DNA of 64,000 nucleotides, taken from NCBI RefSeq assembly GCF_003918875.1, contig NW_025766336.1, forward strand, positions 992,001 to 1,056,000, in the 5' to 3' direction. Positions 1 to 64,000 of this stretch are shown one piece after another. This DNA is from Haliotis rubra (taxonomy: Eukaryota). The notes beneath the pieces are model-generated. The model searched no databases. It had not been told where the DNA came from and worked only from the letters and a program-made list of their open reading frames with translations. Numbering within the stretch: position 1 is the first letter of the stretch; every line of letters starts with the position of its first letter. Both the position numbers and the translations under genes were made by a program.

Positions 1-316
1 ACGGGAACTTACAGTACTTTTGCTTCCTACATGGACCCTAGCTGGATTCTGTATATAGAAATTATCTTGCAAATGTAACAGTAAGTAAATATAGTCCCCC
101 AATGGAACAGCACAAAGCTAAGTTTGCCATTTCATCTAAGCTGAAACCAACGGAAACCTACATTACCCAGTATCCAATAGGCTTCCGCAACAGCGGAAAC
201 TAAGTCATTTTGCTATGAATGTTTCAGCGACCTGAAACTAAATGGAAACGCATAATGATAGTTTCAGTTGTAGAAACTTGACGGAAACCTAGATTTGTTA
301 GTTTCAGTTTTGTAAA

Positions 317-2243
317 TGTAAGACTTGGGTAATTGCTGTGGTTGCGTAACAATTACGTCTCAAGGTAAAAGGGATGGGCAAGTGTGTCTATTGCGCGAAG
401 TGCTCGAGTCAAAGATGACACAACACAACAAGACAGTAATAATATGTATTAAAATAAAAGGTCTTGGTTACAGGGTTGCAAATTCCGACTGCACAGTCCA
501 GGTGAAACCTAAAAAACAAGTTGGCTTGTTGTCACCTCGACAGTGCAGGCAGAAAGAGCCATTGTACAGATACAATAATGAAAATAGATAATAATCCGAC
601 TGATATATAGGATGTGACGACAATACTTATTAGGGGAAACAATATTATTAGAGAATATATAAACACAATATTGGAACAAAAGTATATGTGCATATATGAG
701 CACACAACCCCAAAGAGTATTTACATAAATAACTTTAATTATATAACCCAAAAGAATCGTCACACCCCTCCTATCAGAGGATTTACATGGGGCCCCACCT
801 GAGGTGAGGTGAAAGTCACAATAACTTTAATGGCCAATGGGAAGTATAAAAATACATATATATATATACACAAAGTGGGGAAAAATTTATACCCAACACA
901 TTTGGAATATATGGAAACCGGTTTGATTGATATAAACAATAGCCACGACAGGACACCTGGCCTGTACGACACATGTGGCTAAAGGAAATGGGGTATGACT
1001 GCCTGTTGGATGATCATACTAGTCAATATGAGGCTAGCTCCAACAGAATGTCAATACACCCAGTAGGTACACCACTTGGGGCTACCCAGAATGAACACCT
1101 AATTGTAGTAAAATACATTGATAAGATGTAATAAATGGATATTACATGATTTACATTACTACAATTTGCAGGTATATTATTGGCCATATAATATAATACA
1201 TTATATTATTATTGAATAAACTGGGACTTCACTTTCACATCAAGTGGGGAAACATACTAAAATATGATTGATATAGTTGCATGGTCCCGGTAGTCAATGC
1301 TATGTTAGGATAAACATGAAGCAGACGATGGACCCTAGTTTTGTTTACATCCGGTGCAGCCATTTTGTAATGGAGCCGGACGGGAGCCGGAGAATGCCGA
1401 GGAGAGCCGAAGACAGCCCAGGCTGTGTGCTGCTCAGTGGAGAAGTCAGCACTGGTCAGTGAGCATGACCGCCACTAATTGGTTCCAGATGATACCATGA
1501 TACTCTAACTGAGCACATGGTTTGGAAACCGGGACAGTGATACAGCCACTTTTTAATTTAGATTAAAATGGCAAAAGAGTTCTGTTGTTAGCAGCAACAA
1601 GTCGTAAATAAATGGAATTTTGAACTTAGCAATGAGCTAGAGACAATTTTGACTGGCAGGTCAAATAAGCAAATTAATGCTAAACACACAAAGTACTTTA
1701 CTAAAATGAATTTCTAGATGAAAATATATTACAATGAGTACATGTCATTTATTCTTGCCATCGAGTGCACGTTTGGACAGTCACAGATGAGTGACCTTTC
1801 GCCAGTTTGGCACAGCAAGAATAATTGATGACAGTGACCCAACACTTGTTTTAATTGTGATTTATCAAATTAAAAAATACATTAATTTAAAAGCCGCAGA
1901 TAATTACTTATCCTGCTAACAACATAACTATGCATTGGAATTTAATACAGAAGACCTAGTTGCAATATGGAAGCAAACTGAGGTTCTTACCTAAAAAACA
2001 AGTTGGCTTGTTGTCACCTCGACAGTGCAGGCAGAAAGAGGAAGATTTCAGGCTTGGGGGTCCCACGCTCCCTCTTGCCCCTGTCATGTGACAACATAGC
2101 CCCTGGGGATTGGCTAAAAAACTGTTGCTATGGAAACCATGGCACCAGTGCCTTGAGCCCCAGAACCCTATCAGATAACTGGTAAAGGGCAGGATATTGG
2201 GTTACTTGTGCAAGAGACTAGGACAAAATATCCAGCCTTTACA
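317..2243 (-). repeat. 3' LTR (full length, 1927 bp)
   Basis: Starts tgtaagacttggg and ends ccagcctttaca; matches 5837-6488 at both ends; abuts the PPT; contains a 52-bp internal direct repeat at 507-558 and 1989-2040. Confidence 0.93.
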
Positions 2244-4536
2244 CTCTCCCCCCCTTTAAGGAAATTTTGTCACCCGAACTGAAATTGGTAAATACAAATA
2301 CATGATTAAACAATGCTTCAGCTGAACAATACTTCTTCCCAAATGGATCCCAGGAAAAGAACCTAGTGCTTCGTCGCTGGCGCTGGGATCTACGAGGAGC
2401 TTCCGGCAAGGTCATGATAATAGTCTCCTCACAGGGGAGAGACTGGAGTGGCTCGTCAGCGGCAACTGGATCACTTATAGCAGAGTCCACAGAGTTCTCA
2501 GATAGGTCTGGCTCACAACCAGATGATTCTACCGGATCACAAGAAGCGATGAGCGATGTATCCTCATTGTCCGGATCTTCAGGCAGCCCATCTTCTCTCC
2601 CTTGTAGTTCTCCTGAGTCCCCACTCTCCATGGGTTCTGATGGAGCAGCTTTGGCTTCCACTGCAACCGTTTCACAGGTGAGGGGTGCTGCAGTGGTTGC
2701 CTCATTCTGCATACCGGGAACCACTTGGATAGCAGGGACTTCCTCTACAGTAGGTTGTGTGTATGGCAGCGCCTGTTCTTGTGGTTCAAAGGGTTGAGCC
2801 TCAGGGTTCAAGCTGCTAGTGGGTACAGCTCCAATAGGTTCAGGCTGTGGATACCATACATTGACAGTGTGTACTTCATCTTCAGAGGATTCCAAGATGT
2901 TCTCCGGTTGATGATTTCGGGCTCTGGATCTGGTGACAGGCCGCCTGTGACACTGGTTTCTTTCTGGTTCATCCATTTCTAGGGGCAATGAACCAACAGG
3001 AAGTAAGAGGTTGCGATGGTAAGTCTTTGAGGGCCCGTCTCCATTTTCTGGTCGAACAACATAGACAGGCAGTTCACCTTGGCGACGTTCAACAATGAAG
3101 ACTCCCGACTTCCATCTGTCAGCGATGTTATGTTTTCCTTTGACCCCAATGTTGCGGACAAGCACCCGGTCACCTGGTTCCAATACTGCTGCATGAACCT
3201 TTCGGTCATAGTAACCCTTGTTGCGAATTGCTGACTTTTGGGCATTCTCCCTGGCCACATGGAATGCAAACTGGAGTCGGTCCCACAGATCTTTGACATA
3301 CTGTTGAGGTCCTTTTGAAGTCCTGCTGTCAGGATCTGTTCCAAACACCATGTCTACTGGTAGGTGCGCATGACGGCCGAACATGAGGTAGTATGGTGAG
3401 TAGCCTGTGGTGTCATGTGCAATGCAGTTGTACGCATGGGCTAGAGGTCCAACATATTTTCTCCAGTCTTTCTTTTGGCTGTGGTTGAGAGCGCCGAGCA
3501 TATCCAAGAGTGTACGATTCATCCTTTCGGTCACACCATTGCACCTTGGGTTGTATGGTGACGTTCTTATTTTCTTGATGCCAGCAATATCGCACAACTT
3601 CTTGATAACTTTTGATTCAAAGTCCCGTCCTTGATCCGACAGTAGGTGCTGAGGGTAACCATAGTGACAGATGAGGTTTTCCCATAAAGCTTTGGCTACA
3701 GTGGTAGCTTTCTGATCCTTTGTTGGAACTGCCATTGCGTACTTTGTGAAGTGGTCCATGATCACCAGTACGTTTTCAAAGCCACCATTGTCTGGTTCGA
3801 TGGACAGATAGTCAATGCAGACTAGTTCAAGTGGGACAGATGGTAAGATGGCTTCCAGTGGTGCAGTTTCTTTCCTGGCTTTCCTCCTGATACATCTTTC
3901 ACAGTTTGAACAATAAGTTTGGATAGAGGTGGCCATTAATGGCCAGAAAAATCTCTGGCGGGCAAGGGATAAAGTGCTGTTGCTGCAAGGATGTCCAACT
4001 TGATCATGAACTCCATGAATTGCCTCCTTGCGATATTGTTTGGGGATGACCAGCTGTTGTCGTTCTATACCCTTGGCATCAGTGACCATTCTGTAGAGGA
4101 TGTCATCTTTAATTATAAGCTTCTCCAATTCTCGCAGGTAGACATGCATGTCGGGAGGGATTTTGGATGTCTCTGATTTGCATGGTCCCTCCTTTGACTT
4201 GATGTGGGAAATCTCCGAATCCAAGCCCTGCGCTGTTTTCCAATCCACTGATGACTGAGCTCTATCAAGGACTGTAGGTGGCTTCACCAAACTGTCAGGA
4301 ACTGCTTTCTTGGAACTGGACAGAGCTTCCACCAGAACAGGTTCTTCAGTGCTGGACATGACAGCGTTTTGAGAGTATGCCATGCATTTCTTTTCTTGCC
4401 TGCTTATTTCTTTGAGATTCCCTTGCTGCCTACCCTCTGGACTGCTGTGAATGCCATGACATTGAAGAATAGCCCGGATTGAGCATGAGGAACACTCCAC
4501 CAGATTCTGGAGCAGCGTGGGGTGTGCTCCAAGCAA
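2239..4536 (-). pseudogene. Gypsy integrase (HHCC zinc finger, DDE core, C-terminal domain), frameshifted from RNase H
   Basis: HDQVGH..CERC; PLELVCIDY; LSDQGRDFES; YNPRCNGVTERMNRTL; TGYSPYYLMFGR; PGDRVLVR. Confidence 0.92.
2244..2257 (-). promoter_or_regulatory. Polypurine tract
   Basis: Minus strand AAAGGGGGGGAGAG immediately before the 3' LTR. Confidence 0.9.
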
Positions 4537-5671
4537 TCAACCAGTCTATTCTTTCAGTGTCTTGTTTAAACTCTAGATCTTCTTCTTGAGATTCCTGTGG
4601 CAAGCGGCTTAAAGCATCTGCATCAGTCATCTGCACTCCTGGTCGATACTTGATGTTAAAGTTGTAGGCTGCTAGGGCTGCTAACCATCGGTATCCCATG
4701 GCATCAACTTTCGCCGACTTCAGGACATATGTAAGGGGATTGTTGTCTGTTACGACTGTGAATTCCGAACCATACAGGTAGTCATGGAACTTGTCAGTAA
4801 CAGCCCACTTCAATGCTAGAAATTCGCGCTTGTGTGCTGGATAATTTGCCTCACTTTTAGAAAGACCTCGGCTTGCATAGGCGATGACCTTCAGGCTACC
4901 GCATTGTTGTTGGTAAAGGACAGCTCCGAGTCCAGTGCCACTGGCGTCAGTGTGGAGTTCAAAAGGGGCAGACAGGTCAGCATAGCCTAACACAGGAGGA
5001 GTGGTTAGTTTTTCCTTGATCTTCTCAAAAGCTGTTTGGCATTTCTCTGTCCACTTATCCCCAAAAGGCGTCTTCAGGGTGAGGTTGTTCTTCCCAGGAG
5101 TTCTTCCGAGTTTTAGCATGGTCTTTCCTTGTTGGGCCCATTCTTCAAAGGCTACCTCTCCAGCTTTGATGGGTTTTGTACCAGAGAAGGTCTTCAATCT
5201 GAAGTAGCTGGATGAGGGACGATCCCAATTCACCAGCACCTGTTGTGGGTCTGGGCGTACAGTGCTACCGCTACCCACAACCCCAGCACTCGAGCTTGCA
5301 ACATTAGAGTCGCTAGCGGCTGGGGATTCTGAGTGGGCAGCAGCAACATCGTTAGCCGCCAGAACAGGTGTGGGAGTTGTTGGATTTGGTTTGATGGATC
5401 CGGTGCTGGTCGTAGCTGATGGAAGCTGTCGTAATAGCAGTTGGAACTCTTCCAGCATCTGCGACTTTATCGCCTCCATCATCAGGGCTGTCTTCCTGTC
5501 CAGGGCCTGATCTACTGCCCTGGCCACGACGTCTTCTAGAGAGGATCCTTCCCGAACCAAGTTCACTTTCATAACTTGATACTCCTCCTCTCTGATGAGT
5601 ACAGTGTCCCCAAGCTTAAGACAACATAGTGTCCAAGAGCTCAGAGTTCGTGAGCGAGGACATGTTGACAA
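4430..5671 (-). pseudogene. Gag (PNMA-like capsid start) fused in frame to the RT-connection/RNase H region; protease and RT core deleted
   Basis: YFRLKTFSGTKPIKAGEVAFEEW (PNMA-type Gag) is followed within ~25 aa by WTEKCQTAFEKIKEKLTTPPVLGYAD, LHTDASGTGLGAVL, YASRGL, KREFLALKWAV and VTDNNPL. No DSG/DTG or YLDD motif. Confidence 0.88.
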
Positions 5672-5817
5672 AAATAGGAGATGAGGTTGAGGTACTGAGA
5701 ATTCTTAGTTGACTAAGGCAACTAAGGGTAGGAGTATAGATACAAAATTATGCCTTATGTGCCAATGAGTGTATATCTTTGACCGTTGAGGGGTACTATG
5801 GGCGCTTGCGACACTTT

Positions 5818-5835
5818 GCCCCACGTTGGGCGCCA
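5818..5835 (-). promoter_or_regulatory. Primer-binding site for tRNA-Lys(CUU)
   Basis: Minus strand reads TGGCGCCCAACGTGGGGC, the classical 18-nt tRNA-Lys1,2 PBS, 1 nt from the 5' LTR end. Confidence 0.92.
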
Positions 5836-5836
5836 A

Positions 5837-6488
5837 TGTAAGACTTGGGTAATTGCTGTGGTTGCGTAACAATTACGTCTCAAAGTAAAAGGGATGGGCA
5901 AGTGTGTCTATTGCGCGAAGTGCTCGAGTCAAAGATGACACAACACAAAAAGACAGTAATAATATGTATTAAAATAAAAGGTCTTGGTTACAGGGTTGCA
6001 ATTCCGACTGCACAGTCCAGGTGAAACCTAAAAAACAAGTTGGCTTGTTGTCACCTCGACAGTGCAGGCAGAAAGAGCCATTGTACAGATACAATAATGA
6101 AAATAAATAATAATCCGACTGATATATAGGATGTGACGACAATACTTATTAGGGGAAACAATATTATTAGAGAATATATAAACACAATACTGGAACAAAA
6201 GTATATGTGCATATATGAGCACACAACCCCAAAGAGTATTTACATAAATAACTTTAATTATATAACCCAAAAGAATCGTCACACCCCTCCTATCAGAGGA
6301 TTTACATGGGGCCCCACCTGAGGTGAGGTGAAAGTCACAATAACTTTAATGGCCAATGGGAAGTATAAAAATACATATATATATACACAAAGTGGGGAAA
6401 AATTTATACCCAACACATTTGGAATATATGAAAACCGGTTTGATTGATATAAACAATAGAGACTAGGACAAAATATCCAGCCTTTACA
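5837..6488 (-). repeat. 5' LTR (652 bp, carrying a ~1.27-kb deletion)
   Basis: Near-identical to 317-942 joined to 2215-2243 through an AG microhomology; abuts the PBS. Confidence 0.93.
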
Positions 6489-7238
6489 TAAACTATGCGG
6501 AAACTCGCATTGTCTGTTTCCGGATACTGAAACCTAGCGGAAACCTACATTACCCAGTATCCATTTGGTTTCCGCAAGAACGGAAACCAAGTTATTTTTG
6601 CTGTGTAAGCTGTCGTTGGTGTTTCGCAACTAAAATTTCATCTGCCAGAACTCTAGATCGTTGGGCGCGTGGTTATCGTGTCCACAAAGCCGCTCTGTTG
6701 AATTTTGCATCTGTATCTTCTATCGCACACATCATTACGGTCTGCTATTGATCAGCATTAATGCGATCTGAAAGGATTATTGATAAAGAGCAAATATATT
6801 TACGCGGCCCCCATTATCTCTCTTTTCGCACTGTATGCCGTTGTTTATAGTTAATTTACCACCATAAAGAATAAACAACAAAACCAGTATTTATACACAA
6901 CGACAAGGCCGAAACACAGTTGTATGTTTACTAGGTCGATAGATGGAGTGTTGCATAATGTATAACTTTCTTAAAAAACAGTTACAGTTACAACTGTTCA
7001 GTTACTAACAACCGCATGGACGTTGAAACTGTTATATGTATCTATATCGTTCGTGTGAATGATCCTGCCGAAGAAGCAATATGCTCGTAATGTCTGTAAA
7101 GCTCTAAGTTTGTAATGTCTGAATCCGGGGTATTGGGTTGGTAAAATGAGAAGCAATGTGTTTAAGTGGGGTGGATGGGTTAAAACGTAGGAGAGACCCA
7201 TGTGGATGTAAGAGTAGGTAGACGAGAAGTGGGCGGGT

Positions 7239-8442
7239 GGGTACCTGAGAAGTTTGCGGGTTGGTTTAGTGGACAGCTAAGGAGTCGGTGGGTGGGTTAG
7301 CGGGTACCTGAGAAGTTGGCGGGTTGGTTTAGTGGATAGCTAAGGAATCGGTGGGTGTGTGGGTGGGTTAGCGGGTACCTGACAAGTTGGCGGGTTGGTT
7401 TAGTGGATAGCTAAGGAGTTGGTGGGTGGGTTAGCGGGTACCTGAGACGTTGGCGGGTTGGTTTAGTGGATAGCTAAGGGGTCGGTGGGTGGGTGGGTGT
7501 GTGAGCGGATACCTGAGAAGTTGGCGGGTTGGTTTAGTGGATAGCTAAGGAGTGGGTGGGTGAGTGAGTTTGTGGGTACCTGAGAAGTTGGCGGGTGGGT
7601 TTAGTGGACAGCTAAGGAGTCGGTGGGTGAGTCAGTGGGTACCTGAGAAGTTGGCGGGTTGGTTAAGTGGACAGCTAAGGAGTCGGTGGGTGGACGGGTG
7701 GGTGGGTTAGCGGGTACCTGAGAAGTTGGCGGGCTGGTTTAGTGGACAGCTAAGGAGTCGGTGGGTGGGTTAGTGGGTACCTGAGAAGTTGACGGGTTGG
7801 TTTAGTGGATAGCTAAGGAGTCGGTGGATGGGTGGGTTAGCGGGTACCTGAGAAGTTGGCGGGTTGGTTTAGTGGATAGCTAAGGAGTCGGTGGGTGGGT
7901 GGGTTAGCGGGTACCTGAGACGTTGGCGGGTTGGTTTAGTGGATAGCTAAGGAGTCGGTGGGTGGGTTAGCGGATACCTGAGAAGTTGGCGGGTGGGTTT
8001 AGTGGATAGCTAAGGAGTCGGTGGGTGGGTTAGCGGGTACCTGAAAAGTTGGCGGGTTGGTTTAGTGGACAGCTAAGGAGTGGGTTAGCGGATACCTGAG
8101 AAGTTGGCGGGTGGGTTTAGTGGGTAGCTAAGGAGTGGGTGGGTGGGTTAGTGGGTACCTGAGAAGTTGGCGGGTGGGTTTAGTGGACAGCTAAGGAGTC
8201 GGTGGGTGAGTTAGTGGGTACCTGAGAAGTTGGCGGGTTGGTTTAGTGGACAGCTAAGGAGTCCGTGGGTGGGTGGGTTAGCGGGTACCTGAGAAGTTGG
8301 CGGGTTGGTTAAGTGGACAGCTAAGGAGTCGGTGGGTGGGTTAGTGGGTACCTGAGAAGTTGACGGGTTGGTTTAGTGGATAGCTAAGGAGTCGGTGGGT
8401 GGGTTGGTTAGCGGGTACCTGAGACGTTGGCGGGTTGGTTTA
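7239..8442 (+). repeat. G-rich minisatellite, ~19 units of ~55-75 bp
   Basis: Unit GGGTACCTGAGAAGTTGGCGGGTTGGTTTAGTGGATAGCTAAGGAGTCGGT(GGGT)nTAGC with a variable number of GGGT. Confidence 0.97.
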
Positions 8443-8532
8443 GGATAGTAAGTAGATGAGAAGTGGACAGGCAAGTTAGTAGGTAGTTGAGAAGTATGTG
8501 GGTGGGTTAGTTGGTAGGGTAGCTTAAGAGCG

Positions 8533-8847
8533 GATGGGTTAGTAAGTAGATGAGATGTATGTGGATGGGTTAGTAAGTAGATGAGATGTATGTGGATAGG
8601 TTAGTAAGTAGATGAGATGTATGTGGATGGGTTAGTAAGTAGATGAGATGTATGGGGATGGGTTAGTAAGTAGATGAGATGTATGTGAATGGGTTAGTAA
8701 GTAGATGAGATGTATGTAGGCGGGTTAGTAAGTAGATGAGATGTATGTGGATGGGTTAATAAGTAGATTAGATGTATGTAGGCGGGTTAGTAAGTAGATG
8801 AGATGTATGTGGATGGGTTAGTAAGTAGATGAGATGTATGTGGATAG
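8533..8847 (+). repeat. 31-bp minisatellite, ~10 copies
   Basis: Unit GGGTTAGTAAGTAGATGAGATGTATGTGGAT. Confidence 0.96.
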
Positions 8848-9419
8848 GTGGGACAAGAAGTAGAAGTGTGTGGATGATTTAGTCATGAGTCAAACTACAC
8901 CAACACAAGTAAGAGAAAATGATAATAATTTACATATTACTTAAGAGTCATCCATTTAGCTATTACATCCTTTCCCATGTGTTACGATTACAGATTTGAG
9001 ATACAATTTGGGAGTCAACCAAAACGTATCGGCTATAAAGTGGATCTTTGTATGGGAATAATTTTGTTCCTCGAAAACAAAACATCACAAAAATATATTG
9101 TCCCTTATCTACAGGCTGTTTTCACTACGTGGCCTAACTTACACATAGCGTGTGTAACCTCTCTGACGATTAACGTCATAGAAAACAAAACATTTTCGTC
9201 ATTTATGGCAAGCCATTTATAACAGTGGATAAGAAACGTTATGTACACAAGGGTATAAGCATTCCTCCAAAGGAGAGTTACAAGGAAGAAAATGTGTTCA
9301 TAGTAACTGTTATTTACAAGTTAAGATGAGGATGCAGGTTTAATGGTAATATCCAATGGGGTTAAGAGTCTTTCTGGAATGAATACAGGTTTGTAATGAC
9401 ATCTGAGCGTAGAGGTGTA

Positions 9420-11480
9420 GATCACACGTTTCTGGGGTGACAGGGGGTCTGCAGGACAACAGACATGCCACCAACTGATTTGGCGTGTAGTGCTACACTT
9501 ACTTCTGGCGGACTGACGTCAATGAGGGAGCACCACAAAATGTCTCTCTGGCACTGGTAGCTGGGACAGTGACAGATCACATGAGTCGAGAAATCATTAT
9601 AATGCTGCCCACAGTTTGGGCAATCACAACACACCAAATCGCACACATGTTGACAAGAAGGTTTGCAGCAGGCTTCAGCCATGGGTCGGAATTCGCCACA
9701 TGCCATGCCATGTGGGTGGAGGTCTCAGATTTTATCCACATAAAATGATTAAAATATTTTTCCCACTTCGATTGACTTGGGAATGTCCTTGCTTTCAGGA
9801 AAGCGTTCAGATAATTGGTTAAGTCATACTTGTCCAGTATAGTGCATATGTCGGGCACATAACCCAACTTCAACTTGGTGTGGGTATGTCTGAGTAGCGA
9901 TAGGCGGGTTATGAACAACTTTCTTGGGAGAAATTCTGCTTTGGAATTACATAACTGTCCTAAGAAGAACAGCTTTCTGGTATCAATTGATGCCTCAATG
10001 GCGTTCCAACCGACAAGTGCGTTACAAATACAGGTCCGTGTGTTACTTGGGAAACCCTGAGCAATTTTCAGACAGAATCTTTGAGCACGCTCGAGGGCAG
10101 TGACTTCTGATTTAGAAAGCTCCGTCCACAGTTCACACCCATATAAAGCTTTGGGTAAGCGGGTTGTTCTTATTACTTTGAGGCTTGTCAGTGTGTTGAG
10201 TCCGTTTTGGTGTACACCAGACTTTATAAGAGCCATTGCCGTACCTTTTAATTTTCTACATGCTTCGAGAGTTCTGTCCCATGAGTTGAAACCAGCATCC
10301 AGTTGTATCCCCACATGTGTTATTTCAGTACAGTGTGGCAGGGATTTTCCATAAAGCGTCACTTCAGAATCGCGGGCCTTTGTTTTACTGAAGGTAAGTA
10401 TTTTACTCTTAGTAGGGGAAAACGTAAATCTCCACTGAGAGCTGTATCTCTCACAAGTGGACAGAAGATCCTGGATGCCACCGATAAGAGGGCTGATTAA
10501 AGTGATGTCATCAGCCTGTGTTGGGGCTGTTACAATTGACATCGCAGACGACAGCTCCCGTCTTGCTTGCAGATAGATTTCTCAACAGTTCATCAATGTA
10601 CACTATATTTTTTTTTTTATAAGTAGAACTTGGCAGATAAAATACTGCCCTGACGAACCCCTCTATATAAAGGAAACCACTGTGATTGCACATGATTAAT
10701 CAAGACACTATACTTGTCATATCGATGTAGGCGTTATCTATTAGTCTCCACAGGGAGTCCTTGATTTTCAGCTTTTTCAACTTCAAAAGGAGGTCAGGAT
10801 GGCAGACTGTATCAACGCTATAGAGCTGTCGAGGAATGCTACATGGACAGCATCAGATCTCTCCGTGCAGTGGACTGCAGTCTCCTGGACCATAAATGAT
10901 GTATGCATTGATGATATGCCTTTCTGGAAACCAAACTGTTCATGGCTGTTCATGAACTTCACACATTACCTGTGGCATTCGTTTGCCTATAATAAGTTCA
11001 AATAGTTAAAACACCACTGGCAGAAGGGTTATACCTCTGTATGAGTCGACTGCAGATCTCGACTTGTTTCCACCTTTGAATATAGGTATTACAATGCCTC
11101 TTTTCCAGGAGTGAGGTATGTAGCCCGATTTCAGTACGAGATTAAACAGGACAGAGAGACAGCGTGATAAACTTTACCTCCATACTTCAAATGTTCATAT
11201 GTGATACCATCTTCACCAGCAACTTTGTTGTTTTTAAGAGTTCGACACAAATCATATACTTCTTGGGGCGTTGTAAGCAGACCGTCAGCTGTAGGTTGTT
11301 GTCTGGACAACTCGTCTCTAATGTCGGCCACTTGTTTGTCGATCTCGGCTTTAAAGTTTTCGTCATAGTGGTCTTCTGTAACATTACTGTAGACATGTCT
11401 CAGGTGATCTGCCATTGTTTCAGGTAATTCTTTAGCGTCGCGAATCACTCCGTTTTTAGTTTTGAGGCTTGATATTTGTG
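9420..11480 (-). mobile_element. 5'-truncated, frameshifted non-LTR retrotransposon (LINE) ORF2: RT domain plus C-terminal zinc knuckle
   Basis: LKNNKVAGEDGITYEHLKYGG (RT domain 0); YRGITLLPVVF; QFGFQKG; PTQADDITLIS (YADD-equivalent); WRFTFSPTKSK; LYGCELW; CPNCG..HVICHCP. Confidence 0.88.
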
Positions 11481-11913
11481 GCCAGGCTGGTGCAGTCATA
11501 ATTGGCAGTTTCATATGTTTACCCTTTAGCCCGACCCCTAACACGAGTTCGTTATCTCGCAGTTGATAGCAGACACTGAACCTTGGCAAATCCGGACTTG
11601 CTTTATTTAGAGCTTCAGTATTGCAGAAAGGGAAATATCGCGACTAACTGCCACTAATGCCACATTCAGTTTGAATGTTCTCGAGTGTTTTACCACGATG
11701 TTTTCAGGTCGCATCACGTGACAGCTTTTACTAACTTTTCGTTGTGACATAACTTCACCATATTACTTGTTTCATGATATTTGTATCAATCAATTCTGTT
11801 TAAGTAATAAGTTAATATTATACAAAAGAACCGTGATATCACTATGCCCTATCATAGGAAAGATTACAATTTTATGTCTGTTGATGCAGTAATCAACAAT
11901 ATGGAAGTAAATG

Positions 11914-12482
11914 CAGGCGCGTAGCAAGCCATTTTTTCCGTATAAGCCCGATAGGTTGCAAAGCTTTATATACTTATCTTCAAAAGTTTGGACTCACTTA
12001 AAACACTCACTAGGTTATGTGTACACATATGGTTACATCGAAGATTGATTTCTCCACTAACTTGGGGGAACCAACTGCAAACTTTATGCAGCTGAGTTAC
12101 ACGAGGATCATGCATCAAATTGCTGAAAAGCATGTGTAAAGATCGTGCATGTGAACAGCTGCGTTCTGGAGTAAAGTTTTGTTAATAATTCGCAAATTTT
12201 CACTGATTTTCATCACTTACTGAACTCATGACAATCTTTTCAACGTTACGAATTTGTTTTACAATACATTAGTTCATGTGTAAACAGTACCTTTAAACAG
12301 TATGGCATATTTTGCAAAACTTAGTCGAGAACAGTTGCCTGAAGTAAGTGTCTATACTTACACTAGCGAGTCTAAACTTTTTATGGGAAGTATAGTTAGT
12401 TAGTATTGGGGCTTGCCCAACTTTCATTTTCAAAATCATGTGTACAAGCCCGGGCTTTTTAGTGATGGTTGCTACGCCCCTG
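11914..12482. mobile_element. Non-autonomous DNA transposon (MITE), CAGG-terminated
   Basis: TIRs CAGGCGCGTAGCAAGC / GGTTGCTACGCCCCTG; no coding capacity. Confidence 0.6.
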
Positions 12483-13580
12483 AAATTTTTTATTATAACT
12501 AAAAATACAGTGTCAAAAAGTGGAAGAAGAGACATTAGGTCACGTGTCTTTGTCATCAGAAAACAACTATTCAGTGTGAAATAACACACGAGAGGGTCCT
12601 TGACTCTGGAATAGAATAGGTCGCCAATTTTAAGTGGAAAGTAAATGTTGTAATTTAGTTTCTGGGGATACTTGTCCCCATTCAGACATGTTACTGAGGA
12701 TGCTCAAGGTAAAAATAAAAATCTTCAAGGGACATAACTCTTGTAATAAAACTCGTCTTCGTCACGACTGTGATTATGACCAAGATAGGCATGCTGTCGT
12801 TCATTCACTTAACTTCCGCAGTTAAAACTCTTGTCCCTATTTCATGGAGTATGCTGCTACCTAAACAACATGAAACATATACCATAAGCCAATATCTGTT
12901 TAACAACACCCAAACCCAAACCAAGTGTATACACTAAAGTTTGGAGAGATTTACTTTAATTATTGATGTTCAAGGTCATCCCAAAAACTGCACAAGGTCT
13001 CCTACAACCCATTGCTACTCGCAGGTGACCAAATGATTCAGATTCTCCATTTGCTGTCAGTCCTCATCTTGGATTATACTACTCACACTGTGCTAAGGAT
13101 CACAAAAATTCACAACTTCAACTTCACTTAAACGTAGATTTCTAATTTGAAATTGTATCCATTTAAAATTGGATAAATATGGTAACCCTCTTTAGGCAAA
13201 CAGACACTTTAATCTACCCTTATGCACTTGATACATGAGTAACTATAGAAATGGTTTTCATGGCGCCAATCAACCATTTTGCAAATCATGGAATGGAGTC
13301 ATTGACAAAACATGTCAATAGCAGGTATGGGATCCACAAGTTGCAATGACATACTGAAACCTAGGATCCATGCTTACAATAAACTTGGTATTTAAACCGA
13401 ATCTGAACCCACATCATAGTTTTCTGTTAAATCCATGATTTCATCCTTATCAAAGTGTGAATAGTATGTAGAGATGTTTTCAGGTTCCATTTACCCCATT
13501 ATCAATTTCAAAAACAATAACTCAACATTTAGCTTCCATGAATTTATTTCCAGAGGAAATACACTTGGAGAATGACTTGC

Positions 13581-16500
13581 TTAGACCTTCCTTTCCAACT
13601 CCTTCTTGAGTGGGCCCTGAAAAATAAAGTTCCTTGTTAATGACTTGACAAATCAAAAGAACCAGGTTAAGGACTAAAAAATGTTGCCTTAAATTTAGTT
13701 TTTAACTTTATAACAAATCTAGAGGAGATACCAACCAAATATGACAGGAACCAAAAAGTAACTCAAAGCAGTCTCAACACCTGCATCATTATCAGCCTGC
13801 AGCTGCAACACAAGGCACATGTGATCTACTTTGGCTTGGTACAGCAACCCATTCTGAAATGGAGGACTGTGCACTAGACCTTTAAAGCTTAATTTCATTC
13901 TTACCATGAAGTTCCTCCTCTCGTCCTGGGTCTGGAAACGTCCATGGCCCCACTTGCTGGCGGTGTCCACAAACTTCAGGGTAATCTTTTCCATGAAGCG
14001 TTTCTTGAATTGGGTGATCAGGGACTGAAATAAAACGATATTTACAATTTTAATGCAAGGTTAGAGTAAGTCTGATGATTGTCGAGTTTTAAACATTCAA
14101 GCTGCTTAAGATTTACTATAGAATACAGCATCAGAAGGAAGGCAACATGGTTAGTTCCACACAAAGTTCAGGTACCCCTGGCAGGGGGTACAGATTCCAT
14201 GTATTCATCACATGCTGGGTTCTCACACCAAGCTTGGAGGAGGCAGTATCATGCAGCTAAAAGCTTCATTTTTAAATAGCAATTAGAGGGAGCCGCAAAA
14301 CTCAATGGGATGCTCAATTAGCTTTTTAAAACACTAATCCAATTTAAGTTACCTCAAGCACTCACATAAGCAAAAATATTCTTATTCTACAAGTTCAGTT
14401 TTGAATGAAAATTTACCAAACATGCACCAATCTACTTACTTTTCGCAGTGTGAGTGGCCTCTTCTTGGGTCCAACACAACATCCCTTGAGCATCACGAAG
14501 TCATTCCTTACTTCACCATAGTGAGGGAAACCACCCATTGGTGTAATGGTCTTCTCAGTGGGGTCGAAGTCAGTGGCAGCATTATTCTTTATCACCTTGC
14601 CATCCTTGGTATGGATTCCAGCACCCAGGCGGTAGATCTTCTTATTCCTCTCAGTACGGTGGTGATAGCCCTTCTGACCAGCCCTGGCCACAGTGTACTG
14701 AACTCTGCTGGGATGCCAGGCTCCAATACAGGCCACCTTCCTCAGACCCTTGTGAGTCTTCCTGGGCAGTTTCTTACAATGCCAACGGGAAGTCACACCT
14801 ATGAACAAATTCATCTCATTGTGAACAGGCATATGATGGGTACTTCAGCTTAACAGAACATAATTCAACAAATAAAAAAAGACAAACATGCAAATTTAAG
14901 CAACCAACTTCAACCTACCTTTCACTCCTCTACCCTTGGTGACGCCGATGACATCAATGACCTCATCTTGTTCAAACACAGAGCTGACAGGGACAGGCTT
15001 CTCAAGGTGCTCACGGGCCCAGTCAACCTTGTCGGCAATACTGCCACCATTAAGCTGAATTTCCATTAAATGTGCCTTCTTTTGGCGCTTTCGGAGGAGC
15101 TTAGTCTACAACACAAATGTAAGAACCAATGAGCCCTACTTCACATTTCATAAAAAAAACCATGCACCACTGACATGTCCCACTGTAAAAAATCTGCTAA
15201 CATATCTACATTCACCTCTGAACCACAAAGTTTGTCGTAGCAGTATATTTTATGATAACAAGCATTGTCACTAAGGTGACATAATCCCCCTCAAATTAAC
15301 AAATCAAACTTATAAAGTAATGAAAGTTTAAGATGTTAAATGTCAACAAAAACATGACCAGTCAAATCGACTGGGCCCTGTGCCTTCCCTAGATAAAGCT
15401 TGGTGTTGAATATGAAGAAAATCCAGGGAACGGTTATTGAGATAGCTTAACATGCAGGTAAAACGTTAAAGTCCCCTTGTGACCTTGAAATGAAAGTCAA
15501 GGTCACCAAACCTGACTTGGACCTTTCTTACACTGTGATGAACCTAGGTACCAAATATGAAAAGAATCTATAGAACGGTTCTTAAGATATTCCAATTCGT
15601 ACGGACAGACGGAGCCTAATACTATATGCCCTGCTTCACGCTAAACTCGCGGCTGGGTATAGCAAGACCTGTGCAGTGTGGCTTTAAACAAACCCAAGTC
15701 GAACGGGTATCGCAATGCACAACAAATATTAATGTTCCATCTACATCTAACATCCAAGCTAGTTAAAGTAACAGAATAAGCCTACTAAACAAATGACAAG
15801 GATCTAACCATGTTTCACTACATGCTAAATTTTTTCACAAGGCAGACTGTAACTATGCAATGTAAATGACAGATTGGTTTATAAATTGTGTGCTATGAAT
15901 TGTCTATTTGTAAACAATGTAATGAATACGTTTTTAAAAAACAACTCATTCAAGCTTAGTACATAAAATGTCCATGTATGCAGACTTTGTCTCAACACTA
16001 TATGGCTGACATAATGTCAATGCAATGCAAAACTCAACTCAACTATGTATTCCAGAAGGCATAAAAGTTGCGATAAATGTAATTCTATTTTGAAAGTAAC
16101 TACAAAGGCACGAACTTATATCCTCAAATAGTTAAATCTGTGTAGGCATACTTGATTAGGTTAAAAATAGAAAATCTACAAAATACAATGTCCAAGTGTT
16201 AACCTGAGACCCTCAGGCCCCTTGGATATTGTTGACTTGCAGCTATGAAATTGCAGTAAGGGGAAAAACGTTGGTCACAAAAATATAAGAAAGACAATGA
16301 GGAGACTGTGTCATTGGATCTATTCTCGTCACCTGTCAGTTGAAAATTTGTCACGAAATTAAATGAAATGTATAAGAACTCTGAACTAAAACTAAGTCTC
16401 ACCTGGGTGTGGGCAATGACACGGATGATAGTGCAGTACTTCTTCAGCTTGGCAAAGTCCCGGTCAATTTCCTTCATGCCAGCTTCATCCTGCCATTTCT

Positions 16501-18646
16501 TGTTGCTCTTGGTGAATGCCTTCTTCTTGGACCGAGACCTATTGAAATCATCCAGTTTATCTCATCATGAACCAAGTCCATGAGCGGAGATGGATAGTTA
16601 AATGCTCATCAGTTTTAAACCGAGAGGAGCAGACAGATGTGGAAGGTCCTGGACCCTGTAAAAGTTCTCACAAAAACAGCTGTTCTGCTTGATAACATTC
16701 AAAACATTCTAGTAACTACAGAAATCTCAGACCCTGCCTTATTACAGCTTATATTTACAGATTACTTACAGAATGATTTAAGTGATGTGATAGAATGTTA
16801 CTCAATCTCAATGTCTAACTTGCAAAATATCCCTTAATCCATGCATCCTGTAAATATGAGTAAACCAGCTCGTAACTGAAAACATGAGTGATATTCCTGT
16901 AATGACACTTAACCATAGCATTGTACAACTAACCCAATCCCCATTCAGTCAACTAATGTAAATGAAGTACATAGAGCCTATTTTGTCTGAAGCAACTGAA
17001 GGGATAATACTTCTTGCAAATTCACTATTATCAACTTTAAAAGATTAGTTACCAGTTCTTGTAGAAGCGACGTCTGCACTCCTCACTAAGATGTTCAGCC
17101 CAGATGGTCTTGAGGGTCCTCAGTCCATGGGGTGTTTCAATATATCCTGTAACACCAGCAATGACCATTGGTGGTGCCTCCAGGATGGTGACAGCCTCCA
17201 CAACTTCCTTCTTGTTGGTTTCTGATGAGAGAAGTAACATGACTCAATCACAGCATGAATCTCAAGTAAATACTCTACCCAATACTTCTTTGTTTACAGG
17301 GCAGTCTTCTCACAGTACCACAAATATTGAACACATTCTGAACTCAAAAGGGTAAGAGTTCCTACCATTCCCCCATCCCAAATAATGTTTATGAATTAAC
17401 ATATAGTAAAATTAATTAACAAAACTTAACACAATTACTAGAGAACTCACAAAAATGACAAAAAGTCCAAAATTTAAGTTGGGGGAACGGCAGGAACTCT
17501 TTCACTCCAAAGTGAAATAATACTTGTAAGGGAAGTTAACTACCTGTGGAACTGGAATTTGTTTTATCTACATTCTGTATAGACATTTTCTTAGAAATAT
17601 GTAATTATTAAACAAGTTTGAAGACATTATTTCAATACGACAAGGCTTTCTTTCAGTGGGTTCATGAGCTATAATTCAGAATAAACTTCACATGTTAAAA
17701 AATACAACCATATTTTCTTGAATGTTTGGTCAAATTCTAATTTCCTCAATTCCACACCGACCATTTCATTAGCAAGTTAAGATCCATCACATCCCCTAAA
17801 ACTGTCACTTACATTCTTGATACCTCACTTTAAACACCCAGGAGTAAGTGAGTTTAGTTTTACTCCGCACTCAGCAATATTCCAGCTAAAAGGCGGCGGT
17901 CTGTAAATAATCATGTCTGGACCATACAATCCAGTGATCAACAGCATGAACATCGATCTGCATGATTGGGAACGAATGACATGTGTCGACCAAGTTAGCG
18001 AGGCTGACCTGATCCCGTTGGTCGCCTCTTACAACAAGCATGGGTTCAATATTCTAACCCGGACCTTCACAGGTCTAAACACTCAAGAATATTTATAACA
18101 AGTTCACTGCCTATTTAAAACTGTCCATATCAGAACTTTATTTGCATAAGGCCGTAAAGCTGTAATTTAAATATCAACATCGTGCAGAGTTCAGTCCCTG
18201 CAATAAATAGTCGGTGTCGCAGTGGTATGGTGTAATTCTTGTGGTTAATATGTAAAATAAATGGGCATGAAATCGCACGTACTGGAACCTGGTCTGTCGA
18301 CCTCACGGACAATATGGGTCATGCCAGCCTTATACGTCAAAAACGTTGTCAGGTGAACAGGTTTGCTCTTATCATCTCTTGGGAAGGACTTGACTTTGCC
18401 ACGTTGTCTTCTACTTCTCTTCTTGGGCAAAAAGCCCTTTGAACCGTGACGTGGTGCCGAGAACTTACGATGCGACTGAAATGTATATTTTCCATGTTAA
18501 AATACTTAATCGGACAAAAATATACGCTTCGTGTGTCATTTAAATGTTTACAGTTCGTTTGTTTTCAACATGTAATCAACTATGCTCAATCTATCTGCAG
18601 GATGGCACCGATAATGTTCAGAGCTATCCTTCCTGCTTCTTACCAT
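13581..18646 (-). CDS. RPL3: 60S ribosomal protein L3 (uL3), 400 aa, 8 coding exons
   Basis: Exons (minus): 18644-18646 (ATG), 18283-18475, 17053-17221, 16403-16538, 14919-15105, 14440-14798, 13905-14024, 13581-13616; all GT-AG with consistent phases, 1203 nt in total. Motifs [63 protein letters not shown] at 13543-13548. Confidence 0.98.
14126..14217 (-). ncRNA. SNORD83: Box C/D snoRNA of the SNORD83 family in RPL3 intron 6
   Basis: Minus strand: CAGCAT terminal stem, box C GTGATGA, internal hairpin GTACCCC/GGGGTAC, D' CTGA, guide TGTTGCCTTCCTT, box D CTGA, then TGCTG closing the stem. The guide pairs with the conserved 18S sequence AAGGAAGGCAGCA. Vertebrate SNORD83A/B also reside in RPL3 introns. 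Confidence 0.88.
15257..15661 (+). mobile_element. Helentron-associated (HINE/DINE-1-like) non-autonomous element in RPL3 intron 4
   Basis: AACAAG start; internal palindrome GTGACCTTGA..TCAAGGTCAC; ACGGACAGACGGA microsatellite; short 3' hairpin. This is the architecture typical of mollusc HINEs. Confidence 0.6.
17846..18075 (-). mobile_element. SINE family B copy (RPL3 intron 2)
   Basis: Reverse complement of the ~240-bp unit at 20549, 30389 and 43065; (ACTC)n tail; degenerate TSD TAAACAC(C/T)CA(G/A)GA. Confidence 0.85.
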
Positions 18647-18911
18647 GCTGGCAGGTACAGCGGAAAAGGACAGTCACAAACGAGGTTCTTCCGGTTTACG
18701 ACTACTGTCGTTTTCGCCTATGCACTCTCAGATCATAAAATAAACATTGATAACAGCAGATAGATAAAGTCCTATGTCACATTTCTATTACCACCCAAAC
18801 TATTAATAAACAATTTAGCGAGTTCGTTTCGATAAATTTCAGCTTGCCGTAAACTCCAAGGTTTGTCCTTAACCTTCAAATACAGCGAGATATCTTGTAG
18901 GAGAGAAGAAA
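18647..18911. promoter_or_regulatory. Bidirectional promoter region RPL3/NDUFB10 with a TCT/5'TOP start for RPL3
   Basis: Minus-strand CTGTCCTTTTCCG at 18661-18673 just upstream of the RPL3 ATG; ETS-type CTTCCGG at 18688-18694; divergent ATGs at 18646 and 18912. Confidence 0.75.
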
Positions 18912-21900
18912 ATGTCAGACGACAACGATCCCTCCTTCGCAAAAGTTGCAATGGGTGTATTCAAGATTATTGATGCCCCAGTGACGCTTTTCAGAGGTAC
19001 ATAATTGTTGTTTTAGTAATAGACCTAGCCGGTGAAAATTCCGTATAAAGACCCCCTGTTTTCGCACACATGCGTTCTAAAGAGATCCCTCGCATAGTTT
19101 GAAGTCCCAACTTGTTGCCATGGCATGGAAGCGCAGTTTTATAAATGTTTCTGATTGGCTCTAGGTACCAGTTAAGTATGTGCATGATTCTCTGGAAGCG
19201 AAATGTGGCGAACGGAATTCCTTTTTTAATAGTATAAATGCTATGGTTAAGTGTCATTACAGGAATATCACTCATGTTTTCAGTTACTAGCTGGTTTAAT
19301 TATGTTTAAACCTAAAATTGCCTCCATTACACAACATATCCCTCCAATAAGGATGGAATGGGAAGCCCGTATCTTTCGTTTATTGGCGACCTAGCTTCGT
19401 GTATTGGCGACTTTATCGCGTGTATTGGCGCCCTACTTTCAAATACTGGCACCCTATTACTGACCAGGGTGCCGTTGTACAAAACAACCTTAGCGCTAAG
19501 GCTACCTTAAGTCCATTTTAAGGTATGGGAGTTACGGTCACCTTAGCTCTAAGATCGTTTTGTACAACGGCACCCCGGTCCTCACGCTGAATCCAAACAG
19601 TAATACCCCCATTACTGAAATACAGAAACACTTTAGCACCATTACGTTCCACAACGAAGTGTACAGTTTTAGCACTTGAATTGCAGCAGTGTAACAGTGG
19701 GGGACACGACGCATGGGCTTTATACATTGTGCCTTTGCAGGGAATCGAACCCGCGCCGCAGTCACTATAACCACTAGGCTGCCTCACTTATTAATTACGT
19801 CTATGGGCGGTGAGGTAGCCTAGTGGTTAAAGTGCCTGCAGTGCGGGTTCGATTCCCCAGTCATCACAACCCACTGGCCTGCAGTCAAGTTGTACATACA
19901 TTGCATACAGGCTGCACTGTAGCCGTCGTCATGTTTTTTTTTAAACAACTATTTTTTAAAAAGATATTAATTTCATTTTTTTTTAAGATTTAAAGTGCTC
20001 ACCATATTATTCACTCACCTCAATGACATGTACTTTTGGTCAAGTCTATATGGACAACGGCCCATTCAAATAAAAGGCGGTTTCAAGCAATTTTTTTTAG
20101 GGGTGTCATCCCCAATTCAAGCAAACCCGACTCCCACAATGCATCCTCCTCCTGTGGTGTGATGACGCTAGCTTGTCTAGCCTTCTACGCATGCCAAAAC
20201 CAGACTGTGCCAGTGATTACATTTTAGCATCTAAAATGGTTCTTAAACCCCTAAGGGGGGCAGTGGGGTAGCCTAGTGGTTAAAGCGGTGGCTCGTCACG
20301 CCGAAGACCCGGGTTCGAATCCCCACATGGGTACAGTGTGTGAAGCCCATTTCTGGTGTCCCCCGACGTGATGTTGCTGGAATATTGCTAAAAGCGGCGT
20401 AAAACCAAACTCAGTCAGTCTTAAACCCCTAAAAGCAAAGTAGGTGTTTAGGTTAACATCTCGACCACTTTGGCGCAAGAATCTCTGCATCAAAATAAGA
20501 ATCTCGTGAACTATGTTGCCCTTGTTGACCTCCCTTTTTGGTTCCTTACCCGTGAAGGTCCGGGTTAGAATATTGGCCTTCAGTAACCCATGCTTATTGT
20601 AAGAGGCAACTAACGTGATCGGGTGGCCAGGCTCGCTGACTTGGTTGACATGTCATCGGTTCCCAATTGCGCAGATCGATGCTCATGCTGTTGATAACTT
20701 GATTGTCAGGTCCAAACCATTATTTACAGACCGCCGCCATATAGCTGGAATATTGCTGAGTGCGGCGGAAAATTTAACTCACTCACTCCTTTGGTTCCTT
20801 AGTGTTTTGAAAAACAGACTCAGCGTCCTATTCAGATCTTTATCAGAAATACTTAATAATCTGCTGCCTAACTGGGATTCAAACCCATCCCTTTCACGTT
20901 GCCAGGAATCGAAAACCCGCACTGCCCGCTGCTTTTCTTTTCTGAATTTTATTTTTGCGCGATTTATATTCAGAAACTGAGAGAGGTTTGCCAAAACGTT
21001 TGGTAGTTGTTTGTTCACTTTCTTTTTCTATCTGCTGAGAAGCAAGCATCAGTTCATCATCTGCTGAACTATTCATTTGGTCAAATTCCCGTTCTAGGTT
21101 TTGCGACTCACGCAGCAATTCTTCATCCGAAGAACTATTCCCAACTGTATCTACATGATTTTTGTCCCCTTTCAGAGTGATATCAAAATTGACACTTGAA
21201 ATACTTCCATTCAATTGCTTTGGAAAATGTATTAATTTTGAGTGCCAAAGACATCGCATAAAGAACCCCATTCGCCTGACATGATTGAAAACATCTGGTA
21301 AAATGGATGCAGTAAAATATTTCGTTTGTTTTGTATCCCTCCAATACGCTGCCACGTGCACAGTAGAGCGTGTTCATAGCGTGTGTATCGTGCATAACGT
21401 GCTACCCAGATGTAGGACGCCAATATTAATATTGCTGTGTTCGGGTGCAAGAGTTACGAAACTAGGGCGCCAATATGTATGATTTTAGGTTTAAGCGCAA
21501 TAAACTCTTCAGACTCGCCAATATTTGCGCGGCTGGATGGGTCCTCGCCTAACGGCCTCGGACTCAGCCAGCCGCTCGAATATTGGCGAGTCTTCAGAGT
21601 TTATTCCTTACATAAGCACAGACCATAAAGGTATGTTTTTTTGCTTGACATTAACTCTTTCCATGATATAACATAATAGGTGTTGGGGATACGATGCCAA
21701 TTTTTATTCACATTGACACATAAAATAACAAACTTTTCATATAAATACATAAAATCCTCCTCTCTTAACACTAGTAAAAATCTATCAGTAAAACAGGTTG
21801 CCCAGGGAGGTGGGCGGGTGTCTTTACACGTCGACTGCAGCCGCGAGACTGACTCTTCGTCCCATATGACGACGAGTCGCATGCCATCAGACGCGACGCC

Positions 21901-24900
21901 ACGTGCAAGTAAGCTTAGCGCATGGAGTGCCGTTTTCCCGATACTGGCGGTGAGGCGCCCGTCTGTCCATGACCTGGAGTTAAACTTTAATAATATAAAT
22001 TATTACCCCTATAATTTGAGTAGTTCAATAGTAAATATCCAACAATCAATGGGGGCCTACCAAGACGTTTACCGTTGTTGAACTAATAATTTTAGTAGCT
22101 TTCTACTGATGCTTACCAGATGTTAATTCACTGGCAGCTTGTTTATCGACAAGCAATCTCCTGTTTTCGCTTTAGTGTCAAAAAGCTCAGAATCAAGCTA
22201 CAAAACAGATAAGATTTTGATCAAATTTGAGAAATATATCAGTTTGAAACAGAGATCACTTTGAAAGAATGGATGCAGGTGTTGATATTAGCTATCAGAC
22301 CATCACATGGCTTGTTCGAGACTCATTTGATGCCAATAGCAAGCCATTGAGGTGAGCTAAAACATTCAAACCTGATTGCATTTCAACCTCTCATGTCTTT
22401 GTGAATCTCCGGAATGGATATGGACTTATTCTTCATACTCTATTAAATTAAACATTTGAATAAAAGAACATGATTAACCATATCAACATATTAGGTACCA
22501 CATAATAACAATTCGAATATTTGTTTCTATTTTGTGAGCACATGTGTCTTATCCAAGTAAAAACTGTTTAAGCCAGGATACATTATTTGTCATCTGTGTT
22601 GTGTATTAATTTTGCAATAATGACTGACTGACTGAGATTGGTTTTTACGCCGCTTTTAGCAATATTCCAGCAACATCACGGCGGGGGACACCAGAAATGG
22701 GCTTCACACATTGTGCCCATGTGGGGATTCGAACCCGGGTCTTCGGCATGACGAGCCAACGCTTTAACCACTAGGCTACCCCACGGCCCCTTTGCAATAA
22801 TGATCATGATGAAGTTAGGTTTGTATACTCAAAACAGAAACAACCCTTAAAACAAGGTCAGATGAATGTTAGTTGAAATATGGACATGCACAGTCATAAT
22901 GAAAGCAAGCAATATTCTGATTATTATAATTTTTATTGATTAAGCTATCATTTGTTCATTCAGAAGGGGGACAGTGTATTTTTATCTGCACAATATCATG
23001 TTGATGGATCGCATCACCCTTTCAAGTACAAAATTAATCAACAGCAAAGATACATGTTAATGTGGCTGCAGATCTTCACTGTATATTCTTTGTTATGATT
23101 TCCAGTTTCTCATTTTTTTATTTTGATTTTGCCAAAAAAAGTCAAGATCATAGTAAAAAATATGCAAATCTTGACTCCTCAAAGAAAAAACAATCCTCAT
23201 TTCAGTACTTTCGAAGTTGGAGAGTTGTTACCCTGTAATAAAGTAGGGCTGCAGGGTTTGACAAACTTGGAACTTACGTGTTCATCTACAGCACTCTTCT
23301 TTTCAATTTGGAGTACAGCACTTTGCAGTGACAACATTGGAGTTTATCAATCACAGCATTCAGCAATTTTCCAGCCACATGACAGCAGCCTGTAAATATT
23401 CAAGTCTCGACCAGACAACCCAGTGACTGGGGTACTGTTTTCACAATTGGGATACGATGACATGTGGCAATCAAGTCAGCGAGCCGGACTACCTGATCTG
23501 TTAGTGGCCCAGATCTTCATGGGTATTGAGGATCAGGATCCAAATGCCCACATATTTGTGTTGCTTGAACTATGTATTTACAAGGATATCTATGACTCAG
23601 TGTTGTGGCATTATTGCAGTTGAATTGTCAGCATCCGTGTCAAGCAAATCACCTCTTACCATCAACTATGTTTCTTTCAGAGAAGTTTGTGATTCCCAAC
23701 CAAGAGAAGAGCACGCACAAATGGTACCACAGACGATTCCGCCGTGTTCCCTCATTTGATGAGTGTGATGTTGATGATCCTATCTGCATGTATGAAGCTG
23801 AGGAACAGTATCGCCGAGACAAGTAGGTTAACTCCTTCATCAATATAAAGTACACTTTTAGCATCCAATTACATTCACTGAATGTTGTCTGGTAACTTGA
23901 GCCTTACTGAGATGGTAACAATCATGTAGAATTGGTTGAATTGCTTGCTGTTCTATCTCAGCATGCTAAGTCCTTGTCATAGCAAAGCAAAAAAATGAAA
24001 TGATGGGGTCATATCAAGTACTTAAGGTGCACACCACAGGTACCATACATTGTCCCATAACCTGAAAAGCTGAACAAACTCTTGCAGCCTATGTTTACTG
24101 TCAGTGTTGATGTCTCAGCCCTTTTTTCTTTACATTTTTAAAAAATTTGGTTTGAGCTGGTCAGGGCTCCAGATAAGGGTCGTATAAAAAATATGCAAGA
24201 TACGGTAGGAAATAGTTTAGAAAACGTAGCAGATACGCACCACAGCAATGGTGTACGGTCTTAGAATCATTTACAGACGTATTTATCTGAAAAAGTATTG
24301 TTTTATTGTTTATTGACAAAATTATCTGGAGCCCTGCCTGGTGCTCAACATATGTTCTGTATCTAGTGTTTTTTTCATCTTCCACCTTGATCATGTTGAT
24401 CACCTCCTTGCACTGTAAACACAATTTCCTGAGGAACGACCTGAGTACTGAAGCTCTAACTTGATGTGTTTATTCCCTCACTGACTTGAGTTTGGTCACC
24501 CCTGTCCAAGCGATTCCAAATTTCCATATTGCAACAGCAAATAATGTCATCATATTCAGTCATTTTTGTTACAAATTGGTTTGACTTGTGGATTTGTTTG
24601 GTTAGTTTTGGAATTTAATAGATATGTAAGTTTTCCTTTTCTGTGCATTATATATTATTTAACCTAGTATAGACCATGCTGCAAATATCTCTCATGTTGC
24701 ATATTTGTCTCTCTTTAATATTACAATCCTGAGAGAGCTTAACAGGGATCGAAGGCAGGTTTTGTGCCATAAATATCAATTCTGAAAGTGTTTTGTGATT
24801 GAGAACTACATATCTGGTGAGTGACAGTGAACTGGCATTCTGTTGTTGATTTTTTTGGACTTAAGAAAGTTAGTTGAAATAACCTTGTTAGTGTAAAATA

Positions 24901-27900
24901 ATGATAAAGAAAGCTATACATAAGCTTGAGCGCTGACAATATACACTGTCCTTGCCTCACTTTATCAGTGACAGTGTCAGGTACTTGGTGAATTTCTTTG
25001 AGTGGGATTTTAGAAGTTGGGTCGTGCAATTTTGAACAATGTTTATGGATAACAACTTCTTTTATTCCGTTAGTGTGATGTTTCGATACAGATGCTTGTA
25101 CCGTTGTCTAGCAGGAATGAATGTATCAAAACGTCGCACTCACAAAATGAAAGAAGTTGTTATCCATAAGGTTTGTTCAGCATGGTGAGTTGTTTGCAGA
25201 CTTGTTGACAACCAGATACTGAAGATCCTGAGACAGAGGAAGATAGAGTGTTTGGCTTGGGAGGGCCCTGATGCCTCCAGGAAGTGCAAGAAGGTGTCTG
25301 AGGACTATGAAACTTCAGCCACCAACTGGTTCATCAAATGTATGTACATGATAAGGCTGTTATGATTCACTCGCTTATTTGATGTATCAAACCATTACCA
25401 TTCATGAATATACAATATGTTTTTCGTGGTCACCAGAACCAAATATTAACAAATATTTACGCTTTTTTAAAGGGGTCGTGTTTTACTTGAACCCTTATGA
25501 TCTTTTTAATTGTGAGTTATGCCAGAATGGAATATGTTATGGTTTGCGAAGGCCGCACACAGTACTGTCAACCAAAGCATTGCTATAGTCTGTTTGCAGT
25601 GTAAACGTACCAATGAATTTCACTTTTTACAAAAAAGTAAATCAAATAAAGTGAAATTAAGTGTGCGAATTCTCATAATTTTATCTTGCCAATTGAACAT
25701 TTAAATCTCAGAATTTTGTTCAACTTAGGATAAAAGTTAATTAACAAACGATCATAGCTTCAAATTGCTATTATTGGTTTGTATTACCAGGGGGTATGCA
25801 CATTAAATGAAACACCGAGAACAAGTAGGGTTGGTCTAAGTTAGCGCTCATCACGTACCGCAGGTGCATTTGTTTCACTGTTCCAACTACTCAGCTTACC
25901 CCAATGTAATACAAACCAAAAATAGAGATTTGAATCTATGATTGTTTGTTTAAATTGCCTGAATGCATGACTGAATGAACAAGACAAGTTGCCTCAATGT
26001 CTTTGGAGGGTACTCGCTTCCATCTACTTTGCGAACTTTCAACACAAACCTACACAAACAGTAGTTCAGTACATGGTCATTGAACTCTTCCAATTTATGG
26101 TTAATGATGCTAAATCTCTGTCCAGGTTTATTTCCTTGTATGATATTTCGGTTTCTGCTCACTCTCCAAGTTTCAAATAAGCTACACGCCCAACATAACG
26201 AGCTCTTCGTTTGTTCTGGAAATTTACTTTTGACAAATTTGCTATTTCGTCGTCCATCTTCGGAGTAGTAAATCGTTCCCTTGCTACAGAATTGTTTGAC
26301 GTGCTTGAAGAAACAATGATATAGTCAGTTGTATCAATTTTATCGAATCTGAAGACACTCATCACTAATATCACTGTAATCTGTCAACTGATTTACCTTT
26401 TTCGCAACTGTTCCATTGCATCATAGCTACTACTAACAGCGTATGAAATAAGCCAAAAACCCAGCCAAAGCTTGTAACTTCAAAATGTTACCAGCCCAAA
26501 AAGGATTTGACCATTGAGCTTGCAATACGATAGTTCAATGTTCAAACAGTAATTGTCAAGTCTAAATGTAACACTTTATTTGGAAAATAGATTTTAAGAT
26601 ATGTTGAATTTATTCAGATGTATGGAACATGTTATCTAAAGTTTTTACCAGACCATAGGGCTGGCTAGCTGTTTATTTAGACCGTCCATCAGAAATCTGG
26701 CCCATCTCGGGCGGTCAAAGGGGCCTTATTTCATACACTGCTACTAATCAGTTCATCGTCACTTGAATTAAATTCATTTTGAGTAGAGACACCGCTTGGG
26801 GATGAGGGCATTAGTTTATCCAACTCGGTATCTGACATGACTACACCGGGGCTATGGCAAGAAAACATAGGCACATCATGCTTTGTGTTTTTATGGTTCT
26901 CGTTAAGGGCCCAAATTGTTGGTCTGCAAGCCACTGAAGGCGTATATAATATGATATAGTCCGCATGATATGCACAAGCATTTCTTGCTGCTCATTTTTA
27001 TAGTTCTCATTTAAGGCTCTGTTAAATGTCCTATGAGCCCCCAAATGCCTCTATACATTATACACTTTCAGTTATCATAGGAATCAACAAAATAGTTCCA
27101 AACATTTTATTAAATGTATCCATAAATATATGATTCTAATGAAAGATTGATTCTATATTTGTATATGCCATGCTTTAGATAGGTTAAAGCACTCAGACTT
27201 TAGTATCTAATGGTTGAAATTGTCAGTTGGAGCATGATGAGTGAAGCCTGCTATGACAATAATTATGCCCATTTTGTCAACTGTCTTCCCTATGTGATTG
27301 AAACAAGAGGAAGGTCAGGGGACGATAACTCTGTTCATGAGTTTACTTCTGGTTTGCATCCTGGTTGAACTGTCTGTGGTGTGGATATTAAACCAAAGAA
27401 GCAAAGACTAAGTATTTATAAATTTAATATACAGCCATATATGGTCATCAAAATACTTCTAAGAATTAAGTACATACAGTTTGTCACACAAGAGTGTATT
27501 GACATGGTAAATATATAGTGTTAGGAAAACTATTGTATTTGGCTAGCTAAATATTCCTAATACTGGATATTTACCATCTCAAAGCACACAAACATATACT
27601 TGTTTTTTTTGAAACACCCATTCCCTTCTCTCATGAACAACGCCTACACATGGCAACATGTCCTGGAATATGTGCATTAATGTATATTTAGTTAGAAAGT
27701 CAGTGATTAGGTGGTCGGACAGAGACAACGGGTAACACTGTTCCAACTTAAGACTGTTTTATCATACAGTGTCATAACTACGTACAACCCGTGAAATTCC
27801 GGGTTAGAATTCATCTTCAGTAACCCATGCTGGTTATAAGAGGCGACTAACAGGATCGGGTGATCAGGCTCGCTGACTTGGTTGAAACATATCCCAATTG

Positions 27901-28800
27901 CGTTGATTGATGCTCATGCTCTTGATCACTGGATTGTCTGGTCCAGACTCAATTATTTACAGACCGCCACGGCGTAAAACAAATCTCACTCACTCATAAC
28001 TACATTCAGGCAAAATGATGTTTGTCTTCTTGCCTTTTGTGTCAATCCATCAACCCTGTAGAGCAATATTCCTTTAATACCTGATACTACAGTACATGTT
28101 TATCTGCCTGGCCTGCCATAAGGTTGTTCAAATGCACTCAGATGTTCCTCAAAGTGATATCATGAAACAAGGTTACCTTTCAAATACAACTGTTTTAACA
28201 GGAACATGATTCCAAGCTGCAGAAACACTGATGAGAGTAGTCAGACTACCTTCCTCAATAAACTGTTTCACATTTGAAGTCTCCATATTTAACAAATTTT
28301 AGAAAATTGTAAATACAAGAAATAGCCTTCTTGACCTTTCATATTTGCATTTTTATCCATATATGATGCAACAGATACCTTATTAACGTGATTTTTCTGT
28401 TGTCTTCATTCTGTCTAGAATCTAGAGTTGTCGGATAATCGGCACATTTTCGGATGATCTGTATTCTAAATTGTGATTTCCATATATCCCCTACAAACAT
28501 GACAGATGATATTCATAAGGCCAAGTATGTACTATGAGCATGTACAGCACAATTTTGCTTTAGATGGCAGAACGAAATGTTTTATCCCATCTTCTGGTCC
28601 CATCTCCTGGTTTCTGATGGTTGGCATACTGTCTTGTGGCAGCATCAGTTGGCTGTCCTAATTCAGGATGTCTTCACTATCACAAACGTTTGTTTCCAGA
28701 TGGGGATATTGGTGCCAGCGCAACAGGAATTGATACTTACATGAAACAGAAGCATCGACTGATCTGGGAGAGACGGAAGGCAGAGAGAGAAGAAGCATAA
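18912..28800 (+). CDS. NDUFB10: NADH dehydrogenase (ubiquinone) 1 beta subcomplex subunit 10 (PDSW), 155 aa, 4 exons
   Basis: Exons 18912-18996, 23681-23822, 25200-25339, 28700-28800; GT-AG, phases 1/2/1. Motifs [55 protein letters not shown]..EC...EG, WFIKYGDIG, YMKQKHRLIWERR. Confidence 0.96.
19462..19580. mobile_element. Palindromic MITE (fold-back)
   Basis: GGGTGCCGTTGTACAAAACAACCTTAGCGCTAAGG ... CCTTAGCTCTAAGATCGTTTTGTACAACGGCACCC inverted arms. Confidence 0.75.
20255..20418 (+). mobile_element. tRNA-derived SINE family A
   Basis: A box TAGCCTAGTGG, B box GGTTCGAATCC, microsatellite tail, 14-bp TSD TCTTAAACCCCTAA at 20241-20254 and 20419-20432. Confidence 0.92.
20433..21605 (-). mobile_element. 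Degenerate Crypton-like element (DUF3504-type tyrosine recombinase, N-terminal part)
   Basis: Fragments DDELMLASQQIE..KRFGKP; QRAVRVFDSWQRER..LNRTLSLFFKTLRNQ; LMQRFLRQSG; 107-bp palindrome at 21499-21605. Confidence 0.6.
20549..20789 (+). mobile_element. SINE family B copy inserted in a Crypton relic
   Basis: CCCGTGAAGGTCCGGG..AAGAGGCAACTAAC..GCTGGAATATTGCTGAGTGCGGCG..(ACTC)n; 12-bp TSD TTTGGTTCCTTA. Confidence 0.9.
22624..22790 (-). mobile_element. tRNA-derived SINE family A
   Basis: Reverse complement of the family A unit; 13-bp TSD TTTGCAATAATGA. Confidence 0.92.
23355..23520 (-). mobile_element. Degenerate SINE family B copy
   Basis: CAGCAATTTTCCAGC..CCAGACAACCCAGTGA..CAAGTCAGCGAGCC matches the reverse complement of family B. 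Confidence 0.65.
24162..24336. mobile_element. MITE with 15-bp perfect TIRs (hAT-like CAGGG ends)
   Basis: CAGGGCTCCAGATAA ... TTATCTGGAGCCCTG. Confidence 0.75.
25043..25169. repeat. Palindromic Penelope-like/hammerhead-derived repeat
   Basis: TTATGGATAACAACTTCTTT ... AAAGAAGTTGTTATCCATAA arms; inner GTTTCGATACA / TGTATCAAAACGTC; related copies at 57415 and 57845. Confidence 0.65.
25741..25952. mobile_element. MITE-like inverted repeat with ~45-bp arms and TTAA-like flanks
   Basis: AACAAACGATCATAGCTTCAAATTGCTATTATTGGTTTGTATTAC versus GTAATACAAACCAAAAATAGAGATTTGAATCTATGATTGTTTGTT. Confidence 0.7.
25950..26400 (-). mobile_element. Crypton-like (DUF3504/ZMYM-QRICH1-type recombinase) relic
   Basis: LNYCLCRFVLKVRKVDGSEYPPKTLRQLVLFIQ is the characteristic N-terminal motif of DUF3504 Crypton proteins; frameshifted and truncated. 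Confidence 0.75.
27787..27995 (+). mobile_element. SINE family B copy
   Basis: Family B unit; TSD-like TCATAACTAC on both sides. Confidence 0.85.
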
Positions 28801-29082
28801 TCAAGTGACTAGGGTTTAGACAATATGATAATGGTATTTCTAGATGCTGATCTCTGTCAGTAGTTACTACATCCTCTCTGTCATCAGCAATCATGTCGTA
28901 TACAGACTTGCTATACCCCAGAATATGAACGTGTTTGGAAGATGAATGGTGTTAGTTGTTTTTCTTATGTACAGATGAAATTTCCTTGAACACAAGTGCT
29001 TGAAATTAAACTTTTGAAATGAAACACATTCTGTGTTATGATTAACAGGATAGGTCACCAAGGATCTCAAATTGTCCAAATT

Positions 29083-29279
29083 CAGGGGCGGATACAGCTT
29101 TCCGGGAAAGGGAGGGTGCACAGTTCGGTTTCACCTCTTTTGAGGAGAGTTTCAATGGTCACTTAATAACTTTTCAGGACAAAGGGGGGAAGTTGCACCC
29201 CTGCACGTTCACACGCACGCACGCAACGCACGCACACACGCACACACACACACACACACACACACTGGATCCGCCTATG
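29083..29279. mobile_element. MITE (CAGGGGCGGAT TIR family) containing (CA)n
   Basis: CAGGGGCGGATACAG ... CTGGATCCGCCTATG; AAATT on both flanks. Confidence 0.7.
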
Positions 29280-30388
29280 AAATTTAATCTTATCAGCTGA
29301 GGTACTATTGCCAACAAGACCTTATCCACAGAATAAAATTTGACAATAAGCTTACTGTGATATCCCTCTATTCAGCAAGTAGTGAATTTATGCTTTGTTT
29401 CTGGTTTTTTCTGATGACTGTTTCTGTGGCTATGACAGCATTGCAATTGATAAATACACCCTGTATTTGAATGAAATTAACAGCTTTATATTTTGTATCC
29501 TTATCTGCACTCTAAATATCCCGGTTGAAGAATTCACAGATATGAGGTGTAAAACACACACTGGTACTCAAGCATATTTACTACTCTCCAGGTATAGGAG
29601 AGGAAGTTAATGAATCTAATGAAATTCTTTGGTGAGTTGACACACACATCCAGCCATTCATCCACCCACAAGTTAGAGTCAATAGCCAGTCAAATTTGTC
29701 CAAAGATCGTTATGGCTAACTCTTGGTAATTGTTTTAGGCCAGTTGGAAAAAGTCTGGCTCTACTCAAAACAACTATTGAAGGGTAACCCATGGCAACTC
29801 GTGAATGGTGAACTAAAAGCCTCCTATATGAATGTAGAACTTATTCATAAGCAGAGCTCCATTTGTTACAGACCACTTTAATGTGTGTGTTTGTGTGACT
29901 CTTAATGTAGACAATATTTGCATTATGGTATTTATTGAAAGAGCAAGTAGACACTGACCCAAGTTTCACGAATTTTAGCATTGTGGTGATAGTCACAAAG
30001 TCGTATATACGTCAAAGTGTGATTGGGAGGCTGTTTCAAAGGTGGAGATAAGAGATGAACACTTAAACACTAACAATGTCCTCATTGAATTAGTCACGCC
30101 ATTAGGAAAAAAACAGACTGCGCCTGGAGTGGACTTAGTAGTGTGGTGATGAATTAGCATAAGGGCAAGGTGAGGAAGTAGGGGAGGTAACCAACGTCCT
30201 TTTACAGCAGCGTAGGTAGGTGGGTGAGTGAGTGAAGTTTTAGTCCGCTTTTACAATATTCCAGCAAAATCACGGCGGGGTCGTGGGTATATATATGATG
30301 CTAAAACTAGATACGGAACCGTGAAACACCTAATTTACGTATCTCTCGTTTTAAATGATTCGATTTTCGTTGTGTTCATTATCATTTA

Positions 30389-30632
30389 ACCCGTGAAGGT
30401 CCGGGTTTGAATATTGGCCTTCAGTAACCCATGCTTGTCGTAAGAGGCGACTAACGGGATCGGGTGGTCAGGCTCGCTGACTTGGTTGACACATGTCATC
30501 GGTTCCCAATTGCGCAGATCGATGTTCATGCTGTTGATCACTGGATTGTCTGGTTCAGACTCGATTATTTACAGACCGCTGCCATTTAGCTGGAATGGTG
30601 ATGAGTGCGGCGCAAAACTCATCTCACACTCA
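30389..30632 (+). mobile_element. SINE family B copy
   Basis: Near-consensus family B unit. Confidence 0.88.
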
Positions 30633-30659
30633 TTATTGCCGTCTGATTAGCTGAATTAG

Positions 30660-30744
30660 CAGGGGCGGATCCAGAGGGTCGACCCAAAAAAATTATCCCT
30701 GATGAGCATTTCCCCAACCCCCCCAAATCCTGGATCCGCCCCTG
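30660..30744. mobile_element. 85-bp MITE (CAGGGGCGGATCCAG TIRs)
   Basis: Perfect 15-bp TIRs; ATTAG duplicated on both flanks. Confidence 0.75.
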
Positions 30745-31018
30745 ATTAGTCACCTCTTGTTGCATTCATTTCTCAATGGACGTTAGCAAAAAGAATTAGC
30801 CTTGCCGACAGGAACGGAATATATTTCACCACTACGTACGATATTTCAGGGAATCATCAAGCGGTAAAACCACGCTTCAAGGCCAAAGGCAGAAAAAATG
30901 AAATAGAACACGAGTATGTCAACTCGCACAGGTTTATTTCGTTCACATTTCCACAAATTTCTCGTCTTTATCTTTCATTTAACTAGCATTTTGAACTGTC
31001 GTCCTCTTCTAAAAAGCT

Positions 31019-31248
31019 GGGGCGGTGGGGTATCCCCACCAATTAGTGGTGAAAACATTATTTTCCCTACTGCCTAGCGTTGGCTAAAGCCTAAATAAAG
31101 CACGCCGAAGTCCCCTAGGGTCCTCGAATCCCCAAATTATATATATTCATGGGTACAATGTGTGAAGCCCATTTCTGGTGTCCCTCGCCGTGACGTTGCT
31201 GGAATATTGCTAAAAGCGGCGTAAAACCAAACTCAGTCAGTCAGTCAG
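31019..31248 (+). mobile_element. SINE family A copy with internal insertions
   Basis: Family A body and tail; 11-bp TSD TCTAAAAAGCT. Confidence 0.85.
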
Positions 31249-31949
31249 TCTAAAAAGCTAATGTTAGAATGTGGCTGTTTCTGTCTGTCGTCAATATCTG
31301 ACTACTGACTACTGTAGTTGTGAAACCATACTCACTTGAGTGTGAATGAGGCTGTATGATTTTACTTGGGTCAAAATGATAGACCAGAATTACTATTTGC
31401 ATCAAGATGTTCGGTTCCAGAACATGTTCAGCTTCTCTTGTGAACAGCTTGCTCATAAGTGTGTCATTTAAGATGGTATGTACTGACCCCCAAAGTGTCG
31501 GATTACAATGAATTCTAACACGCTGGTCATCAATATTCTTACTGTGGACCGTTGCCGCTTCGCTTTCCTTTTCATATTTTATACAGTAATGGGACAAGAG
31601 CTTAATAAACTCAAACAAAGAACAAAATTGCGACGTTATCGGAACTCGTCCTCTGTGAACGTCATCTTAGGCTGAAACGGAGTCGTGAGTCATTTCCTGG
31701 ACGTCCAGAACATGGTGGGTCCTTGATGTTGCCAGTCAGTTGGTAACGACTCCGAAATAAATGCATGGTGTTACGATTAACAATAACATGTTGTGCAATT
31801 CTGTATTCAAGCATTTCTATCGCTCACAGCCACCCTTTTTCAGCGCTTTCAAGGTTTGGGCGTCAACAAGATGCTTTTCACAGTTAAAATTCTTCATCGA
31901 CTTATTTTATGATTGAATTGTGAATGCGGGAAGAGTTTCTTACTCATTA

Positions 31950-32111
31950 GGCGGTGGGGTAGCCTAATGGATAAAGCGTCCGCTCGTCACACTGAAGGCC
32001 CGGGCTCGATTCTCCACATGGGTACGATGTGTGAAGCCCATTTCTGGGGTCCCCCGCCGTGATATTGCTGGAATATTGCTAAAAGCGGCATAAAACCTCA
32101 CTCACTCACTC
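31950..32111 (+). mobile_element. SINE family A copy
   Basis: Full unit with (ACTC)n tail. Confidence 0.88.
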
Positions 32112-33028
32112 TACATGTGATAACCGGAAGGCACATGCAGTTACAGGAATATGTGTCATCATGAGTTGCACTCGGCAATATTCCATCTATATGGCGGCTG
32201 TAATCATTACAACGCATGTGTGACCATGCATAATTCTTAAAAAGTCAGGGCAAGTTTCTATCGATGTCATTGTTTATTGTGCACTTGCTTTTACGCTAAA
32301 ACGTTTCATTTTACATTTATAATTTGTTAGTGCGCATATATTGAACGTGAAATACTTAGTTACATTATGTTGAAAACAACACTTTTTTTAATGTGTACAC
32401 ATTTCGTGAAAGTCTCCGCTAACGTTACTAAAAGTATCCTTTTCATGTCTTTCCTATGTCACAGCACTTAATTCATAATTTGTGCATTGTATAAGTTCAT
32501 GTCCAAGTATAGTACCAAGCTGAGCAAACGTTCCGCTATATACAGGAAGAAGAATGGGGGTTTATCCGTGTTGGATCGGCTCCTTCATGCAGCACAAACA
32601 ACTTTCCTCATATTCGTTCAATCTCAGTGAGCCTGCGCAAAGTCAGATTTTTATAGCTTGGCCTTATCTGCTCTCTCAATCCGCTCTTGAGCAGTATGGT
32701 GTTTTTGAACTCCAGATGGTGTAAATCAAAGGTGACGTCAGTCGTACACAAGTGACAGACCATAAACCAGGACCGCATCAAAGCTTGGATTCGATCGGTG
32801 ATTCTTTTCACGACTACAATACACACCTGTTGAAAACTTACATTAGCTGTACTTCATAGTATATATCTTAAACATGTTGTTTGTTCATTTTCTTTCTAAC
32901 CATGGTAATATGTGTATAATCTATTAATGTATTCTGAACTCGGAGTTAGAATCATTACAATGTCAGTCAAACACTTGAAAAATCTCCCTTGCATTCTCTT
33001 ATTATTTCGTCAGTCTAAGACAACTCCT

Positions 33029-36000
33029 CTAGGATTTTCGGTGTTGCGTCGGCTCTGACACATCTCTTATGCATGCGTAGAGTCTGTCTTCCCTTCTTGC
33101 GGGTACACGTGGCAAGAACAGTATGTCTTCTTCCTTGATCATCGATATACGTGCTGATTCTCGGGATGTCTGCAAAATATTACAAAATATATTATATTTG
33201 TACCAATGTATTGTAAAGAAAACGCATACATACATTTAATATTTTTGCTAATTTCCTAAAGGAATCGACTTGAGATCCTGTTTAATATTTTTGAACATTT
33301 CCTTTGTTACTCACTATACAATATGGAGCTGAATATTCAGAATGCCGATACTGCCGTATTGTGAATTGTAAACACTATACCTCATTGTTGAGTGTTCTGC
33401 TGCGATTCCTCAGCTTGACGGTCGGAGGCACCGCTGTCCAAATATATAGAAAATGAAATCACACTCGTTAATGACTTGACCAGAAAGTCATTACATAAAT
33501 CATAGAAAGTGCATATGATATTTAAGGCATTGATTACACTAGGCATGAATTAGTGGCATAGAATGAAGATACTCACGATTGCTGTTGTCGTCCCTCACAC
33601 CAATTCTTGTGCGAAATTCTGTGCCCACCTGTCACAACATAAATGATGATAATAATATGTGTATTTATAATGAATCCCACACATAAAGCATGCTTAAAGC
33701 GCTACATGGAGTGAAATAAAAGTAAATATATGCAAAGTTTATGCTATAACGAGGGAAACATATCAGGAATGTTAGTTAAAGGTTGTAATATCTCCCGAAA
33801 AGATGGGTTTTCAGTGAACATTTAAATGAGTCAATAGAGGGAGACATTATGTGTTCAGTGCGGAGTTGATTCCACAGCTGTGATGTATTTGTGTCCATAC
33901 TAATATAGTATGACCAGAAATTATTGAGAATTTTAGGAATATGTTTTATTGGATTTTTAGTATAAACAACCTTGACCAGCTATCAAGTGCTTGGTTTCAT
34001 TCAACTCCGTTAATCCTTTTTCATTAGTTTGTGAAGAGTTATCCCCCTTTGTTTACTTGCTACCAGACGACATTTTCAATGATCCTCAGTATGGATGATT
34101 TAGAGAAGAGGAAGTTGATTTTAGAGTATTATAACAAGGACATCAGATCAGCTAAAGTGATTTCAAGTAGAACAGGCATTCCTTTGTCCACTGTTTATCG
34201 TGTTTTGAAAAATATTGCAAATGGATATTGCATTGAGCACCAGGGAAGCGCAGGTAGGCCCAGAAATTTGACTGTCGGTGACAGGAGGCGGCTTGGTATT
34301 CTTGTTTCTAAAAACAAACGAAGGAGTTTAGAAAACTAAAGGCTGGATATGATTGTATCAGCGCCCAAAGTACAGTCCGAAATTTAACGTGTGGGGTGGC
34401 ATATCTGTTTTAGGGGCAACGCCCCTCTGTGTACTTGAAGGGAATATGAACAGTGCGCGGTACACAGATATTCTCGAGGGCCATTTACTTCCATCTGCTC
34501 ACGTGTTCTATGGAATTCTGTCTAGAACGACCTAAAACATCGTTCAAAGCATTCACAGGCCTGGTTTCGGACCAAGAATATGACATTATTAGATTGGCCA
34601 AGCTATATCCCTGACCTAAATCCAATAGAAAATGTTTGGGGACTTATGAAGGAAAGTGTCTATAAGAAAAATCTGATAAATATTGCTGAAATGAAAGAAG
34701 AGGTGGTCCGATATTGGGACAGCATGGACCACGACTTTCTAACTTCTTTGATCAGTAGTATGCACCGCCGCATTGAAGCCTGCATTGCTGCCCATGGTGA
34801 CTTGACAAAATACTAACTGTTCACCTGTCTTTGAAACTGGAGTTATGTTCTGCTATTATTCACATTTAATACGTGAGTAATGAGTGAAAAAATAAAAAAA
34901 TTACAATCTTTAAATTCTCAGTAATTTCTGGTTGTACTGTATATCGTACGCAAAGTTCCATGCTTTACAAAGAGAACTCTATTCTATGAAGTGGATGTTT
35001 TCAATGCCAGGTGGTTGGTTACGTTATCCGGTAGTACTGGCAGTGGTCCAGGGAATGTAGAGTCGCTATACCCGTCACTGTACACGCATTGTTGTACACA
35101 CATGTCCACGAGTGATCAGCATTGAGGCGGGAAGATTCTTTCAGATACTTACACAACATATATGCATTGTCCGTTGTCAAGGAATGTACTGAAGGCGGTT
35201 TAGATATGAATCAAAATACATACCATATCCATGGCCATGTAGGTATTGGCGGCTGGAGATGACATTGATCTCTGGACTGAAATCAAGCGTAAAGCTGATA
35301 TGAAAAGGCACATGACTAAATGTTTCATAAATAGAAACCGACTTCAATACTACATCTAGATACAATTGGATCCACAGGCACGCGCAACGGTTACCTCACA
35401 AACAGGCATTATAAGATATCTATCCTTTATATTAATGTAACTGTAAGAGAAGGAACATCCAAATTGTATAAGTTGTTACAATTGTATACAATCGGGTATG
35501 GTGGACATCTATTGTCACAATACCATTAAAGCAATACCTGACTTTACATGGTGTCTATGACATTTCTCAAGAGTGTCAGTTATCAAAATATTTCATACCG
35601 CTGTCAGGAGCTTTTGAAGCACTGATATCTTGATAGACCTTCTTCCCCTTCACTTCTGCAACGTCATCATCGAATATTGTTATGGAAATACAATAATGTG
35701 TATGTAGCTACATGACGTGCAGGTAAGAGGAGAATAAGATGGACACAATGTTCCACTTAACTATTGTTTCATCGATAAGACTTTCATAGACTGTATATAA
35801 TAATATGATAACAATTTCTCTCACCCTTTAATAATAATATGACAACCTTTCTCTCACCTTTTAAAAAATAATATGATAACCTTTTACTCACCTTTTAATA
35901 ATACGATAACTTTTCACTTACTTTTAAATAGTATCAATATGAAAACCTTTCACTCGCCTTTAATAGATATTTATACATTTTGATTGAAGGAAGCAAATAT

Positions 36001-39000
36001 TTTCTTTAATGAGGAGAAAAGTCACATTTCGTTCTTTCCACATTAAATGGTATTACTTCAAGCTTGATATGCGTGCAGTAAGGAAGCAAGTAGATATGAC
36101 ATGCAATACTGACATGAGCGCGTTGACTTTGCAGGCAGCCGCCGGGAATACTAGTACAGAGAGTGCACAAATCGACGAGGAAGTCGTATAGTGTATCCTA
36201 CGATCAAACAGAATACTTGCCTTTTAAAGTACCACTTTCGTCTTTCATCATGTCACAATAAGCTTCTTTGTCTATAAATGAACACGGATAAAGAATATTC
36301 GTTGAAATAAATTTGATTTGATCATACTTATTTCAGAATGTTCCATTATTTTGCCTATCGCTTGTCCCTAAATTCTTCTCAGTTTGAATTTTTACATACA
36401 CCCGTGAAAGCGCTTCCTGAAAATAATTTAACCACGACAGGGGAATCTTCTTATAAAGTCATTTTGGTCAGGATACGCACAGATGTCACTGTTTACTTGT
36501 GGTTCTGACGCTAAAGCACACGCGGGTTGCCCTAGCGACACGCACCTCGCAACTTGTTACAGAAGTCGCTCTATCAGTCCACGCTAAATATGTCATGATT
36601 GTCATTTTTGTTCATTAGCAAAGAATTACATTTTCAGCAAACAGCACATGCACTTGTTTCTTTGCAATACACATCGGGCCATCTATAGAGTGAACGGCAG
36701 GACTTGTCCCAATAGCCAGATGTAGATCGGATATTTCTGCCTCGCTTTGTCTGAACCCAACATGCTCATTCTCCGAAGGTTAATCTGTTATTCTGTTAGT
36801 ATTGTTTGAAAGAGATATGGTTGTATTTGTAAGACAGGCCAAGAGTCATGACAGAAAACAAACCCATATGCAGAGGTGAAGAAGGAAATATACTCTCCCA
36901 AAAAGTGAACGCATAGGCGAATTTTCCCAGAAATAACATGGTGTGTTAAAACCCACTCAATACGATATCGTTTGCAACTAAATCGCACCATAAGAAAGTT
37001 GGATTGTAAGTCATCATAAATACATAAATCAATGAAGCACGTTCAATCACACTGGTGCATAAGTAGGTGTTGTTCTCAGTGCCGACTGTTAAAACAATGT
37101 GCCTCAAAGCTGTTCTGCATCTTCTAGACAAGGGCTGATGACGTCTATGGTTCCGAGTTTGTGGGTTCCTGACCCAGTCGTCCTGCAATGCGTGTACCAG
37201 TTGCTGTTGGCGCGTCTTCTTCTTTCGTCACGGAGTTTTCTGGTTACGAGTCAAGCCACACGCAAACGATTCCGGGTCATTCTTTTCAAACCGGGTATTC
37301 TGCGGGCAACTTCTGTTGCTGGGTCTATCCGTTCCGCAAATGAAGTACCCGACAATAGTGATCCGGGATCTGCCACTTCGGCGCCTGTTTTGTATATCGC
37401 ATCCTACAGATGCAAATGATGATCAAGATGGCTTCTCAACCTCCTGACGTTCGATGGCAATGTTTCCAGTTACAATGTCGAATCGTGGCCTGATTCTTTT
37501 TTATCCCTGGATCACTGGCTGATAAATGCGATGTTGTTTTAATTATTCAGTAATCTGAGATGCAAAGTTTCATTCAACTTTACACAACATGACTTGAAAA
37601 TGCTTCACAGTTAATGCTTTACATGCTAATGATACGTTCTGATGCGCTAAATCATTTCTTTCCAAAAATATATAAATGGGATTTTCCTGGTAAAAATATC
37701 CGTATCATCTATGCGTTTCCCTTGTGGGAGAGTGTGCATCAATAAAACATCTGGGTATCCTTCAGACGCAGTCTAGCACAACATGCATGCAGGTCTGGAG
37801 ATGGTATGTCCTAAAGTTTCACTCAGTATATACCTTACCCTACAACGGATACTAACTTCATGTACTAACATGTGCTCTCTAAATGTAAACCCCGTTAATG
37901 ATGTAAACGGGTGATGTAAAACTCAAACGAATCGGCAGCGCAACATACTATTGAGACTCGAAGACGCCCTGAAAAGGAAGTACCGAGTACCCGTGTTAAT
38001 GTTCTGTTCGGTACCTTTTGGTCAGTTCTCGAATATACAATCACAAGAATGCGTCCACGAGTCACTTCCTCAGTATTTGTAGAGACGTACAATGTTGTAT
38101 CTGAGTGTAACCTTATCCTGTTGATATACGAGCCGTGTAATGACAATTCCCACGAAAGAGCAAACCGCATAGTTTAGAGATCAGCAATACATGGATCATG
38201 GCAAGACATGCGTCTTTAGAGGGGCTGAGGGTGCTGAAGTGTAGCTCCTCACATATTTACCTTGTGCAACTTCTAGCATTTCTCTTTCTGTCTGTGCTAT
38301 CGATGGTTCCTTGAACAAATTGATTGTTATAATATAACATATATTAGTTGGCTTTAAGAATGACTTCAGAAATTCAACCCCAATTTTAATGTAGTTAAAT
38401 AACTGCTTCTGGTTAAATAAGGTATTGCATGTATATTTGTTAAAATAAGTCCAAAAACTTAAAGTGGAGCTCCTTTTAAGAAGGAGCTTTTAACTGCTCA
38501 GTACTGACACCCACTTTTGACGTATGGCATTTCTTTAAGGGCTGAGAACACCACACTTAGGAGTCCGACATTGTAACACCGCAAACATTTGACTGTGTGT
38601 CTTTGAAGTCATTCACCACTAACCTATACCCCTGTTATTTAGATTCATACTCACCGTCACCTTACCTTCAAAGGGACCCGTGATCCGGGTTAGAATTGGT
38701 GTTGAACAACATATACTTGTCGTAAAAGGCGACTAACGGGATCGGTGGTCAGGCTCGCTGACTTGGTTGACACATGTCATCGTAATCGATTAGTTGCGTA
38801 GATCGATTATTTATAGACCGCCTTCATATGGCTGGATTATTGCTGAGTGCGACAAATATCACATACCTACACCAGACAGATCAGACATTAAATGGTCATT
38901 GTTATCATTTCTAATGAATGTTACCCTCAGATTTTCAGAAAGCCGGATGTGTTGAAATTTCAGTGCGATATCTGCTGGTGTGAGACCATCTCTATTTTTG

Positions 39001-41722
39001 ATCTTGCTGGCCAGTTTTCCCACGGGTGTGTCCCGTATGGACGTGCACAACTCCTTCAGTCCAAACCGAGCCGCAACATGCAGTAGCGTTGGTGAATCCT
39101 GTTCTCTTTTGCCTATGAAGCAATTCAAAATCACCAACCGGTCAACATCTATTTGTTCTTGAAAAGACATATAAGTTGAACTTAATTAATTCGCAATTGT
39201 TGTTTTTCATATTCACTCGTGCCCAAAGCATAATACTTAGCTACAATGTGAGTGAAAGGTACATACGTATATTTCCAGATTTTCTCTTAGGAAAAATATA
39301 TCAGTTCTGCCCATTTTAAAAGACTTTCGTTGACGTGGCACTGAATTCCAACAGATCTATTTTAAGGTAGTTATTCAAAACCGAAAACGTTTTTCTTTCT
39401 GCTCATTTTAGCAGCAATATTTCCAATTGATGAGCACATATGGAATTCAATTTATCACTGGATCAAACAAATGATTCAAACGTCTCTCTGACGTCAATAC
39501 CTGCCCGTCGAAAATAATTCCCCACATACAATCTAAGTTACCAGTGTCCAGTGAGATATATCAGTATATATCTACGACGTACATTATACCAGTAGAACAC
39601 ATGATATAAATTTACATTGAAAATAATTCGCTTTAAACAATAGTTGAGTACAGCATATTTCTATAGCCAAATTTAAATACAAGAAGAGTTAACGCCATGG
39701 CAAATGTTTCGTTGTGATAAAAGATATTCCTTTACCTGGTACTTCATGTTCCTCACAATGTAATGTCGTGAAGCTACTGGCACTGCCGAACATGTGGCAC
39801 AGAGTTTGGTCAAGGATCCCAATGTTGCAGTTATTGTCCCCCAACACTGACTGACACAACAGATCCAGGGGCCTATTCACTTCATCCAGGAGGTACTGAA
39901 ACTCGGTCAGCTTAGAGTAGTACACCAACGTTTCCACGCCCGATGGACACCCGTTCACGAACACTTGCACATCCGTCTCGCCCGTGTAAACACCTGCACA
40001 CACAATCTGGCATACCAGTGTACGACTCATACTAATTGTTGATATCAAGAAAAACTACTTAGTCATCAGACATTCAGAAAATCCACACAACGCTCTCGCT
40101 CTCGCAGAATGAAACCTTGAATTCAATCATATCTGTGTGTCTAAACACATGTGTATAATGTTCACCGATAATGTGACGTATGACAAAACCACTTAACGTT
40201 ATAATGCAGAATTGACACCGATATCTAATCCATATTTAACAAATTACTTCAATATTTTCATTTGATTACGGTCAACGCTCTGAATGACTTTAGAGGAAAG
40301 AAGTCTAGAGCTCGACACGAAACGAATGAATGCGTGTCCATACTGCGCACATTTGCTGAAGTCTACACTGATGGTTTCATGATCCCGGACATTTCTTATA
40401 TCATAATTAGCTAATTTGTCACTTTGTCGCTTTGGAAAACTTTAAAAAATCGTGAAATATCAAATTCAGTGTTTCATTGTGAACAATCTAACTTATAGTT
40501 GCATCATCAACAGGTTCACGACGACAAACGCAAATGTTTTGCGGAAAACCTTGTTTGAATATTATGTCCCTGCATGGTGGCCTAATTTGAAGTCGTCGTA
40601 ATAACACATGACAATCATGATACAGATGGAACGCCAGAGGGGCTTGAGAAAACAAGTGTTTTCCCCGTGTACAAATAGATCAGCAAACGTACAGAGAGTC
40701 GGTAATGTATTTTTCAGAAATACGAAACTGCGTCTATACGCATGTATGGTGTATATCATAAAAATGTTTTTGTTTATGTACTACGTTATATTCTAATTGT
40801 CACATTACATTACCCATTACTAAACACTCCTAATCTTGAGAGACACATGCCATCCCAATATATTACTTATTATCTTATTACTTACCCATGGGATTGAAAT
40901 AATATGTGTAAGGGTTGTAGAAAGTTGCAACGATCTTGTCCGACTTGCCCTGCTGTATTTCCACACATCCCCGAGTTTCCCTTGAGAACATCACGTACAC
41001 CTTATCCACATTCTGATAAAATAAACAATGAAGGTAAGATTTATAGTTTGTACAAATACATCTGCAGAATGATTTATGAGACAACAGGAAAACCTATCAC
41101 GTTATCAACGTACTAACAGTTGTATGATGCAATTGGAAGAATTATCACGTCACTCAAAGTCAATGTAATTTGATAATGCTCTCATTTTGCTGAAGTTGCA
41201 CACATAAATTACATACACAAACATGGCGGCTATCAGTACATCTGCTATCGATTTGGAAGATTGCCTCAGCAATTGACCGATGATGTTAAGATGCCCAATA
41301 TACTTTGAAATGCCCAACATTGATTCAGATGAGGAAAGGCGACAGATGGAGGGTTTACTGGAGCCACAGATCGACCACAACGACGAAGTGGAAAACACCT
41401 CTCTCTGGCAACGTTTACGTAGACGTCAATCTTCCTTCAATACCAGCGTCATTCCCTGAACCATCATATACCAATGTCCATCAAACTCTAAAAGAGACGT
41501 CCGAATATCTGGTAAAATCCCTATAGTACAAGCGTCTTCGTGATTTAACTATAATAGCTCACATGAGTGTACAGCAAATATTAGCATATAAATAAACATT
41601 ATTTTCACTCACATTGGTGTACATATGGTCTTTATACATACATCTATAAACATGAGTTTTGTTCATACAGTCATATATGCTGGTTGTTGATACACCTATG
41701 TCCATATTTCCTTCTTTACCTT

Positions 41723-41769
<47 letters not shown>

Positions 41770-44700
41770 TGATCTTCATTCATACGTCTATACACACATT
41801 CCATCGTCATGACTGAAGGTTTCATTCTTTAAGGAGAGTAATCACCGGATCAGGTTAATGCACAGAAATCAATTCTTGTAAATTTGTCATTATTGCTCTA
41901 TATAGTGTCATTGTCACTCCACGACCCTTCAAGTAGGAACAAGGAAAATGCATGCATCAGGTGTGTTTAACTTTACTGTCTTACGACGCAGTTCCCTGTT
42001 TATTCCAACAAATATCCTGTTGCTATGTTACAAGCATTGTCTATGGACTTGTGGTATAATTTGGTGAATGGATCACGCATCTACAGTAATACATACATGT
42101 AGGTGAGAACTCCATCAGACATCGTTTTGTTGGAGTTGGTGTTGGTGCTGATGTTTTTTAACAAAACACTGGTTTTCACAACAAAGTGCATTGACAGAAC
42201 ACAGTTGCTGCGAAAAATACATGTATATTAATTCTGTAAAACAGGCCTAATGCCCAACTTGGAACTTAATAAAGTGAAAATTATCTGAATTAAGTTCTTG
42301 GTTCTCATTTATTGCAATTCTTATTACAATTTCTCGCGTTCTTTGGACTTGTGGCAGCGACTGATTATGAGATAAACATTATATATGACGAGGCGGTACG
42401 TTTTAGGTTCGAGTCGGCGATGTTGGTATGAAAAAAAGTGTTGGTTTTTTGTTTGTTTGTTTGTTTTTGTTTTTTGTTGTATTTTTGTTTTGGTTTTCTG
42501 GGGGAAGGGGGTCGGCAATAAAATTAGAAGGGTCGGTTTGGCTATGAGAAACACGAAAAATAGAAATGTTGCCCTTAATGTCAGCATTATTCCATCCATA
42601 TGGCGGCAGTCTGTATATAATCCAGTCAGGAGTATCGACCTACAACTGGGAAGCGATGTTATGTAGCAACCCAGACAGCTTGCCTGACCACATTCGCCTC
42701 TTACGACAAGCTTGGCCCCATGGGTTCCTGAAGACCAATTCTAATCCGGATATACAGATATGTCAGTACACCGTCACGATTAAACATATAGTAGTGAATT
42801 TTTGTGACATTTTGCCTGATATGTCACACAATCGAACAACATACTATTACTTTTGTATTCAGATGCTAGCTTTGTCACAAGTAAAATCTTTATAGATATA
42901 TTTGTGCATCTTTCTGAACATAACATACACATGTGTTACAGTCTGTGACAAAAAATATCTCATATACTAGCTTGTCAGGTCAGAGCTGGCCACCTTTGGC
43001 CCCACAGTCGTTAGTTGAGCCCAACAGTTTTTTTCAGCTGCCTGATCTATCCATCCATCCCTCACCCGTGAAGGTCCGGGTTAGAATATTGATCTTCAGT
43101 AACCCATGCTTGTCGTAAGAGGCGACTAACGGGATCGGGTGGTCAGGCTCGCTGACTTGGTTGACACATGTCATCGGTTCCCAGTTGCGCAGATCGATGC
43201 TCATGCTATTGATCACTGGATTGTCTGGTCCAGACTCGATTATTTACAGACTGGAATATTGCTGAGTGCGGCGTATGACCCAACTCACACTCACTCCATC
43301 CCTCCCTACCGATTTGGACCATCCTTCCAGATCCAGCAACTACATACTGCAACACCGACAGAACAATTTGCATGTGACAGCTAATGGACTCACCCATGTT
43401 ACAACCGTTGGCATCAGTTTGAAAGTCTTTAGCATGGGAAGCTGGTCATCATTATCCTCCTCGCATAACGTCATGAGCGTCACAAGACATTCACGGAGTG
43501 CTTCTTTGCTGTTTCCGACATCCTTGTGAATCCACATTCCCGCGTCGTCACTCAGTCCACGAACAACCTTTTCAGCTTCAGTTACATCCACATAAAAATA
43601 GAGGACGGCTGTTCGTTCCGTCGACCTGAGCAAGACATCCTGGAGGAATAGTCCCGAAGAAGTGACTCCAGCCAGGAAGGACGGCGAGACGACCACCACA
43701 TTCACTCTGCCTTCTATGCAGTTCGTGGAGGCAGTCTGGTTATTGTTAACCTTACTCATGTCAGCGACATCCACAGTTTCAACAGAACACCCAAACCGTG
43801 TGTCACCAAACCGTTGTTGTATGAACGCAGCCAGGTCCTTCCCATCATGTGCATAGAATATAACAAAGTCTACTCCTGAAATACAAGACAGGAATGCATT
43901 ACATCTGCAAAAACAATACATTTGAATTCCTGACTGAGCTATTGACATATCTTGAAAATATACTTGGTCATATCGTGTATTGATCCCAAAAAGGTCTCAA
44001 GCTGGTACACTAAACATCGACCACATCCTAACACGCACTGGTTTTTGGTCTGACCTTACGTTCACCTGCAGCCAGTTGTCATTTAGTAACGGTGTTCATG
44101 AAGAACGTTTTGTAGGTGCAATTGAAAAGACAACCCACTCTTTAATCGTTTCACGATTAACACGAAAAACAATGTTGAAATGTCGTATTTGTTTCATCAG
44201 GGCGTGATTCCCTATATACCCGGACGGACGTAAGAGGTGAGGTGAGGTGAAATTGGGCTTGAGAATATTTCGCTCATATGACGACGTGCATGCGTGTGTA
44301 TGTGTATGTGCGGCTGCTTGTACTAGCCCAGACTGAAGCTGTTTTTTATAGTGCTAGCCCACTGGGGTACCATGCCGCAGTGAAGCATGAATACCCCACA
44401 CATTATACTGATTCCGAGCCGGCCAGTCCTTGTTGTACCCATTAATGCCGAGCGCCAGGCAGGGACCAACAAGTACCATATTTTAACGTCTTTTGGTATG
44501 ACGCGGTCGGGGATCGAACCCGCGACCTTCCGCTCTCCGGGCGGACGCTCTAACCACTACACCACGGAGGCGGTCGACGGACGTAAGATAAGTCCGGATC
44601 ATCACTTAAGAAACAAGGGCTTTTGGTTCAGCCAATAGCTTGAACATGGGTTGTTTTCAAACTTTGGGAACACCCTCCATGTCTATAGGAGAGTTGCAGT

Positions 44701-46156
44701 ACAAAGTTATGTTTTGATACTATTCATATATCGAGAAATATGAGAAATTGCATCTCTTGAACTCGTCAAACAGTCCCACATCTAATTTGTTAAACCAATA
44801 GCTTTACACTCATTTGACAAATTGTTCTCAGATTTGGATACTGGCTTCTTTGTTTACAGGAAATATGCATGCGACGTTTGATACAGATCTTGTATTTTTG
44901 TCCAGAATAATTATTATTAATTGTGATGAATTTGGGAGTCTCGCTAGGGAATACAGTCAACTCTCGTTAATCTGACACTTGTGGTTTGCAGATTAACGGA
45001 TTAACGAGAATGTCGGATTAATGTATTTGTGTGAAATATCAATGTTTACTAAATGTCATGATCGTCATACTGTTGCATGCATATCAGAAATGGTAGATCT
45101 AGTTATCTTCATCGTATGTCAAAATATTCACAGCAATGAAAAATAACAACAATACATCCTTGTTATCATTTATAAACATTCATAGATGGCATAACATACA
45201 TATATAAGCACATAATCAATCAGTTTCATATCTATTTCATAACCACATTGGCACAAAACTCACGTTTGTTTTCACGTTTGTATCAGTGAGCCTTGCTCAT
45301 ACTATTTGACTTGTTTAGACTAAAGTCTTACTCGAACATATACCAAAGTGAATATGCTTTTCAGTCTCGCTACATGTTTCGGTTTTAAAAATCCCAACAA
45401 CTTTGAATACGTGATTACAACTAAAATCTCCTCAAGAACCAGTGTACGAGAGAGGGTTTTGGCCCATCGTTATATAGGGCAGAGCAGCGTGTTATCATCA
45501 CTTGCAAACATCCGACAAGAGGGGATGTGACGGAGTTACGGGACTCCGGATATGTTGACAATGATGCCGATACAGCAAACGACTCTACCGTACCGGAGGT
45601 TCAATATTCGTCGAAACAATGACTTTGCATGTGTGTTCAACCAGCAAGCATGTCTCCATTGAGGGCAGTTTGAAGGATGTTCCAACAGCATTATCAGTTA
45701 ATATACTGTTGGTTACCATACCTATCCCTATCAGACAAACTGAGAATTATTAGCCAATGTAATAGAACATATATTGCCTTGAATGGGATACACCATAGCT
45801 TGGGTACACACATCATTATTTACCATAGCCTTTCATCTTGTTGGTATAAAGTTATGTGATAACATTTCATATGGGCGTTCTGTCTTTGAGGATATCAATT
45901 TGTTGTCTTATTAAGAATGAAGAAAATAGACAGTTACGGTAATATAAATATACATATTTGTGTGTCTATGCCAGTTCAAACTTCGCTTCGATTAAAATGT
46001 TGAATTGCAAAATTATCGAACCATATATAGGTTTCTTTGCAGTCGTTAAAGACGGCACAGGCATGCATGAAGACGATGTATGTAGTTATGATGGTATGAC
46101 CGAGGATATGTAATGACCTACTGGAGGTATTCTAGAGTCCTACCTTTTCCAGCCAT
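33029..46156 (-). CDS. BCAP/BANK1/Dof (PIK3AP1-like) signalling adaptor: TIR-like domain, DBB domain, ankyrin repeat, tyrosine-motif tail
   Basis: Well-supported exons (minus): 43394-43875 (DFVIFYAHDGKD, TIR-like), 40886-41012 and 39736-39993 (NPYTYYF, LVYYSKL..LCQS; DBB), 38925-39112 (PTLLHVAARFGLKELC..KNRDGLTPADIA). Tentative phase-compatible exons: 46144-46156 (ATG), 38261-38309, 35599-35655, 35224-35276 (YMAM), 33577-33628, 33381-33433, 33029-33169 (stop). Confidence 0.78.
33906..34939 (+). mobile_element. Tc1-family DNA transposon, internally deleted and frameshifted
   Basis: ~28-bp imperfect TIRs (TAGTATGACCAGAAATTATTGAGAATTT / AAATTCTCAGTAATTTCTGGTTGTACTG); TA flanks; HTH with AGRPR; VWGGIS; WPSYIPDLNPIENVW. 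Confidence 0.93.
35795..35965 (+). repeat. Degenerate AT-rich tandem repeat (~30-35 bp, ~5 copies)
   Basis: TAATAATATGATAACC/ATTT(C)TCTCACCTTT units. Confidence 0.7.
37050..37500 (-). mobile_element. Old Tc1 transposase relic
   Basis: Across frameshifts the minus strand gives RRRSGRSR, YCRVLHLRN, ATEVARRIPGLKR and RNRLR, the Tc1 DNA-binding region. Confidence 0.6.
38677..38852 (+). mobile_element. SINE family B copy (internally deleted)
   Basis: ACCCGTGA..CGGGTTAGAA..AAAGGCGACTAACGGGATCGG..GGCTCGCTGACTTGGTTGACACATGTCATCG. Confidence 0.8.
41727..41766 (+). repeat. (CA)n microsatellite
   Basis: About 20 CA units. Confidence 0.97.
43065..43295 (+). mobile_element. SINE family B copy
   Basis: Near-consensus unit; CCATCCCTC duplicated on the flanks. 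Confidence 0.88.
44236..44575 (-). mobile_element. tRNA-derived SINE family C (probable Meta-domain SINE), full length
   Basis: A box TGGTGTAGTGG, B box GGTTCGATCCC, central GTCATACCAAAAGAC..ATGGTAC..CCTGCCTGGCGCTCGGCATTAA, (CACCT)n tail, perfect 13-bp TSD GACGGACGTAAGA at 44223-44235 and 44576-44588. Confidence 0.88.
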
Positions 46157-46744
46157 TCTAGACGTCTTGTTTACCTTCGAATACATCCTGAATGGTAAAA
46201 ACTCTCTTGATCACAAATTCATCGATTATTTCCCAAACGTGAGTTAAATAAAATGACCAACAATGTCATCAGGCCCTGTTGCCAGCTGCGTCAGGCTAGC
46301 TTCTAGGACAAGGGGCGTAACTGCTGGATGTGTAAATAACATGCAGGAAGAAAAATGTGTCTTTGTTTACTTATAATGCTTCAATATCGTGACAATCGTA
46401 GGAACAATTATTAAGCAAGGCAGTTTTCCTTAAATCCTCAAGGAAGCAATGCGTAGAATAGTTCCTGGTTTTAACCTATAACCAATAATGAATCATTTTC
46501 AATTAATAATTTTATTATTTATATTAATAATAGTTACGTGTACAAGCATTGCGCTGTACATAGGTACTGTTTATACTATTGAACTAACGACATATTCATA
46601 TGGATAGGTTGTACGTTAAATTTCGAACCCGGTCTTGCGCAATAACCACGAGCCACGAATGATGTCTACCACACAACTGAAGTGGTTCTCTGGATATATA
46701 TCAACCCCTGCCAATGCCCTATCCAGTGGTACAAATCCCACATA

Positions 46745-46972
46745 NNNNNNNNNNNNNNNNNNNNNNNNNNNNNNNNNNNNNNNNNNNNNNNNNNNNNNNN
46801 NNNNNNNNNNNNNNNNNNNNNNNNNNNNNNNNNNNNNNNNNNNNNNNNNNNNNNNNNNNNNNNNNNNNNNNNNNNNNNNNNNNNNNNNNNNNNNNNNNNN
46901 NNNNNNNNNNNNNNNNNNNNNNNNNNNNNNNNNNNNNNNNNNNNNNNNNNNNNNNNNNNNNNNNNNNNNNNN
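46745..46972. other. Assembly gap (228 N)
   Basis: Run of N. Confidence 1.
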
Positions 46973-47712
46973 TGTGATTATTAGCAAGATGTAAGTTCTT
47001 TAATATGTTATGATGCGACGTTTCGGTAGAGATTCTTACCGAAATCTTACCGTTCGTACCTTTCTTATTATTCGTCAACTTCTAAAATGCCATCAAACAG
47101 ATCATGTAAGTGGGCAGTCCACATAGCCACTCTTTAAGATTGTCTAGGACGTTCAATACATTAAACAACGACACATTATCCCTCTTCGTCACGCAAGGAA
47201 AACGAGGAACTAAACAGTGACTGAACATACTAATTGGACACTATAAAACATGTTACTTAAATGGAATGTCATCCGACTGTGGGAGATGTTACAGGCAGAG
47301 CAAGACATGCGTACATTTGGTGTCAGTGATTTATTCATAAAATTTACATCCAAATTTTGCCTTTTGACTCTCAACTGAATCTGTTTCGGGAGATATAAAT
47401 GAGACTAATTTTTCTACGACGTTGACATTTTGTTTTTTGAGCAACCGTTGTGCAAAACCAGGAAACGTTAAGCGTGCACGTTCAAACATAAGATCGTTAT
47501 AATATTGTGAACGGTTAGGATTTATACCTGCAAACTGATTGTTGTTCTCATCCTGACATCTGATGACATATCTGAGGTTGGTCCATGTATCTATTTCTGA
47601 CCGTTATCTCAAGAGACCACTGGTACAGCCTTGACACCGTGTCATCATGTTGATAACACATCTTGTGGGTGTTGATACATCTAGTATAATCCTTATGAGT
47701 TTCAATACAAAC

Positions 47713-50700
47713 ATGAGAGTTTTGTCAGTTTTTCTGCTGTGGTTAATGGTATATGTGCGAGGCGGACATGCAGGGACCACGTGTGGTTTTAAGGTAACTA
47801 TAAGAAGTTGGCTATAGCGAATGTCAGATTAGTTGCAAAGCTATCTTAAATGGGATTTGAACTTTCTGGACGTATGATTTTTCTCGATAAAGAATATTCA
47901 TTTAGTGTCTATTTTTCAAAAACCGCGTGTAGTACAACATAGAGTTTATTTCACATCAAACAGAAAGACGTCGACTGCATTCAATTTGAGTTTTCTCTCC
48001 ATTCAACAAAGCCGTGGCCATGGCAACATAAATAATATCCTAGCATTCCAATTACATCATACTTTTCGCACAGCTGTCTGCAAACATGTGTTTGATGTGT
48101 CGATAACACCATGGATTCAAAACGGAAGTCGACTTCTCAAAAACACCCTTTGATGGGACTGATCGTGTCACGTCGTGATGTAGTGAAATACTGTGATTCT
48201 GCAACTTTCTTATAGCATTTAACGTTCTTCCAGAGCTGTAACAATGTGGAAGATGGCATGCTGAATGTTCATCTGGTTCCTCATACACACGATGATGTCG
48301 GGTGGCTGAAAACAGTGGATGAATACTACTATGGCGGTGAGAGTTTCCACATAATATTAGACGTTGTTACATGAGCAGCCATAATAATGGAACAATGTTC
48401 GAAGATTGTTTAGGCGTGCCATTGTATGTGTGTTGACACAGGTACCCCCGATGGGACAGGGTACGCTCTTCTTTCTCAAGAACTACCTGTTATCAACATG
48501 TGACAGTTATTCAAAAACACATGCAATATAAGAATTGTAACAATGACTGTTGATATATCATTAGCTGTTATCTGCATATGAAAATTCACTTGGTTTCAGT
48601 ACTTAAGATATCTGTCTAGCTTTGTAACTGGAATAGTCCTTTTGCGACTATGCATCAAGATGATATATACCCTATAAATCCTTCAAGAAATGGTTTAACT
48701 TCTGTAATACCTCTGAATGCCTCTCAAGAATGTCGTGTGAATGTGGTTATACTGACAATAAGAAGTGATTGTGCGATTTCATATTTTAGTAAAAACTCAG
48801 ACAGAATGGAAACTGCAGTGACATGGATCGATTCTTGGGTCCTTTGCTTGGGTCATCTCTAGAAACGATAGTCCAGATGTATTGTATGTCTTCTGTCCCT
48901 AGATCAAATCAAAAAGTAATCTGATATTGTCGTTTGTGCTCTTCCCGGTGTAAAGTGCTATGCTAAACAATGATAGTACCCATAATCGGGCTAGTAATAC
49001 ACAGTCATACATAATAGTGTGTATAAGCTATGGATATAATAGGTCGCCACTATTTCTCTCCTCAAGTACTCCCGAGGCTTCAATCTTTCGTCTCGTCTTT
49101 GGGTTAATTATTCGCTTGTAAATGTCAACTTCACCGTTCAGAACTAAATTCCAATTTCCACGGAGATTCGCTCGCGAAATCATCAAAAGTATTTCATTTC
49201 CTACTATTAGAGTACTCGCTGTCAGGTCCGTAAATACTGACTGATGCCATCTCTGTTCCTTTACCGACAGGACGACACTGATAGAGTTTTCTTCCATGAA
49301 TTATATAGAGAGAAGTATGGCCATTTTATAAATGGGGCAATCAAAGCGCTAAGCATTACCTTTACCTCCGCAGACTTGCTATTTAAACCGTTGTTTGGTC
49401 TTCCAAATAGTCATAATATCTTAAAGAATATTATGTTTCCTACACTTCACAGAAGCAATGTTAACGTTGATAACGGTAATGTTTTATCAAATAAGTACAT
49501 GTATTTACCTATTGCTAGATAGAGTTTGGGTATTGTGTATTAAGTTCTCAGTGATATCAACAACAAAAATGACAATGTTTAAATATAGAACAAAACAGCA
49601 GACAAAACGAAAACACAGTTAGACTTCTACATTCCTGTTACCTGTCTAATCCATCAGCTCGACTGGACATACAAAGAGCAGCTGTCGTCTACATACTCGA
49701 TTCTGTGATACCCCAGTTGTTGCAAAACCCGTCGAGAAGGTTCATCTATGTTGAGATCGCCTTCTTCTGGAGGTGGTGGGAGGAACAGACAGAGGAGATG
49801 CAGACCACAGTGAAGCAGCTTGTTAATGAAGGTAGAGGTGTAGCTGGTTGAAGCCGATGGCGGGTATGCTTCCAACTGAAATGAATGACATTGCCTAAAC
49901 AGAACTAGCCTCAGTAGCTCTGTATTATTCACCTTGTAAATTATCTAACTACAAGAGAAACATTAAGAATATTCGCTCTTTCACTGCTTTAGTTCCGTCG
50001 TTTACAACAGCATAACCTGTGACTATGTAGATTTCTCACCACTGGAGCAGGTGACAAACATAACGTTAAGGTATTATACATTACACAGAAAGCGAAGTGA
50101 CACTTGGGTTTTGATATTTTGTAGGGTAAGAAAAGTTAAGGGTAAGATTGTGCCATACAGTGGGTGAGTGGCGATACCTTTCTGATATATTATTTAGTTA
50201 TTTAGTTAGAAAATCATACGATTAATTTGAAAAACGTCATTTTCATCTTGAGGCTCCAACTCCAGTGAGAATAGTCTCACTGTCATGGTCAAGTTGTTTA
50301 TATGGTTTGAACTGCTACATAGTTGAATGGAACAGTTTGTTCAAACATAAAATTTGTAAACATTACAGACAATACTTTTGTTTCTTTTGTGTATCACCAC
50401 TTCTCACAAAGGTTGACTTTCATACCTGAAAGTGTGTTGTCTCAAAGACACTAATTGTCTTCTTGCTGTTTCCTGTTAGGAAGGCTAGAGTTCACTCTTG
50501 GTGGATGGTCTATGAACGACGAAGGGGCCACTCACTACAATGCGATTATAGACCAGCATACTCTAGGACTCAGGTTCCTCAACTCAACCTTTGGACAATG
50601 TGCCCATCCGCGGGTTGCGTGGCAGATAGACCCATTTGGACACTCGCGCCAACAAGCATCGCTCTTTGCTCAGGTTCATATTGCTTTCAAGAATACTACC

Positions 50701-53700
50701 GTAACTGGTATAATTATCTGGGGTCTGTAATACTCTTTGACGGGGTGTGGATAGGTGAAATACATTGTAATCATTCTCACTGTGACTGACTACGCTGGTG
50801 GAGTGGGTTGGTTGGAGCTAATTATTGCAACATATAATCCCCTCCGCGGTCCACATACCCCTCCCAACCATGATAGATGTGGTGTAAAGGGTTTACTCCT
50901 GCCAGTATAAAAAGGTCTTTAGAGCAAAATTTATATCATCGTCATTTGCATAATCCTTGCCACACCAGTCTTTCTTAAAGTTTGGAAAGAGGTGGAATTC
51001 TGATGTGCCAAATCTGGTACGCGGATTGTTCAATGACTTCAAACTCGCAAGCAATCACTGCAGCAATGGCGACAACAGACTTTTGCACGGATGCCTTGTT
51101 ACGGGAGACAACTCGCATATTTTTGCGAGTTCTCCTCAAACATTAGTTTCGATATTCACAGTTTAGCTTAGCAGATTAACAGAATATCGGCCATGAATTG
51201 TCTGACCTTACCGTCCTTAGTCCACCATTAGCCGGTGCCTGCGACTGCTTTTGAGTTTCGAGCTCATGGTGGTGAACCACGAGTAAATAGTTATAAATCG
51301 CGCAACAAAAACCTCTTGGACTAATTCTAAACGAAGTAGATTATTACGAGAGGTGACAAACAAGCCAGAAACCATTTGTCCTGTCCAGTTCATTCCTTAG
51401 AATGTGGAAGATTCCAACTGAAGTGGCTATATGATGTGTAGCTAGTGTCGTCTTTCATCCATATTCCATAAGTTGATACCATGTCTGCATGGATGCCTGT
51501 CGGAGTTATCTCAACCGGGGTCACAAGATAACAGCGCTGTTGCCAACTTGTCTATTTTCGTCAACTGAGGATACCTAGTCGTTCTGGCGCCTGCAAACCG
51601 AAATTGCGGATTTCTCGTGCATTTGATTTAGATGAAACCTGAAAGCATTTACAGCATTGAACTCAATAAATGAAGCGTGCACCATAAATCCTTCATAGAA
51701 CTGTTCAGCAACCACTCCCCTTGTGGTTTTCCTCAGATATTTTGCACCATTTGTCAGCATTCTTTAGACTTGTCTAGAGCATCATGACTTTATACCAACA
51801 CACAGAAATTGAACATGGTGGCATTCATTGTTCACGACATCCAACCGTTTACTGACAGGGAAACCAACGTGTTCCAATTTTTCTCAGAATATGAACTGTA
51901 GGTATTAAAGAAACTAATCTTTTGGCAACTCGAAATTAACGTTGCATTTTCTCATGATTCCTCGTGGTTCAAAGTTTATTCTCCAAATGAACTTGTCTTG
52001 TCCGTCACACAGGCAGATACATGTCAAAGTTTATACAGTAACTCCAAATGAACTTGTGAATCACACAGGCAGATACATGCATTACTGTGGCATCTGGCGA
52101 CGATTTATTTCAGATATCTAAATGTATCCCCACCAACAGTATTGAACTCTTAACCAGTCGTTTATCGGTATTGGTAGTTGAGCCTAATGCATGCTTTTGT
52201 TGGCGCGCGAAATGACTGGTCACCCTGATCTGTTTCTTGTAGATGGGATACGATGCCTTGTACTTTGGGAGAATTGACTATCAGGACAAAACAACGAGGC
52301 TGAATGAGAAAACAATGGAAATGATATGGAAGGGAAGCCCCGAAAATATTGGTGAGTCCGGGGGAACATGAATGAGTGCAGTATGGTGTTAAATGCCTCT
52401 GACAGCAAAATTGTATTAATATCACGATGGATTGTATATCGTCAAGTCTGGTCCAGGTAGGAAAACACTCATGTCAGGCAACCAGGCAGTTGACAGCATA
52501 CTCGGTGAGCACATGGGTACGACAGACAGGCCAACGTGAAGGTTCTAATAAGTACAATGGTTGAAAAGTCGTCTGAGACCGGTTGCCTCTATTTGTATGT
52601 CAGAAACCTATGATCATGGGTGCGGATGCATGACTACAATGTTCCAGACCGGGTTGCTGCGTTCATAGCTGCAGCCAAGGAACAAGTCGGTAGTATACAA
52701 AAGGGGGCCACTCACCTCCCTGAAATATTGCATTATTATATCATCATATGGTTGTTCGTATTCTAGGGGTAACATCCGACCTGTTCTCTGGAACCCTGTT
52801 CAATGGTTACGGTCCTCCCTCTGGATTCTGTTACGATATCGCATGCCAAGACCCGCCAATCATGGTAAGTTAGCTTCCAACACATGTCATATCTAGAACG
52901 GATGTTCCACTGACGCGGTCAGTATGCAATACCCATGTGAGAGTTACTCCTGTCTTATTCCTATTGTTATCAGGATGATGTGCGGATGCATGACTACAAT
53001 GTTCCAGACCGGGTTGCTGCGTTCATAGCTGCAGCCAAGGAACAAGTAGGTAGACAACACTCTGCTCCATGTAACGGATCATTTGCTGTAGTTTGTAATA
53101 CCCTCGTTTCCTTGGCTAAAGAGTAATTCTGAATATATGTAACATATAATATTATGCGCTCATCACCTATTTTTGTAGGCAAAACACTACACAACAAACC
53201 ACATCATGATGACCATGGGATCTGATTTTCTTTATTCCAACGCGCACACATGGTACAAGAATCTTGACAAGCTCATCAAATATGTAAACCAGCAGGTAAT
53301 CAATAATTTATCCTCATTGAATGCCTTCTTCATATCGGATTTAACAGACATACAATACAAATGTAAAATCCACTAAGTCCATTAAATGTGATTCCACTTC
53401 CCTCTCCCAAAGTGTAACACCAGGTAAAACCTGGGCGGTTCTGACTGCAACCTGTCGGGAAAAAGAAAGTAAACAGTTTAAAACTTCATTTGACCAGAGG
53501 ACTCCAGAGGACCTTTTTAAATGTTTATTCATTAAATAATGCCTGATTTTGATGACTTTGCAATCCCTACATGATGGTGTTCATAACGAAGTAACAGAAT
53601 GCATTAAGTTTCCTAATGTGCGGACAGTACTCTTACAACCTGTAACGTTTATGAAAAGTGTGTTTACGAAGAACATTACCTGTTATGTAATATATTTTGT

Positions 53701-56700
53701 AATCATTCATTTGTTTTACTAGACATACATCTATTGTTTCCCCACTTCTATCAATTTGTTTCCCCACTTCCAGCAGATGAACGGTAGCAGCGTTAACGTC
53801 CTCTACTCCACGCCGTCATGTTACACATACCATGTGAACAGAGCTAACCAGTCATACAATACAAAGGAAGACGACTTTTTCCCTTACGCTATCAAACCTC
53901 ACGGATTCCTGACAGGTTTTTACACCAGTCGACCTACCCTTAAAGGTTTCATCAGAGACGCCAACAACAGGCTACAGGTACGTTGATGTATCCCACTAAG
54001 TGAACAATCTCTAATAACTATATGTTCATAGTATAGATCCGAATTGATAAACATAAGTAATGACTTCGATGTATAATCAGAACCGATTACTCTCTATGTT
54101 ATTTGATGTTGTACTGATTGCACAGCTGTGATACAAGACTTGTATGGTAGTATGGTATACAGACCTCGTGGCCCAGCTGAATGATTCTTCTTCCCTACTC
54201 GTACACCAGATCGTGAGACAACTTCATGTCCTTGCAAACCTGCAAGACTCCAACGACAGTTTCAGTAAGATTTTCCAGTTAGGTAAGATGAAATTTACTT
54301 CACGTTATAGCCTGAAAACCATTTACTATTCAATCTACAACTTGCTATCGTAACTGAATGAAACTATGGCATATTTAGGTTCATACATGTAAATCAAGAT
54401 ATGTAGGCGACACGCATTATAACATAGTTTATGTTGTTTCCATTGCAATTTTCAGCTCTTTTTCTGTCTCGTGTACTTAAGATATGCCACCCGATGTATG
54501 TTTCTTTTTAGAATTGAAATGCAATACTAACTATAACAGAAAGTATATAATGACTAAATTAGATATACGCTTACATGAAACTCAAATTCATCATTGATAG
54601 CAATTACCCATAGTTCGTTGTGATGAGGGTATGAACGTTTTGCTTTACAGAGGAGGCTATGGGGATAGCACAACACCATGACGCCATAAGGTGAGCACAA
54701 CTCTACACATATATACATGTACATCAAGAAGACATTGGTGAGAGTTCATTGTGCAACTGTACAAAATCTAAATGTTCACCATACGTTTTAGTATAGGGTG
54801 TAGGTAAATGCCTTTCTCAACTTGAAGTTCGGATGATATAAGGTTTTCCATCTGATGAGCACTGATATTTGTGAACGTTTTTTTGTGAACGGCATATTTG
54901 GATGTTTATACTGCAGATTGTATTTTTAAAATTACCAAAGCCCCACTGGACTACGACCATATTGAATTGTATACATTGATAAAGACTTCAGTCTATGGGG
55001 ATATACACTGAATGTTCTGTACGACAAAATGAAATGTACGGTGTTATCAGAGATCATGACAACAGCAAAACATACATAACAAAACATTCGAAAGGCATTT
55101 TGAGATCGTGTGCTGAAAAAAGTTAAATTGAGGGCGAACTGTAACTTGCTTTTGATCTCGTTCATTACTGCTTTGAAAATTAGATTATTACATCCTATTT
55201 CATAATTAACACAGCTGATGATTGGTTCTCATTCTTAGAATACACAGCTCATATAAACCTATTCGGAACATAAAAATCATATCATCTACTATTTTGAGTA
55301 TGTATTCCCACGAGACAGCTGAAGGTTATAATATGGCTATCAGCGTACACACGATCAAGAGGGAACTACAAGAACCGAATGAAAGGTTGTAAAGGTCGCG
55401 AGATTCGATTCGACAGACTTGTTCAATGTATGAATGAACAATGGGAAGACGACTGGTGGTCACAACAAAGACTGATGTTAACGCTCTCACTCAGTATATA
55501 CAGTGTGAAGTATGAGATTTTTATCTTAGGCACAATACATGTGTTACAATCTCTCCATGTGACAAATGGTGTTCATTCATGGCGGATATAATTTTGAATA
55601 AAAGCAGTCTAAACGAACTCTTTCCGTAAAGGCGTTATATAATTAGAACGTTCATACTTTAAGTGACTTCAAAGTAGAATCTAATGGTTGATTTAACCTT
55701 CAATTTTCTATAACCCATAGCTGCCGAGTATCTGCGTTATTAATTATTTTTAATAGGGCTCGACAGTGTTCGTACATATAAGTATATTATACTACACTGA
55801 TAACTCATTACGTGAGTGCAGTGAGTATTGAAATGTCTGATGTTCTTTCAGACAGTTGTGTTAAACGTTTATTGACATGTAGATTACAAATATAACAGTT
55901 ATTACTGGGTTGTCCCCATTACCACAGTATCAACGTTTATTCTTCTCAACAAACTAGAGTATTCCAAAGTAAATGTTCCAACAATGTCTGTAGCTGTCTG
56001 ACACCAACGGCCATATTTGTACTACTCCCATCACACAGCCCAAAATGTGTTATATTGTATGATAAGTGTATGATAATTTTGTATGATAAGTGTATGATAA
56101 ACGCATTTTTCGCTTCTTAGTGGGACGGAGAAGCAAGCAGTTGCACGTGACTATGCTGACCGACTTGGCAGAGCGTTGATAACAGTCGAGGTAATATCTG
56201 AAGTGTTTACATGCTACACAGAGTTGTATCCCTTTAACTATTATCAGTGTGTTGGACGGACCCTCGCCGATTTGAAATTAAGCTGATTGGCGTCACACAT
56301 ATCTCAATAGCTGTTACTATCATTGTTAACTGTCACAGTGACAGATTCATTGCTAAAACGTGTCTGAAGAATGAACATATCATTACAAAGCTACTTACCA
56401 CCATTGGGAGATATATCGGAGTCAATCAATGTTGATATGATAATAGTGAATGTTTTGAGAGTGCATCACCACTTGCACTTCCTTATGACCATAGTTGTTT
56501 GTACAGTAATCGCTCTTGAAAGATGGTTGGTGTATGACGTGAAATTTGCATGTGTACGATTTTCAAACAAATATAAACGGCTAGAAACAAACACAACTGT
56601 GTGATGCGTGATGATTGTAAAACTTAATGGTATACAGTGATTTATGTACCTTCTTGAAAACCGTCAAAAATCTCTTGAAAAAAGTCAAAAAATCAAGAAT

Positions 56701-59700
56701 GACACCCCATGTACGTGTATGGGGCTACCGAGCACGTGAATCCTATGCGTTGTGTTTAGGTGTGGTGATAAAGAGATATGGTGGTGCGTTCATAACATGT
56801 CTGTAAAAGGTTTGTTAACGCTTATACTTCCTGTCCTAATTGAAAGTTTGGGTTCCCCTGTTTTTAAGAGTATATGGGACTGTATTTAGAGCAATACCCG
56901 TATGTAACCCTATATGCCGACTCGGTGTTGTCACTTCCCACTGAGAACCTTACCTGACTATGCTTATCTACCAGAACATGGAGCCATCTCGGTGTCCATA
57001 CGAATGTCCTCATCAAACACACGCAACCATAATGTAAGGCATGGTAATATGTCATATGTCTAACTGATGTCAAACTAATTATTACAAGTATTATGTTTGA
57101 AAGGATGTTGTGTTAGAGGGGCTTGCTCGACTTCTACCAAACGGTAGTGTAACATTTCCACGCTCGACCTCCTGCGGTGGCCTTCTCCCTAATGTATGCA
57201 AAGTACCACCTACAACAACAAAGGTAACGAAGCAAGCAACATGTACCGCAACATTGTTTTAATGTTATCATCAATGGCAAGAAAAGTATAAATGAAATAA
57301 TACATAATTATTCATTTAAAATAAACGATATACTCGTTGCCTTAATATTATGATAATATAATATTACTTCTTCGATGGGCATTTTAGAAGTTGAGGTGAT
57401 GAAGAATGATGATAATTTTATGGATATACAGCTTCTTTATTCTGTGAAAGGCGGCGGAGATTCTAGTGTCGTTGTCGTCGTGATCACTTGCTTGACAATG
57501 ACATTAGAATATATGTCGAAACGTCGCCTTTTACACAATAAAGAAGTTGTATATCCATAAAATCATCATCGTTCTTTATAATCTTTAAGCAATTAGCCAA
57601 CAAAGATTATGTCTCACGTGCATTTGTACACCGGAAGGTCTGTCAACAAGGACAACATTCATGATATCTGTTTTCCAGCTACAACTGATAGTATGGAACC
57701 CACTCACCCGCCCCACTACAAATTATATAAGGGTAATAGTATTCACATCTGGTTGGACCGTAGTAGGACCGAGTGGCGAGCAACTGCAGTACGATGTAAG
57801 TATACGAGCTTCACGTAATAAATACAAGATATGAATTCAACATTTTAAGGATAACGAATTCTTTTTATTCTTTGTACGGCGTTTCAGAGCTAATTCATGC
57901 CCCTTCGTCAGCATTCACCTGAAACGTCGGACAAAGAATGAAAAGAAGTTGCTATCCATAACAACGTGTCATGTATTCATGTTCATCCAATTTCTAAATG
58001 TCTTTCAAGAACTTTAAATACACACAGATGAGATATGTTAGATTTACAGTGATTACTTTGCAACTTATTCCTATATAGTTTCGTTCATAGAAGATTTGCG
58101 CCTTACTTCGACGTTTCGCATGGCGAGTTCGTACTAAACATGTATATTTTTATCTTAAATATTTATCGATCCTGAAAAGAACTCGATAAATTAAACCTTC
58201 CCACCAGGTACAGATACTCTTTGATCGTATCATTGTGCACTAGTTTCTACTCTTCAAGGCCACATGCTACAACATATATTTTCAATGAATGGTCGTATGT
58301 CTTACATGTAAAGAATATTTAAGGTGAACAAAAGCTTCAATCAAATTCATGATAGATTAAATATAATAACTTTGAAGCAATAGGTAAACACATTTTCAGG
58401 TTTTTGACGTGTCTGGAGGTGGCAAGGAAATCATCATTCCTGCCTCGCTACCATCTCTAGGATTCAGCGTTTTCTTCCTCAACACACAACAAGGTGAATG
58501 CCATTTATTGTCATACAAATATGTACACTTTTAGTTCAAATGGTCAGGATCATAATACATAGTTTCCAGAGCGATTTCAACCTGTGAAGCTTTGATACCT
58601 ATTCGCAGGATCTCCGAACAGCGGTCCTCACGTGCCGGTCAGACAAACATCCGTAGCAGATAAAGTGGTTGGAAATAAGGTAACCATAGAAATAGGAATT
58701 AGTAAATTATTGAAAAAAATATTGTAGATTACCTGTATGACGAGTTGTTCTGTCAGTACATATTACATATTACTGTACATATTACGATATTATGGATGCT
58801 GGTGTTTATTTATTAGTAATGTTTCAACTCGGGATGTCTGNNNNNNNNNNNNNNNNNNNNNNNNNNNNNNNNNNNNNNNNNNNNNNNNNNNNNNNNNNNN
58901 NNNNNNNNNNNNNNNNNNNNNNNNNNNNNNNNNNNNNNNNNNNNNNNNNNNNNNNNNNNNNNNNNNNNNNNNNNNNNNNNNNNNNNNNNNNNNNNNNNNN
59001 NNNNNNNTTGGTATTTGGTGTGTGTGTGCGTGCGCGCGTGTGTGTGTGTTGTGTGTGCAGGAGGGTGTTGGGTGTGCAGCTGTAGTGACTAATTATTAAA
59101 TAGACTCAGATAAAAGTAGCAGTACCCTCTATTACATCTGGTCACCATCCGTTCCTCACTCTATTTGTTCGAACCAGATAGTGTCGCTAGTGTTTGATGG
59201 CACGACCGGTAGGCTGAAGCAGATGAATAATCTACAGAAGAATATTAGCATGTACCTGGAGCAGGAGCTTCAGTATTACCTGTCTTATAACGGGGACTGT
59301 CATGATGATGAACACCAAGCATCGGGAGCCTACATCTTCAGACCGAACCACACCACAACGGAGACGTTTCCTCGACAGTTGTTCAATACGACGTACATTC
59401 AGGTACTGGAACAGCAATAGCTTCTACATGAGAATAGTCCAGTGTTATAAAAGCACACGACATAAAGACGGTTCCTTGTAATATCATTGATCTTGTTTAC
59501 TTAGCTCGTACTGATGCGGAGAGTTAAGCATCATAGTATTCCTTGTTGGTAATACCGGACCTGTTGGTTGTTGTTTTCTCAGATTCTTCTTGGGCGGTGG
59601 GATAACCGAGTGGTTAAATCGTTCGCTCGTCACGACGAAGACCCGGGTTCGATTGCCCACATGGGTACAATATTTGAGGCCCATGTCTGGTGTACCCCGC

Positions 59701-62700
59701 AGTGATATTGCTGGGATATTGCTAAAAGCGGCGTAAAACTAAACTCACTCACTCAGATACTTCACCACTATCAACATGGGATTGTCAGCACCTACCCCAT
59801 GCTTGTAGCAGGGTCTCACCTAAATGAGACAGCTGTATCTCTTCCGGGTCATCTCACCAGTTACACTTATAGGTTGTGTTCCCGCTACATCTAAGTCGCT
59901 GTTCAAGGCGTCTTTCAAATACATTCACCCAGCAATGCTCCTTTGACACTGACTTCTTATTTCTTGAGAGTAGTCTCCCTTCTCTTGTATTCAGGGCAAG
60001 GTGGTACAGGAGATACGCCAGGTATTTAGTCCTTGGGCTTCACAAACTATCCGCATCTTTGAGGACAAGTCCTACGTCGAGGTTTCGTGGGCAGTTGGAC
60101 CGATACCCATTGAGTATGTCGCCTGATATCTCCAGAATACTTTAACATATAAACACTCTCTCCATCCAAGTTGCGGGACACGAGTATGAACACAGAAAAA
60201 GGAACTAATTGTAAACAGGGATTCACGTTTGGTATGACATCATATCAACATTAAAGATTCGTATTGTAATCGTTGAAGAAATGCTTAACATATACTTCAT
60301 AACTGGTCATAATTGTGTAAGAGTCATGCGTGTATGAGTATACAACTATATTATTGCCTTTATTTACTTAATTGTGATGTTTACTGATCTTTATGCCAGG
60401 GACAAACAAGGGAAAGAGGTCATAAGTTTGTACAAAACTGATCTCAGGACACATGGGCTGTTCAACACAGATGCCAATGGTCGTGAAATGATGGTCAGAA
60501 GGTAATTGTCACTCTCGATGAAACCTAACTTTGTATTTGAGTCAACTACAGTTTGAAAGGGTGTAATGATTGAGTGACATTTTGCTTAATTGTTTCTGTT
60601 TGGTTATGCTATATTGCCACTTTAGAGCCAAATGGAGAGAGGGGAGGCCCATGAATATGTTCCACTCAGTTTGCCCATTTAGGGAACTGAATCCGATCGA
60701 GAACACGTTTTAACGACTAAGTCACCTTCTGTCCCTACAATGAGAGTGAGTGAGTGAGTTAATATTTAACGTCAAATCGGCAATATTTCAGCCATATCGT
60801 GACGAGAACATTTTACATTGTAATGGAATATGTATATATCATAAAACCCTACAATGAGATCAGATAGCACATTGTTCCTAATAATAGTTTCATTTATCAT
60901 GCACAATGCATGCTCGAAGCTCCCAAACAATCTGATGATTATTACCCCGGATAACCCAAGCTGACTGTTAGGCGCTTGAGGGTTATATTCACGTGACTTT
61001 ATCCCACCGGGTACCCAGTTTCTGTTGAGTGAACAGAATCACATGTGCTTCGTTGTGGGTCAGGGATGAAGTCCTAGAAACTCTCAGGAGTTAAGCTGCC
61101 AAACACGGTCACCCATCCAAGGACTCTCCGCGCCCAAAGTTGCTTAACGTCACCTGATTTGTGACCTGAGCTCTATGCACAGATCAACGGGTAAATGCAT
61201 GACAGTATACTCTTCTTACAAATCCGAGATGAATATTAATGGGTAATATGACTGTTTCAGACTAAATCACCGCGATACTTGGCATCTGAATCAGACGGAG
61301 CCAGTGGCAGGAAACTACTACCCTGTCAACTCTAGAATTTACATCCAGGTTATTTCATCAACACGGTGTAGTCCACTCTATATATGACACTGGAGGTGGA
61401 GGCAGAATGTATCAATCTTCGCCTTGTATTATCATACAGTTTTAATCCATACGTTGCCCCGTTACAACGTTAAACGTTGTTTTACTATTAAGGGCCCAAT
61501 TACTCTTACTTTCCATTACAAGTTGGAGACGTGTAGTTTAATATTCAGAAGGAATACATCTGGATAGTTTACCACAACCAAACAGCATGTGTGATCTTAG
61601 TGTTTGGCAAACAATTACCTTCAGGTTCTGTACCTGGAAGAATAACAAGAAGCAGCTTTCATGTAAAGATTTCCTAGCTTCACCACACAGATAGGCAGTC
61701 AAACGCAGGTGTTAATGCAACGCATCATGTCGATATATACACACTGGATCTTCTTACACCTTGACTTGCTTAGAGACATGATCACGTGACATTACAGCAA
61801 TTTAGATGATGAGATGCGTCGATCATCACGTGATCTGTACACCATTGCTGCCCTGATGAGTGTTTACATTGTAATCAGTATTATGTTTACATTGGGCTGG
61901 AGTAGAATGTCTTCTGCCATCCCAAGAGGCAGACAATATGTGTTTCCTGAAGAGTTTAGCTGGTCAGTTTGACGTGTACATTTTGTGTAACGTTTTACGA
62001 TGTATTTTTCGCTATGTCCGTTCGATAAATAGAGTATCAGACGATCACAATGCCCTTGCATCGTCTGTAGGACACGACAAGAAACATACAGTTCACTGTG
62101 CTGACCGATCGATCTGAAGGGGGAAGCAGCTTACGTGGTGGAGAAATTGAATTGATGGTAAACAACACTAATTACCTGACACAAAGCATTGAGTAGCATT
62201 GACGAACACTCTAGAAGCCAACACGTGCGTACATCGTGGCGAGGGCGGTGGGGTAGCCTAGTGGTTAATGCGTTCGCTCGTCACGCCGAAGACCAGGGTT
62301 CGATTCCCAACATGGTTACCATGTGTGAAGCCCATTTCTGGTGTCCCCCGCCGTGATATTGCTGGAATATTGCTAAAAGCGGCGTAAAACTAAGCTCACT
62401 CACTCACATCGTGGCGATATTTATCCCCAGCATCTACTATTCTCAATGTGGCATAAATACTTCCTTGTTCAAGTATATTGAATGGGTGTTGGACTTGTTT
62501 AATGATCAGTCGATCTGCACATGCATAACAGCTTGTGGTTTCAATAATAGGCTGTTCACGCGATAACGCTGTATAATTATCGATAATGAAGACAGCTAAT
62601 CATGTTGATGCCCTTAATTTGAAATTACACGAAGATTAGTTTTGACAAATGATGCAAATGATTCGAACAAAACATTCAGACTTGACATGTTTACACATGT

Positions 62701-64000
62701 TTTTACGTTTGTCTGACAGGTACATCGACGCTTATTGATGGATGATCACTTGGGAGTAGGCGAACCATTGAATGAGACGGGCGATGACGGCAAAGGGCTC
62801 GTGGCTTTTGGTAAAACCAGTCTTTACAATCAATTACGTTTTCACTGTTCGTTCGATTTGACGTTAGTGAATCTCATAATGATTCCCAAACAATCATTAC
62901 ACACTTTATGTTTTCACAAATATATTACTTAAGCAATAAACCTTATGAAAGCAAGATTAAGATTTATTTATCCCTGTGAAGGTGAAGAACATGCTGTGTA
63001 TCCGATGTTTGTATGTATTGGTATCAGTCTAGAATCAGATGTGATATTGTTGCAGGATCACACTACTTGCTTCTCGACACGATACCTGCATCTGCAGCAA
63101 GACACCGACTCCTCGCTGAAGACATCTTCATGAAACCAATGGTGTCTGTCTCAGAGGCAGATCACACCTTCCAGTCATGGAGCGATCTTTATGTCACAAA
63201 TGTAGGTATACCCTCTGTAACAATCATATGCTGTAATCTGGATTCTCATAGGCCGAATGTAGCGTTGTTTATCGCGTGAACACAAATATATAACTGCCAA
63301 GAGGAGTCAGTCCTCTATCAACTAAAATGTCCTGAACAGGACAGTTCCAACACACGATCACATTCATACAGAACATTCTAAAACTATCATTTTACGAGCA
63401 ATGGCGTCTCTGTCACTGCCATAAGCGTTAGCTCCGTCGCTCAGTATTATCATGCATTCAGACATGTATATACTTATTGTTGTTGCAGCGATCGTTTATC
63501 CAGAAAAGCCTCCCGGAAATGTTCACCTCCTGACCCTCGCGCAGATCCCACACGATTACAGCGAGGCAACTTCATTCCTTATCTTCAGACTCGAGCACCA
63601 ATTTGAGAGAACGGAGGACCCCGAACTATCTCAACCAGTAAAGGTGTATGTGAAAGTAAGGACGTGATAAGTCAGCATTGGCATTTTTAGTAACTGAATT
63701 ACAGTCATAGTGTATGATTCATTGCCGGATCTGTGGGAATTACGAGAACATGGTATGATTTACCTAAATAAAAATGGCATATATTTAACAGGTTCAACTA
63801 GTTTCAAAGAAACAAACCTGCTTTCTACGTAGACTACTTCACAACAAGTATGATGTGTACAGTTTCATGGAGTTCCTTACTCGTCGTTTCTTCTTTCAGG
63901 AACTGTTTACTCCATTTGACATAATCAACATAGAGGAACTGACTCTTGCTGCAAACATGCCACTGAAAGATTTGGATCGCCTTGCTTGGCGTTCAGCACC
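47713..64000 (+). CDS. MAN2B1: Lysosomal alpha-mannosidase (GH38), 25 exons in the window, 3' end beyond the window
   Basis: Exons 47713-47793 (signal peptide), 48234-48336 ([18 protein letters not shown]), 49658-49831, 50480-50673 (WQIDPFGHS), 52243-52351, 52767-52864, 52974-53045, 53179-53295 (TMGSDF), 53774-53977, 54210-54282, 54651-54690 (QHHDAI), 56121-56190, 57104-57223, 57679-57795, 58400-58493, 58609-58679, 59178-59402 (SGAYIFRP), 59995-60113, 60400-60501 (TDANGRE), 61261-61348 ([11 protein letters not shown]), 62071-62157, 62720-62810, 63056-63201 (or 63205), 63489-63655, 63900-end. All GT-AG; phases consistent except at the exon 23/24 junction. Confidence 0.95.
50915..51600 (-). mobile_element. 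Degenerate mariner transposase relic
   Basis: Across frameshifts the minus strand gives [44 protein letters not shown] and [24 protein letters not shown]. Confidence 0.7.
52620..52687 (+). repeat. Exact copy of most of MAN2B1 exon 7 inside intron 5
   Basis: Identical to 52980-53047 (offset 360 bp). Confidence 0.95.
57415..57563. repeat. Palindromic Penelope-like/hammerhead-derived repeat
   Basis: ATTTTATGGATATACAGCTTCTTTATT ... AATAAAGAAGTTGTATATCCATAAAAT arms; TTGACAA-TGACAT-loop-ATGTC-GAAACGTC core. Confidence 0.7.
57845..57961. repeat. Palindromic repeat with a minimal hammerhead-like core on the minus strand
   Basis: Minus strand CTGACGA-AGGGGC-ATGAATTA-GCTCT-GAAA-CGCC; arms ATTCTTTGTACGGCGTTTCAG / CTGAAACGTCGGACAAAGAAT. 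Confidence 0.65.
58841..59007. other. Assembly gap (167 N) followed by a (TG)n-rich tract
   Basis: Run of N. Confidence 1.
59592..59753 (+). mobile_element. SINE family A copy
   Basis: Full unit; TSD-like CTCAGAT(T/A)CTTC. Confidence 0.88.
60746..60846 (-). mobile_element. 5'-truncated retroposon 3' end with (ACTC)n tail
   Basis: 13-bp TSD CCCTACAATGAGA at 60733-60745 and 60847-60859; tail GCTGAAATATTGCCGA..ACGTTAAA related to SINE families A and B. Confidence 0.75.
60945..61175 (-). mobile_element. Degenerate 5S rRNA-derived SINE (SINE3-like)
   Basis: Minus strand GTTAAGCAACTTTGGGCGCGGAGAGTCCTTGGATGGGTGACC resembles the 5S internal promoter (GCTAAGCAGGGTCGGGCCTGGTTAGTACTTGGATGGGAGACC), followed by a non-5S body. 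Confidence 0.55.
62243..62405 (+). mobile_element. SINE family A copy, near consensus
   Basis: 12-bp TSD ACATCGTGGCGA at 62231-62242 and 62406-62417. Confidence 0.93.

Follow-up and report, generated by a model that had tools for sequence, protein, structure and literature searches.

At the DNA level, an exact direct repeat bounded by a predicted transcription start site and a predicted splice junction is a lineage-level design of the long terminal repeats (LTRs) in a clade of Ty3/Gypsy elements, one of which lies in the 64,000-nt stretch of Haliotis rubra DNA analysed in this study (the window). In that element the two copies of the repeat supply the donor and the acceptor of a predicted intron inside the LTR, and layouts of the same kind are found, in unrelated sequence, in two relatives.

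The repeat in the LTR of the window element

The element spans 6488..317 on the minus strand and is of the Ty3/Gypsy type. The features to which the text refers are given below; the U3 function is putative and the poly(A) signals are motif matches.

6489..6492, minus strand: target-site duplication TTTA, 5' side
6488..5837, minus strand: 5' LTR, 652 bp, keeping only repeat copy 2 (6026-6077)
5818..5835, minus strand: primer-binding site (PBS), 1 nt past the 5' LTR, downstream of the acceptor
4430..5704, minus strand: frame in which a gag fragment (beginning of a PNMA-type domain) runs into RNase H
2239..4536, minus strand: integrase frame (H2C2 and rve domains)
2244..2257, minus strand: polypurine tract (PPT), abutting the 3' LTR
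2243..317, minus strand: complete 3' LTR, 1927 bp, TG...CA
2041..2243, minus strand: putative U3, 203 nt, with CCAAT at 2113-2109 and an E-box at 2090-2085
1989..2040, minus strand: repeat copy 1, the predicted exon 1 (R, 2040-1991, 50 nt) plus GT
1985..1990, minus strand: splice donor GTAAGA, ranked first of 136 GT sites in the LTR
509..1990, minus strand: predicted GT-AG intron, 1482 nt, 37% GC, 28 ATG
1941..1946, minus strand: rival poly(A) signal ATTAAA, 44 nt past the donor
507..558, minus strand: repeat copy 2, R' (558-509) plus GT, supplying a branch-point-like TGAC (A at 532), a T tract and the AG acceptor
317..508, minus strand: LTR part past the acceptor (rest of R and U5), 192 nt, no ATG
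483..508, minus strand: sequence right past the acceptor, pairing with the repeat and closing a long hairpin
445..450, minus strand: candidate poly(A) signal AATACA, 58 nt past the acceptor and followed by a GU-rich stretch
313..316, minus strand: target-site duplication TTTA, 3' side

The repeat first noticed in the preliminary description is indeed perfect over 52 nt, 507-558 being identical to 1989-2040 within the 1927-bp 3' LTR, and a third identical copy was found at 6026-6077 in the 5' LTR. It is not due to chance, since the longest exact repeat in shuffled window LTRs (n = 200) was 13 nt and, among 28 same-size tiles elsewhere in the window, one held a longer exact repeat (68 nt), the other 27 holding none above 25 nt. 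The edges are sharp in the window and in two relatives described below (L001 and L005), with 9–14 of 40 flanking positions matching, and no decayed extension of the 52-nt repeat past its edges was found.

On the minus strand copy 1 ends in ...TTTTTTAG/GTAAGA, i.e., TAG/GTAAGA (the slash marks the end of the copy or the junction), and copy 2 ends in ...TTTTTTAG/GTTTCA, the shorter tail of which is TTGTTTTTTAG/GTTTCA. These ends had been read beforehand as a strong donor and as an acceptor followed by a weak donor, respectively, and the ranking of sites is in agreement: the donor of copy 1 is the best of the 136 GT sites, the acceptor at the end of copy 2 is tied first among 79 AG sites, and the GT after copy 2 ranks 49 of 136 as a donor, according to a crude score that uses human frequencies. 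The intron length of 1482 nt proposed for splicing from 1990 to 509 was reproduced on the minus strand. By crude motif scores, the GT donor, branch point, pyrimidine tract and YAG acceptor of a U2-type intron are all present, and 1990..509 is predicted to be a candidate U2-type spliceosomal intron.

The CCAAT box previously located at 2109-2113, upstream of copy 1, was found again, and the U3 segment 2041..2243 gave no match to TATAWAW. Copy 1 starts at the C+1 of a TCT-type initiator, a motif matched at 3 of 1917 positions of the window LTR and absent from copy 2. An Rfam scan of the window gave a sole match, tRNA-like, at 22717-22785, and none in the LTR. The predicted spliced leader contains no ATG in 416 nt (5.4 expected from composition) versus 28 in the intron; no such avoidance was seen in L001 or L005. 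The computed length of strong-stop DNA in the window family is 242 nt if the RNA is spliced versus 1724 nt if it is unspliced. Because the PBS, which we take to match tRNA-Lys, lies downstream of the acceptor, spliced RNA would keep it and could be primed.

Two further features were observed within the predicted intron. At 799-798 (minus strand) a second AG directly abuts a GT, the donor ranking second of 136 and the acceptor being tied first; this AG/GT is also kept in the window 5' LTR and, judged by its motifs, is possibly a recursive splice point. An interpretation of the same site as an older copy of R was rejected, the upstream sequence being unrelated to R and 292 of 500 shuffles scoring as well. 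At 1482-1344 (minus strand) a CCAAT at 1482 is followed by a CpG- and GC-rich block (1443-1344) with a YY1-like motif at 1365, a possible enhancer or second promoter by its motif content.

The window copy is defective, with two internal deletions. Protease and reverse transcriptase (RT) are missing, RNase H precedes the integrase, and the gag fragment matched Pfam PNMA at E = 0.021, below the cut-off, and a PNMA-gag protein in a pairwise comparison at E = 9e-7. The 5' LTR is without 1272 bp matching 2214..943 (junction 6458-6459), which comprise the promoter, copy 1 and most of the intron, and since the upstream repeat has been lost from this LTR the window copy cannot run the cycle proposed below in cis. 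The missing segment has 2-nt microhomology at its ends and no transposon termini; the deletion was also considered as a splicing product and this was rejected, because its ends are not GT-AG. Five substitutions and two small indels distinguish the two LTRs; the copy is thus young, and an unchanged 52-nt repeat is expected anyway (P = 0.67). For this reason, the window copy alone says nothing on ongoing homogenisation of the repeat.

An 85%-identical segment is found on both flanks of the element (144-211 and 6531-6598), which indicates insertion into an older repeat with an internal duplication. Elsewhere in the window, adjacent tandem arrays with 63-bp and 31-bp units occupy 7239-8443 and 8475-8849, broken frames at about 9577-11640 (minus strand) resemble, by eye, a LINE-type reverse transcriptase remnant, with no Pfam match on the scanned piece, and a dispersed repeat family (families D3, D5, D6 and D9) is present in several copies and both orientations at 17848-62405.

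Recurrence of the repeat among relatives

A protein search with the window element gave 1728 matches; the named ones among the 120 listed were mostly fish Pol proteins, and the homologues listed carry RT, RNase H and integrase domains. An exact 30-nt search for the window repeat in a genome contig collection gave 0 matches, and no second copy of the family was obtained from it. A profile scan of the genome contigs detected 28 loci with Gypsy integrases, of which 26 were used; the 28 loci lie inside bacterial MAG records, which we infer to be host contigs binned into bacterial genomes. A quick tree was built from 39 rows, namely 23 loci, the window and 15 proteins (L025, L027 and L028, with short matches, were left out), and in it a 22-row clade with an SH-aLRT of 95 comprised the window, L001-L005, L007 and the 15 proteins, with fish and coelacanth Pol among them. 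Two of the six in-clade loci (L002 and L007) end inside the LTR, leaving four that could be assessed (L001, L003, L004 and L005), and in all four Pfam PNMA was above the cut-off. Integrase identity to the window was 51% for L001 and 45% for L005.

L001 has a 708-bp LTR between PPT and PBS with an exact 104-nt repeat, the copies being 213 nt apart, and L005 has an exact 61-nt repeat, 352 nt apart, directly before the PBS. In both, copy 1 ends in CAG/GTATGT, and blastn showed no similarity among the window, L001 and L005 LTRs at E < 0.01. The preliminary description had held that its reading would fall if the duplication were private to the window copy; at the lineage level this is not the case. 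In each element no GT site of the LTR outranks the donor that closes copy 1 (1 of 136 in the window, 1 of 41 in L001 and 1 of 56 in L005), and in L001 and L005 the copy-2 acceptors come tied third and fourth of 30. Outside arrays, the 26 loci and the window contain 81 exact repeats, counted by strand. Four of these have YAG/GT at their end, each belonging to the units described here (the window unit enters a second time, between its two LTRs), and none of the other 77 does; with tandem arrays included, 8 of 1430 exact repeats end at YAG/GT.

An initiator +1 stands at the start of the repeat in copy 1 of all three elements and in copy 2 of none. The motif is of the TCT class in the window and BBCABW in L001 and L005, against a background of 44/1917, 14/698 and 9/669 positions (1.3–2.3%), both classes having been allowed after the data had been seen. 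The U3 up to copy 1 measures 203 nt in the window and 220 nt in L001. R and R' show 0 differences in 215 nt across the three elements (upper bound 1.4%), and the copies are separated by 109–1430 nt of other sequence (1430 nt in the window) with unrelated flanks. In L005 a pyrimidine tract precedes the first AG of the repeat and the LTR is disrupted upstream, which means that the 5' edge of the repeat might instead be an acceptor; an additional exon farther upstream in this locus was considered and dropped, with an 8-nt match only and no GT after it. For L001, several copies may have been collapsed into one contig during assembly.

Candidate LTR introns were also detected in the other two assessable loci. 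L003 has a 2129-bp LTR with a candidate intron of 1471 nt (donor 1 of 204, acceptor tied first of 94), and L004 a 597-bp LTR with one of 116 nt (donor 2 of 25, acceptor 1 of 33). No exon-1 repeat was found in either LTR, the right-anchored match being 3 and 4 nt. Candidate LTR introns are thus present in 5/5 assessable clade members and the exact repeat in 3/5, from which it follows that the repeat is not the sole way to keep an LTR intron. The forks of the quick tree do not separate one origin of the repeat from several. The out-group LTRs of L009, L015, L018, L020 and L024 have no such repeat by eye, and the scripted scan covered the 26 loci.

Other features of these loci were recorded. L004 has two extra sense frames between pol and the 3' LTR (9252-10496), the second of which matches Pfam Histone (E = 2e-30) with an H3-like sequence. 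In the long 3' untranslated region of L001 an 87%-identical duplication (5798-5879 and 6483-6564) includes a PPT-like stretch near 6160-6187; it has diverged, whereas the LTR repeat has not. L005 has a strong acceptor at about 6180-6212, directly before the gag ATG and downstream of the PBS, which suggests, from its position, a separate spliced message that could not be primed. In the short out-group LTRs of L009, L018, L020 and L024 a donor-like GTRRG was seen by eye shortly before the PBS, a retrovirus-like layout in which splicing would remove the PBS.

Three explanations that involve no recurrent copying were weighed against these data. An assembly artefact or chance might be suspected from the two internal deletions of the window copy and from relatives that are host-like contigs binned in bacterial genomes; however, the same layout occurs in three independent records of unrelated sequence, copy 2 is present in both window LTRs and the target-site duplication is intact, which makes this highly improbable. 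We also consider it quite improbable that transcription starts at R', or from a second promoter in the supposed intron, of an ordinary LTR with a long U3, in which the upstream copy serves as a repeated regulatory element or the 1272-bp segment was inserted into the 3' LTR alone. This would accommodate the block with the YY1-like motif, the hairpin of the repeat with U5, which is present at R' without splicing, and the absence of the upstream copy from the 5' LTR, but copy 2 has no initiator context in 3/3 elements, the U3 up to copy 1 is 203 and 220 nt in the two elements measured, the missing segment has the ends described above, and the donor at the end of copy 1 is left unexplained.

The third explanation is a single event, either one duplication of an AG/GT segment of the Rogers/Hellsten type or one mis-primed reverse transcription, by which the intron was born, or its acceptor replaced, once; unspliced RNA would replicate, and the copies would be identical through recency. 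Duplication of an AG/GT segment can create a working intron (PMC3265369), identity is expected in the young window copy, and L003 and L004 keep LTR introns without the repeat. The explanation is nevertheless improbable: unrelated LTRs would have had to undergo such an event three times, separately and recently, each time exactly from initiator +1 to the donor and with 0 of 215 nt differing, and the copies are not in tandem, lying 109–1430 nt apart between unrelated flanks.

A probable origin in reverse transcription of spliced RNA

A repeat with these boundaries would be left behind if cDNA made on a spliced 5' end were extended on an unspliced template, and this is very probably how it arose; this judgement is common to the cis and trans versions below, with a small share for one-off mis-priming. 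In retroviral chemistry, strong-stop cDNA extends from the PBS to the cap and is transferred by R homology (PMC7197481). In the cis version, towards which we incline slightly, the unspliced template would be the 3' LTR of the same RNA. The chances seem to us even that, in a branch of animal PNMA-gag Gypsy elements, the RNA is 5'-spliced and 3'-unspliced and exon 1 overwrites the acceptor end in each cycle. One 50–100-nt sequence would then be first exon, R region and splice acceptor at once, and the relatives without the repeat would represent an earlier state, the intron being kept by early transfer or by unspliced RNA.

The LTR would accordingly be ordered U3, exon 1 (R), an intron ending in a copy of exon 1 (R'), and the rest of R and U5, with transcription starting at the first base of R, as the initiator motifs suggest. 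In the 5' LTR splicing would join the capped 50-nt exon to what follows R', so that the RNA would begin with a short leader closed by a hairpin and would keep the PBS. The RNA would traverse the whole intron of the 3' LTR and end tens of bases past R', the 3' intron being retained in at least part of the molecules, which is the weakest step. The 242-nt strong-stop cDNA would match R' and the sequence that follows and would land there; RT would then copy the intron, R and U3, both new LTRs would regain the intron, and R' would be rewritten from exon 1 in every round. Such rewriting would make the repeat start at +1, stop at the splice junction and stay exact, and the reuse of exon 1 as R' would require that exon 1 itself finish with a branch point, a pyrimidine tract and AG. 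The element might gain a short strong-stop DNA, intron-linked expression as argued for Penelope, or the removal of 28 upstream ATGs, the last of which fits the window and not L001 or L005.

Folding was predicted from energies on several chosen lengths. The repeat together with the downstream sequence, which is also the predicted spliced 5' end, forms a long hairpin in the window (558-430) with z = −4.28 (0/200 shuffles), and the repeat with the intron start gave z = −1.08. In L005 the hairpin begins at the first base of the repeat, and z was −2.74 (97 nt) and −1.88 (136 nt) versus +1.61 and +0.86 with the intron start; in L001 both arrangements fold about equally well. In a scan for duplex partners of exon 1, no stretch was stronger than the 35 nt past the acceptor in the window element (0 of 304) or in L005 (0 of 53), and few were in L003 (5 of 317); the pairing test failed in L001 (17 of 35) and L004 (11 of 45). 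Retention of the 3' intron might be achieved through loss of cap-dependent first-exon definition or through competition by the acceptor abutting the donor. A structural reason for it was not found by U3 folding in any of the three elements with the repeat: there was no masking of the donor by U3, the observed value being equalled or undercut in 7, 8 and 4 of 15 shuffles, in a thermodynamic prediction that is weak at 15 shuffles each.

In the trans version, which is possible though somewhat unlikely, the strong-stop cDNA from a spliced RNA would switch onto the R' and U5 of the 5' LTR of a co-packaged unspliced RNA, the intron of the partner would be copied, and the jump to the 3' R would follow. 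The replicating RNA would be unspliced and might end soon after the first R, and R' would be rewritten from exon 1 by two-RNA recombination in some rounds only. The same boundaries and the same exactness are predicted, a PBS downstream of the acceptor fits as well, and no splicing difference between the two LTRs is needed. On the other hand, a 1724-nt strong-stop DNA would be required in the window family, and pairs of spliced RNA would shed intronless progeny. Of the preliminary proposal that the intron is rebuilt through R and R', the core is supported independently by the recurrence in L001 and L005, and retention of the 3' intron in the same RNA, with an end past R', is one possible route to the repeat, as a switch in trans would leave the same DNA trace.

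The position of the poly(A) site would separate the two versions. No clear AATAAA next to R' had been seen in the preliminary description; an AATACA lies 58 nt past the acceptor and the rival ATTAAA at 1946, and the predicted intron of the window contains 12 poly(A)-like hexamers. Cleavage directed by the ATTAAA would cut the RNA before R', and the AATACA at 450 fits the cis version. The trans version is consistent with the ATTAAA and with the AATAAA that L005 carries inside the repeat itself, and a 3' end at either place would break the cis version. Against the trans version, L001 has no poly(A)-like hexamer before the acceptor, the sole ones in its LTR lying 22 and 32 nt past it, and both AATAAA of L004 are likewise past the acceptor.

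Comparison with known systems

The window element shares with PNMA-gag Ty3/Gypsy elements (Barthez) the TG...CA LTRs, a 4-bp target-site duplication, PBS, PPT and an RNase H that precedes the integrase. A published table places PNMA under Barthez (PMC3670739), and LTRs longer than 1 kb occur in some Barthez elements (PMC11117352). The element probably belongs to this lineage, an assignment made through the literature, as the tree holds no named Barthez reference. The word 'intron' does not occur in the text of the Barthez survey, and the consulted part of a zebrafish transposable element survey has nothing on LTR introns. A literature search gave no account of a copy of exon 1 at the acceptor of an LTR intron (supplements, Repbase reports and most subscription papers were outside its scope), and it is unlikely that the design has already been described.

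Other LTR retrotransposons with internal introns and spliced RNAs are Ogre, EVADE/Copia and Cer1 (PMC12786077, PMC7197481, PMC3315495). They differ in that splicing yields subgenomic messages, and for EVADE and Cer1 an unspliced genomic RNA is described. A spliced-leader analogue in Cer1 of C. elegans was considered and dropped, as the consulted text describes its 8-kb RNA as neither spliced nor trans-spliced. In the Rogers/Hellsten segmental duplication two AG/GT copies likewise give donor and acceptor, but the intron is the duplicated sequence and decays later (PMC3265369), whereas the window copies stand well apart, match exactly and have the predicted start site as a boundary. With 1430 nt between the copies and 9–14 of 40 flanking positions matching, the window intron does not fall among those born by tandem duplication.

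HTLV-1 and foamy virus replicate from unspliced RNA. The HTLV-1 LTR has an R-U5 intron with donor and acceptor inside the LTR, and foamy virus has a donor in R (10.1101/2023.01.28.526022, PMC3694450); a duplicated R is not described for either in the parts of these sources consulted. U1 binds the foamy virus donor in the 5' LTR, and in the 3' LTR this donor is concealed; it is a precedent for one donor being used differently in two LTRs (PMC3694450), although masking by U3 of the foamy type was not seen in the folding of window-type elements.

Intron loss was the original proof of an RNA intermediate (PMC12786077), and the layout described here would be a concrete way round the expected loss of introns spliced from template RNA. 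It bears on how retroelements keep introns, as Penelope-like elements do, the significance of whose intron retention is called unknown in the part of the source consulted (PMC8557442). If the proposal is true, an element could profit from a first intron and from a short strong-stop DNA even with kilobases of regulatory sequence in its LTR. The repeat would also be a DNA-only marker of start site and splice junction that can be screened for in any repeat library. More speculatively, de novo gain of 5'-UTR introns in PNMA genes has been claimed on the premise of intronless progenitors (PMC3257199), and this premise would deserve a second look if PNMA-gag elements carry introns in their LTRs.

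Closest in their working, by analogy, are intron retention in Penelope-like elements and engineered split-intron retroviral vectors. Penelope-like elements likewise keep a spliceable 5'-UTR intron near the start site, in the pseudo-LTR, through transposition (PMC2377424, PMC8557442), and intron-linked expression has been argued for Penelope (PMC2377424); in the consulted parts of these papers no copy of exon 1 at the acceptor is reported. They use a GIY-YIG endonuclease, not an integrase and tRNA-primed strand transfer, and the window element, with its rve integrase, true LTRs, PBS and PPT, is not one of them. In split-intron vectors the copying of LTRs during reverse transcription builds a working proviral intron (PMC3182074). 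These vectors are artificial and single-round, the intron removing the packaging signal so that further replication stops, as described in the part of the source consulted; unlike theirs, the intron of the window element would be rebuilt in each round.
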